From Dimorphilus gyrociliatus (lineage: Eukaryota > Animalia > Annelida): 64,000 nucleotides of DNA. The stretch spans positions 2,301,404 through 2,365,403 of the forward strand of contig CAJFCJ010000007.1 of NCBI GenBank assembly GCA_904063045.1, in the 5' to 3' direction. Under the pieces are notes generated by a model. It ran no database searches. It was not told where the DNA came from and was given only the letters and a program-made list of their open reading frames with translations. Both the position numbers and the translations under genes were made by a program. This document shows, in pieces, positions 1 through 64,000 of this stretch. Positions within the stretch are counted from its first letter, which is position 1, and each line of letters begins with the position of its first letter.

Positions 1-1434
1 CGTGAGATATACTTGACAAATAAAAGATAAAAGTAGCAATGCGATTACGGCTTTGACCAAAACTTGATTCCGAAACGTGCGGTTCAAAAAAGTCTTTATG
101 TGGCTCATATTGACCTCCAATACCATATGTAACTACTTGAAATGGTTCAGCTGTCATCACACCTGATATTTTCGCAGTCTTCAAATGAATTAACCTGTTA
201 ATTCTATTTGCTATCTTTTCAACCATTTTATCCTGTTCATCGTTTAACCAACCAACTTTGCTTATTCGATTATTACCAGACCATCCACCAATCATTTGCG
301 CTCTTGCCATAGAAGGATAAGCTAAATCAACAAGTTTATCTGCCTCCTTCTCAGAAATAACATCGTATACTAATGAAATAAGGGGATCGATATTCAACAG
401 TTCTTCTTTAATAAGTTCGTACGGGATTCTTCCTTTACGATATCGGCAAACTAAAGGCTTCGGAGGAAAATCGTTTCTACAAAGAGCTTCGTACCTCCTA
501 ATATAGATAGATGACAGATCGGAAATTCTCAGATAATACTATTTATTATCAATAATAACTTACTCAAATTCAGTTGTTACATTTCTCTTCCATATTGAAT
601 GACCTTTTATTCCCTCAATTTGGATAAATAATTTTAATACTTCCTCATAAAGAGTCTCGTTCTCTGGATCAAGATCTAACACTCTCTCAGCGAATTCTTC
701 GGCCCCAGTTGAATTTTCCAAAGCCAAATGCGCGTTGACTAGCTATTATATGATATGATATTATTATTATACTTTAGCTGCAATATATGAATTATGCTTA
801 CTCCTAAATAAGCATCTCTCAACGATGATGAATCCGATTGATTGGTCCTTTCCAAAGCAGCCAATCTCCAAGCTATACCATAATCTTTAAAGTTTGCGCT
901 CTCTTCAGCAACTCTAGCTATTTCCTGGCATTCAGTTTTAGATAAGGGCTCTGTTTGAACACCAAGAACATGTCCGTTCGCTAGATCTTTAGTATCGATT
1001 TTATATGTTCTTTGAATTCTTAAAACTGAGAGACAAGATCCATCAAAATCGTCTTTTTTGGGTAATTCTGTAATTGATAATCCATCAGTAATTAATTTCA
1101 TGTTTTGTGTACTCGTTGCTTTCTGGGTACTTGCGATCCACAAATTTTGAAACCTTTGAAAGAGTCTAAAAGAATCGATGGGATGATTAAGATTCAAAGG
1201 TTCAAAGATGGGAATTTTGGTATCTCCAACTAGTTCGTAATCTTTAATCAAATCTTCCATTTTTTGAAGATTTTCTTTCATCCATTCCAATTTTACTTCT
1301 TCAGCTTCGTAATACTTCTCCAAACCATTCAAAAGATTATCTTCGTTCTTCAACAGCATGGCGATGTGCCTGATAGATGTGAAAAGTTCGCCATGAACAA
1401 TCGGAAAAAGGCAAAGCAGTAGCAACACCTTCAT
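1..1434 (-). CDS. P4HA: Prolyl 4-hydroxylase alpha subunit, multi-exon; 3' end runs off the left edge
   Basis: Signal peptide followed by ELFTSIRHIAMLL and DDFDGSCLSVLRIQRTYKID, typical of the P4HA N-terminus. Downstream exons read YEALCR...LVCRY...KEELLNIDPLISLVYDVISEKEAD...RISKVGWL. Confidence 0.9.
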
Positions 1435-1674
1435 GATAAAAATTATAACAGTGACAATTGAAAAAGTAATACCGCAAGTCTAGACAAGATCAAACATACA
1501 ATGAAAGGGATTAGCCTTGCTTTTTCATATTCAACTATTTCAATATTCAATTATATATTGAGACTTGAAATTTTATTAGTAACGAACTAAAACATAGGTA
1601 AATACAAGTTTTCCTGTACAAATCAGTACGAATACTGAAAAAAATAACATTAGAAAGTTAACACATTTTGTTTT

Positions 1675-4600
1675 TCAATGAATACAAAGCATTGCTCTGG
1701 CGTTCGTAACAAATTCTTCAAATTTATCTGTAAATCGAGTTTTATTTTTTCGATTATTTGTAAAATATTCGTCGTTTGGTGTTAATTCATCAAAGGCACA
1801 TATTAATCTATTTCTAGCTTCTTCTTCTTTCTGTGTTTCTACAATTTGTCGTACCAACGTCTTATATGTATTAACATTGGAAGATATAAGAGAAAATATA
1901 GTGTCAGCCACAGTATCCAACAAATCCATTTCAAAGGGTTCTAACAAGACCATCTGCAAAATGGTTCCCATGAAAGGTTCTAATCTATAAGAAGAAATTT
2001 CAACCGTAGCTAAACTAGCTATGGCTTCCAAACAGAGTTTAAGAACATCGGTTCCAAGTGTTGAGGATAATCCTAATTGCAGTGAGTCAAGTACATTTTG
2101 CAGGGAAGGCGAAGTAAGCATTAACTTTGCATCCATTTCGCTTAAATATGCAATTAATTTGAAATATTGACTACTTAAACGAGGGAAACTTAATAAATTT
2201 TCATTCATCATTGGCATAATAATTTCTAGTCCCCTTAATACGACACCAGTTGTTGGACTCTTATAATCATCGCTAGATGGGAAAAAATCCATAAAGTCTT
2301 TGGATAGCATATGCGTTAAAATTTCCATGAGTAAACTAAGGTCAAGAAGTTGTTCCTCTTCCGTTGTCTTTGTCAATCGTATCTTTCCGTTGTTTACTTT
2401 CGAATACATTTCCAATAGTTTTGTGATACATTCATAAAATTTTTTGGAATAGTCAATACTTAAGTAGCACAACTGTCTGTTTGCGATCAAGCTATAAAAT
2501 TCAAAAAGATTTTCTAAAACATCAGGACTATCCTTGAAATTATTGAGAATTAAGTGCCCTGCTTCCATAGCAGGATTAACAAAGTTAAACAAGTCACGGA
2601 AATTTTGAGCGGTTGTAGCTTCTACAACGCCGCATAAAAGTTCTAATATTTTGTTCAATTCTTGCTTACGAATTGTGTCATTCCTTAATATAAGTGTACT
2701 ATTTCTAAGATTCTCAAAATACATTGTCCATCGTGATGTATTTCCAGAATGTGATGTTCCTGCATAAACTATAGCCTTGCATATCAATCTCACTCCTTGT
2801 GATGGTAACGAAGCAACCTGTAAACTTGCTAAACGCTCTATTAAACTCCAAAATCCTTCACTTTCTAGTAATAGTACTGCACGTTGATGACGTTCGGCAA
2901 GAATTACTAATAGATGAAGACATTCAATTAAAGTTTGTTCTTCTCCCGACCACATCTGAACGGCTTTTGTACATATATCCACTAGTTGTGCCACGATCAC
3001 TTTCGATATGGGAGCGTCACATCCCCATATAGTATTAAATGTTGGACTCATCTCTGTGTAATTATCTTCGTTCGGTAGGAGATAAGTTCTTACCCACCTT
3101 TGAAGAAATAAACCGCAGGTAGCTGCAACTTGTGGCGACCAATCCATATTATTGCAAGTTGCTTCTAGACACATTTCCAGTAATCTTTGAATTTTAACGA
3201 CAAGTAAAACGATTCCATCGACACTTTCAAGCGTTGTACTAGTTCCCTGAACAAAACTGATGGTAGCGTTAACATTGGATTTTCCTGATTTTATTTCATC
3301 GATTGCGTGCTGCATTATTTGACTAGGAATTAAAGGGGTTTCTCCAATAACGTCGTCGGTCAAGAGAGCTGCGGCAACCAAAACTATCCAATGTAGATCT
3401 TCGTATAATTCTGCTAGACTAATTGGGGTTTTCCCAGACAGTCTATCAATTAACAAGTCGTTGACGAGGCTTAAACAATGTGATAGGTTAACTCTAGCTA
3501 GAGTTGCAATAGAACACAATTCATCTTTAAATTTATCCTTGTCCTCTTCATCTTCTTCCAAGATAACTTCGTCATTAGCTACTGGTCGACAGCCTAATGG
3601 AGGGGCTAAATGGCAATAGAGAAAAGACTCAAAAATATTTGAGCAGTGGTTTGGACTAAGTGGAAAGTCCTCAATAGCTAATCTTGACCAAGCATCCAGC
3701 AGTCTTCGATAAGCATCTTGTTTCTCATCACTATTCTCTAGTTCAGCTTCCTTACCAAGTGTTACAGTCATTTCGGTCATTCCATTGAATAAACTCTCTC
3801 TACAGCTAGTGTCAAGCTGTCCAAAAAGCATAAGAGGGAAGAAAATGATTAAATTCGATATAACATGAGCGAAGGATGGCCTTGTAGAAGCATCCTTGAA
3901 AATTTGTAATATGCTATTAATAAAATGGTTAAGATAGCGAATTTTGGAGTCAAAGTCAGGAAATACATTTCCATTCAATGATGCTAACTGAATTAGACAT
4001 CTTATGCACGATTCTTTCAATTCTTCCGTGAAAAGTGAATACAATTTCACAACTAAAGTAATGAGGTCTGGATTTAAAAATACATTTTTCCAACATGCTG
4101 GTGGCTTAAGGGATGGATTTGGTGATCCTTTAAAACATCCGATATGTCTTCGAGATAAATCTACTGGCAAAAATTCCCAATTCAGTAAAATTTCAAGTAC
4201 AGATAGCAGCTTTTCGCTAATTTGAAAATTTTCGCTTGATTGAGGTGATTGCAGAATTTGTATGAGTAAATTGCTAACTAAGAGGAATATTTCTTTCAGA
4301 TGCTCCCTCTGAAAAACAGGATAAGTAATCACAGTCAAGTTTGATATCACAATTTACCTCAAATTGCATTTTACAACAATTATGCATTTCCCACGATAAA
4401 CCGACTGCACTTGATCGACTTGTACTAGAAAATTCAATGAGGATAGCTTTCAAAAGTGAACATGCTACTAATTGATAATATAATTGATTGGACTGGAATA
4501 AATTGTTTATATCTAGAAATATTTGTTGTAATAAGCTATTGCTCTCCACGCTTCCTCTTTTAATAATGACAGCCAAGGCATCGAGCAGTTCTTCCCTTAC

Positions 4601-5155
4601 ACAGAGTATTAACCTAAACACAAGAGTTTTTGTTAGTTATGATACATTTCGCAATTTGTTCACTATACTTACGATGGATTTGACGTAACGTATTCCAAAA
4701 TGAATTTTCTAAGATTGTCAATCAAGTCCTTTTTCAAAATACACCACTCTCTCAGCGTGGCTTCTTTAATTGTAGACCCCATTTGAAAAAGAACAAACGT
4801 GCTACTGCTTCTCTCTGTTGTGCAAAAGTGCTATATTTCATTAAATCCATAATTAAGAACTATATCAGACTTACGAAGAATTTGTTGGCAAATCTCATAA
4901 GGAAATTTAGATCTTTTAAACTCGATAAACACCTGATCAGCCTGTTGTCGTTGCTCAGTCGTTACAAGTGCAGGACTTGCCTAAAAATATCCGTATTATC
5001 GCTCTCATATAAATAAAGTAACAAAGTAAGGCCGTTGTAAACTACCGTTACAAGAATATTTAACTTCAAAAGTTCGAATGTTTGATATTTACCATAATAC
5101 AGTGTCCGGCACTTTCCAGACGCTCAATAACACCTTTAATCGACTCTTCATTCAT
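1675..5155 (-). CDS. XPO4: Exportin-4, multi-exon
   Basis: Spliced N-terminus MNEESIKGVIERLESAGHCIM|ASPALVTTEQRQQADQVFIEFKRS...FVLFQMGSTIKEATLREW...LAVIIKRGS joins the large terminal exon containing FPRLSSQYFKLIAYL. GT-AG junctions are phase-consistent where checked. Confidence 0.92.
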
Positions 5156-5742
5156 TTCGAAAAGCGAGTCAAATCCCTTAACTGGTAAATTGGTACTTAT
5201 TTCATTAAACGAGAGTAATCTTTCATCACCCACACGTAAATATGCTCATAAAAATATTATTTTATATATTTAAGATTTGGAAAAATATACAAAATTCAAG
5301 AAATATAAAAATACGAAAATAACTGGTTCAGTCTTGGAGCCGACAGATCGATTATTTCTCTATATAATTATCCCAGCAGCAATCAAGACCAATCTCTGAT
5401 ATCAATTTATATTGAAAATGTTTTTTTTTTTGTTTCCTATTTTCTTTTAAGTACGTTAAAAGCTTTTTATAAGCTTTTTTGTAAAATTTAAATCGATCAA
5501 CCTTTGGTAGTTTCTGGTTGGCAAATCTATAGTATTAAATTAATTACATTATGTTAGATATCATTATGATACAAATAGGAAACAATTTTAACAAATTGAT
5601 GTAACTGTTTCAATGTAGATTTTCAAAGTAGTGTAAAATTATCAACAACAACAAAACGTAAGAAATAATGTATTTTAGTAGACATCTTAGAAACATGTGA
5701 GAAAATATCTCAAGAACTATTAGCAATTGAAAAATTATCCAA

Positions 5743-6296
5743 TTATCGAATTTGAGAAGCTTGCTTAAAAGTATATTCTAAGGCCGAGGCAACAGTTTTC
5801 ATATCACTTTCAATACTTTTTGACCAATTTTCGACATCACCCAACTCTTTCAGTGAATTTTTTAAATCTTCTACTAATTTCAACCATAATACTGTTTGTT
5901 TATTGAAACTAGTAACGCTTGATTGAAGCATTCGAGTCTCAGTATCCAATTTCTTTTGATTGATATAAGCTTGTGATACTCTGGAAAGATGCGATAGTAA
6001 ATAATTGATGTTGGAAAAATTTAAAGAGGTTTAATGAAATTTATTAATTATACTCGGGTTTTAGTTGTAAATATACTTACCCCACATTTAGATGGTCAAC
6101 AAGGGCACTAGAAAATTCGGATGCAGCAGCAATTGCCTCCCTCTTTCTTTTCTCTTAAAAAAACATTTTGCAAAATTAAACATCGACTCGCTTGTAGTGC
6201 TTTGAACTAAATAAATTACAGTCAGCATTTACCTTGTTCTTCCTTTCTACTAGCGGTCCGCTGATGGTGCTCTTTTAACATCGCTGAGAGCGACAT
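5743..6296 (-). CDS. BLOC1S1: BLOC-1 complex subunit 1 (BLOS1/GCN5L1)
   Basis: Exon 1 MSLSAMLKEHHQRTASRKEEQ; last exon LKELGDVENWSKSIESDMKTVASALEY matches the family signature. Confidence 0.95.
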
Positions 6297-6649
6297 AATT
6301 AACTATAAAGATTCAGAGCGATAATGTGCCTTGATAATGTATCAACATTAAAGTGGAAATAGAAAATGAATGATCCCCCTGTTAGACTCAATTATATTAT
6401 GGTAATATTTACGCGGAACCCCAACCATACTAATTAAAAGTCAAAACAATAAACCCTATGCATAAAACAAACATGGTTTGAAGAATCTAATAATATTTTT
6501 TATAGTTTGCACTATCTCTTAAATATTCGATTTATCATTTTCTCTTAGTAAAGGGTCGTTTACTTGTGATTCTACTGCCAATTTTGAATCATGAATATTG
6601 ATGAGCAACCTCGCCGTTGATGCGATGAATCTGTAGAGTGATTTATATA

Positions 6650-7720
6650 ATGACAATTTGGCGGATAATTCATTTTTTAATTCTGATTTTTTCATTTTGT
6701 TCAGCCGAAACTTATAATTCTGGTAAGTTTATATAGAAAAGGTTTGCTTCAGTAAACGTAGTTAAAGTATATCAAGAAATATTCCGTTTTTCGGACAGTT
6801 CCTTTTTCATTCTCAAATATTTTTCAGACCCAATACAACCAGCAGAAAAGCGTTGTCCTGGGAGCTACTGTGGAAAAATCAAATCTTTTGATAATACTTA
6901 TAGCAAATGCGGTCCATGCCCAAGACTCTACGAGTCTTGTAATGGGATATGCACAAAATGCACTTCTTCACCATCCACCTATGATTATATGTATTTTATT
7001 TTCATGGCTCTGTTACTCCCTGTACTCTCAGCTGTATCGATAGATAGATGGGGTTACGTTAAAGGAATAAGAGTTGTTGCACTTTACATCTGCGTAGTTG
7101 TTGAAACTATCTTATCTGCAATTATAACACTACTATTGTTTACTCCCAAGTGGGAACTGAATTTATTAGTTTGTAATGCTAAAAAAGTGAAAGATTTTTA
7201 TGCTATTTTCTCCAGCAGAGCAAAATATGAAGGAGAAACTATTTACTGCAATTATGAAGTTGTTTACCCAAGATATACTATCATTTTAACGTATTATGCA
7301 ATAAGTGTATTTGTATTGTTAATCTTCCGGCCTGCAGTTTCCAAAATTATAGGATCTTGTTCGAGACCAACATACGCTTCTCTTTTCATCGCTCCGTCAT
7401 TGATAATAATTCACTCTCTCTTGGCAGGAGTAATATATTACACCTTCCCCTATATTTTGGCAGTTTTGGCTGTTGTATTCAACGCTATACACCTATCATC
7501 ATATCCCGTTCAAACATGGAAAAATTTAATTGTGGATTCTATAAAGCCTAGAAATTTGATTTTAATTTTAGCTGATTCTTCACTATTAGCGTTCTCTGTT
7601 TGCGCTATAACAGAATTGACTGATTTCAAAACTCATTTACCATTTTTGCTGTTGGCACCTATGCCAGCTATTTTATATATATTGACTGCCCCTTTAACAG
7701 ATCTATCAGAGATTGAGTAA
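6650..7720 (+). CDS. JKAMP: JNK1/MAPK8-associated membrane protein (JAMP), 2 exons (6650-6722, 6828-7720)
   Basis: Cys-rich lumenal segment CPGSYCG...CGPCPR...CTSSPSTYDYMYFIFMALL followed by multiple TM helices and the YCNYEVVYPRY motif. Exon 1 is hydrophobic and phase-1 compatible with exon 2. Confidence 0.88.
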
Positions 7721-8243
7721 TAATTCTATATATGTATATGTATTTTTTTTTCATTTTTTGTATATTTGTATATAATAGTATTATGCAAAATTAGTATGCC
7801 TGTAAAGTCATAAATATTGCCTTTTTATGACTCATCGGCTTGAATCTTGAGCTCTAAACTGTATTGTTATTGATGAATTACGGTTTTTTAAGGCCGAATT
7901 ATTAATGTGATATGGTAAAATTATTTGTTTAGGAGACTGCATTAATAATAATTAATATTCATGTTTCAAATATGTAACTTATAGCTCTTCTAATTCTCAT
8001 GCTGAAAATATTAAGTGAGATAAAAATAACATCGAATGAAAATTTATCTTAACTGTATTGAAAAAACATAATTTGTAGTCCTGGAGAAACGGTTAACAAA
8101 CCTCTTCTACTCAAAAGAGACCTAAATTTGCACAAATGGTTTTAGGTGAAAAAAATGAGCATGAAAATAAGTGTATATATATATTTCTTATATATATATA
8201 TAAATATATGTATGAAATAAACGTCACAATAACCCTATGTAGA

Positions 8244-10002
8244 TTATAATTCGTCATCGAGTTTAACATCAGAAAGATCAATTTCTTCTTCTTTTGGTAA
8301 TTCTCCATCTTTTCCATCCCAGGCATCGATATCAGCTGCTTCTGGCAATTTTCCTCCTCCGATTGGAACGGTTGATCCTCTTCCAAAGGAGAGAGCTTTC
8401 AAGAACTCATCAATTCCGGTTTGACCAAAAGATCCTGAAAGATATATTTGACGATATAAACCTATTCGTTGGCGAATAAAATAATTCTTAAATATTCGTT
8501 ACCTTTAAATGGAGAGTATTTTCCTTTTCTCGAGTTAACTGCAGCCATTGCTGGATATCCAAAGCCACCAATTCCTAGAGCATCCTCCAATTTGGATTGT
8601 TGACCAGCTTCAGACCAAGCCCATCCCCACATCTTCTTCTTGTATTTTGCTCCTAATTCTGATAAAACGGAGATATAGTCGTTACGGCATTTCGATTGAC
8701 AATCCAATATATGAGGCAAAAATGCAACAATGCATAATTGTTTTTCAGCGCAAGCATCTTCAAGTACTTTTGAACTTGTAATTTGTTCAACCTTTGGGGG
8801 AGGAACATTTTCAGCAAGTTTATCCAAAGCCCATCTAACAATATCACCAGATGTCCTTCCACCATCGTACTCTTCAGCCGAATTTTGATCCTTAGCTCCA
8901 GCTGGGAAATATTTAATAGTGGGATAACCACGGATTCCAAATCTACTGGCTACAACTGTATTTACAGTTGCATCAACGGCGGCTACTTTAACTTTGCCTT
9001 TCAATTCAGTAGCGGCAGAAGCCCATTGGGGAGCCAAATTTTTACAATGACCGCACCATGGTGCGAAGAATTCGACCAACCATATGTCATCACTACCATA
9101 AACCAATTTTTCAAAGTTGGAATCAGTCAATTCAATGACGTCATCTTGATTTCCTGGTTTGGAGCCTCCGCTGCTTCCTCCTCTACTACCACTACCACCT
9201 CCACTGCTTCCTCCACGTCCAGACAATCTAGCCGAAGTTATTTGTCTCAAACCATTCAGTGCGGCATCAACCAAACCAGATGCACTTCGTGCACCATTGT
9301 AATCAGACGGAGAATTCTTGTTTGCTCCAAAGACTTTTATAGTAGGGAAGCCTCTAACATTGTATGGTCCTCCAACTGATTGATGTTTATCCATATCAAC
9401 TGCACCGACTTTGGCAATTCCCTAAAAAATATGCAATTTTTACTCAAATTTGGCTTAGATGAAAAGTTGATTTAACTTACTTTCAAAGCTGTTGCAGCTT
9501 TTTTATATTCTGGAGCAAGTTGCTGACAATGACCGCACCTTTACAATAAAACAAGAGGATTATAAATATGATCAATAAATAGTATAATAAAATATTCAAA
9601 TTTCATACCATGGGGCATAAAATTCGATGATCCACAAGTCATCACTATTCACAACTTCTCTATTGAAACTAGACGCGTCTAGATCAATAACATCGTCGGA
9701 CGGAGAGTATAAACCGTAGCTTACAGCTGCACAACCCAGCAGAAAAACTGAAAAATATTTTATATTAAATTACTTATAATGTTGAAGAATTGCTATTTTT
9801 AATGTTTCATTAATACATTAAGAATTTAACATGATTAGACATGCCTACAATCATTTTTTTTTTAAATTTTCTCAGTTTTATTTAAACATTATTAAGCTTT
9901 CAACGAAATAAATATCATTTTATATGATTTCTTAAAAATACTAAATGATAGAGTATAATTTAAGTATCATATAAAGTAAACGTTACCTATAGAACGATAC
10001 AT
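8244..10002 (-). CDS. PDIA6: Protein disulfide-isomerase A6 (P5)
   Basis: Signal peptide [17 protein letters not shown]; two thioredoxin domains ([18 protein letters not shown]) with a Gly/Ser linker; C-terminal ER-retention-like DDEL. Confidence 0.96.
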
Positions 10003-10169
10003 GGCTCAAGTTCACCCTTTCAACTTTCAGAATGAAATAATTCAATCCCCCTTTCCCGGTCTCAAATGAAGTAAACACACGTTGCTTTTTCGTGGACGAT
10101 TTTCATTGGCTAGTTTTATGATGATCAATTTTACTAACCTATAAAAAAATAAACTGGTATAAAAACTAG

Positions 10170-11332
10170 ATGGCGTGAGTTGTGTCGGTATTTTTTATTT
10201 TAAACCTTAAAGGAGATATATTCAGATCCAAATATAATATAATGGAAAATACTACACGATCAGAAAATTTGGATATACCACAAATATCTGAAGAGTCACT
10301 GGTAATCTCGGAGTTAAAATTAAAAGCAAATTCAATGTTTTATCTAAACAATTTCAAATATAGAAAATTGAAGAAGAGCACAGTGCTGCAAAGAAAAATT
10401 ATTTCAAAGTACAAATATTCCTTAACGTACTTAAAGAAGTTATACGAGAGAAAAAAACAACACAGCCTAATTTATACGACCAAATTGAGAGACAACTCAC
10501 GTATGCCAAAGTAAAAAGTTTGTTGCCATCACAAGGAGAATGTGGAAAGAGCATGTATTCTGAAGGTCTTCTTGGTCTCTCTCGTGAATCTATAATACAA
10601 ACTACAGACAAAGTTGTATTTATACTTTCAATATCATTCTATTTGTTTGTATTTATACTATATTATTCTAGAAAAATCAAATTCTTCCACTGGCTTTAGC
10701 CGATATAGAAACAAATTTAGCATCAAAGTTCGAACATCTATCAAAAATACTTCACATTCCCAGTTCGGATAGCCACTATACTCGTATTAAGAAAATTGCG
10801 AAACAGAAACAGCAAATTACTGATATAGAGAATGAAATGAGGGAAAAATGTGTCCAGCTTAAACTTCTCTTCTTCGAATATGTTAATGTAAGATTTTTGT
10901 GCTTGAATGTTTTGTTCATTTTCTCTTTAAACACAAATTAAACAATAGGGCATGAGGGAAGCAACGGAAAGTCTCATAGCATCTTTAAATCCAGTTGATA
11001 GGTTGTTACGTTACAGTAAAGATGAGTTATCGTTTATTCGTACAAGATCTGAGGCGCTTCACTTGAAGATGAAGCTAACAGAAATGGAATTGGTTCTAGA
11101 TACCTACAGTAGTCAATCAATTGAGGCCTTAAAGTGTATTTCATCTCGATTAAACAATCAGGTAGATGCTAGAAGTCATGAAATTGATAATCTTACAACA
11201 AAAATTCAAGCATATGAAAATGTTGGTGGAGAATTTGACAGTCTGGTTAAGCAGTATGTGACCCTTGTTGAAGATATGCAAGATAAGAAAGATATGCTTC
11301 TTCAAATGGCTGGTTCTGAAGCGACTGAATAA
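10170..11332 (+). CDS. HAUS4: Augmin/HAUS complex subunit 4-like; start approximate
   Basis: C-terminal exon LKMKLTEMELVLDTYS...YENVGGEFDSLVKQYVTL resembles the HAUS4 C-terminus (DTY...YE..G.EF..LV..Y). The upstream exon structure is tentative. Confidence 0.75.
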
Positions 11333-11516
11333 TGTTAAAAGTCATCTATTCAAGTTAAATGTTATTAAAGCTTTTAGATCTTTTACGATAGTTAAGAAAA
11401 AATAAATTCGCTATATTGAAAATGATAATTCTACAGGTTCTTTTAAATTAAAATTTGGCATGAAAATTTAGATTTAGTGAGAAAGTACACAATTGTGACT
11501 ATATATTGAAAAACTT

Positions 11517-14359
11517 TTAACTCCAAACATCACATGAATATCTTCCCCTTGACCTTAAGGTTTTAAGAAAGTCTTGAGCCTGTTGGCTGGTCCAATTTTC
11601 TTCAGCTTCTAGAGCTTCCTGAAGAGCAAGATCAACATCATGAGCCATGTGCTTCGCATCCCCACAAACATAAATATGTGCGCTTTCTTTCCTTAATAGA
11701 CGAGCTACTTCTTGCTTATTTTCTCTCAATAAGTGTTGAACATAGATTTTGTCCTTTTGATCACGAGAAAAGGCCACGTGTAATTTTGATAAAACCCCTT
11801 CTTCAACAAATTCTTTCAATTCATCCTCATACAAATAATCCTCTGCTCTATGTCTGCATCCGAAATATAGAACCATTTCTCCAGTAGGCTTTCCTATAGT
11901 AGACAAATTCAATTAATTCACAATAAACATTTGCAAAAGCTTCCAATATACTAACCAGCTCTCTTTTGTGCAGCCCTATCTTGAATGAAACCTCTGAAGG
12001 GAGCTATACCGGTTCCCGGTCCGACCATTATAACAGGCGTGCTAGGCTTGAAAGGTAATCGAAATTGTGATTTTCTAATAAACACTGGTGCAGTTGGTTG
12101 AAGATTTTCCATTGGTATTTTATTTTTCAAATACCACGTAGCGACTCCTTTTTGATTTCTATTAGTTGGAGTTGTCCAGTCAACCAAAACAGCTGTAATA
12201 TGAACAGCTGTCGGGTGAAGTTTTGGTGACGAAGATATTGAATAATATCTTGGTTGAAGTCTTGATAAAATTTCGCAAAGATGATCAATAGCAGGTTCCA
12301 ACGATGGCATATCTTCAAGAACGGCCAAAATATGTCTATTTAAGTTATATGATATGGCGTATACATCATCAAGTAAGCAATATTTTTATTATACAATACC
12401 TATGGTCCTTTAAAATCCAATTGTTATATAACTCTTTTCCTTCATTGGAACTTGATGCCATCAACAAAAGTTGCTTCTTTTCCTCTTCATCTTTAGCATA
12501 TTCAGCTAAGTCTTTAAGAACATTTGTTCGAAGAGGTGATGTTATGTCCAAATAATGGGTTAGAGCTGTTCTGTAAGTTGTTGGACAAGGAAAGGGATAT
12601 TTTTTACTGGCATCTTCATCAACATTTGTCAAGGAGAAAACTGTATCTAAATCTATTTTCAATCGTTTTCCTATACCATCAACTAGGAAGCTGTCGTTGG
12701 TAGCATAAATTGCGATGTGATCTCCAGATTCGTATCGAAGCTTTGACCCTTCAATATCGACTTCCACATGCATACACGATCTGTCACCACCGTTATGTAG
12801 CTCACGATTTGTAATAATTTTTGCAAGAAATGGGTTCTTTTGATCAAATGGAGGTTTTTGGTTCTTCAAAGAACCTAGTCTGGCAGGCTCACCTTTAAAT
12901 ACTTTTTGTTCGGGCGTATCTGTAAATTCAGTTACGGCGTACTGACGAACGCTATTTGTATAAAGATATATGATTAAGATTAATATTATTTTTGGAAACA
13001 GTATACTTACGAGATGTCACTAGCTGTTGCATCAATATTAAATCGCTCACAAACTGCTGGCCACAATTTCTCTTTCCAAGAAACAAAATCTTCTTCAATA
13101 TTACAATCATCGTCGCCCAAGCCAAGCTCTACAACCCTAGTGGCTCCCATCTCTTGTAATTTTTCATCTACCAATTTTCCCATAGCATTGTAATGTTCAT
13201 AAGTTTTGTTACCAAGACCAAAAACAGCATAATTTACATCATTAAGTTCAACGCCACCCCCATTATCGTTGAGCCATTCGAAAAGTTCCTGAGCATTATC
13301 GGTTGGATCACCTTCGCCATAAGTAGCCATACAAAATATAATTAAATTATTATTGATATCTGCTAGTTTAGAAATTTCGTCAAGTTCACATTCTTCTGGA
13401 TCAGCAACCATGGCTTTCATACCATAGCGGACAGCATCTTTTGCCAAGCGGCTAGAGAACTCTTCAGCCGTTCCAGTTTGAGAACCATATAAAACTATGA
13501 CATTACGTCCGGATGCTTGCATTTTTGAAACAAAACTTGAACTAAAGCTATCCGTTCGATTCGTCTTAACAGAGGAACTAAAGAAGAAAAGAATAAATTA
13601 GAGAAAATTTTATCAATTAATTATATAAATATAGAACGGCGCGAAAAAAAGAATAATAACCAGATTTTAAATATTTTTTAAATAACTTGATATAAACCAA
13701 AGTCTTACAAAAATTTGTAAGACGATTCGGTCATTGTACTATATAATTGTCCGCTGAGATATACAATAAAATATTCAATTACTTTATGAAAACTATACAG
13801 AACGTAACATATTCATCAATTGTATAAACTTAACAAATTTTAATTTACGCTTGCGTAACTTAAACAATTATTTCGTTATATTCAACAAAGCACAGTATAA
13901 CACTCATCAAAAAAGATATAATCCTTATCTGAAGACTAACAACTTCTATTGACCTCATGCTGATACCAATGTACTACTTTATACGTCGAAATCAATTTTG
14001 TCTACAAGTACCTGAATATTCGAAATATTAAGAAATATTTCAACAGTATTTTACTTCTAACCTATTTCATTTATTTACAAGAGTAACTGTAATTTATTTT
14101 ATAGGCCTAAAGAAACAATTTTAATTATTCTTTGAAAAATCAGTAAAAGAATTCTACAACTCTAAGCCTGCTGAGCTCTAGGTCGGTTTGTTGTATAATA
14201 ATAATAAATAATTTCTTACTTTACTGTAAGTTGCTTAATTTCAGTAGATGAGGAATCCTCCTTCTTTTTCCTAAAAATTAGATAATACACAGCCAGACCT
14301 GCAATACCTCCAATAATAGCGATATCCAAAACTCCTAACATTCCTGTTTCATTTGGCAT
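11517..14359 (-). CDS. POR: NADPH-cytochrome P450 reductase
   Basis: N-terminal TM anchor; FMN motifs YGSQTGTAEE and ATYGEGD; RYYSISSS; GPGTGIAPFRGF; YFGCR; C-terminal DVWS. Confidence 0.98.
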
Positions 14360-14972
14360 TTTACCAGTTCTAAAAATTGACATTCGTCTGTAAAATTCGG
14401 AAACAGTTTAAAAGATAAATAAACATTAAGTATTTAGTTTATCACATGCACGTAAGTTATGAATTGAAAAGTTAATAGGTTTTAAATAATGAATATAAAA
14501 AATGATATATTTCTTCAGAACATGATTGACTTCTATTTAAGTCAAACAAGTAAAAAACAGCCAATTGTAATGACAATAGTAAATGACAGTTTATTCCTAT
14601 AAATCTATTTCGTTTACCTTTCTTTTAAAATAGTTTCCCTGGAAACAATGCTTTATATGCATAAAAATTAAACACAAACTATGCTAAAAAAATGAGCTGG
14701 GAAAAAGCTATAGACAGGAAGCACACTTTGTCACTTAGTCAGGTACCCTGAATTTTTAAAGGCGTGCTCTGACGATCAGACTCCAAGAGTGATCATTTGT
14801 GCTATGAACGGATAGCCTCACTTAGTCTACCAGTAAAATAAAAATTTTGTAATGTTTTACCAAAGTTTGAGAAAATCGAAAACGAGGTTACCGGAAGTTT
14901 CTCTGTTTAATCGAACATTATAAAGTTCGAATTTATTTATAGTACTCAGTGTGATCTAAGGCCGGATCGAAT

Positions 14973-17173
14973 ATGGATGATCAAGGAGCAAGATTAGCGG
15001 CTTCTGATCAGTGTTTTACAGATGCAAATTCTGCATTTTACTCTAATTTAATACCACCGGAGAATAATCTTTATAATAATTATAGTCCTCTACTCAATCA
15101 AACACCATACATTTTAAATCCATCATATTATCCGCCTCCGCAGTATTATCTAACATCGTTCTCTTCTCACTATCGAAAAATTTATGAAGATTTTGCAGCC
15201 TCGAGGACGGAATATAACACTGATTATCAATCTGACTTTTATACAAATGTTTTAAGCAGATTACCTAGTCTTCCACAGAAAAAAAGTGCTCATGAAGAAC
15301 TTTTAGATGAAGATGTTGATGTTGTCACCGTGAATACGGCCCCATGCACTCCATCTGACCTAAATCCGCCTTCACCGCCTAAACCTCCTTCCCCAACAGT
15401 GGATGTTGTAACTGTACTCACTCCAAGGCCTAATTCTACTGATATGGTTGAAAAAGAAAACACAGGCATTCAGACAGACACGCCTACCATAACACTGAAT
15501 TCGTCCACTCAAACAACCTCCATGGAACAAGGTGACAATCATCACATGAATTCCTGGGCACAAACAGACGATTGCCTCGACATGGATGCAATTATTCAAA
15601 CATGCTTAAACGACGAAAATATGGATTCGGCACTGGCTGGATTCTCACCAGCACACGCTCATGACGAACAAGATAAACTTAGTGATATATCATTTATTAA
15701 TCAAGATCAGTTATGCTCCTTCATAGCTCAACAATTCCCTCTAACCTTTGACGAAAACTCTGCTTTTGAGGATTTAGAACAGGTTAATGAATGTTCAATA
15801 GACTATTCAAAAATCCCTCACAAGAAGAAGCCCAAATTAAAATTAGCTACGTGTAAATGTAATTTTAAATGTCGAGAGAAATTAACAGAGATGGATAGAG
15901 GTAAAATATTTAGTGATTATTGGATGAAAAACTTTGAGCAGCAGCGTAAATATCTAGTCGATCATATAATAAAAGTGAAGAAGAAAAAATCAGCCTTAAC
16001 AAAAAGTGGTGAACTGAACAAAAGTCGATTATTTACTCTTGAATATTATCTCGAAAACTCAACTGGAAAAGTTAGAGTTTGCAAGAACTTTTTCCAATGT
16101 ACGTTAGATGTCGGTGAGAGAACTATATATCATAATTTGGCTAAAGCGCAGACAGGCAAAGACTTAGCTGATGGGAGAGGCAAACAGATATGCTTACCTG
16201 AACAAATAGTCGATTTGCTGAGGAATCACTTTACCTCAAAACTAGATAGTAGACCATTAAGAAATTGGACATTGAAGGATATAGATTTAGAATCCTGGTA
16301 CAAGCAATTCGAGAGTTTTTGTAGAAGTAAATGGAAAAATTGTATAGTTAGCAGTGCCGCCTACAAAAATTTCTTTCGAAACGAGTTTTCTATGATAATT
16401 GACAAGTAGATGATGTTCTTTCAATATTATCTTCTATTGTAGTAAATGACCAAAAATCGACTAATACGCTATATCATTCGTTTTCGATTAAATGTTAAGA
16501 TTTTTTAATATTTATAAAAAATACAAAGTCTAGTCTATAATATCAATTAAAATACATACCAATCGTTTGTCGTGGTGTAATTGCTGTTTATAGTACAGTT
16601 AGTTCTTTTTTGAGTATATAAGTTCGGTTATTGCGTGGCAGTATGGCTTTAAAATAGACGATAAAAAATAAAGCACTAGCCTAAATATCAAGACTTAATT
16701 ATCTTGATAAAGATTATCATCAGATCTAACTGGTTCTTGTGTCGGTCAAATGAAGAGCAAACGTAGAGTTATTGATATTGACTCATCTTGACTCATAACA
16801 TTTTGTAAAAATAGAATTCAAAGATAATCTTTATCAAATGATGCTACATTTAGCTTTTACTTTCGTCAAGTAGGCAAATATGTAACGTTTCCTATTTCAA
16901 AACATTATTACTAGTGTGTTAAATATTTTAGTGCAAAAATTAAACCCATTACGATAAAAGAGTAAAGAAATAGAATCATTAATTTGCTTTAGTTTTCTCA
17001 AAGTTTCTAATTGAAATAAGTGTTAATCAATAGATAATTATTTTGGTAACAGTAGTATGATTGATATTTATCAATAGATCAATTTTTCCATAACAAATAG
17101 CAGTTTTATTTGTCTATCGTCTTACAGCGGAAACAGTCCAGGCTCCGTCAACGATCCGGATCATCTACTATAA
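14973..17173 (+). CDS. Uncharacterised ~480-490 aa protein: low-complexity N-terminus plus Cys-containing, transposon-like C-terminal domain; probable small second exon 17128-17173
   Basis: A 478-aa open frame in AT-rich DNA, containing CKCNFKC...IFSDYW...QRKYL...YYL...VCKNFFQCTLDV. Donor at 16406 (AA|gtagat) is phase-compatible with a strong acceptor at 17127. Confidence 0.75.
16704..16837. repeat. Perfect 15-bp inverted repeat with 104-nt spacer
   Basis: TTGATAAAGATTATC (16704-16718) and GATAATCTTTATCAA (16823-16837) are exact reverse complements. Confidence 0.9.
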
Positions 17174-17506
17174 TTTGAAAACCGGATTTCCCTAGGCACT
17201 TTCTTTACTCGTATTAACAACAATAATTAATTTATTCATATATCCAAAGCTAATTTCCTTTTCTTTTATTCAAGTTCGATTACTAGTAAGTAACTTCCGG
17301 AAAAAATAATTATCAACCATTATTAAAAATGCGCTTTGTTAATGTTATAAAAGCTTTTTTTTATCTCCATATTAAAACTACAGTATAACAGATATCTGAA
17401 TACGTTAATAAATATTTTTTTATTTTAACAACATTACTTAAACAATAAATATGCAAAAAAACAAAGATGCAAAATTAAAAAGAAACCATAAAATAGCAAG
17501 TACCAA

Positions 17507-19435
17507 TTATTGATATGCATTCGCCTTGTGCTTGGGTAAAAATACGAAATTGCTTGGCACTGGACCCAGAAGCATTTCACTTAATAAAATAAAAAGGATT
17601 TTATTGGTTGTAATTGAAAAATAATATTTGCATTTTACCTTATTTTAACCCAATCTCCGCTATTGGGACTAGCCATTAAAGTTTCTAGGTCATTTCTTCC
17701 GAAATAATAAGGTGGTCTTTCATTTATTTTTTGTGGTAAAACTTCTAATAAACCAACTGGTATATATCTATATAGAAAAGACAGCCATTCCAGCATGAAG
17801 CGTCGTGTAGTTTCTACTCCTCTAATATCGGAACCCCAATGTGCAAGTCCATAATTGGTAAAATCTTTTAGCATGTCAAACCTTTCCGAAGAGGAAATAT
17901 CCCAGTGCCGACTTTCTTTAATTTCAGTAAATATCCAAGGTTTAATCAAGGCACCTCTGAAATTTTGAAATTAGCAATTAATTTACCAATTTAAAATAAA
18001 AGACTTACCTGGCTACCATGAGACTCTTTGTGTTTGCTATTTCCTTGAAATTTAAAGCATCCTCAAAAGAGAGAATATCTCCATTTCCGAACACTGCCAT
18101 ATTCTCGGCACTTTTGACGCACTCTCCAATATAGTTCCAATCAGCGGAACGTGTATAGCGTTGTTCTCTTGATCTACCATGAATAGTTACCGCTGAAACT
18201 CCATTTTTCTCCATCATAGGTATAAGTGTGTGAGCAACATTTTTACCATCACTTATTCCCGTTCTCATTTTTATCGTAAAGTCCTTACTGATCACACTTG
18301 TAACTGTTTTTGTGATAGCTTCTAGTCGGGTAGCTCTACCAATCAGTGAACATCCTTCTCCTCTCCTATAAACTAAATCAATAGGGCATCCACAGTTCAA
18401 GTCAATAAAATCACAATTAACGTGTTCATCTATTAATTGGGCACAGCGACCTACAACATCGGGAAAAGAACCACAAATTTGAACGCCAAATAGATCTTCG
18501 CTGGCGTGACGTTTTACAAGAGCCCATTCAGAGTTCTGGCCTTGAAGTAGATTAGTACATACTGCCATTTCACCGCAAGTTATATCAACGCCATAATTTT
18601 TGCAAACTCTCCTAAAGGGTAAATTTCCCACTGTAGTTAGAGGAGCAAGATAAGTCTTATCCGAGAAATCTATTTTCTTCTTTTCGGACGCTCGAATTTT
18701 CACAGCAATATCATCATTTTCTAACTCAACTTGTGGTTTTGATACTATTGTTGCATCGCAGCCATCTTCGCTTAACTTACGCTTAGCGGGTAAAGTTATC
18801 TCTTTAGTGTTTTCTTTCCTGATTTGTGCAACAACTTTGTCAGTAAGAGAAAAATCATATTTCTTTTTTCTTAAAGTAATTTGCAATTCCTTAGAAAGTA
18901 CAGTTTTCTCACTAGGCTCAACTTTCATTTCAACTTTTTTCTGTATTTCCGTTAAATCCTCATTTGTATGCTGCTTTGCAAATCTACAAGTTAGACCATA
19001 TGGACATCTCCCAAAAGTTTCAAAGTTATAGCAAGGCCCTGGTAAATCCTCAGGCTTAGTTTTCCAGTATTCAGCAGGATCATGAAGAAATCTACACTTT
19101 TCACCAAATTGGCATTCTCGTTTCTGAATTATGTTTGGACAAAGTCGGGATTTTCCCTCCTCTAAGTGTTTTTCGATAGGACGAGTTTTATTTCTTCCTT
19201 TTAACTTTTTTTTAGGCTTTTGACCTCCCTTGTCATTTCCTTCGCTAATTTCTTCTCGCATGCTCGATGGTAAGTACTGAGAAATCTTTTTAACATGGTT
19301 CCGGTCAATGTATCTGAAATGAAACTAGATAAAATTTCATGCCAACATGTGAGTAAACTTGAAGATAAATTGACCATACTCCTCCTTAATAGGTGCAAGA
19401 CCAGATGCTGTTGAACTGCCTGTCTTTGTAGCCAT
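17507..19435 (-). CDS. DUS3L: tRNA-dihydrouridine(47) synthase
   Basis: N-terminal GLAPIKEEY, two CCCH zinc fingers, [30 protein letters not shown]; terminal exon [10 protein letters not shown]. Confidence 0.97.
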
Positions 19436-19869
19436 TGAAAATAGTTCAGAAGATTATCGTTCAAGTTATAAATGAAACATGTGATATTCTTCAAACCGCG
19501 TAATTTCGCTCTTTCTTCAGATAAACTGGTGAGGAAATATTTCGCTTTTTGAACCCCTACGAGTGAATTTAGATAAAGAAAGTGTTTTGCCTTTTAAGTA
19601 AGTTACTTGTTTAAGCTTAGTTTTACTTGAACATCTAAAATATATCAAACTAAATATAAATTCTCTAACTAATTATTGCAAAAGCTTCACTTTCAAGTGA
19701 TCTTTTACAATAAATATAGCCATTTCAATAAGTCAGTGTACAATTTCGCAATAAATCACTTTCTTTAATTATAATTAATAGTATAAAAAGAATAAATCCT
19801 ATTTTAGGAATATCCATATAAACATAAGAAAGATTTTTAAAAATCTTGCTACCTAATTGGCTATTCGGA

Positions 19870-21717
19870 ATGGAAACGTTAAAAAGGGGAAATGATTCGG
19901 ACTCGGATATTGAAGAAATTGAGAGACTATCGAAAAAAACGAAAATCGAAGGCAATTCTAGAGGGCAAACTGTAGGATTCCTGGGCGTGAAAAACGTTAT
20001 AAAAAAACAGGCAATACTATTTGCCAAAAAAATGCCGAATGAAAATGAAAAGAAAATTAAATATGAAGCTGAACATACAAGAACAAGAACCTTTAAGACG
20101 AACAATAATACTGATAAAAAAGAAAATGCTGAAGATTCTTTGCTTCTCTTATCTGAGAGGCTGAGACCAAAGAAAATATCAGATATTATTGGTCAGGATG
20201 ATATCTTGGGAGAAAATTCTTTAATACCAACACTTTTGAAGGGTATGACAATTCCTTCTATAATATTTTGGGGTCCTCCAGGCTGCGGAAAGGTTCGTTA
20301 CCGTGGGTTGTATATATTAACAATTTGATTGTCTAAACATTTATTATTTGATTAGACTACGTTGTCTCGTATATTGATTGATCATGCGAAAGGTTCAGGC
20401 AATTGTCGCACTGCTCAACTCTCAGCAGCCTCTTGTAACATTTCAGATATTAAGGGAGTAATTAAGTTAGCGAGAAATGATTGGGCATTTTCAAAGAGAA
20501 AAACTTTATTGTTTGTAGATGAAATTCATAGACTAAACAAACTACAACAAGTTCGTTTAAAAATATAATTCGTTAAATATAATAAATGAAAATAATTCGA
20601 CATCTTTCTAGGATGCTTTTTTGGCTTCTGATTTTGAGAGTGGAGTTATTATCTTAGTTGGTGCTACAACCCAAAATCCATCATTTTATCTTAATAATGC
20701 ATTATTAAGTCGCTGTAAAGTGATAACTTTAAATACATTGTCTATAGATAACATGATATCATTGCTAAAGAAGGCATGTTCAAAGTTAAACCTTCGCTTG
20801 GAAAATGAGTGTATGGAGGAAAATAATGAACAATCAAAAATTCAAATAACAGACAAAGCTCTAAAGTTAGTTGCAATTTATAGTGATGGCGATGCTCGAA
20901 CTGCTCTAAATAATCTGGAATGTTTAAGTAAATGCATAATGGAGAAACACAAAGATCTTATAGATGACCAATTCGTAAAGGATTATCTATCTGTTAAAAA
21001 AGTAACCTATGATAGAAACGGTAAAAATTTGTCTTCTAAGCTTTATTTACTATCATTGCGAATGTCTGTTCTTTTTTTTGGAAGGTGAGGAACACTACAA
21101 CTGCATATCAGCTTTCCAAAAATCAATAAGAGGATCGGATGATAACGCAACAATTTATTGGCTTACTAGAATGCTTGAAGGTGGAGAAGATCCGCTGTTC
21201 ATAGCGCGAAGAATGGTTGTAATAGCAAGTGAAGATGTTGGTTTAGCAGATGCGAATGCTCTACCACTGGCTGTAAGCGCTCTACAAGCTTGCCAAGCCA
21301 TCGGTCTTCCAGAATGTTCAGTTTGGTATTTTACAAAATACAGTATATTATATCTAATTAAAACAACTATATTTCTAGATAAATTTAGCCCACTGCGCAA
21401 CTTACTTAGCAAGAGCTAGAAAGAGTGTTGAAAGTTACATGGCTTATAAACAAGCCCAACTCCTTATAACTGAGCGTGATGACTTACTTCCAGCCGTTCC
21501 GTTGCATCTACGAAATGCGTCAACGCAACTAATGAAAGATCTTGGTAAATTAATTATATAAAATAATATTTGAATAAGACTTTTTATTATTTTCATTCAT
21601 ATGAATATAGGCTACGGTAAAGGATATACTTATTTCTCCGGTGAAGATCCCCAAGGTAGCAAGCAGACTTATTTACCTCCGGAGTTGCAAGATGTTAATT
21701 TCTTCAAGAAAAACTAG
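19870..21717 (+). CDS. WRNIP1: Werner helicase-interacting protein 1 (MgsA/RarA AAA+ ATPase)
   Basis: ERLRPK, Walker A GPPGCGK|[53 protein letters not shown]. Confidence 0.96.
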
Positions 21718-21847
21718 TATCTAAAGTTTATTGATGATATTTTATTTTTATGTTTTTACTCTATTTTTTTTATATGCAAAATTAGAAGTAAATCTTCTCA
21801 ATCTAGAAAAAAATGTCTATTTAATTTCAAGTGATTCAAAGAGAGTT

Positions 21848-22069
21848 TTAGGGAAAACATCTAGTATCTAACTCTCTGTCATATTTTAGATAACGTCTCT
21901 GTAAACATTCAATAATGTATCTTGTCAATTGACTAATTATTGATGCAGTTAGTGATACCATAACATGTGTACCGACATTCTTTAGAAAAGCAGAACGATA
22001 TATTTTATTTCTCTCAAGCTTTGCACCATCATTTCGTTGTTTACTGCGAGATCTTTGTCTTTTTGCCAT
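21848..22069 (-). CDS. Putative 73-aa basic protein with weak histone H2A-like pattern
   Basis: ATG in good context (AAAATGG); basic N-terminus; VG....V.L.A.....LT..I.E and TR..P patterns. Occupies its own intergenic slot between WRNIP1 and CRCP. Confidence 0.4.
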   Translation of the reverse strand: MAKRQRSRSKQRNDGAKLERNKIYRSAFLKNVGTHVMVSLTASIISQLTRYIIECLQRRYLKYDRELDTRCFP

Positions 22070-22286
22070 TTTTTCTTTCTTACAAAACTAAAATCTTGAT
22101 TTATATGAAATTTCGAATTTTAAAAACTCTCTAACTATCATTATTTATTAATTTACTTAAAATCCTATTGCTAAAAATAAAATGACGATATTAAAAGGAT
22201 AAGAGATAATTCAAAATTGATATAAAAAAAAGGGAATTTTAGGACGACAGCGAAGTTTTTCTATAATATACAGTATGTTAATTTCT

Positions 22287-22744
22287 TTAACTGGACTCTT
22301 GATCATTTGTTGTAAGGCAAGTTTGAACAATTTGTAATAGTTTCTCAATATCATCCTCACTTAGTCTTTCTTCGCATTCTTCGACTAGAAGCTGAATTTC
22401 GACTTGCGTGGTTGGTCTAAGATTAAGAATTTGAAGTTTCTCTGCTTTAGTAAGGTTGAAGGGTTCTATTTTCTGTTGATTGAGATTAGAAATGTTTAAT
22501 TGAGAAATTCTACTTGCTTGTTACATTACTTTAGTACCTGCATAAAGTTTTCTATAATTTCCACTGACTGAGATACGGCTGGAGTTTGTTCCAAAAATTT
22601 GACTGTTGAATAACAAACTGTTGCTAGATTTTGTTGATTTCTACCAGGTTTTCTTTGGTCATTTGTGCCATTTTGAATGTCTCGAAGATGACTTAATACT
22701 TCATGATTACTTAATAATGCGTGAGTTTTTTCCACAACCTCCAT
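22287..22744 (-). CDS. CRCP: RNA polymerase III subunit RPC9 / CGRP receptor component
   Basis: [15 protein letters not shown]; exon 2 [33 protein letters not shown]. Confidence 0.95.
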
Positions 22745-23681
22745 CAGGATATTTTCTTCGTTTCTTTCCTTGTAGAAATGTTTTGAAAATTTTGTATTAC
22801 ATTCAATAAATCAAATTTTTTAAGTTTATAAAAATCTCATATTTTGATAATAATGTTTTAGAATCTAGTTTAACAATATTCGCTATTAGGAATAGAAGAT
22901 CGATTATAATTAAGCCTCAAATAAGTTATGATGAAGAAAAAGATTTTATAATTACTTTTTTTTAACAGACAAATGCTAAAATACTTCCGATTTGCCAGTG
23001 TATTACACTATTTCTTACAGTTGTGAAGGTCTGAATCGAGTTAACGGGAAAATAATATTCCAGCATTAGTACGGTGTCCATAATTTACTTTTTAGAATGC
23101 TTGAATTTATTAAATAAACTAACATATTGCTACTGGCAGGCATGGTAACGAAATTTACAAATATATAGTAAAAAAAGTGAAAAACTTTTCGTCTTTGTCA
23201 TATAGTAGATCAGTATTTAATTGATTGTGTATATAACATTGTATAGTTAATTTTGATTAGGAAAGAGGCAAGGGAAGTATTCACGAAAGTGGATTGCAAA
23301 GTACCTGAGAAATGTAATATACTAAAAACGTGAAAAGATACCACAATAACTTTGTGAAAAAAGTATAATAGAGTACCCAAACAAAACTTAAATTTTCTAT
23401 ATATCTAAATTTCAATCCTAGCTAATGCGATTGTTTATTCATACTTCAGTTTTTAATTACGACTTCTTATAAGCTTAGTAAGAAGTCATTGGTCATTATT
23501 TTAAAAAATTCTTACATTAAACGAAGGCTTGTTCATAAAATTTAAAAGTCGACAAAACTGATTGAATGCGCGTTTTCGTATAAAAATAAAGTCGGCGTAA
23601 AAAATTAATATCAATATCGTTCTATCGTATTTATTAGAAAAATAATGTTGCTTATATCAAAAATTTTTGGAACAAATAAAT

Positions 23682-23803
23682 GCCGACTTATTCTGTTTCC
23701 GGCCCAAGATACTTCCTTTTACCTCCACGAGGCAACCAAGAGACATCAGAATCCTAAGGCTCACCGCTTTTCGGATTGAATAAGTCGGCCAGGAAATACA
23801 ATG
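23682..23803 (+). promoter_or_regulatory. RPS20 promoter/5' leader: TTTCCGG (ETS-like) site, TOP-like pyrimidine tract, hairpin element and 12-bp inverted repeat
   Basis: CTTCCTTTT tract near 23713. GCCGACTTATTC (23682-23693) and GAATAAGTCGGC (23778-23789) are exact reverse complements. ATG|gttagt at 23801-23803. Confidence 0.75.
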
Positions 23804-24310
23804 GTTAGTATGACAATTCCTAAAAGATTAAATATTAAATTGATGTATTTATTTTTTTTAAAAATTTCGTTGCATTATCATAAACTTTAATCAAAAAAAA
23901 TTTCAGGATAAACCACAAAAGACATCAACTGAAGAGGCTCCGGTCCATCGTATCCGTATTACTTTGACCAGCAAAAATGTTAAAAGCTTGGAAAAAGGTA
24001 ATTTTATATTATAATTATTGAAAAATATACATATTTTAATTCTCTTATAGTATGCGGTGATTTGATCAAGAGCGCCAAGGATAAGAAGTTGAAAGTTAAG
24101 GGACCGGTTAGACTCCCCACTAAAGTTCTCCGTATCACCACGAGAAAAACTCCTTGCGGTGAAGGTTCTAAGACCTGGGATCGCTTCCAGATGAGAATCC
24201 ACAAGCGTCTCATTGATTTACATAGCTCCTCTGAGGTTGTTAAACAAATCACTTCAATCCCAATTGAACCCGGAGTTGAAGTTGAGGTTACCATTGCTGA
24301 TGCTTCATAA
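23801..24310 (+). CDS. RPS20: 40S ribosomal protein S20 (uS10); exons 23801-23803, 23907-23997, 24051-24310
   Basis: [19 protein letters not shown]...[43 protein letters not shown]. Confidence 0.99.
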
Positions 24311-24929
24311 GATATTAATACAATTCCTCATCTGAAGAAAAATTAATCTTGTGCTCTCTTCTATTGTATTTTTCCACCATACTATAGCGTTCACTAATTT
24401 ACGTAACTCCTAGGATGAGATATTACCCTCTACTGATTCGAAAGATTATGATTAATAGAAATATTTTAAATTGGAAGGCACTCTTATGAAATTATTGCCT
24501 GTGACAAACAGATTAAACATCATAATGTAACATCTAGACAAACCCTAAACAAAATTCCTTTTTAAGCTAGCCCAATGTTACTAACTTCGAGTTTGAAGAC
24601 GTAATGAGTTTTTTGCAAATACCACGACAAAAGAATTCAAAATATAGTAACATGAATTTGTTGTTTAAAGTTGACTAGGCACAAATAATAAAACTTTTGA
24701 AAATATGCTACTAGTAGTTTGGATTAGAGGGTTCCCTGATCCGCTCTCTCGTTGAACGATTAGTTTTCTCACTATGACTATAGAAGTACCAGCCTATTCC
24801 ATGAGATTTACTACGAAAGTTACTAGAGGTCAAGGTTGGGTGAATAAATCGGACTCACACCGAGACTTATAGCGTTATATTGAGCATAAAAAATTGTAAT
24901 TTTTTTTAGTTTTTTTATAAGATCACGTG

Positions 24930-26115
24930 ATGACGGAACCTCCTTCAAAAGTGATTAAGATGTCGTCGAGTTTGGATCAGCTGAAACAACTAACAACCGT
25001 TGTCGCCGACACGGGAGACTTTGAAGGTATTTATTTGCCAATCATGATTCCTATTAGTGAACCTTTATATGACAAAAGCAATACTTTTCAGCTATGAAAA
25101 AGTATAAGCCGACGGATGCAACGACGAATCCGTCACTTCTTTTGGCAGCTTCCAAAATGCCTCAATACGCTAAAATGATTCCAGAAGCTATAGCTTACGC
25201 TAAACAGAAAGCAAAGTAAGACTAAAACGAGCGATATATGATGATTGTCATGACAAAGCATTTTCTTTCATTACAGATCTGCGGAAGACCGTTTGGAATT
25301 GGCAATGGATAGGCTATATGTTTTATTCGGATGCGAAATTTTAAAAATTGTTCCAGGAAGGGTTTCAACCGAGGTCGATGCTCGCCTTTCCTTTGATACT
25401 GATTCTATGGTATCTAAAGCTCGTCGTTTCATCGAAATGTATGAAGAATGTGGAATTAGTAAGGAAAGAGTACTCATCAAACTAACCTCCTCTTGGGAGG
25501 GAATTCAGGCTGGGAAGATTTTAGAGCAACAATACGGAATTCATTGCAACATGACGCTATTGTTTAACTTCTATCAAGTTAGTATCTCATTAATTTGTGT
25601 AACAGCAGGGTAGTGAAAATATTGTACAAAATTTTTTAATTCAGGCTGTGGCTTGTGCGGAAGCCGGTGTTACCCTTATTTCACCATTTGTTGGAAGAAT
25701 TCTAGACTGGTATGTAGCTCATACAGATAAAAAATCCTATGAGCCAAATGAAGATCCAGGAGTTATAAGTGTAACAAAAATTTACAACTACTATAAGAAA
25801 TTTGGCTATAAAACAGTTGTAATGGGAGCTTCGTTCCGTAATACAGGAGAAATTACAGCCTTAGCCGGCTGCGATTTACTCACAATATCGCCAGCTCTTC
25901 TAGAAAAACTCGATGGTTCTTCCGAAGAAGTTAAAGAACAATTGTCTGTTCAATTAGCACGTAAATCTGATTATGATCGCGTTGAACTGACTGAAAAGAG
26001 ATTCAGGTGGGAAATGAACGAAGATTCTATGGCAAACGACAAATTGAGTGAAGGTATCAGGAAATTTGCTGCCGATAGTGTAAAACTAGAGCAGATTATT
26101 GAACAGCAAATGTAG
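24930..26115 (+). CDS. TALDO1: Transaldolase
   Basis: [68 protein letters not shown]. Confidence 0.98.
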
Positions 26116-26116
26116 T

Positions 26117-27173
26117 TTATTCGTTTATAACCTTCAATACAATCTTACCGATATTAGAATTCGCCTCCATCCGACGATGTGCGTCGCTGACATCCTTCAA
26201 ATCAAATATTGAATCGATTATCGGTTTTAACTTGCCGCTTTCGATACCAGGTAACACGTGTTTTCGTACGCTGTCAATCAGGTCATCTTTATAATCATCC
26301 GACCTTGATCTAAGTAATGTTCCGATAAGTGATGCTCTCTTTCTCATTAACTTCGCTAACAGATCGCCTTGTATGTTTGCTCCTCCCATCAGTCCATATA
26401 GAACCCATCTAGCATCGAGCGCCAAACATTCGGCGTTTTTCTCGCAATAAGATGCTCCAATGCAATCTAAAATAACATCTACTCCTTTTCCGTTAGTTAT
26501 TTCAAGAGTTTTCTCTTTAAAGTCAGCTTCCTTGTAATTGATAGCAACGGTTGCACCCATCTTAAGTCCCATCTGGCATTTTTCGTTTGATCCACATGTT
26601 ATGATAATATTTTTGGCTTTCGTCATTTTGGCTAGTTGTATGGCAGCCAATCCTACACCGCTGGTACCAGCATGAATTAGGACACTTTCTCCTTCACAGA
26701 GTTTACCAATAGTTAATAAAATCTGATATGCCGTGCACCAGACCTCGGGTACTCCACCTGCCTCAACCAGTCCGAGGTTAGGAGGAACAGAGAGGACATG
26801 TGACGATTTTACTGCAATGTATTCGGCATATCCGCCTCCAGACACCAAAGCCATAACGCGATCTCCTTTCTTCCAGCTTTGGTTGTCATCAGCTACTTCT
26901 TCAATCGTCCCTGCAACCTCAAGGCCTAGAATAGGGCTTATCCCTGGGCCCGGGTTATATGAGCCTTTACGCTATATATATTAAGTTACGTAATAAGTTA
27001 GATAAATTACATAAACGACAAAATTAGACTTGCACCTGTAACGTATCTGCTCTGTTAACCGCTGAAGCGACAACCTTTATCAATACTTCCCCTAATTTTG
27101 CTACCGGCTTGTTAGTTTCACCTAATGACATATTACCAGCATCGCCTTTAGTAAATTGAATAGCTTTCATCAT
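26117..27173 (-). CDS. TP53I3: Quinone oxidoreductase PIG3-like (MDR/zeta-crystallin family)
   Basis: LIKVVASAVNRADTLQ, GGGYAEY, PEVWCTAYQ, LIHAGTSGVGLAAIQ, YGLMGG, NIGKIVL. Confidence 0.9.
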
Positions 27174-27490
27174 ATTTCCAGCCAATATTTTAATAAACAG
27201 CTTCAGCGAAATCAGCAAAAGGACGATATAATATAATGGCAGTTAATACATATGGCGTTAAAAGGTTTATAATACATTGGTAGAGTCCATACTATTGCAC
27301 AATACACATACACAAAATGGCGCGAATTTTAAAATGGTTTTATACGGGTTATAGGTTATCGAAAATAATTTGTAGAAAAACAAAAATTAATCATCAGGAA
27401 CAACTTTACAACAAAAGAACGTCTAAAGATTAGTGACTAGAGTAAGAGTCCTAAAGACAACATCGACTCTTGAACAACAAAGAAGAAAAG

Positions 27491-28430
27491 TTAATCGTTT
27501 AGGGTTAAATGCTGTTCTTCAGGAAACTGTTGTCTCTTCCAAGATGGATTGGTTACAAGATAGACGACGATTCCTCCAAACGCCAATAGGAAGATTCCAA
27601 GAAAATTAATCAATATTCCTTCCGACTCGAATTTGTTGTACTTTAAATCTCTGTCAAAATCAGAAAGAAGAACCTTTTAGACAAACTTCGAAGAAAAAAA
27701 ACTGTTAACAAAATATACTCATACTTGGAAAATAGAGCTTTCTCGACTATTCCCATCATAGCGGCAGCAAGTGCGAAAGCGTAGATAAGAATTCCCCAGA
27801 AAACATGAATTGGTTTATAAATGTTCTTTAGTCTCAGAGCTAGTCCAGGCCAGAGAAACGTCACAAAGCCGGCTACCCATTGGAAACCGAAGAATATAAT
27901 AGTCATCAGACCGACCCAAGAGTGTAAAGAATACAGATTAGGGTCAGGTTTTTTTTTTAGATTGTGCGAATCGAAAACAGCCTTTAATCCTACAATTACG
28001 AAAATGAAAGATAAAATTTGAAGAGAGGCGTGGAGGACTTTTATCAAGGTCTTTCTATCATTGCGGAAAATCCGATAAACCAGTATAGCTGTATCAAATT
28101 ATATTTTAATATTTTATTACCATAGATTGTGAATGTATTGATGTTAAAGTGAATACGTACCATCACCATACAAGAAAATCATACCAATTACCATGAATAG
28201 GGGATGATAATTGAATTGATGAGTTGGATCGCCCTGCCACGCAAATCCACCTCTATAATGACCCATCCAAACTGCCACTGCAAAGATGATGCGTGTCAAA
28301 GACAGTCTATTAAATAATTTAACAAACCTAGAATAACCGATGTTAATCCAAAAACTTGGGCAACAAGCACCCACCACATAAATAGGCGAGTACTTCCAGG
28401 TGCATCAGGCTGACTTTCATAAGAATCCAT
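27491..28430 (-). CDS. Cytochrome b561 family (transmembrane ascorbate-dependent reductase)
   Basis: [26 protein letters not shown]...[18 protein letters not shown]: four heme-ligating His residues. Confidence 0.95.
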
Positions 28431-28965
28431 CTATATAATATGTTCAAAGTTAATTAATTATTTCAAAAAAGTTCCAGAATGTTTTATACATTCATTAGAT
28501 ATATGTTTTTCGATTGATGGAAAGGAAAAGTGTGTGACTTAAATCTGGGTTGAAAGCGAGTTACACTAAATTCATTGTCACAGGTTTAAGGTAGTTTCAA
28601 AGGCATATTTCATTACTAAAGGTAAAGCACTAGGATAGGCCAGGAGATATATCTATTTTCGCTCAAGAAATTTAAATAAAACACTGATTTTTAAATACGA
28701 ATCAATGTAGCCAAACATCAGTTATTAATAAAAAGTTATTACAAACCAATAAGTAAAGTTGCTATACCTTGTACTGTCTTTCCAAGTGAACACGTCCCGA
28801 CAGATGTTTGCTTTCGGCCACTTATTTATTTCGACTGGTCCCCTAGTCGATACTAAGCAGATTAATAAAAAGTAATGCAAGTTTTTCTCGACTGGTAAGA
28901 TTTTATTATACTTGTATTTTCATAAGATAAGATGAATATTTATAGAAAAAAGAAACGTCTAAATT

Positions 28966-30576
28966 TTAAAATTTCTTCTTCTTCTTTCCTCTTCTCTTCT
29001 TCGAGTCCCTCATTTGTTCGCTCTCCTCTTTAATCTTTTCTCGTGTCATAGCATCCTGATCGTCTTCGCCGCTGTTCTCATCTTCGTCGAACATGGTTTT
29101 AGATTGTTCCAATGGAAATTTAACACGTTGATTGTATCTTGGTAGACCAAATTCTCGCGAATTAAATTCTTCCTCTTCCATCCTTCTTTGTGTTTCATCT
29201 AAATCGACATTTTCCAACTCTTGTAGTAATTTTAATAGTTTTTCCTCGCAAACAGACAATTGCTCCAGAACGTATTCATCCGACTGTGGTGACACTTTAG
29301 CTTTCTGTACGTTTGATTTTGATGCTTTCAGGCTCTTTAGTTTTTCTGATAAATGATTTACACCACTCTTTGACTCAACTAAAGTTTTAGAGCTTCTCTC
29401 CAATTTTTCCTTAGAGAGGATTCTACGGTGTTCTTCCTTCTCTAATATTTCTTCGTATCTTTCCAACATTCTCTCGCCATCAGATAATTTCTTTTCGCCT
29501 GTATACTTTTTCTCTTCAAACTCTTCATCCAACTTTTCTTTCCTCTCTCTAAGCCGTCCAATCTCTTTCTGATTTTGTTTCTTAAGTTCTTCTAGATGTT
29601 GTTGAGTTTCTCCCTGATTTTCAAATCTCTTAACAACTTCTTGTGTATCATGGACGCTGGTAGCCTCCTTAATTACTTTAAAGGCTTGTTCGTAGGACGT
29701 GATTTTTTGTTGTTCTTCCTCCGATCCCAAATTAATCTGCTGCGCAGCCTGATCATCTCCAGTAAGCGAATTTCTTTGTTGCATACGTCTCTCAACTCTA
29801 TCGTGGTAAGCTTGCTTTTCTTCCGCAATTTTCTTCATTTCCTGTAATTCTATTTCTCTTTGCTTTCTATCAGCATAGACCTTACGCTCTTTCTTTTCCA
29901 GTTCACTCTTTGCAACGTTCTTGGCAATTTCCGCATCATCCCGCATTGTTTTAAGTTCCCTCAGCTCTTCTTGGCATCTTCTTATTTCCATTTCCATGTT
30001 ATTAATAGTATTATCGAAACCTTTATGTTCGCCTTCTAATTTCGATTTAATTTCTAAGTACGTTTTACGGATATGTTCAGCTTCTTTACACTTTAGATTT
30101 GATTTATCTAAGCGGTTTTCCAAGTCACGAAGGCGCTGAGCTTCAGGGGATTCTCCGGCATCAGTTGCTACAGCATCACTGGCATCCTTTACTTTTTGAT
30201 TATATTCTGTTCTCTTCGTTTCCAATTTCTTCTGAAGTGTTACTGTCCTGTTCCTCATTGAATCAAGCTGTTTCAATTTGTCTGATACTTTCTCATCCAT
30301 CTTTTCAACGGCAGTCAGTCCTGTCTTATTTTTGTAAGCCATCCTTTCTTTGGGACGATCAACAAAGGCCTTGTTAATAACATCTTGATCGGCTGCTTTC
30401 TGCTCAGCGATGGTTTTATACAAAGATTTCAATTCTGATCGCTTCTTGGCAATCATCTCTTTGTTTTGTTTTCTTGTCCATTCTGACGACTCTAGATAAG
30501 CCTTTTGGTCACCTTCTATAAGTGTTATCTTTGCCTTAATTTCCTCAATCTGCTGAAGTACAGTCGGTTGAGACAT
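28966..30576 (-). CDS. CCDC151: Outer dynein arm docking complex subunit 3, single exon; true ATG at 30576
   Basis: Long coiled coil; KITLIEGDQKAYLESSEW matches the recalled CCDC151 N-terminal motif. The ORF-track start at 30621 is a TTG. Confidence 0.88.
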   Translation of the reverse strand: MSQPTVLQQIEEIKAKITLIEGDQKAYLESSEWTRKQNKEMIAKKRSELKSLYKTIAEQKAADQDVINKAFVDRPKERMAYKNKTGLTAVEKMDEKVSDKLKQLDSMRNRTVTLQKKLETKRTEYNQKVKDASDAVATDAGESPEAQRLRDLENRLDKSNLKCKEAEHIRKTYLEIKSKLEGEHKGFDNTINNMEMEIRRCQEELRELKTMRDDAEIAKNVAKSELEKKERKVYADRKQREIELQEMKKIAEEKQAYHDRVERRMQQRNSLTGDDQAAQQINLGSEEEQQKITSYEQAFKVIKEATSVHDTQEVVKRFENQGETQQHLEELKKQNQKEIGRLRERKEKLDEEFEEKKYTGEKKLSDGERMLERYEEILEKEEHRRILSKEKLERSSKTLVESKSGVNHLSEKLKSLKASKSNVQKAKVSPQSDEYVLEQLSVCEEKLLKLLQELENVDLDETQRRMEEEEFNSREFGLPRYNQRVKFPLEQSKTMFDEDENSGEDDQDAMTREKIKEESEQMRDSKKRRGKKKKKF

Positions 30577-30601
30577 TTTCTCTTCAACTCTTTCGTTCCT
30601 T

Positions 30602-30622
30602 GTTGCTATGGACCTTAGCAAC
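30602..30622. promoter_or_regulatory. RFX X-box-like element upstream of CCDC151
   Basis: GTTGCTATGGACCTTAGCAAC: GTTGCTA and TAGCAAC arms in inverted orientation, 26-46 bp upstream of the ATG of a ciliary gene. Confidence 0.7.
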
Positions 30623-31556
30623 TACGCGGAGCTTAGACAACTTGATGGTATTACTAAACTATGTCTGTAGTTTTTGCTATCGTTCTAGCAATACCGTAAA
30701 CAGTCGGCAGGCTTGCTCTTAATTTTATTACTTTTAGAAGTTATAATATATAATATTTTTAATCTATATTCTTATTGGGTAAATACGGGTCAATACGATG
30801 CGAATTTCAACATTCAAGTTGAATGTTAATTTTTATGTATGGAATATTTAAGCACCCTATCATTCAATACTCTAAAATGAGAAAAAAGTCGATATTAGAT
30901 AAAAGGCGTCTATATTTTTTAACACCTAAAATATCGACATTTCCTTAAAAGTTGAAAAAATTGTCACGTTTCGGTCTATGCTAATAAAATAATAACATAT
31001 AAGAGGTAAATGAAGCAATTAAGACTATTTAATAAAAAAATTGCACATAATCCTATTGCTCTTACAAGAATGAATATTTCATAGACTAGTGATAATTAAA
31101 ATAATAGTGTGATGTCTCTTGATTGCAACTGTTAGTCAAAATAAACAGACTTTTGTCAAATAGGCTTGAAAAATTCAAACATTTTACATAACCTATCACG
31201 TGGTATGAATAAGGATCTCCTATTGGATGGAAGCTATTTCCGGATTTGGGAATTGCCAAGAAAGTTGAATAGCATTTGATAAAGTTGAATGTCTCTTCTT
31301 TTTGTGTAGAATGACTAATCAACTCGTAATTCACGACCCTATGTAATATACTGAAAATAAATATAATTTTACTCTTTTATATGATTTCTGAAATAAATAC
31401 TTAATATATTGGATTTCTTTATTACCTTGTTACTTTTGAGCGATAAAAAGTGCTGTGAAATTATCTGAAGGCGTATTACACTTCCCACTGGTTTAAAGAA
31501 GTTCTTTGCGATAATTTTTTTCAAAAAAGGAAATCTTCAAACTAGTAAACTGCAGA

Positions 31557-34097
31557 ATGTTTTTGAATTCTCTCAGAAGCGAAACTCCTAAATGGATTAT
31601 TTTAGTGAGATAGAATATTATTCAAAAATTAATAGAACTTTTAAAAAAATATTCTTCGAAATTTAGATTCTTTGGATATTAGCTAACATTGGAATGTTTA
31701 TTGGATTTTTCGTAAAATATCAAGTTTCTGACGAATATTTCTATCTTCGTAAGATCGTAGGGGTAAGTTACAACACCTAGTAAATAAATGAAAGATATTT
31801 GTTAATAAACATCACACACTTTTCAGATTAATTTAGCTGTTGCAAGAGCCTCAGCTAGTTGCTTGAATCTTAATTGTACGTTATTGTTGCTACCTGTTTG
31901 TAGAAATCTTATTTCCTTTTGGAGAGTGAGCTGTCAAGTAAATAGTTTATAGAGTTTGTTGAAATATTAAATACTCTAACTATATGTTAACAGCGATGCA
32001 AAACAAATGTCAGGAGACAGCTTGACAACAACATTATCTTTCACAAGTTCATCGCCTATGCAATTTGCTTATTTACAGGTTTACATTGAGTAATTGTTTA
32101 TTGTACTTATTGCTAAACCGGATATATCAATATCATTTCAGCGATGCATTATTACTCTCATACTGTTAATTTTGAGCGTTTTATAGACGCTCACCATCAG
32201 GAGGGTTTATTATCTAAATTGTCGAATTTAGGAAATGCAAAAAATCAAACTTACATCAATCCAATTCGATCACCTAACACAGTAATTTATATATCATATT
32301 TTAATTATCTAATTAAATAATGTTTTCCCAACAATTAAAAAACTATAGAATCCAATGTTGGAGCTAGTTAAATGTGTTGCTGGTATAACTGGGGTCATAA
32401 TGACAATGGCATTAGTCATAATTGTCTCATCGTCAACCCAACTTATTAGGTTAAATAATAGCATCCGTTAATTTCTATTTTTAAATCCTTATCAATTGAT
32501 AGACGATCATACTTTGAAGCATTTTGGTTTACTCATCACTTGTTTGTTTTGTTTTATATTTTCTTAGTTACACATGGCTTAGGGTACGTTAAATCTTTGC
32601 CTTATATAAATAAATATAAATGTTATTTAAATAATTCCAATACCGTTTAAAATATTGCAGAGGCATGGTTAGAAAGCAGAGTAATGTTGCTCAACATGAT
32701 CCGGAGAAATGTCAAAACCTTTTATGGGGAGGTGCCAATAGTAAGAATTGTCCAGTTCCTCAGTTCGAACCCCCGGGAGTTTCGGTAATAGAATTAGTAA
32801 AGTAAAATTATGCAAGTATAGTTATACTTGTTCCTTAGAGCTGGAAATGGGTAATTGGTCCGATTTGCTTATATTTATTGGAAAGATTTTTACGCTTTCT
32901 GAAAAGCCTTAGGCCAGTCAACATTTTCGAGGTAGATTTAATTAAAAGTTCTATAATTTATGTCGTTAGTTTATATGCAATAATAAATAGATTCCATATA
33001 TCAATATAAATATACAGTACAGAACATTAATAAATAGGTCATTCAACATCCTTCAAAAGTAATTGAAATAAGACTGCATAAAGAAAAATTAGATCCAATG
33101 CCAGGAGAATATGTTTTACTTAAATGTATGGAGATATCTAAATTAGAGTGGCATCCTTTCACCTTAACTTCCGTAAGTGCTAGTTTTACTTAAGATTAAT
33201 GATTTAGGTAAGAATAAGTTATTCTTTAACGCCACAGGCTCCAGATGACAACTATTTAAGCGTTCATATAAGAGTAGCCGGCGATTGGACAGAGAAACTC
33301 TACGAAATATGCACAGCTGAGAGACGACAAAAACCCAAGTACGTGATTTACAGGACATCGTTTAATAATCCAGAAGGTCACATATTTACGGCTTTTTAGA
33401 TTAGCTATTGACGGTCCTTTCGGTACTGCAACAGAAGACGTTTTCAGGTACCAAGTAGACGTTATGATTGGCGCTGGTATCGGAATAACACCTTTTGCTT
33501 CGGTATTGAAACATATATGGTTCGTTGTGATATTCTAAAAGCTTTAATGAGATAAGAAAGCATATTCCGTTCCTTCGTAGGCATAAATTGCAACAATCAT
33601 CCGAGAAACCGATAAAATTACGAAAAGTTCATTTCTTTTGGATTTGCGGCAGTACAGCTTCGTTTGAATGGTTTCGAGAGCTTCTTTCAGACCTTGAGCT
33701 GAAAATTAGAAATTCTGGATCTCCAGATTTTCTGTCTTATCACGTTTACTTGACAAGGGGCTGGGATAATAGAATGGTAAACACTTGTTCTTTTAATAAT
33801 CCGTCTATTTGACGTAAGAATAAAAGAGAATATCTTACTACCCAGGCGAGAGATATCGTAAGTCGGGATCGAGAATCGAAGGATCCTCTAACCGGATTAT
33901 CTCAGAAAACTTTTTTTGGACGGCCAGAATGGCCTAAGCTCTTTCAAAGCTTCCTTCACGATCATCCTGGAGTGAAAATTGGTGTGTTTTGCTGTGCTCC
34001 GTCAGGCTTGGTTAAAGAAGTGAACAAATGCTGTCAAGACTATTCATCATCAAACGAACAAAACACAGAGTTTATTTTCAATACGGAGCATTTCTAA
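31557..34097 (+). CDS. NADPH oxidase of the NOX2/gp91phox type (no EF-hands), ~14 short exons
   Basis: [12 protein letters not shown]...LLPVCRN; heme His pairs (FHK...MHYYSH; THHLF...THG); WHPFTLTS; DGPFG; GAGIGITPF; FWIC; GRPEW; terminal EHF. Confidence 0.95.
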
Positions 34098-34362
34098 ACT
34101 TTCTCATTCTGAAACTTCTAATTTCTCTTTAAATGCTTTCTTTTTTAATACTTTTACCTCACTCTATTTTCGAGATATTATTTACATCTGCTTTCTCTAT
34201 ATCTCTCTCATTTTCACTTATATATATATAACACTCGCGCAAGCAGACACTCATATATATATATATATATATATGTAGGTGCAAACTTTCAAATATATTC
34301 GCTTTCCTATTCTTTCTTCTATCTTTCGCTAATCTTAAGTATAAACGCATGTAGTTATCCAA

Positions 34363-35409
34363 TTATAAAGCTGTCTGTCGTCTATTATTATCCGTTTTCC
34401 ATTCTTCGTGAGCTAAAGATGAATCACGGTGTCTATGTCGTCCTCGGCAAAGGAGAAGTTGAAGTCCGTGACGAAAAGTTTTTGAATTTAAAGTATAAAT
34501 AAAGGGATTTGTTGCAGAACTTATAATAGGCAAGAACTCAACTATCGTAAAAGTAAATACAACATTATGAACGTTGTACCCATGGGCCAAAAAGAGATAA
34601 AAAATGAAAGAGGGTCCATTACATATGGCAAATAGGACAGCAACCCAAAGCATCATTTTCGCAAGATTTTTCCTTAAGCGCACAGCTCTAGAAGGAGCAG
34701 ATGGAGTATTCTCAGAGTTTTTAAACAATGTCATAAATATACACCAATACGACACAGATATTTGGATGAGAGGCAAAGCGAAGTAGAATGTAAATAAGAA
34801 TATGTGGTATTGGTTCGCCGCTTTACTGTATTGTTTACCGAATATCGAGCAATAATGCAACACGTTGCCATTTGACATATTTAAAACTCGAATTTCCGCG
34901 AAATAAATGGGAATCGGTAATGTGCACATAAGAGCCACGAACCATATGCATATAAGTATTTTTTTTGCCCTTCCTATTGAACAAGCGCTTTTTGCCTTTA
35001 AAGGGTAAACTATGAGTATAAAACGTTCCAAACTTATGGCGACTATTGTATGAAATCCAACAGCTGAGAAGAGAGCTTGAAAGAAATTTGCCGTCTTGCA
35101 GTAATTTTTATTTGTATAATGCTTTGACGTGTCGGACGTAAACGGTAGCAGTAAATCAACCAAGAACAACGGCCTGTAGACGATGGACGATATGAGATCG
35201 CACAAAGCCAAATTAACTATGAATATAATAGTTGCGTTCTGTCTTAACGATCTTCTTTTCCATACGAGAAGTAGAACCAATAAGTTTCCAGTCACCGCTA
35301 TTAAGTTACCTAGAATATTGAAGCTAGCAGCCGCGTATCTTACGGCTGAAAATTGAAAAAAGTCCGAATAATTATGAGAAGCATAAAGAGTTGTTGAGTT
35401 GGTATCCAT
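34363..35409 (-). CDS. Class A (rhodopsin-like) orphan GPCR, single exon
   Basis: Seven TM segments; GNLLV, NLALCDL, SLERF, extracellular Cys, NPFIY; N-terminal glycosylation sites. Confidence 0.93.
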   Translation of the reverse strand: MDTNSTTLYASHNYSDFFQFSAVRYAAASFNILGNLIAVTGNLLVLLLVWKRRSLRQNATIIFIVNLALCDLISSIVYRPLFLVDLLLPFTSDTSKHYTNKNYCKTANFFQALFSAVGFHTIVAISLERFILIVYPLKAKSACSIGRAKKILICIWFVALMCTLPIPIYFAEIRVLNMSNGNVLHYCSIFGKQYSKAANQYHIFLFTFYFALPLIQISVSYWCIFMTLFKNSENTPSAPSRAVRLRKNLAKMMLWVAVLFAICNGPSFIFYLFLAHGYNVHNVVFTFTIVEFLPIISSATNPFIYTLNSKTFRHGLQLLLCRGRHRHRDSSLAHEEWKTDNNRRQTAL

Positions 35410-35815
35410 TAGTACAACCAGCGCTGACTCAGTCCTAAGTGAAGTAGTTGCTTACGACCCACCAAACAGTATGTTTACTTATTCGATTACGTTTCTCTAC
35501 GTTCTAAAACAATGCTTCCGTAGCCGCAATCAAGTCATTTCCGTCGGTCAGCAATATGATCCGGGACTGAAAATCAATTTTTTAATATTTTTTGGTACGA
35601 TCTCCTTCGTTTTCTCAGTCTCTCTCTCTTCGCTTATGAAGTGCAATGAAAACACCGTCGCTTATCGGTGTGAGCTTTTAAACATCAAAGGCGCCTGGGG
35701 CGGTCTTTCCGACAGCCGCCAGATGACGTTATTGCTTGAGTTGAAGTGCTAAAGTTGAGTTTCTTCATTCAATTCAGCTCAAATATGAATAGCGAGTCGA
35801 GAGACGCCAGGACGT

Positions 35816-37041
35816 ATGGACGATACGGATATAGCCTTTCTTTGCTACCGCTATATCTCTTTAGGCATTATCGCGGTGGCGGCCATCGTCGGGAACACGC
35901 TGATTTCCACAACCATCATAAGACATAGGCGTCTTAGAACAGCTGAAAATATGTTCTACCTTGCCTTGTCCCTCTCTGATTTAACGGCTGCAGTATTTTA
36001 TCCACTCTATAACCTTAATCATGCAGGCCTTCAACAAGTGAACTCTGTTCTAGGAAAATGGCCTGTTTGTCTACTGATAATTTCCTGCTACGTGAGCTAT
36101 TAATTTTTTTCTTTAAAAAAACAAAAAACAAAAAAAAAATAAAAAAAAACACACACACAATGTAGAAAAGAAGTAGGTTAAATTTTATCTTCCATTTTCC
36201 TCAAGTTTATTAATTAATTTATTCATTTTACATATTTATTATTATTATTTGTTGTTTTTTTTTTGCTTTTCTTTCAAAGGATACAGCTTATAAACTCTCG
36301 GCGTGGCTACTTGTTGCATTAACTACCGTACGTTTCATCTCAATTAGGAATCCACTTCGTTTCCAATCGCTACTGACTACAAAACGGGCTATTATTTGTA
36401 TTGTTTCTTTGTCAAGCTTCATTATAATATTCAACTTTCTATTACATACAATCGTTGCCAAACCGTCCGACTATGATGAAAGTTGCTATTTCGAACGAGT
36501 CTATTATTTACATCATTGTATCATAGTTGTTGTTATGGCTTTTCTACTTCCGTTTTCTATCATATTGATCCTTTATATTAATATGTACTGCATTGCAAGG
36601 AAACAAATACGTTTTGTAGCTACCGATGTTAAAGATACAGATTCAGCTGTTTGGAAAAGGGAGTTGAACCTATTCAAAGTCGTTTCCATACTCCTCGGCT
36701 TCTATCTGATAGCTTGGCTACCAATTTCCATTTACCTGATAGTAGCCATTGTCTGCAAGTCCTGCAAAATCAACAAATACGCAACGTAAGGTTTCTTCCT
36801 TACTTAAAAATTTTACTATTAAATGAATTTCTATTGGTATTGTTTGAGTTATTGTTTGTTTTTTTGTTTATGTTATAACAGAGCTACTATAAGGTTAATG
36901 GTATTTATGAATTGCGCAGCCAACGTCATCATATACTCGACCCGAATGACAGACTTCAGAGAATCTATACGAGATGATTTCAGGAAGTGGTGTTCATGTC
37001 AACGTTCCGAACCAAGATCAAATGAAATAGAACTTGGTTAA
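35816..37041 (+). CDS. Class A GPCR with non-canonical DRY and NPxxY motifs, 3 exons
   Basis: GNTL...LSLSDL (TM1-2); spliced TM3 LLVALTTVRFISIRNPLRF; AWLP (TM6); NVIIY (TM7). Introns follow SCY| and fall within T|. Confidence 0.85.
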
Positions 37042-37163
37042 TCCTTTCTTATTCTTTTTTCTTTCTTTTACTTTTACTTATAATGAAAGATAATAGTTAG
37101 AAAACAGAAAGCAATAACTATGTTCTGCCGTTAAAGATATGTTTATTTCGTTGACAAATAGTT

Positions 37164-38486
37164 TTACATGGTTGAACAAGAATCTCTTCGTTCTTTCTCA
37201 ATAGTCATTGGTTTAATTGATGATGGCACGTTAATCTGTTGCTGGTAGATGGCGTGGTCGGTTTGCAGACGGCCGCAGGCCGAAAGAGCGGCGGCTTCAA
37301 GCACTAGAGCGGCTCTAGCGGGTTGCGTAATAGATGAAAGCTCCGAATAAACGGTTGCTCCTATTGAAGCACTAGTTGAGATTGCCTAAGTAAAGAAATC
37401 AATATACTCGTAAGCAGGTTCATTATAAATAATTATTCTGAGTAAATACAGAGAAAGTATATCTATGAATTAAGTATGGATATAAATGTTAGTTAATCCA
37501 ATTTATTATGTATGACAAACTTTTCATTACTCCTTATTAGAGGCTAATTACTCACATTCCGATGAGCATCAGGCGATCGTAAGTCCATTTTTAAACCGAC
37601 TAATATAATCGGCTTTTCGGGATAGTGATTCTTCAACCAATTAATCCACTGTAGGGGCGACGATTCAGATGCAAAATTGAATTACGAGCAAATGAGGTGG
37701 AGGGAAAATGTAAAATTCTCTTACGTGCCATCGGAAATGCTATTTATGTTTATTTATTAAGAACTCATTCAGTATATTCTTACCTTTGAAGTAATTCTTT
37801 CCAAGGAGTTGTTCTTACTAACGTCGAAACATAATAGAACAACGTCTACACAATCGACAACGTCTCCCTTTTCTTTCTTCTCTATTGTCGATATTTCTAA
37901 GGGCGCTAACTTAACCAACGTCCGTTGGTTCACTTTATGCGTGTAAGACACAAGGGTCGATACCGGAAGAGCGTCTAAAAGAGAAATATGCACTCGTCTT
38001 GAAAATTACACATGAAATACATAAAACGTTATATTACATATATTCGATTTTATATGTCTACATATTACATAAAAAATGAGGAGAGAATACATACAACAGA
38101 GGAAAAAAGAAAGAAAGAGGGAAAGAAAGAGAAAGGGAGAAAGATAGATAGATAGAGAAGAGTAAAAGAAACAAAATATACTGCATGTATGGATATATCA
38201 GAATAAACAATTTATTGATATAAGTAGCGAAATGAACTGACAAAAGTGGATATTGCATGCATAGTAATCTAATATTCCTAAATTATCGAATATTTTAACG
38301 CTTTTAACTTTAAATATTCAACCAACCAAAGCTTTCCTGAGACGCATATTTCGTTCCAGTCGACCACAGAGTTGTTTTACCTGACGAAGAATCGCCGCAC
38401 AGTAGAACAGTTCTTCTCAATAAGTGTAGGCTACCTCCTCCGTTACCATCGTTCTTCTGTAGGGAGGAGCGCTGCCGTGACGTCAT
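37164..38486 (-). CDS. Atypical Rho-family GTPase-like protein, multi-exon
   Basis: P-loop GDSSSGKTT; DVVLLCFDVSKNNSLERITSKW; IILVGLKMDLR (Rho G4); YSELSS; C-terminal CaaX CSTM. One internal junction is uncertain. Confidence 0.8.
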
Positions 38487-38865
38487 GCGCAAAAGAACCT
38501 GTACAGTTCGACAACAGGGAAAAAACTAACGAAACAGCCGTTAATTACTCCAGACGCAAACGCCGTCTTACGGATCGAATTGATCGGATACTACATCAAT
38601 CAAGCCGGCTAATGGGTTTTATTAATTTATTTATTGGTCGCCAGCGTTGTTGACCGCTTACAGTTCGGACGATACAGTCTTCTAGGCCAAAAGTGACCGA
38701 CCTGAATTTCTTAACTTTCTTTTTTTGTTTTTTAATAAAAAAAAAAAAGAAATATGTTCCCATGATAAAAAAAAATAACTCGGTCTTATCTAATTATAGA
38801 TTATTCATAAATCGCGCGATCGATAAAAATAATAGAAATCTGCTCATTTTGAGTACAGTCCAAGT

Positions 38866-40288
38866 ATGAGTGAAAGAGTAGCTGTTATAACTGGGGCTAA
38901 CACTGGTATTGGTTTCTCCTTGGCCGAGAGACTTTTAACTGATGAACGTAATATACAAATTTGGTTGGCGTGCAGAAATGTTCGTAAAGCGAACGAGGCG
39001 AAAGATATGTTACGACGTAAATTTCCGGACTCTTTCGTTCGCATCGTTCAACTGGACACGTCCAACATAGGATCAGTTTTAAGAGCGGCAGAAACTCTTA
39101 AGAGAGAATTGAGACGCTTGGACTTATTGTATTTAAACGCCGGTATAATGCCAGTAACTGGTTTCGATTTTCAAAGATTTATCTCCAATATATTATCAAA
39201 GTAACCTAAAAATAAAATAAGGGGATTTGTGAAGTGATTCTTTTTAATAAATAGTTTGACGGTTTAGGAATGCGTTTGAAATCCTCTCTACGGGCGAAGC
39301 TTTAATGAAACAATCCGATAACGTCACTAGTGACGGTTACCAGGAAACATTTGCTACCAATGTCTTTGGTCATTTTGTTTTGGTAAGTGTATATCCATCT
39401 GGTCTAAATAAAACCTTAATTATAAGCCACCAACTTCCATTAATTCACTCAAACAATGCTGACAATAAAAGGCGAGAAAACTGAAGGAACTAATGGCTTG
39501 CTCTACAGGAGCAAAGATTATTTGGACGTCTTCGAGTAATGCAAATAAGCGACATTTCGATTTGGACGATATACAACACGCCCGCGGGTATGTATATTAC
39601 AAGAAAAAATAATTCTGTCTTTCATCTTCCAATGTCCTAAGGATGAGCGAGTTTAGGCGAAAAAAAAGGTAATAAAAGAACCTAAATCCCTAACAGAAAA
39701 GAACCGTACAGTTCTTCCAAGTATTTGATAGATCTCGTTTCCGTGGCAATGAATGCAGAATTTTCGCAAAGCGGAATTACGTCGAGCGTCGTTAATCCCG
39801 GTTTAGTGCTCACCAATATGACATTCTCCATATTACCAATATTTTTGTGGTACGCTGTTATGCCCATTCTATTTATGGTATGGTTCATTTACTTTGAAGC
39901 TTGAGCTTTTTTTTCCTACTCATTAACTCCAGGGTTTAATTCCCTATAAAAGGTTGAAATAGGAAGTCACTAGTTTGTTTTTGTTGACAGATTCGGCTTT
40001 TCGTAAATACTATGGCTATTACTCCATTCAATGGATGTGAGGCTCAATTCTGGCTGGCCTTTCAAAAAAGCAGCAATTTAAGTAGCTTTGTCAAGTATAA
40101 TTCAGTCGTTTCCCCTTTAGGTGGAAGAGGAGTAAAAGCTATTAAAGTAACGTTCACTTTCCCCTTTGATATCAATAAACCATCCTTTATTTTTTTCTCA
40201 ATAGCTACAAATAAATGAAGGAGATGCAATTCAAGCTTACCGTTCATTAATTGAACTACAAGAACGTCATGAAAAGACTGTATTCTAA
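38866..40288 (+). CDS. HSD17B7: 3-keto-steroid reductase / 17-beta-HSD7 (SDR)
   Basis: VITGANTGIG, LACRN, LYLNAGIMP, FATNVFGHF, IWTSSSNA, PYSSSKY catalytic YxxxK, NPGLV. Confidence 0.93.
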
Positions 40289-40362
40289 TCTAGGTTTCCT
40301 ATTAAAGTGAAAAAAGAAAAAAAAATTGATAAAAAAAAATTAAGAAAGAATCTTTAGAACAA

Positions 40363-41913
40363 TTAAGTATCTGCCGGAACAGAATTTCTTCTGGATTTAT
40401 TTTCATTCATTTTAGGAATATCTCCCCTACTCGTTGTTGTGGGCGCGTGACTTATTCTTCGATTATTGCCTTTTAATAATTGTTGACTTTTAACCCCCGT
40501 CGTTGAGGGTTTAGCTAAAATTTGTCTGCCCTTAGCGATGGCTTCATTCTTGCTAATAGTTCTTGAGGATTCAGTGCTTGGAGCGGACTTTGGTCTCACT
40601 ACTTGATGACCTTCTGTCACTTTTGATTTGGCTGCTGAGATATTTGGAGCTGATCTAGAAACACTTTCTAAAGGTTTTGTGGAAGCATATTTGGCCGCTA
40701 TAGTCGATGAAGTCTTGGTCGGAACCCTATATTGCATTCCAAAGTTGGTAGACGGTAAAATCTTCGTCTTGACATTTTGCGAAGATGAAGTCTTAACGGC
40801 TTCGACCTTCTTTTCTGTTTTATTATCGTTGACGCTTTTCTCCGGTTGAGCAGACGGGGCTTCCTTTACATTTTCCTTATTGTTGTTGGCCGGCGCCGCA
40901 GCCGTCATGTTTTTCTTTTGGCTATTCATAACCATTTTCATTCGCCTTTTTCGTGAAATTTCCTCTTCAAAAAACACCTTTTGTTCATTTATCCAAAGAT
41001 GACTTTTAACGTCTCTCAATTCCATTCTATCTTTAGGATTCTTTTTTAATAGACCATTGATTAACGATTTTGCACCGTCTTTCACCGAATGTGGACAATT
41101 ATAATGAACTTTAGTAATTCTGGAGAAAGTCTCCGTTGAAGTTTCCGAGTGAAAGGGTGGCTTTCCCACTAAAAATTCGTATGCTAAAACACCTAAAGAC
41201 CAATTATCAACCTTGCAATCGTGCAACTCTCCCAAAATCATTTCTGGCGGTAAATAGTCGATGGTACCACATACGGTACTTCTTCTTGATGAGGGCGTGT
41301 GAACAGCCCATCCAAAATCTGCTAGCTTTATATTTTCATCGTCATCCAATAGGATATTTTCAGGTTTAATATCACGGTGAATAACATTTCGCTCATGGCA
41401 AAAATCCAGAGCACTGGCCATTTGATGAATGTAGAGGGCTGTGCGACTGTCACTAAAAGTTCCACTATTTTTCAAATGTCTAAATAATTCACCTTTTGCT
41501 GTATATTCTAAAATTAAATATACTCTTTTAGCGTCGTGAAAGTAACCGTATAAATGCAGAATATTTGGATGATGCAAGTGGCTTTGAATTTCAATTTCCC
41601 TTCTTAGTTGATGCTCTACACCGCCTTTTTCTAATTGGGACTTGAAAAGTACTTTCAAAGCTATTTGAAATTTGCTTTTTTTTTCACGAGCCAGGTAAAC
41701 CGTTCCGAATTTACCTCTACCTAAGGCTTTTCCAAGGTCAAAATCAGTAATCTTCCATTTCCTATCTTCCCTATCATCCCTTTCTGGTCTTTCAATATCT
41801 TTCAATGCTCTGTCGGATAACCCAGAAGGTCCACTTTCAGATTTTAAACGATTCGCCATGTTTTCCTCGGTTGTCATGTTCGAGTTTGCTGGCTGTAGCA
41901 CCTTACCACTCAT
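40363..41913 (-). CDS. Aurora-family Ser/Thr kinase with long C-terminal extension, single exon
   Basis: [42 protein letters not shown]...[16 protein letters not shown]. Confidence 0.96.
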
Positions 41914-42228
41914 ATTTTAACTAAATAAGTTTAATAGATAACAAACAGAGAGTATTTCAACTTAAAGCAGATTGAAACTATATGAAAATTCAATTTAAAA
42001 ACGACTAAAACCAGTATATTTTTAAGATCGTCACAACGAGCCCTGATTGGTCTGATGACAAATGCATAAACTGGTTATTATTCGAAAAAAGACACCGTCA
42101 CCGTTTGGGATAACATTTTCGCGGTAAGATTTCAAATTTCGAAAATAATATATTCAGCATATATTAATTGATCTGCTTGCTACCTTAATTATCAGATAAT
42201 TTAAGGCGATAAAAATTTTTAATCAAGT

Positions 42229-43178
42229 TTAGCTTTTTTCGCAAGTCTCGGAATCAGAACAGTCTGAAGAGGTTTCCTCAGAGCTACTGCTAGAACTACT
42301 AGAACTGCTTGAGCTGAGATCGTCTGAATTGTTACTCTTTTTTCTTTTTCTTCTTCGTTTTTTTCTGTTTTTTTCCTCGTCGTCGTCGCCATCTTCTTCT
42401 TCTTCTTCTTCATCTTTGTCTTCCTTTTGAAATAATACAGTTATTTCTACACGCAATTTTTTTATACTATATATTTACCTCTTCGTTGTCTTCGTCATCC
42501 TCAGGTGGCTTTTTTCTTTTATCATCTCCGGAAGTATCGTTGCCATTATCGTCAGCAGAATCCCCATCGTCAGCAGAGTCATCACCAGCTTCACTTTGTA
42601 AACTCTCCTTTCTAGTAGCTTTTCCTTTTTCGTCTTCTTCGTCGTTTTCGTTGTTTTCATTATCATCGTCGTTATCATCCGATTCGCCTTTGGGTTTCTC
42701 CGCCTTTCTTGTGTCTAAATTAGATTAAAGGAATTTATCATGTGCTGCTTCCACTTGAAAGATTCTTTCACTAATCCACTCACCGTCAGAACAGTGAATT
42801 AAAAAGCATGTATCTTCTTCATGATCTTTTCCTGTGCAGTACGAAGATAGACATTTGCGTGATCGAGTTCGAACTCCACTTCCGCAGGATACACTGCACG
42901 CAGACCAAACAGACCACGACGTCCATTCTCCGTCTTTCAAAATCAAGGTTAAGCTTGTGTAAATATGTGAAATGTCAGTCTATTATTTTACTTACAATGC
43001 ACTGAATCGCAGATCATCAAAACACTTTCTCGAAAAGAACGCATGTTACAATGAGCACCTAAAAGAGAGATTGTGTAAGATTGTTGGGAAGCAATATTGT
43101 AATAACTCTGATACCTTCCGTGAAGCATTGAATAAGTAAGAAAGTACCTAGAAATATCGAAATCACGAAAGTATCCAT
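42229..43178 (-). CDS. Secreted protein: signal peptide, Cys pair, one TSP1 repeat, acidic/basic/Ser-rich tail; 5 coding exons
   Basis: MDTFVISIFLGTFLLIQCFTE|GAHCNMRSF...ICDSVH|YGEWTSWSVWSACSVSCGSGVRTRSRKC...CSD|acidic exons. The GT-AG junctions are phase-consistent. Confidence 0.8.
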
Positions 43179-43409
43179 AAGTCCATTATATTGTCAAAAT
43201 CAAAAATTAGCACCAGAGATCAGAAACAGTTTTTGTTTCCTGAAGCAGCTGAATCTGGTCCGGTTCGCATCGATTATTTATATTACACTAGACCTGCTGA
43301 TCCTACAAACAGTTTTGCGCCATCTGTCGTTGTATTTATAATATTTCTATGAGAACGTTCTCATTTATAACTATAAAATATGATATACAATGCTAGCAAA
43401 TAAAGTCAA

Positions 43410-44160
43410 TTATTCCTTCGGCTTAAGAAATTTCTTCTTTTTCTTCTTTTTAACAACTTGAGGCGAATTGGTATTATTATCACTGTTCTCATTAGACACA
43501 GTCTCTTCCTTCTTTTTTCTCCTTCTAGTTTTCTCGAACTTTTTTTTCAAATTTGATGAAAGGGAGGTCATTGACTCTGCAAATTCTACATCTTCTGAGT
43601 CGTACTGTTCTTCTACTTCCTGAGTCTCACTTTCATTTCTTAAACGCTGTTGATAATATAGGATTTCATTTTCAAATTCATTAGCTATTTTGTAAACTTA
43701 CTTCTATTTCTGGGTTGAAGCCTTTAAACGACATTCTTCCATAGCTGCTCAAAACATCACAAGAAAGCATACTGTCTTTAATAACGTACCGCGAACTGTT
43801 GGAAATAGCAAGTTTAGAGCCTAAAAATTTATAAAATATTTATGAAAAGTACTTTCTTTCCAGTAAATCAGGTAAATCTAAAACCCAATGTTCATCGTCA
43901 ATTAGAGCTTTTGAATTATCGTCATCCGAGTTCTCTTCATCAGCAGTTCGTTTCATAAACTGTTAAAAACCTTTTGTTATCGCTCACATTTTAACTTCAA
44001 TATAGGCAATATCTCGTGAAATCTTATATCAAAGTTTTGGACGAATATATTACTTTTTAGCACGTCTTCTTACAAACACAAGAAGACATTTCAGTGTTAC
44101 CTTCATTTGAAGAAGCGTCTTGGACAGCTTTAATTTGCCTTTCTGGTCACGTTTTGACAT
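43410..44160 (-). CDS. MPHOSPH6: M-phase phosphoprotein 6 (exosome cofactor)
   Basis: KLSKTLLQMK|FMKR, EHWVLDLP, YGRMSFKGFNPEIE, C-terminal KFLKP. Confidence 0.95.
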
Positions 44161-44738
44161 GGCGGACACTGGAGAAGTTAGAACAAAATTCGGTAATATT
44201 GTTAGCTTTGAATTAAAAATTGTAATACCTAAAAATTTCTATTGAATAAGCAATGATAAAAGTCTTATTATATCAAATTGCACAATTTATATATATATAT
44301 ATAATTGATGGCATTATTAGTTTAAAAGCAACACCTTTTAAACACTTTATCTTACTAGATTTAATACAAGATCTGTAATTTTTTAATAAAACCTGCTCAT
44401 ACCTAAGTCAAATCTATCTAAAATGATCAAAATGTGCGCGAATATACCAACTTTTACTCATTTTAATTCAATCATTAATTTTACAATGAATAGAAGAGAA
44501 AAATTTGTAAAACAGCCACAAAAATCGTTGTAAGCAGTTGCTACCGGTTTACTCTCAATCGTAAATATGTTTTTCGGTAATCACAAACGATATTTTGTCA
44601 CGTGTGGAGGTCGATCCCGAACACCTTGAAAAGAATACGGTAATATCATTCACATAAATAATAATATAAGCAAAAAAGTATTTTAACTGGTTTTTATATA
44701 ATTTTTTTACATAATATTTGTGCAATATTTCTCCAGCC

Positions 44739-45285
44739 ATGGCATCAAGGAGTCTTCTTAGAAGCTTATGGACTACATCCACCAAAATATACAATTTTAG
44801 TAAACCATGTCTTACATCTGCTCCTACACTTAGATTAATGACTGCAAGATCAACTTCAATTAAACAATTTCACACAAGCAGCAAACTTTGTTCCGAAAAC
44901 ATTGTGACAATTCAAGATGAAAAGGATTGGCAAAAGACTGTTCTTAAAAATGAATTACCCGTCATTGTAGATTTTTACGCCGAGTAATTATAACATAAAT
45001 TTCATTTGCAAATTATATTATATTATTGTATTATTTAACAGTTGGTGTGGACCTTGCAAATTATTGGCTCCAAGATTGGAATCGCAAATAGCTAAATATA
45101 CAGGAAAAGTTATCCTGGCTAAAGTTAATATTGATAACTTTACTGAATTGGCCATTGATCATGGCGTTGAAGCAGTTCCATCTGTTATTGCCTTTAAGGA
45201 TGGGGAACAAACCCATTCGTTTGTTGGCTTAAAAGACGACGCTGAAATTGAAGCTTTCGTAAAGAAAACTATTACGGAAGAATGA
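44739..45285 (+). CDS. TXN2: Mitochondrial thioredoxin 2
   Basis: Basic/hydroxylated presequence; PVIVDFYA|WCGPCK; LAKVNID; VEAVPSV. Confidence 0.95.
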
Positions 45286-45532
45286 TTATAGTTTATTATT
45301 AGTTGAATACTTGTACTTTTTTTAATAAAAGAATTTCATTTGAAATAGATGACTTATGTTTTACAATTTGTCTTAGCAGAAGGAAGAAAATATCTTGAAT
45401 ATACTATCTTGAGTACATACATTTGTTATTCGATTAATTAGTTTATTTAGATAAGAAATTTCATTATGCAGAAATCTTAGCAATGAATGTAAAGAGTACT
45501 CTATTTCAAATTTGACAGTTCATACTTCGACA

Positions 45533-45788
45533 TTAGTTTTCCTTGCGCTCTTCTATATTTGCTCTCCTTATTCTATTCTTACTTTTCATAATATCAACTC
45601 TTCTTCTCTCAACTTGTTTTCTGGTATATATAAAGGAAACGATTCCTATACCGATGATACCGATCCTGAAATAGTCCGTTTATCGCTCAATTAGCGCTCA
45701 TCTGCGTTAAAAGAAACATATGATGCAGATTAATTACATACCACGAAAGGTTTACTTTTGTTATCCTGCTTCTTGGAATAAGACGCAT
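45533..45788 (-). CDS. 59-aa single-pass microprotein (DUF4748-like); exons 45742-45788 and 45533-45665
   Basis: MRLIPRSRITKVNLSW|IGIIGIGIVSFIYTRKQVERRRVDIMKSKNRIRRAN...; 76-nt GT-AG intron in consistent phase 2. Confidence 0.75.
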
Positions 45789-46240
45789 ATTTTATATTGT
45801 AGAAGAATCTTTTCAAACTGTAAACTTGAATGACTTTCGGAACATTCAGTAATAGGCTTAGATTACCCAGAATCCCTTTGATTCCGGAAGCAAGATTTAG
45901 GCGCGTTCTGGTTAATTCAATGCAATATTTACTAATTAAATTTCAGCAGAAACCTTAAAATGTAAATGACGTTAGGCAATCATGGTATTGCCAATCAATA
46001 ACATGATTCTGAATATAAGTTGTTGGTTAATTTACTGAGAATAATCTATAATTTTATTGTAAAATCCCAATGATTAGTTTGCATTCTGAATTCGTTGGGA
46101 AGATTAATAATTTGTCTTGCCAACCAAGACAAAACGCTTTTATTATTAAAAGAAGAAACTTTTTTAAGGTACATCGAACAGAAAAGGCTTTTTTACCTAA
46201 TGTATCATTGCTTATTATTAGCCTTGACGTCACCAAGTTT

Positions 46241-48053
46241 TTATTTCACAAGGCCGTACAAGGTTTCTATTTCCTCTTCATAATTAGATACATTCTCAAT
46301 GAAGGGTGTTTCTAGTATCATTGGCATATTGTTCAAACGAGAATCATTCATTACAAGTTTAAATCCATCCAGTCCTATTTCACCTTTTCCAATGTTCTCA
46401 TGTCGATCTGCGTGACATCCGAGTTTGCCTAGTAGAAATTAATAATATAAAAATACACCGGAAACACTCAAAATATATATATACCCTTGGAATCATTTAA
46501 GTGAATAGCTTTTAAATACTTTAATCCTATTGTTTCATCAAATTCAGACATCATTGCCTCATAACTCTCTTCTGTTCTAATATCAAAACCTGACAGAATA
46601 AATATATAAAGTTATATAATGGATTTTCTTATTTCACTATTTTTACCAGCAGCAAAAGCATGACACGTATCTAGACAAACTCCGATTCTTGATTTATCAT
46701 CAACTTTATCAATAATACTAGATAGTTCTGAGAATTTTCCACCGATTGTGTTTCCTTGACAGCTCATATTTTCCAAGACTGAAGGTTAAAATAATTAGAA
46801 GAAAGTATTGAGTGTTCCACGATATATTACGTATAATGACATCTTTTGTTTCTTTAAGAACCATATTAATACTATCGGCGATTGTTTGCAGACCTTCTTC
46901 AACTTTTCCCTTTCCGCACGTAGATCCGGGATGAAAATTATACAATTTTATTCCCAGCCTCTGGCATCTTTTGACCTCTTCCAGCATACAATCACGACTT
47001 TTCTTCAATTGTTCTATCAATAGAATGTTGAACCATTTACAAGTCACATATATGCCATATGCTAATAGTTAATAAATATATATGATTTATTATAGGAGTT
47101 TAGAACTATTTAAATTGATATGTAGAATGGAATGAGAAGTGCTTTATGGGATATATTATCGTTAAAAATTAATGACAAAAAAAGCTGATAAAGAGAAACA
47201 TACCCGAATCCGTTGAAGCACAGTTCATTAAATATGTACCATGAGGTAATATTTTATCAAGTGAATAATTTAATTTCTAGAGAGGGAGATTAATGAGATA
47301 AATTAAATAATATTATTTTAGCTATAATTATCTCAACTTTGCAGGCACGTTGAAAATTGTCAACATCGTCGTCTGAGAGTGCTTTTGCCGCCCATTGTCT
47401 ATTTGATTTAAGAAACAATCCAAATGCTCTTCCTTTGATTGAAGCCGATTCTAATGCCGCTTTATATAACCCACCTATTGGGGATGGAAGGAATAGAGTT
47501 AAATATAAATTATTCACAACCGTCCTATTTACCGTTAATTGAATTATGTCCGCCAATGTATTTTTCACCGGGTGGTTCTTTTTCATTTTCTTTAGCCATT
47601 TCCAGCAGTTGTTCATTAGCCTCTATAGTTTCCTCAACAGACTTTTTTTTACTGCCTCTTGATTTTGTTTTCTTGGGAGGGTTACTATCATCAGTTAAAG
47701 CTTCTTTCGTTTCTAGGGTCAATACATAGCTTTTAAATAGTTAATGGCTTTAAAGGAATTTTTCTTACTCTTCTTTCTCTGAGTTTTTGGTTTTGGTTTC
47801 TTTTTCGTTTCATTTTCAACATCGCTATTTTCGTATTTTACTGGTGACCTGCTATCATCTGGTTGTTTTTCTATTAATTAGATAATTGAGAATCATTTGA
47901 CTGAGAGAGTGAAGAAATCAACAAACCCTCGTCCTCATCTGAATCTGAAATATTTCGCTTACGTTGCCTCTTTATAGGCTTTTTCTCTGCCTTTGTTTTT
48001 GGCGAACTATCTGTTTCACCAGACATTTTTCGTTTACGTTGTGCTCGAGGCAT
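46241..48053 (-). CDS. APN1: AP endonuclease of the endonuclease IV (Nfo/APN1) family
   Basis: [59 protein letters not shown]: the Zn-ligand set. Charged N-terminal extension. Confidence 0.95.
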
Positions 48054-48250
48054 TATTAATTTTACCGACTCTGAAATAGTCTTGCAGTAAAATTGGCAGC
48101 CGCCAAAATCGTAAACGCATGCGTAGTGATTAAAGTCAAGGACGTCTACTGGCGGGAAAAGAGGAACCACATTCGAGCATATTTATAAGCCGTCGTCTTC
48201 GAACGATAATAGGGAAGGTCTCAGCTTTTTCGAGTCTTTAAGGAATTGTC

Positions 48251-48512
48251 ATGCACCCTGACCTCTCTCCTCATTTACATTCAGAGGAATGTAATGCCAT
48301 AATACGTCAACTTCATCAGTGCCATAGTGACTATCCAGTAAAAAAATTTCTCGGAAAGTGCAGTGAAATAGACTCAAAATTATGGCGATGTCTTGTTAAA
48401 GAGGTTAACATTGAAAAGTTATTTGACTTAATAAATTTATCTTGCTTTCTTTTAGAGAGAAAATAATATGGCTGAAAATAGGAAAAGAAAGAAGAAGGCA
48501 GAAAGTAAATAA
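48251..48512 (+). CDS. CMC2: COX assembly mitochondrial protein 2 (twin CX9C)
   Basis: MHPDLSPHLHSEEC...C...KFLGKC...CLVKE|RENN; 2 exons. Confidence 0.95.
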
Positions 48513-49649
48513 CTATTAAGGAACCTAATTTCTAATTTATCTCAATTTTATCATAAGCAAGAATGATATTTGAATATGTTTTTCATTTGATTCAATAAAC
48601 TACAACAGATAATAGCGACATTAACACACCCCTTGTAACAAGATAATGTCATTAGAAACTAGCATCTAAGGTTGTAATACAGTTTAATAACGTTTCCTTC
48701 TGTATTTCATATATTGTAAACTGACATCCGCTTATTAAATATAAAAGAGCACTAGCGTTGCTGAGGATGGAGAAATGGGTAATGAGGCAAAACTGACGCT
48801 AGCCTTATTGTATAGTAAAGTGAGTTTGGCATTTGTGATTTATGAATGCCAGAACTTGACATGACCGTCACCTTATTACTGAGACGTCCAATCTCTTGTA
48901 AACTTATTTGCTGGTTTTTTTTGTTTTATGACCTTGTTAAACCTCATCTCTAGACGACAAACTAAAAGCACACGCCTAGATATGTAGCACTAGCAAAAAT
49001 CACGGGGTACTTTTATGAATGTCGTCGACCGCTGTCACGTGGTTCTGAGTAACGTTGCAGCGTCAGCGCTGCGTCCAACCAGTACGGGCGTCGACAGCAG
49101 CAGGTGCAGCACAGAGACGTAGAAGAGGTAAGTTGTTCAATATATTAATTTTCTGCGATTCAACCGGTTGATTAAATAATGCAATTCATGTTACAATAGT
49201 ATAGTACAAGTAGTTTATTTTATATAAGTATATAAGAAATGACGTTTAATAGGAAAAAGAGAAAAAATCGAAAGTTTCACTCCCGGAGGGTTTACTGACA
49301 TACTTTTCAATGAGAACATTTTGCATAGTGGTAGGCATCGTCGGTGATCGATATAGAACGCGCACTGCGTTTAGATGTGTCTATAGATATAAGGAGAACA
49401 TGAGATGGAAGAAGGGATAGGCGACCTTGAAAAAGCGTTTCTTGTTTCTAACCGCTAATGCCATATAATGAGCTTCAAGCAAAAACAATTTTACGAGTTA
49501 GATTCTTACGTCGTTTAAACTGATTGAATTTTAAAGAACTTGTATGCACCGAGCTGTTTGTAGCAATCAGCAAAATCCGTAATCAATATTCTTAGCTAGC
49601 GTTCTGCATTTTTACCCGCCGCTTATTTGTAAAGAGAGAAGAGGGAATA

Positions 49650-50759
49650 ATGAATCGTCAATTGGGCCTTCCCTCACCAACTTCCCCGAGCCCAAGCCCA
49701 TCGTCGTCTCCAAGGCCATTCAGAAAAAGAAGACAAATGATTGACTCAGATGACAGTGACGATAACCTTTGTCCTCCAAAATCACCATGCCAATCACCAA
49801 TTGTATCCCCATTGGGATCGCCTCGTTCAGCAAGCCCTGCCCCTGCATTCGACTTTTCTTGGCTTGGAGATAGCGTACTGCCGGCAGTAACCGTCTCTCC
49901 GCCGAATTGCGGAGCTGAAGCGATGGATATGTTTCCCGCCAATATAACTCGGTGCCGTCAAGATTCAGTTGACTCTGGAGGAACGTTTAGTACCAGGTCG
50001 CGAGAAAATTCTTTTGATAGTATTAGCACCTGGTATCGATCGCGAGAAGGATCATATGATTCAAGTTGGTATCGGTCTAGAGAAGGTTCCTGCGATAGCA
50101 ACGCTTCAAGGGACAGTGGTTTGGGCTGGAACTATCGGCTGCCTCCCGATCCCAGATCGCTTCATGCCTTTTTCGGCGTTGCAGCGGAACAGCGTCGGAA
50201 TTCAATGGATCTATTTGATGAACAGGCAGAAGAAAAGACACACTTGCAAATTGCTAGGAATAAGCTAGCGCTAGCCCTTCCCCAATGTACTACTGTTAGG
50301 TCGGAGAGGAGGCGGTCATCGTGTAAGGAAATTACATTAACGCTATTTCCTAGATGTATAGAGGAGGAAGATTGTCAACCTCTTTACGAAACAATTGAAT
50401 CTAAAAGACGTTTCAGTCTTGGTCAAACGTCTCCTGATCAGGGAACATCGCCTTCACCTAAATCTCCTGAGAGTCCTCGACCGCGTCATATGTTATCTAG
50501 ATCATTGAGCGCTGATACGGCTTCGACAACCTTGGCAGAAAAATGTCAAGAAGAAGGTTTGTACGATTCCCTACCGGATTTATCGAGGGCTACCATAAAA
50601 GATTTAACAAGACGAGCTCAGCGAAGAGGAGCTGTTTGCTATTCTGATCTCGACTCGGCCTTGACAAGTTTACGGCATCTCTCGGTTGACGAGCAAGATG
50701 ATATAGAAAATGACGATTTAGCCGAAGAAGAAGAAGAAGAAGAAGAGGGAAATACGTAG
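49650..50759 (+). CDS. Uncharacterised 369-aa Ser/Pro/Arg-rich disordered protein with internal 12-aa repeats, single coding exon
   Basis: Long open frame with raised GC. The repeats are conserved in amino acids but differ at synonymous positions. An upstream non-coding exon with donor AG|gtaagt lies near 49127. Confidence 0.75.
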   Translation: MNRQLGLPSPTSPSPSPSSSPRPFRKRRQMIDSDDSDDNLCPPKSPCQSPIVSPLGSPRSASPAPAFDFSWLGDSVLPAVTVSPPNCGAEAMDMFPANITRCRQDSVDSGGTFSTRSRENSFDSISTWYRSREGSYDSSWYRSREGSCDSNASRDSGLGWNYRLPPDPRSLHAFFGVAAEQRRNSMDLFDEQAEEKTHLQIARNKLALALPQCTTVRSERRRSSCKEITLTLFPRCIEEEDCQPLYETIESKRRFSLGQTSPDQGTSPSPKSPESPRPRHMLSRSLSADTASTTLAEKCQEEGLYDSLPDLSRATIKDLTRRAQRRGAVCYSDLDSALTSLRHLSVDEQDDIENDDLAEEEEEEEEGNT

Positions 50760-51695
50760 TTGTGCTGTGCAGCTTCATTTTTTTAATAAGATTTTCTTTT
50801 TCCTACCACTTGGCCAAAACCAAATCCTGCTCTTTTTTGCTTCCGAAGCGTTGCATTTGTACAATTGACGTTCCACGAGACAGCCTTATATACTGCTGGA
50901 TGAAAGACTTGAGGCAAACTTTTCTCACCTAATCTTTGAACGTTTTTCAATCCTGCACAAAAATTGACGTTGTATACGTTCGTCTATTTTTTTTCAATAC
51001 ATTGTATGTATTGTATTACACGAGCTGACAATATGCAACATAGCTTAAGTAGCAACAGTAGTAGTAGGCCTAACAATCTTTCAACAAGAATAATAGGAAT
51101 GGATATGGATCCGCCGGAAGCAAAAGACTATGAGCACTAGGAAAAGAATAAACCCTTGAAAAGTCAGCAACATGTGTTTGTCACGTGACGTGGACGTGCA
51201 AATACTCTAAAGTAAGAGGTTTGACTTCGCAGAAAATTTACAAAGTGCGCATGTGCGAAAGCTTGAATACAGTGTCCATGGCCTATATCTTTAAAGGCAT
51301 TATCTTTGCTACTCCAGAACGGATTATTCGCGCTTCCTTGAAATACTTTGTAATTAACTTATTTTCCATTTCCGCCTATTATTAAAGGTTTTCTCGAAAG
51401 ACTGTTTAATTGTGAAAAAGGAAGTAAACCACTATGGAAGAATACAAAATTTTCTATATTGAGAAATTGTATAACCTAGTTAGAAAAAAACCTACAACTA
51501 GCACATATAAGAATATTATACTATAGTGTTTGCAATTAAAATTATGTTCAAATAGTACTTGCGTTGGATTTTCATTGATAGAATGCATGTTAGGCTATCA
51601 GTTTTAAATGAGAGTTTTAGATATGTAATCATGGAGAAATTTCTTTTAATAATTGACTTTTGCTAGATACACATTGCAAATAAGAAAAAAGAAAC

Positions 51696-53204
51696 ATGGC
51701 CAGATTATTTGTGAACACGTTGAGGGCACAAGTACAATCGATTTCCAAGTACGCACGAAATGCGTAAGTACAATTTCTATCTGTAATTCATTCTTTTTGT
51801 TTTTTTTGTGTTATATACCTCGTTCATCTTTCTTTCCAAAAATTTTTTAGATCATCTCTGATTGGAAGGGATTTCTTGACCCTTAAAGATTATGAAAAGG
51901 ACGAAATAGAAACTTTACTATGGACTGCAAAAGATCTTAAATGTCGCTTAGGGAATGGAGAAATTTACGAACCTTTGAAGGGAAAGGTAGCTTCTCTTAT
52001 CTTCCAGAAACGTAGTACTAGAACTAGGCTATCGTCGGAAACAGGTGTCTACTTTCACATAATTTATATTACTTTCACTTTTCTATCTAATAGGATTATT
52101 TTAATTTTTTTTAGCTTTTTCCCTTCTCGGTGGAAAAGCATGCTTTCTAAGTCCTGATGATATTCATTTAGGGGTCAATGAGACAATTCGCGATAGCGCC
52201 GTGTAAGTGTCAGAACTACTCACCTATATGACTTTATCCTCGAGTCTTTCTTCCTTTCTACAGAGTACTTTCACGCTTTTCCGATGTTATATTAGCAAGG
52301 GTTTACGGTCAGAAAGTGTTGGATGACTTGGCCAATTTTGCTGACAGACCAATAGTAAGCGGATTAAGCGACACATATCATCCTTTGCAGGCCTTGGCCG
52401 ATATATTAACATTACAAGAGCACTTTGGTTATGTCAAAGGGTTGAAATGTGCGTGGGTAGGAGATGGTAATAATATTATTCATTCCCTAATTTTGGGAGG
52501 TTTACCTCTTGGAATGGAATTTAGAGTGGCGACTCCGTCAGGATACGAATGCTTTGATCACGTTATCAAAGATGCAAAAAACTTGGCTGAGAAACACCAA
52601 GCTACATTAACTTTTACGAACAATCCGTTCGAAGCAGTCAGCGGAGCGGATGTAGTAGTAACCGATACGTGGATAAGTATGGGGCAAGAGGATGAGAAAG
52701 AAGCAAGGCTCAAGGCATTCGCCGATTATAGAGTCACGAAGAAAGTAGGCCTTTTTAAATAGTTACAATCTTGCACATAGATATATACTGTATATATATA
52801 ATGTGCATACATAATTACATATGCATATATACTGTATATTTATATATGTTTTAATGTACAATTGATAAGTATATATATAAATATACTGTATAAAGATTTT
52901 CAGTACATTTGTAAACTATATATATATATATATATTTTTCCTTTTAGTTGATGTCTAATGCTTCTAAGGAAGCAGTTTTCTTACATTGCCTCCCGAGGAA
53001 ACAAGAGGAAGTAGACGATGAAGTATTTTACGATCCAGCGCGTTCACTCGTATGGGAGGAAGCGGAAAATCGAAAGTGGACTGTAATGGTAACGTTAACC
53101 CGCTTTTATAAGATTCCATCGATTTTCGCCTTTCTTTTTTTCAGTCTGTTTTTCTTCATTTATTGGCCAACCATCGTCCTCTAATCAACAAACCGAAATT
53201 CTAA
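51696..53204 (+). CDS. OTC: Ornithine transcarbamylase, mitochondrial
   Basis: Presequence [14 protein letters not shown]; [56 protein letters not shown]; C-terminal KPKF. Confidence 0.98.
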
Positions 53205-53354
53205 TTAGACTCTCTTATTACTTTGTTCAAGATTGAAAGATAATAAACATCCTTGACAGAATAAATTTGTTCCCCTTCCCCCCTCCTTTAATATTGGTTT
53301 TATTTCATAATCTTTGTGTTTATTGAATTTTTTTTTTGTAAGTTTCCTAGTTTA

Positions 53355-53900
53355 TTAATTATCTGTCGGTGATTTCGCTTGTCGTAAACTACTCTCGAGA
53401 GGATTAGTTTTTGATGCCTTAGATTTAGGTAAGTCGGGTAGGCAATAAAGATTTTCTTCACTTTGAGGTGGTTTGCTTAAGTCACGTTGACCAACTGGTA
53501 AATGACCTATTAGGAATGTTTTCTTCTGACTATTCATTAAGTCGTCCAAATGTCTTTTCAATATGTATAATTGACAGATCCATAGCCATATGACTAAGAG
53601 AACGATTACAACAAGTATACAGGCCGAAATTTGCACAGTTAATTCTCCATTATTGCAGCATCCTACTTTATTCACACAGCAATTGTCTTTCATCAAGGTT
53701 GATCCGCTACAAACCGCAAATTTATATTTCACTTCATCTGCGTATTGCTGATAGTCCTGATACAAATGCTCTTTATCCCCAAAATTTTTAATAGATCCAT
53801 AAATGACATCTACGAATTGTTCCTTAGTTTTATTAACAGAATATACGCAAGTTCTTTGATATTTGTTTCGAATAAGTGGTATCCATATTTCGTTGGCCAT
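53355..53900 (-). CDS. Uncharacterised 181-aa single-pass membrane protein with Cys cluster
   Basis: C...CC....CC cluster directly before a hydrophobic helix (ISACILVVIVLLVIWLWIC), followed by a polar tail. Confidence 0.65.
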   Translation of the reverse strand: MANEIWIPLIRNKYQRTCVYSVNKTKEQFVDVIYGSIKNFGDKEHLYQDYQQYADEVKYKFAVCSGSTLMKDNCCVNKVGCCNNGELTVQISACILVVIVLLVIWLWICQLYILKRHLDDLMNSQKKTFLIGHLPVGQRDLSKPPQSEENLYCLPDLPKSKASKTNPLESSLRQAKSPTDN

Positions 53901-54045
53901 ATGTGATTATTGTAAAAAAAAGTAATTAATAATGATATATTGTTTACAAGGTTTTTGAAAAATTGAATTCGACAAAAATTTATTACGACATATATACCGT
54001 CTATATATATATATTTATTTATTTATATATATTTGTATATAAATC

Positions 54046-55891
54046 CTAATCGAAATAGTCTTCTATATCAATGTTAGGATTTAATAAATCGTCACCTAGA
54101 CTCGACAGGTCCGTGCCATTTAAAATAAGATTCTCACACATTTCTTCCAAATCTGTTTCTCCAACTAGTATAGCTCCTTGCATTCTACCATCTTTCAATA
54201 TAACTTTTACGTATTCCTCTCCTTTTGTAAGTCTTATTAATGCTTCGTATTCGCTTTTCAGTAGACCTTGTCCATTAAATTTACCTAAGAGAATAACTTT
54301 ATATCCGAAGAAACGCGTTGAATGAGCAAAACATTCAAAACAGAAATCGAGACTTATAGATTCAAAGTCATCTTGAGATTTGGCTAACATACATTTTGCA
54401 GCATAATGACCAGTTTGCCTTGCTTGAGTCCATAATCGCATATGGATCCATTGATCAGAAAACTTCCAATCGGGATAAATCACATCTCCAGCAGCGAATA
54501 CATCTTTCACACCAGTTTCAAGTTTGTCTGTTACTTTGACTCCTCCATCACTCGCGTATTTGACAGCATCGGTAGTTGAAAATAAAGAAGTATTAGGTTC
54601 TACGCCAGTTGCGCTAACAATAAAGTCTACTTTATATTCTTTACCATTAGTTAAGCGCACTTTGATGTTGAATTCACTTTCGTCGTCAGTATTTTCAATT
54701 ATATTATCAATTTCAACGCTATATTCTATTTGAACAACATGCTTTTTATCTTGCTTATCAATTAACTCTAAACCCGAAGCCCAATCCGGTCCTAAAGCAC
54801 CCCCAAAGATGTTTGAGTCATTCGCGTCACGTGTTCCTTCTATAAAATGAAAAAGTAAAATTAATATATGCGACGTGGTATATTGTATTCTGCTTTTATC
54901 AGACCTAAACCATATTTTAATCGTTTGCAAATCGTTGCGCCTTCCTCATCTTTATTCTGTCGTTGATTTTCATTTAGTAGAGTTGGAAGGAAAAATTGGG
55001 CAGCACCAGCATCAACAAAAGTAGAAGTGATGGATGAATCTTTAATGGCCCAGATTACATCGCAACCTTTCAATTCGTAACTGTTAATATTAATAATGAA
55101 ATATATATATATATTAGTATATACAGTATATACTGTATGTAGATAATAAACAAAAATTATTACGCAAGTTCGGTTGCTATGCCACCATTTCCTACGATTA
55201 GTACTTTTCTAGCTGATTTCAGTTTCTTCTGAAATATCTGTAATAGATACCATAGAATTACAATTAGTAAATTGTGCCTACAGATAAGTTTATTTAACTC
55301 ACTTGTACTGTTTCAACATCCCTTATTCCAATAACATAAGGATTATTTTCAGCTATTAACTAATATGGAACAATTTAATCACATGTTAAACTTCTCTAAA
55401 GTAAACAGACCTTAGGTTTCCCTCCAGTACAAATACAAAGATATTCATATTTAAATTTTTTACGTTTCGTGCTTATAATCTATATTAATCAGAATTTTTT
55501 TATAGAATATTATCAACTGATATATCATAAAATGAATTTATACTACTTTATTGTCAAAATCAATATTGTCGACAACTTCTTGATGAACTGTCACATTTTT
55601 ACACGTTTGTTCTAATTCCAACGCTTTTTTTTCAGTAACATCGAATTCTTCTATGACTTTTGAGATTTGTTTAAAGTTTTGTATAACTTTAACTAGAGGT
55701 GACGCTGTCAAAAGCAGAATTCTATCGTCATTCGATGTTTCGAGCTTAACGTGGGTTTTTTTTCAACAAAAAGAGAGAAAGAAAATTTAATATATTTAGT
55801 CTTTGAGCATTAGCTTACTTACAGTTTCAACACAAGTCACTCCTGCAATGCCACCGCCTATTACAACGAATTTGTAATGTTCTTTGCTCAT
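54046..55891 (-). CDS. PYROXD1: Pyridine nucleotide-disulfide oxidoreductase domain-containing protein 1
   Basis: VVIGGGIAGVTC, IVGNGGIATEL, ALGPDW, SATGVEPN, MRLWTQARQ, FAHSTRFFGYKV; C-terminal PNIDIEDYFD. Confidence 0.97.
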
Positions 55892-56561
55892 TTGCTTACT
55901 AACAAAAAAAAATGAGGCATTAACGATAATATGTGAAAATTCATCTTTCCCTGCCCTTTACTTACTAATATTCAAATAATAAATGTAGACTATTGACCTA
56001 GTTGTTTATGAAAGCAGTCGATGATTGTTAATAAATCAGAAATAGATTATCTTAAGGAGTTAATTTGTGCAAATTATTGAGAAATTTTGCTCTGGTTCCT
56101 AATTTCGTGCGTAACGTTTTAACGAATTGCGAAATAGATAATTTATACATAAAGTTTTGTTTTTCTGATATTGTTGCAGATATCTTCTCTACATGCATGC
56201 AAATTAGGCCTATTAATATAAGTGTTTCTATATTTTTTGTTTAGTTAGTTGCTATTGATGAATTACTTTTGAATTATTATGAAATGTGACTAATAATAAT
56301 AAAGTAAATATTAGCGCTACGATCCTTTGAAATATTTATAGATATTTGTCTGCTTTTATCTTATAAAATTATGACTCATTCAGTGTGTATCTTAGAATAT
56401 TTATTGTTCAAATAAAGCAATAAAATCAAAACAACCGCTTTTCGTGGAAGAAGCTTTATGAATATTTATAATTATCGAGCGCTATAACTCATTGGTTGTT
56501 CAAAACAGTTTTTTAGACTTGAAAAAGCCTTAGCAGAAAAAAATGTTTACTTGGAAACAAA

Positions 56562-57967
56562 ATGGCTCTTGCGTTACCTTTGGAAACTGATGTAGATGAC
56601 GATACATCTCTCGATATAACAGCAAACCTAGAGAGTTTACAATTTGAAAGTGGATTGTCAGAAATTGAAAAAAGATATTTGAACATTAGAACTCGATCTC
56701 ATGCTCTAACAGTATATGCATGCGCTCAGGCAACTTATTTCGTCTCAATTCTCAACGAGGCTAGGTTATTATTGTTACAATTCAACTAAATGAAGAAAAA
56801 CAATCTTACTAATTTTACAGGCATATTGTATCGTTTATGAAACAAGAGAAGAGACGAGCTAGCCTAAAAATTCTGAACGATTCAAAGTTTTTAAATGCGT
56901 TAAAAATTGGAATAATAGGTTGTGGTCGAATAGGAAGTCAACTAGCCAGTTGTTTATTAAGTTTTGGTGAAGTAAGTCCTGCAGAACTAAAAATAGCAAC
57001 AAGACGACCAGAAACATTAAGTAAATGATGTTTACTAGTAAAACAGTACGAAAACAAAATATATTGTTTCTTTCTCTCTCTTATAATTATAGGTGATTTA
57101 GAAAAGAGAGGTGTCTATTGCACAGATCAATGCGAAGAAGTAGCCAGCTCATCTCACCTAATCTTTTTGTGCATTCTTCCTAATCAATTGCCCCTGGTCG
57201 CTGAATCAATAAGAAATAAAATATCTCCTCATTGTTATATTTATAGTTTAGTTTCTGCAACGCCTGCAAAAAAAGTCCAAACAATCCTAAATCACGACCT
57301 TATTATACATCCAATTTACGAATTTCACAATCACACTGAAGATATTAGCGATTGGAATGTAGCTAAAGATGTTCTAGGATCATTTAGTAATATGAGAATG
57401 CTAACTCAAACTTGTCCAACGCCGGCTGGAGAAGGTAAGAGAACAAATCTAGTATTTATTATTGAAAAAAATACAATTAATTCTCTTAACGAATCAATTA
57501 GTTGGAGTGATAAAAAGTTCGGAGAAGATAATGGAAGTTTTCATCTATTCGCTTATAAATATGTGCACGCAATTAGGAGTAAATAGGAATCAGACTGTTG
57601 ATATATTAAACGCTGTTGTTTTGGGAAATGATGGTAAAACTCAAGTTAATGAATTGATTACGGAAAACAATATTATCAGAGCCGCGGCGATTAATATGGA
57701 CGAAACGTAATAAATATCTAAAATTTTAAAATCAATATTTATAACACACCACCTTTCATTTATAGAAATTTTCCGATATTTAATCTACTAGATGTAGCAA
57801 CGAGACCAGCTGTTCCAGTTACAAAATTTCTAAGAAAATCTCATGTTCAATCCTCAATTAAAAACAGATATTGTCTAATATTTGATCAGTATTTAGACTG
57901 GAAGAAACAGCTCATTAAACAAAACTCGAATGATCCAGCTAAAAAGTTTGCTTTAACTTTTGCCTAA
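56562..57967 (+). CDS. NOXRED1: NADP-dependent oxidoreductase domain-containing protein 1 (P5C reductase-like)
   Basis: NLESLQFE...RSHALTVYACAQATYF; Rossmann KIGIIGCGRIG; LCILPNQLP; multi-exon. Confidence 0.85.
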
Positions 57968-58123
57968 ATAATTCCTTTTTGAAAAGACTTTCATTAACTT
58001 TATTTGAATAATTTATGCATAAACTTTAATTCATAAAATTTATCATAAAAAGAAAACTATTCCTTAAATCAACAAGTATTATAATGTTCATTAATACGGC
58101 AAAGAGAAATAAGTAAGATAGCA

Positions 58124-58150
58124 TATACTGTTTATACTGTCTATACTGTA
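58124..58150. repeat. Tandem 3x TATACTGTN 9-mer
   Basis: TATACTGTT TATACTGTC TATACTGTA. The same motif also occurs at 52784, 52828, 52882 and as a palindrome at 55121-55138. Confidence 0.85.
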
Positions 58151-58329
58151 TATTAGTATAATATATAAAAATTCAATGTAACCGTGCAATAACAACCAAC
58201 TTGAAATTTTACTAGCTTGAAACAGGAAAAGTTTCGACTAAAACACATTTATTTACGTGATTATAGGCGAAATAACAACAAAAAAAAAAAAACAACAGTT
58301 AAGTATAGAGCAAAAAGTAGCGTGTATTT

Positions 58330-60494
58330 TTAAATCTTATTTTCGAGATCAACAAACTCCAACGACGAATCGGTTTTGGAATCTTCGTGTTTAGTGACTG
58401 GGTATAACAGGGGATTTTCTTGAGAATTATCAAATTCTAATGAATGATCTGGTAATTCTGTCATTAATGTATTTGTTTGAAGATGATCGTCACTTTCCAA
58501 AGAATTCCCTTCAACGGATAAATCGTTTGAAACATTTGCAACAAAAATTTCTTTTGGTAAGGATTTGAACATGATTTGAGCTAATTCTTCTTTTGAAACG
58601 CTCTTTGTTGTGCCAGTAGGATAGCGCATTTCAACTTTTGTTATGGAATGTGATTCATCGGCTGAAAATAAAGCATGAATAAATCATATTAATAATAGTC
58701 TTTTCTCCAATAAAAGATTTCAAATATTTATTGTTACCTAGGGGTTTTTCCTCATTTTTACTAAAAGTTACATAAAAAGTTCTAGGCTTCTGCTTAGAAT
58801 GCTTACTTAGCTTCTGATGTGATAGACTTTTACTATTCCTCAAGGCCTCGACTGTAACCTAGAAAGACAAGGAGAATAAAAAAAAGGCTGTTAAGAGATG
58901 TTTAATAATCTTATCAAAAAAAAAAGATAGATGTGTGTACATATGACTAACATTATCTGCTAATTTTAGCGATCCCTTTTCAGCGTCCTCTATGGCCATT
59001 TGAATTTGATTTTGCAAATCATGCACTGTTGGAAAAATGCTTAAATCGTGTTTTTCCACACGGGGAGAGGCAGATAATAGTTTTAAATTTCTTTCGGCGT
59101 AAATACGTAGACGAGATCTAATTTCATATAATTGCGTCTGTCCGCTGGCAACGTACTCTCTTATCTTCTTCCGAATTAACGGATGTAAACGACCTTTTAA
59201 AGGTTTTATTATTGTATCTGTTTCGCTGTCAGCATCTCCCATATCCGTATTTTCTCTATTAAGCAAATCCATCTCTGATTGGTCATTAGCAGAGATGTCT
59301 GAAAAAGTCGATCTGATCGATTTTGATGAATTGTTGAGCGAATGAAATTCGTGAGCTTCCTCTGCGGGTAGATGAACGTAGTGCCTTTCTTCTCCGCTAA
59401 CCCGGTTATCTTGTAATGCTTGCTTTAATTCTCTGAAACTTTTATCCATTTCCTCCTTTAAAGCTTTACGATCATCGCAAATATTCACGCGGAAAGTAGG
59501 AAACTTTTTGACTTTTTTTATATAAATTCTGGCTGGGCAAGTAGCCTTGAAATCTTCATTTTTTGTTTTAGAATCGGTACCGCTTCTTCTGACAGCTCCT
59601 CTCCTTCTTGGGCCATGTTGGCATTCTTGGACCACTGCCCTAGAGCCAGTATTTACGAATGGAATGCCATCGAAGGGAACATATTGACTTTTCCACATAA
59701 GGCGAGTGGCATTTTTTCCAGGGCAAGAGGACTGTCTCGTACCCCAAACGGACATTGTTGTTTGTTTATGCATTGTCAAAACCTGAAATGTTATTGAAAA
59801 CGTTATTATAGATAAAAAGCAATGGAATCTATAATTTTACTATATCGAGTTCAGCTTCTGTCCGAACCCAACCTCTATAACTAGTTCCAACTTTTTCGCA
59901 ATCTCTTAATTTCGCCGCCCAAGCAGGAGTACCAGGAGGTAGCGGTTTTGGTTGTTCGGGAAAGGTTAGGTATTTCTCAATACTAAAAGCCTCTTCATTC
60001 TCACCTTTTACGAAGGAAAAACAATGGAATTGATAATTTACTAGTATTTACAATAACAATTTTAAAAGCCAACCGTTTTCGTTTGTAACGCTATCTTTTA
60101 GAATTAAAAATTGATGACCATTGATTACTTCAACCCCATCAACTGCGTCTAACGTTACAGCTGTGACTTTGCCATCAGAATTGAAGGTAACTATTTGCAG
60201 TTCCTCGCTCGAAGCATTCTCAGTCTTTAGATCTTCAACGTTAATAACCGGCATTACTGGTTGGATTTGGACGTTTTCTGCAAGGATTTTCATTGAAGGA
60301 TTTAAGTGGTTAAATATACTAATAGTTTAAGAATAGAAACGAATAACTTAAAAAATTAATTATTGACTGACTGATCTATAACATATAACTAAAATATTAC
60401 CAGTGCCTGATTGCAACGGCTGCATCATTGTAACACAAGGGGATTCCAATTCGGACTCGAGTATTATTGATTCGGGTGCTGATTTTTGTTCCAT
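58330..60494 (-). CDS. CARF: Calcium-responsive transcription factor
   Basis: WKSQYVPFDGIPFVNTGSRAVVQECQHGPRR and KATCPARIYIKKV match the recalled CaRF DNA-binding region. Confidence 0.92.
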
Positions 60495-60906
60495 ATCTAT
60501 GATTATTGAAACATATTCAATTAATAATAAACGCGCCAAAATATCCCAAAACAGAAAGTAGCACCGAAAAAGAGGCACAAACCTCGAAATCGTTAGAGCA
60601 ATATGGCGGCCAATCTAGGGAAACTTTCGCCTGACTGTAGAAAAATGCAAGCAAAGGCAATGCTATTTTATTTTGTTATGGCTAAAAAAGAAATAATTTC
60701 GGTAATTAATAGCTATAGACCTTTTCATGACTAATTTATTGCATGAAATAATTCTTTTGACTAAAAATTTAAATCTGTAAAAATTATATCGCTAATTGAA
60801 GAATAAAAATTCTCATTAATTTTATGTTATACATAGAAAATGTAACATCATTTAAAACAAGATGAAAATGCTTTTTTACGAAGGCATGTGTGTACTCATG
60901 TAGTGA

Positions 60907-60944
60907 TGCGCATGCGCATTTAGTAACGTAGGTTATCACGCCAC
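60907..60944. promoter_or_regulatory. NRF1 palindrome plus sterol regulatory element upstream of ACC
   Basis: TGCGCATGCGCA at 60907-60918; ATCACGCCAC (SRE consensus ATCACNCCAC) at 60935-60944. Confidence 0.65.
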
Positions 60945-61604
60945 CGGGAAAATTTGCATAGAAATACCGTGGCGGTCCATTTAAGTAACCGCGTGTTAGA
61001 GGTATTGCATCGAATGCGTTAGTACATGGTCTCTAATCAATATGGGTATGTATTGTTTCACTCTCGTAGGCTGTCAGATGATTCTAGTCACTATATATGA
61101 ATAATTATTCTACAAAGCCTCTCTTAAAGGGTGATTTTGTAAACACCCTCCTAGAGATCGGTGCACGTGTGAAAAAGTTTTATGATTGTTTCAAACATAT
61201 CATAACTTTCTTTTATCTGATTACTTTTGGGAATAATTTGCGGAAAATTACGGATCTTAATTCATCAAAAAACGGTGATAATTTTTCAATATTTCGATTT
61301 AGATCAATTCGATCTAATTTTGTTTTTTGCGTCTTAAAATTTTCATTTATCAATATTTAGACAAATTTCGCTGATTGTGGCGTATTCTCATCATTTTTCC
61401 TATGTAATTACGTCTGAAATGTTTTAGCACGTTTTTAACCCAAAACGAATATATCTTAGGCCTATTTATCTATAAGTGTCAGGTCAGAGTTTGATCAGCT
61501 GATTACCATCGCGTGTCCATTATAAATTAAAGGGATAACTTATTTTATTAAATTGTTTTATAAGAAAAACATTTTAAGATTTTCATTCAAAAGCAGACAG
61601 TGAA

Positions 61605-64000
61605 ATGGCTAAGAATATGAATGGTAAAAGAAAAGACGTAAAATTCGTTATTGCCGACGACTCTTCACCGGAAGCCGAAGACCAAATGCCTAAATCACCT
61701 TCAAACATTAAAAAGGATGTTTCGAAAATTTACGCCAGGTAAATAATATAAATAAATATAAAGAATATTTACGAAGTGTTACGCTTTCTTCCATTCTTTT
61801 TCTTTTACATTAACAAAAGAGAAAGAAGTAAGAAAACTTTTCCATTAGTAGTCTAAAAACTACATTTGGCGTTAATCATTTACACCGTTAAATATATATA
61901 TGTATATATATATATATATATAAGATATAAACTTATAGCTTTATTTAAGTAATTATTTGTATATATTTAATGTAATTTTAATTCTTTTATTATTGGTCAT
62001 TCCAGCTTGAATAAGCATATGAGGTTAGAAAAAAATTATAAGCTGTTTATGTGCCTTTAAAAGATTATAAAAAACAAACCCCACAAAAATAACATTCTAA
62101 ACTAAACTAAAATAATGTCAAATAATAATAATAATAATAAAAAAATTAATATTTTAATTATTTTTTTTTTTAAAAAAAATATGAAATACAAAATTTTTTT
62201 TTTTTTCAACTTTATCTTCCTGCTTTATTTTAATTTAGTTTGGATTGATAAAATTAGTTAGATAGTTAGAGAAAGAGAGAAAGAGAAGAGTTGTGTTTTT
62301 TTTTGATTATTACTTCCGCTGTGAAACAGCTTGTCTGCTTTAATATTTTAATTTTTTTTGTTGTTGATAATTATAGATATTGTTAACTATTGTTTTCATT
62401 GTTATTACTAATTTACCTGTTATCAATTAGGCCAGTCTGTGCATAGGATCACCCTTTGCCCCTATCTCCCACTCTTCCTACAAAAAAATTATTAATTTTT
62501 TATAGCATATGCTGCTAATATCACAATGCTTTATTGTTTGTTTGTTTGTTTGTTTGTTTCTGTTGTTATTGTTGTTTATCGTTTTTTAAAACTTTTTTTT
62601 TGCTAATATTTTGCTGCTTTTTCAAAAAAAAATTGCTACTCCTACCGCCTAGCCCTCTTCAGTTTATCATTGTCCATCCTATCTTGTTTTTTTTTTACCG
62701 CCATTCTTTACCAAACTTTTAACATATGCTTGTTTCTTTTTGTTTAAACTTATCAATTTCAATAGTGCTTTTCACAACCCTTACTTAATAATTACATGCA
62801 ACATATGCATTAAATTAAGCGTATTTTTAAAAGATATATCGTTTTACAGGTCAATGTCTGGTCCACAGTTTAATTTTTCCACCATCGCAAAAGCGAAAAA
62901 GGAAGCTATCGTCGCTACGCCCGAGGAATATGTCAAACGATTCGGTGGTACTAGGGTTATATCAAAAATCCTAATTGCTAATAACGGTATTGCTGCCGTT
63001 AAGTGTATTAGATCGATCAGACGATGGTCCTACGAGATATTTCGCAATGAACGGGCCGTTAAATTTGTGGTTATGGTAACACCTGAAGATTTAAAGGCAA
63101 ATGCTGAATATATTCGTTTAGCCGATCAATATATCCCCGTTCCTGGCGGTACTAATAACAATAACTACGCAAATGTTGATCTTATCCTTGATATCGCTAA
63201 GAGGACAAAAGTTCAAGGCGTTTGGGCAGGTTGGGGTCATGCTTCCGAGTTTCCAAGACTACCTGAATCTTTACATCGTAACAATATTATATTTATCGGT
63301 CCACCTGAACATGCTATGTGGGCTCTAGGTGATAAGATAGCGAGCTCTATTGTCGCTCAAAGCTGCGGTGTTCCAACTCTGCCGTGGAACGGTAGTCATT
63401 TAAAAATAGAATATGACCTTGATCAGATAGCCAAAGGTGAAGTTGTCACGGTCCCTCAAGACATCTACACTCAAGGTTGCGTAGCTAACGTATCGGAAGG
63501 CCTAAAATCTGCCAAGGAAATAGGCTTCCCTGTAATGATAAAAGCCTCCGAAGGAGGTGGCGGCAAAGGAATTAGAAAAGTTAATCATGAAGATGATTTC
63601 CCTAATGCTTTCCGACAAGTTCAAACCGAAGTACCTGGATCCCCTATATTCATTATGCAACTGGCAAAGGGTTCACGACATTTGGAAGTTCAAGTTTTGG
63701 CCGATAAATACGGAAACGCCGTATCCTTGTTCGGAAGAGATTGCTCTATCCAAAGAAGACATCAGAAAATTATTGAGGAAGCCCCCATAACGATAGCACC
63801 CGAACATATTAGAACAAAAATGGAGAAAGCTGCCGTTACGCTGGCCAAATTGGTAGGCTATCAGTCGGCAGGAACTGTTGAATATTTGTATAATCCTACA
63901 GATGAATCTTTTCACTTTTTGGAATTGAATCCAAGACTTCAAGTAGAACATCCTTGTACTGAGATGGTATGTGATGTTAACTTACCATCTGCTATGCTGG
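61605..64000 (+). CDS. ACACA: Acetyl-CoA carboxylase, 5' part (exon 61605-61738; exon 62850 to beyond the window)
   Basis: [88 protein letters not shown]. Not in the ORF track because no stop codon falls inside the window. Confidence 0.99.

Follow-up and report, generated by a model that had tools for sequence, protein, structure and literature searches.

The RPS20 locus and its transcript

The 64-kb stretch of Dimorphilus gyrociliatus DNA analysed here (the window) carries a three-exon gene that encodes uS10/RPS20, as identified from its translated exons and from PF00338 homologues. All three exons lie on the + strand. Exon 1 (23712..23803), delimited from spliced RNA contigs and sequence, consists of the 5′ leader and the ATG (23801-23803), and the GT splice donor follows immediately at 23804. 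Intron 1 (23804..23906) is defined by a GT..AG joint in contigs of the RNA runs X1, X20 and X21, and exon 2 (23907..23997) by joints in the RNA contigs and by a reading frame that continues from the M. Exon 3 (24051..24310), supported by an RNA joint, by translation and by the PF00338 homologues, ends with the stop codon at 24308-24310. Upstream neighbours are an RPC9/CRCP-like ORF (22526-22744, -) and, further off, a WRNIP1-like AAA ATPase (19846-21419, +); the downstream neighbour, a transaldolase gene (+) from 24960 onward, starts ~650 bp past the RPS20 stop codon. An EMP70/TM9SF gene stands head-to-head with RPS20 in Mytilus and Branchiostoma (L004:1-1006, L005:1-1008, L006:1-1014); in the two cnidarians (L008, L023) that position is taken by a FAM220/ankyrin gene. 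Neither arrangement is seen in the window.

The labels of the RNA runs in which the locus appears (invertebrate, coral or marine metagenome) fit an annelid source. Spliced RPS20 contigs from three of them start at 23729-23731 (at 23729 in X1 and 23731 in X21). Run X20, in which depth reaches ~100,000 across the leader, has depth in the bin 23710-23750 and zero in 23669-23709, and no contig from any of the four runs covers 23341-23709, with the qualification that contigs drop rare variants. Because the contigs start at 23729-23731 and a pyrimidine run, CTTCCTTTT, occupies 23712-23720 just 5′ of these starts, the cap site probably lies at ~23712, at the C of CTTCCTTTT (a candidate 5′ TOP start), a placement that allows for the inability of contigs to show exact ends. 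RNA was seen nowhere upstream of 23710. A further X20 contig matches the leader hairpin described below as far as 23792 and then diverges, with another leader followed by exon 2 (ATTATTAAAATGGAAAAACC...); it is similar, not identical, to the sequence of a close relative (L001) and shows that the run contains another type of RPS20 transcript, derived either from a paralogue or from a related species. Many taxa (leaders L011, L015, L023, L008 and L005) have a YY1-like GCCAT(T/C)TT motif downstream of the pyrimidine start and ahead of the hairpin; the motif is missing from the Dimorphilus leader.

A hairpin adjacent to the RPS20 start codon

The RPS20 leader forms a hairpin of ~40 nt in total, whose consensus comprises three short stems, P1 to P3, split by small conserved internal loops. 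P1 pairs CUGGCU with GGCCAG and is closed by an invariant U.G pair, after which comes a 1x1 C.C mismatch. P2 pairs AC with GU and is followed by an asymmetric loop, CGC opposite A, and P3 pairs UGUUC with GAAUA, including a G.U pair in 15 of 18 sequences. The tip is free in both length (4 to 36 nt) and sequence, and the apical inserts gave no indication of extra conserved stems, their energy being no better than that of shuffles (mean z -0.18). RNAfold, applied to single sequences, predicted the same architecture in nearly all species, and RNAalifold, applied to the alignment, returned P1, P2 and P3. The stability of the hairpin is moderate, ranging from -10 to -30 kcal/mol across species.

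A preliminary description of this DNA, prepared from its letters alone, had placed an interrupted hairpin 5′ of the ATG, and the 41-mer that it quoted is indeed found there, at 23753-23793. The conserved hairpin as delimited by covariance modelling, RNAalifold and pair counts spans 23752..23794 on the + strand and is contained in the transcribed and spliced leader. In Dimorphilus, P1 pairs CU[aa]GGCU with GGCCAG and the C.C mismatch falls at 23762/23786; P2 pairs AC with GU, with the internal loop CGC opposite A; and P3 joins UUUUC to GAAUA beneath an apical loop, GGAUU. The two strands of this structure contain the 5′ block, GGCTCACCGCTTTTC (23758..23772, +), and the 3′ block, GAATAAGTCGGCCAG (23778..23792, +), which pair with one another and whose alignment columns are invariant or nearly so. 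Relative to the consensus blocks, GGCUCACCGCUGUUC and GAAUAAGUCGGCCAG, the Dimorphilus copy differs by a single G-to-U substitution, which falls in the 5′ block, and its P1 is lengthened by 2 inserted nt; all pairs of P1, P2 and P3 form save one U.U in P3. With this U.U and the AA bulge in P1 it is the weakest copy of all, and the folding energy of its local hairpin does not stand out from that of shuffles (z -0.4 to +0.2). The stem base ends at 23793, just ahead of the ATG at 23801 and the GT donor at 23804.

Conservation and restriction to RPS20

Both blocks are present 3-20 nt 5′ of the RPS20 AUG in every animal locus that was fetched, and in all of these loci exon 1 ends with this AUG, which abuts intron 1. 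The loci comprise those of the close relative, Mytilus, two Branchiostoma, Lampetra, Xenopus tropicalis, the rodent Ctenodactylus gundi, the spider Nephila, the beetle Henosepilachna, Nematostella and Acropora, together with six metagenome contigs. The block columns are invariant or nearly invariant across 18 sequences from at least 6 phyla, the rodent reading GGCTCACCGCTGTTCG...GAACAAGTCGGCCAGG and Xenopus carrying ...GAATAAGTCGGTCAGG. From cnidarians to mammals it is the lower half of the hairpin that hardly changes, namely P1, the U.G pair, the C.C mismatch, P2, the CGC/A loop and P3 with its G.U. The preliminary description had suggested a non-coding element conserved across bilaterians, to be abandoned if other RPS20 leaders lacked the blocks; none of the animal loci fetched lacks them, and their presence in the cnidarians Nematostella and Acropora widens the claim. 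Rodent, frog and lamprey, the nearest proxies for the human gene, establish both blocks in vertebrates. At the protein level, an elephant shark ORF prediction (P0090) translates a CUGACU-type 5′ arm, which is compatible with the GAC/GUC variant that the same description had suggested for human RPS20. Element copies are also translated in N-terminally extended ORF predictions from two marine eukaryote transcripts (P0013, P0023).

We built a covariance model, R1, from 16 non-annelid sequences, leaving out both the window and the close relative. Its sole match on either strand of the 64 kb is 23752-23794, at 37.2 bits (E 6e-7); it scores 44.6 bits on the close relative and 48-64 bits on the other RPS20 loci, and chance matches score <= 23 bits. 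One might suppose that the blocks persist by chance or neutrally, for example through mutational coldness of a highly expressed promoter-proximal region, and the hairpin energy in Dimorphilus, which equals that of shuffles, would fit such a view. The comparison with the close relative, an annelid-like sequence, speaks strongly against it: the exon-3 protein is 96% identical and the leader and introns are unalignable, yet GGCTCACCGCTTTTC-5 nt-GAATAAGTCGGCCAG is kept, with blocks identical to those of Dimorphilus. Persistence of the blocks across phyla and the R1 scores effectively refute neutral conservation, to which we give next to no credence.

The hairpin marks RPS20 and, as far as found, no other gene. 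A degenerate two-block pattern matched 10 times in 241 million metagenome records. Seven of the ten matches have the P1 outer stem and, a short way further on, an ATG|GT; RPS20 exons follow in six of these, the seventh contig ending too early; the other three have neither P1 nor RPS20 and score <= 23 bits. A negative control on 596 Gb of prokaryotic genomes gave 5 chance matches, all without P1 and RPS20 and again <= 23 bits. We assign the element to RPS20 alone because the P1-bearing matches of the pattern are the only ones that carry RPS20 exons.

An Rfam search, one of the checks proposed in the preliminary description, matched the element to no family. With Rfam 15 there was no match at E<=1 in positions 22500-25500 of the window, and none at E<=0.1 on the elements of rodent, frog, amphioxus, anemone and beetle; neither the iron-responsive element nor any other Rfam cis-element matched the hairpin. 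As a positive control, snoRNA U54 was recovered within an intron of the rodent (L021:1955-2022) and frog (L007:3886-3950) RPS20 loci, and no snoRNA was detected by Rfam in the worm gene within 22500-25500. A mir-548-like palindrome downstream of the beetle RPS20 (L010:2894-3005), matched on both strands at less than the Rfam gathering score, is probably a MITE-type repeat. The open-access literature searched yielded no description of an animal RPS20 leader hairpin, and the block strings occurred there in unrelated primers only.

Base pairing is maintained on the sense strand

The alignment and covariation analysis of metazoan RPS20 leaders, which the preliminary description had also proposed, supports pairing on the basis of RNAalifold and of pair counts in 18 sequences. 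Paired cells make up 91% of the 18-sequence alignment, compared with 24-40% when the 3′ partners are slid. Changes occur on both sides in 8 of 15 pairs, a figure to be read beside the 7 pairs changed on both sides in the control slid by +3, and the observed values were reached by none of 500 shuffles. Individual events are few and covariation power is low because the core hardly varies; the compensatory changes that arose independently number six, and two wobble pairs, the invariant U.G and the G.U of 15 of 18 sequences, suit the sense strand only. Three of the compensatory changes are in P1 (C-G to G-C in Nematostella and contig mg12, C-G to U-A in Nematostella, and U-A to C-G in lamprey), one is in P2 (C-G to G-C in the beetle) and two are in P3 (U-A to A-U in the beetle and C-G to U-A in Mytilus). 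Two further changes involve wobbles: G-C to G.U in P1 of Xenopus and two vertebrate-like contigs, and G.U to G-C in P3 of the rodent. Because the conserved U.G and G.U would become C.A mismatches on the antisense strand, the constraint acts on the sense RNA.

Upstream copies lie in untranscribed promoter DNA

Parts of the hairpin recur upstream of exon 1 in Dimorphilus. As the preliminary description had noted, every base of the 12-mer GCCGACTTATTC (23682-23693) has its complement in GAATAAGTCGGC (23778-23789); a repeat search identifies 23682..23693 as an inverted copy of the latter (-), and the two form the only perfect inverted repeat of that length containing G+C in 23400-23900. The 8-mer AAGTCGGC occurs 4 times in the 64 kb, where 0.72 occurrences are expected, and three of the four fall within 200 bp (23589 +, 23682 - and 23782 +). 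The third related copy reported near 23586 is also genuine, with AAGTCGGC at 23589 (+), and it is longer than the 8-mer: a decayed direct partial copy spans 23560..23596 (+), made up of GATTGAAT (23560-23567) and CGCGTTTTCGTATAAAAATAAAGTCGGC (23569-23596). The first of these segments is the junction of loop and 3′ arm, repeated at 23560 (shared 8-mers), and the second, 28 nt long, can be aligned with the central part of the element (CGC-TTTTCG-AT...AAT-AAGTCGGC) if three 1-nt indels are allowed. The decayed copy has no RNA depth, and R1 matched none of the upstream copies at E<=10.

The earlier proposal built on this arrangement was an RNA switch, in which transcription from an upstream start would yield a long RNA containing GCCGACUUAUUC (23682-23693), whose pairing with the 3′ arm would unfold the hairpin, and a short transcript from the TOP start would keep it. 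The 12-bp complementarity is free of mismatches and exceeds chance, and a long version that includes the 12-nt partner folds with z -3.4, a value owed to the 12-bp repeat alone. Such a transcript finds no counterpart in the RNA: even with a leader depth of ~100,000, no contig extends over 23341-23709. With the start site near 23712, the upstream arm falls in the core promoter at ~ -30..-19, the distance of a TATA box from the inferred start, and it is missing from the close relative and from all 16 other taxa. The mutually exclusive folds therefore do not hold up as a switch, since their arms do not occur on one transcript in the four runs and the alternative pairing is unconserved, and we regard this mechanism as very unlikely. 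What survives of the proposal is a conserved RNA-level element, upheld by covariation; its control by choice of start site falls with the untranscribed and unconserved arm.

The clustering of three copies within 200 bp, on both strands around the start site, also raises the possibility, mentioned in the preliminary description, that the 3′ block, (A)TAAGTCGGC, is conserved as a transcription factor site of the RPS20 promoter. Acropora has a second 3′-block copy with 1 mismatch, ~90 bp upstream of its element and behind a second GCCATTTT motif, and the core sequence is constrained far beyond what pairing requires. Even so, G.U pairs that are specific to one strand, and double changes that compensate each other, are what an RNA would show; their specificity to the sense strand disfavours a DNA site as the cause of conservation. 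The 5′ block is just as conserved, most taxa have a single copy, and the upstream copies align with indels, as decaying duplicates do. In the window, AAGTCGGC is near no other gene start, its remaining match, at 17907, being coding-like sequence. We therefore consider a DNA-level explanation of the conservation quite unlikely; given the extra promoter copies in Dimorphilus and Acropora, the 3′ block may have a side role at the DNA level.

Judged from sequence, the upstream copies look like decaying fragments of lineage-specific local duplications within untranscribed promoter DNA, and the perfect inverted copy is possibly the product of template switching. The second copy in Acropora digitifera (L023:1340-1400) reads TTAATTAAGTCGCCCAG and looks like a degenerate duplicate of exon 1; because Acropora also has a decayed copy, the exon-1 region appears to have been duplicated more than once.

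A proposed role in uS10 expression

We propose, with a probability that we put at roughly 0.55, that the RPS20 leader contains a very old, gene-specific hairpin that docks a candidate protein, perhaps uS10, and thereby controls translation or the splicing of intron 1, the upstream copies being duplicates. That a specific protein docks on the lower stem is suggested by the lower unpaired bases being invariant, the tip being free and the element occurring in one gene only. At -10 to -30 kcal/mol, and given its distance from the cap, the hairpin would not be strong enough to stop initiation by itself. The stem base is separated by 3-20 nt from the AUG, and 6-23 nt lie between it and the 5′ splice site; because of this proximity a bound protein could block scanning, U1 access, or both. 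Under this proposal, a trans-acting protein specific for both sequence and shape would dock on the lower stem, where it would hinder the scanning 43S complex from reaching the AUG, the U1 snRNP at the adjacent 5′ splice site, or both, and its binding would set the output of uS10. The most economical binder would be free uS10 itself, in a negative feedback loop like those of yeast RPL30 and RPS14 and of the ribosomal-protein leaders of bacteria. We infer protein binding, the identity of the binder and the direction of the effect from the placement and conservation of the hairpin, which we accordingly describe as a candidate protein-binding site for control of translation or first-intron splicing, possibly through uS10 feedback.

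The same structural evidence would also serve for a cis-acting RNA structure that has no dedicated binder or is bound by something other than uS10. Examples would be recognition by a general helicase or a LARP-type factor, the tuning of start-codon use, mRNA stability or TOP regulation. The moderate stability of -10 to -30 kcal/mol agrees with this explanation, as does the outcome of a search for rRNA mimicry, in which seven element variants scored within the shuffle range against one 18S 3′ part, an atypical protist fragment (L029). Against it, the unpaired and mismatched bases have stayed near-invariant over >600 million years, which points to specific recognition, and a general factor would be hard to reconcile with an element confined to one gene. 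We view a role independent of uS10 as possible but less likely.

In the ribosome, uS10 is a late-binding head protein that stabilises an h39-h41 contact (h41 bulge) (PMC10695388). Resemblances of the element to h41 and to the strand after h43 were dropped as short words of chance size. The 18S fragment used for the comparison (L029:3632-4543) is the end of an IMG/VR 'viral' contig; its 912 nt span model positions 1-1831 and include an odd A/T-rich insert, and the contig is probably a misfiled eukaryotic one. Three other candidate functions were rejected. Pairing of UCACC with the 18S 3′ end was set aside by reasoning, the complementary bases forming the h45 loop and stem with its dimethylated A. 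A decoy 5′ splice site, AUAAGU, is broken in the beetle, spider, lamprey and rodent variants, and an upstream ORF fails for want of an AUG and of apical insert lengths in multiples of three.

A possible counterpart in fungi

A sequence with some of the same features surrounds the RPS20 start of the mucoromycete fungus Bifiguratus adelaidae (L030:1469-1518), which reads UCACCGCUG...UACGUCG. Its flanking arms, CUUAG and CUAA(A)G, are complementary and stand in the same register as those of the animal hairpin, and it shares the U.G pair, the C.C mismatch and the AC/GU pairs, with the AUG inside the hairpin. Its R1 score is low, at 7.6 bits, with an E of 0.04 when 200 nt are searched and of 0.6 when the locus is. 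It is rather unlikely, in our estimation, that the animal hairpin is one form of an opisthokont-wide uS10 sensor. If the homology were true, a gene-specific ribosomal-protein feedback leader would have been kept for >1 billion years in eukaryotes, and it would correspond, with free uS10 as its ligand, to the ribosomal-protein leaders of bacteria.

Implications

Animal phyla share very few mRNA cis-elements that can be recognised from sequence, the textbook cases being the iron-responsive element, the histone stem-loop and SECIS. The RPS20 leader hairpin offers a mutable handle on the question of whether and how animals tune single ribosomal proteins beyond global TOP/mTOR control: it is short, the covariance model R1 is ready for use, and the predictions for compensatory mutants are clear. 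RPS20 is a disease gene, associated with hereditary colorectal cancer (PMC9181716), and clinical relevance is therefore conceivable for leader variants in which the stem is disrupted.

Relation to known regulatory leaders

Like the iron-responsive element, the RPS20 element is a small hairpin of the 5′ UTR in which unpaired bases are conserved, and it is kept across animal phyla. The iron-responsive element of ferritin 5′ UTRs has an apical CAGUGN loop and a C bulge, lies near the cap, and blocks initiation when its protein is bound; in the RPS20 hairpin, in contrast, the tip varies, the lower internal loops are fixed and the position is close to the AUG. In concept the element also resembles the bacterial ribosomal-protein leaders, in which a gene-specific leader structure senses an excess of ribosomal protein (PMC3895269, PMC7247131). 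Those leaders belong to another domain of life and usually mimic the rRNA site, whereas the animal hairpin shows no mimicry beyond that of shuffles in the one 18S fragment compared.

In fungi, Li and Breaker (2017) describe an rps20 motif located in the 3′ UTR, with 20 representatives from 13 yeast species (PMC5640933). It is likewise a candidate structured RNA tied to RPS20 and proposed as a ribosomal-protein regulator (PMC5640933); an RPL32-type autoregulatory case is cited there as well (PMC5640933). The animal element, unlike this motif, is in the 5′ leader, and the two are set apart here by location. We regard the animal hairpin as a new family within a known kind, the structured regulatory leaders of ribosomal-protein mRNAs.

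Among members of this kind, yeast RPL30 and RPS14B have autoregulatory structures at exon 1 or the 5′ splice site to which the encoded protein binds, and human RPS13 and RPS26 reportedly contact the intron 1 region of their own pre-mRNAs, with feedback on first-intron splicing. We know of no report of the human RPS13 and RPS26 sites as hairpins conserved across phyla. In the yeast cases the binder is known, RPL30 uses a kink-turn, and all are confined to fungi, whereas the animal hairpin spans Eumetazoa. By inspection, the hairpin lacks the kink-turn features of tandem G.A after a 3-nt bulge, its CGC being followed by U-A and G.U. In placement the likeness to yeast RPL30 is close: a structure in a ribosomal-protein transcript adjoins both the AUG and the first 5′ splice site, and therefore one bound protein can act on splicing and translation alike.
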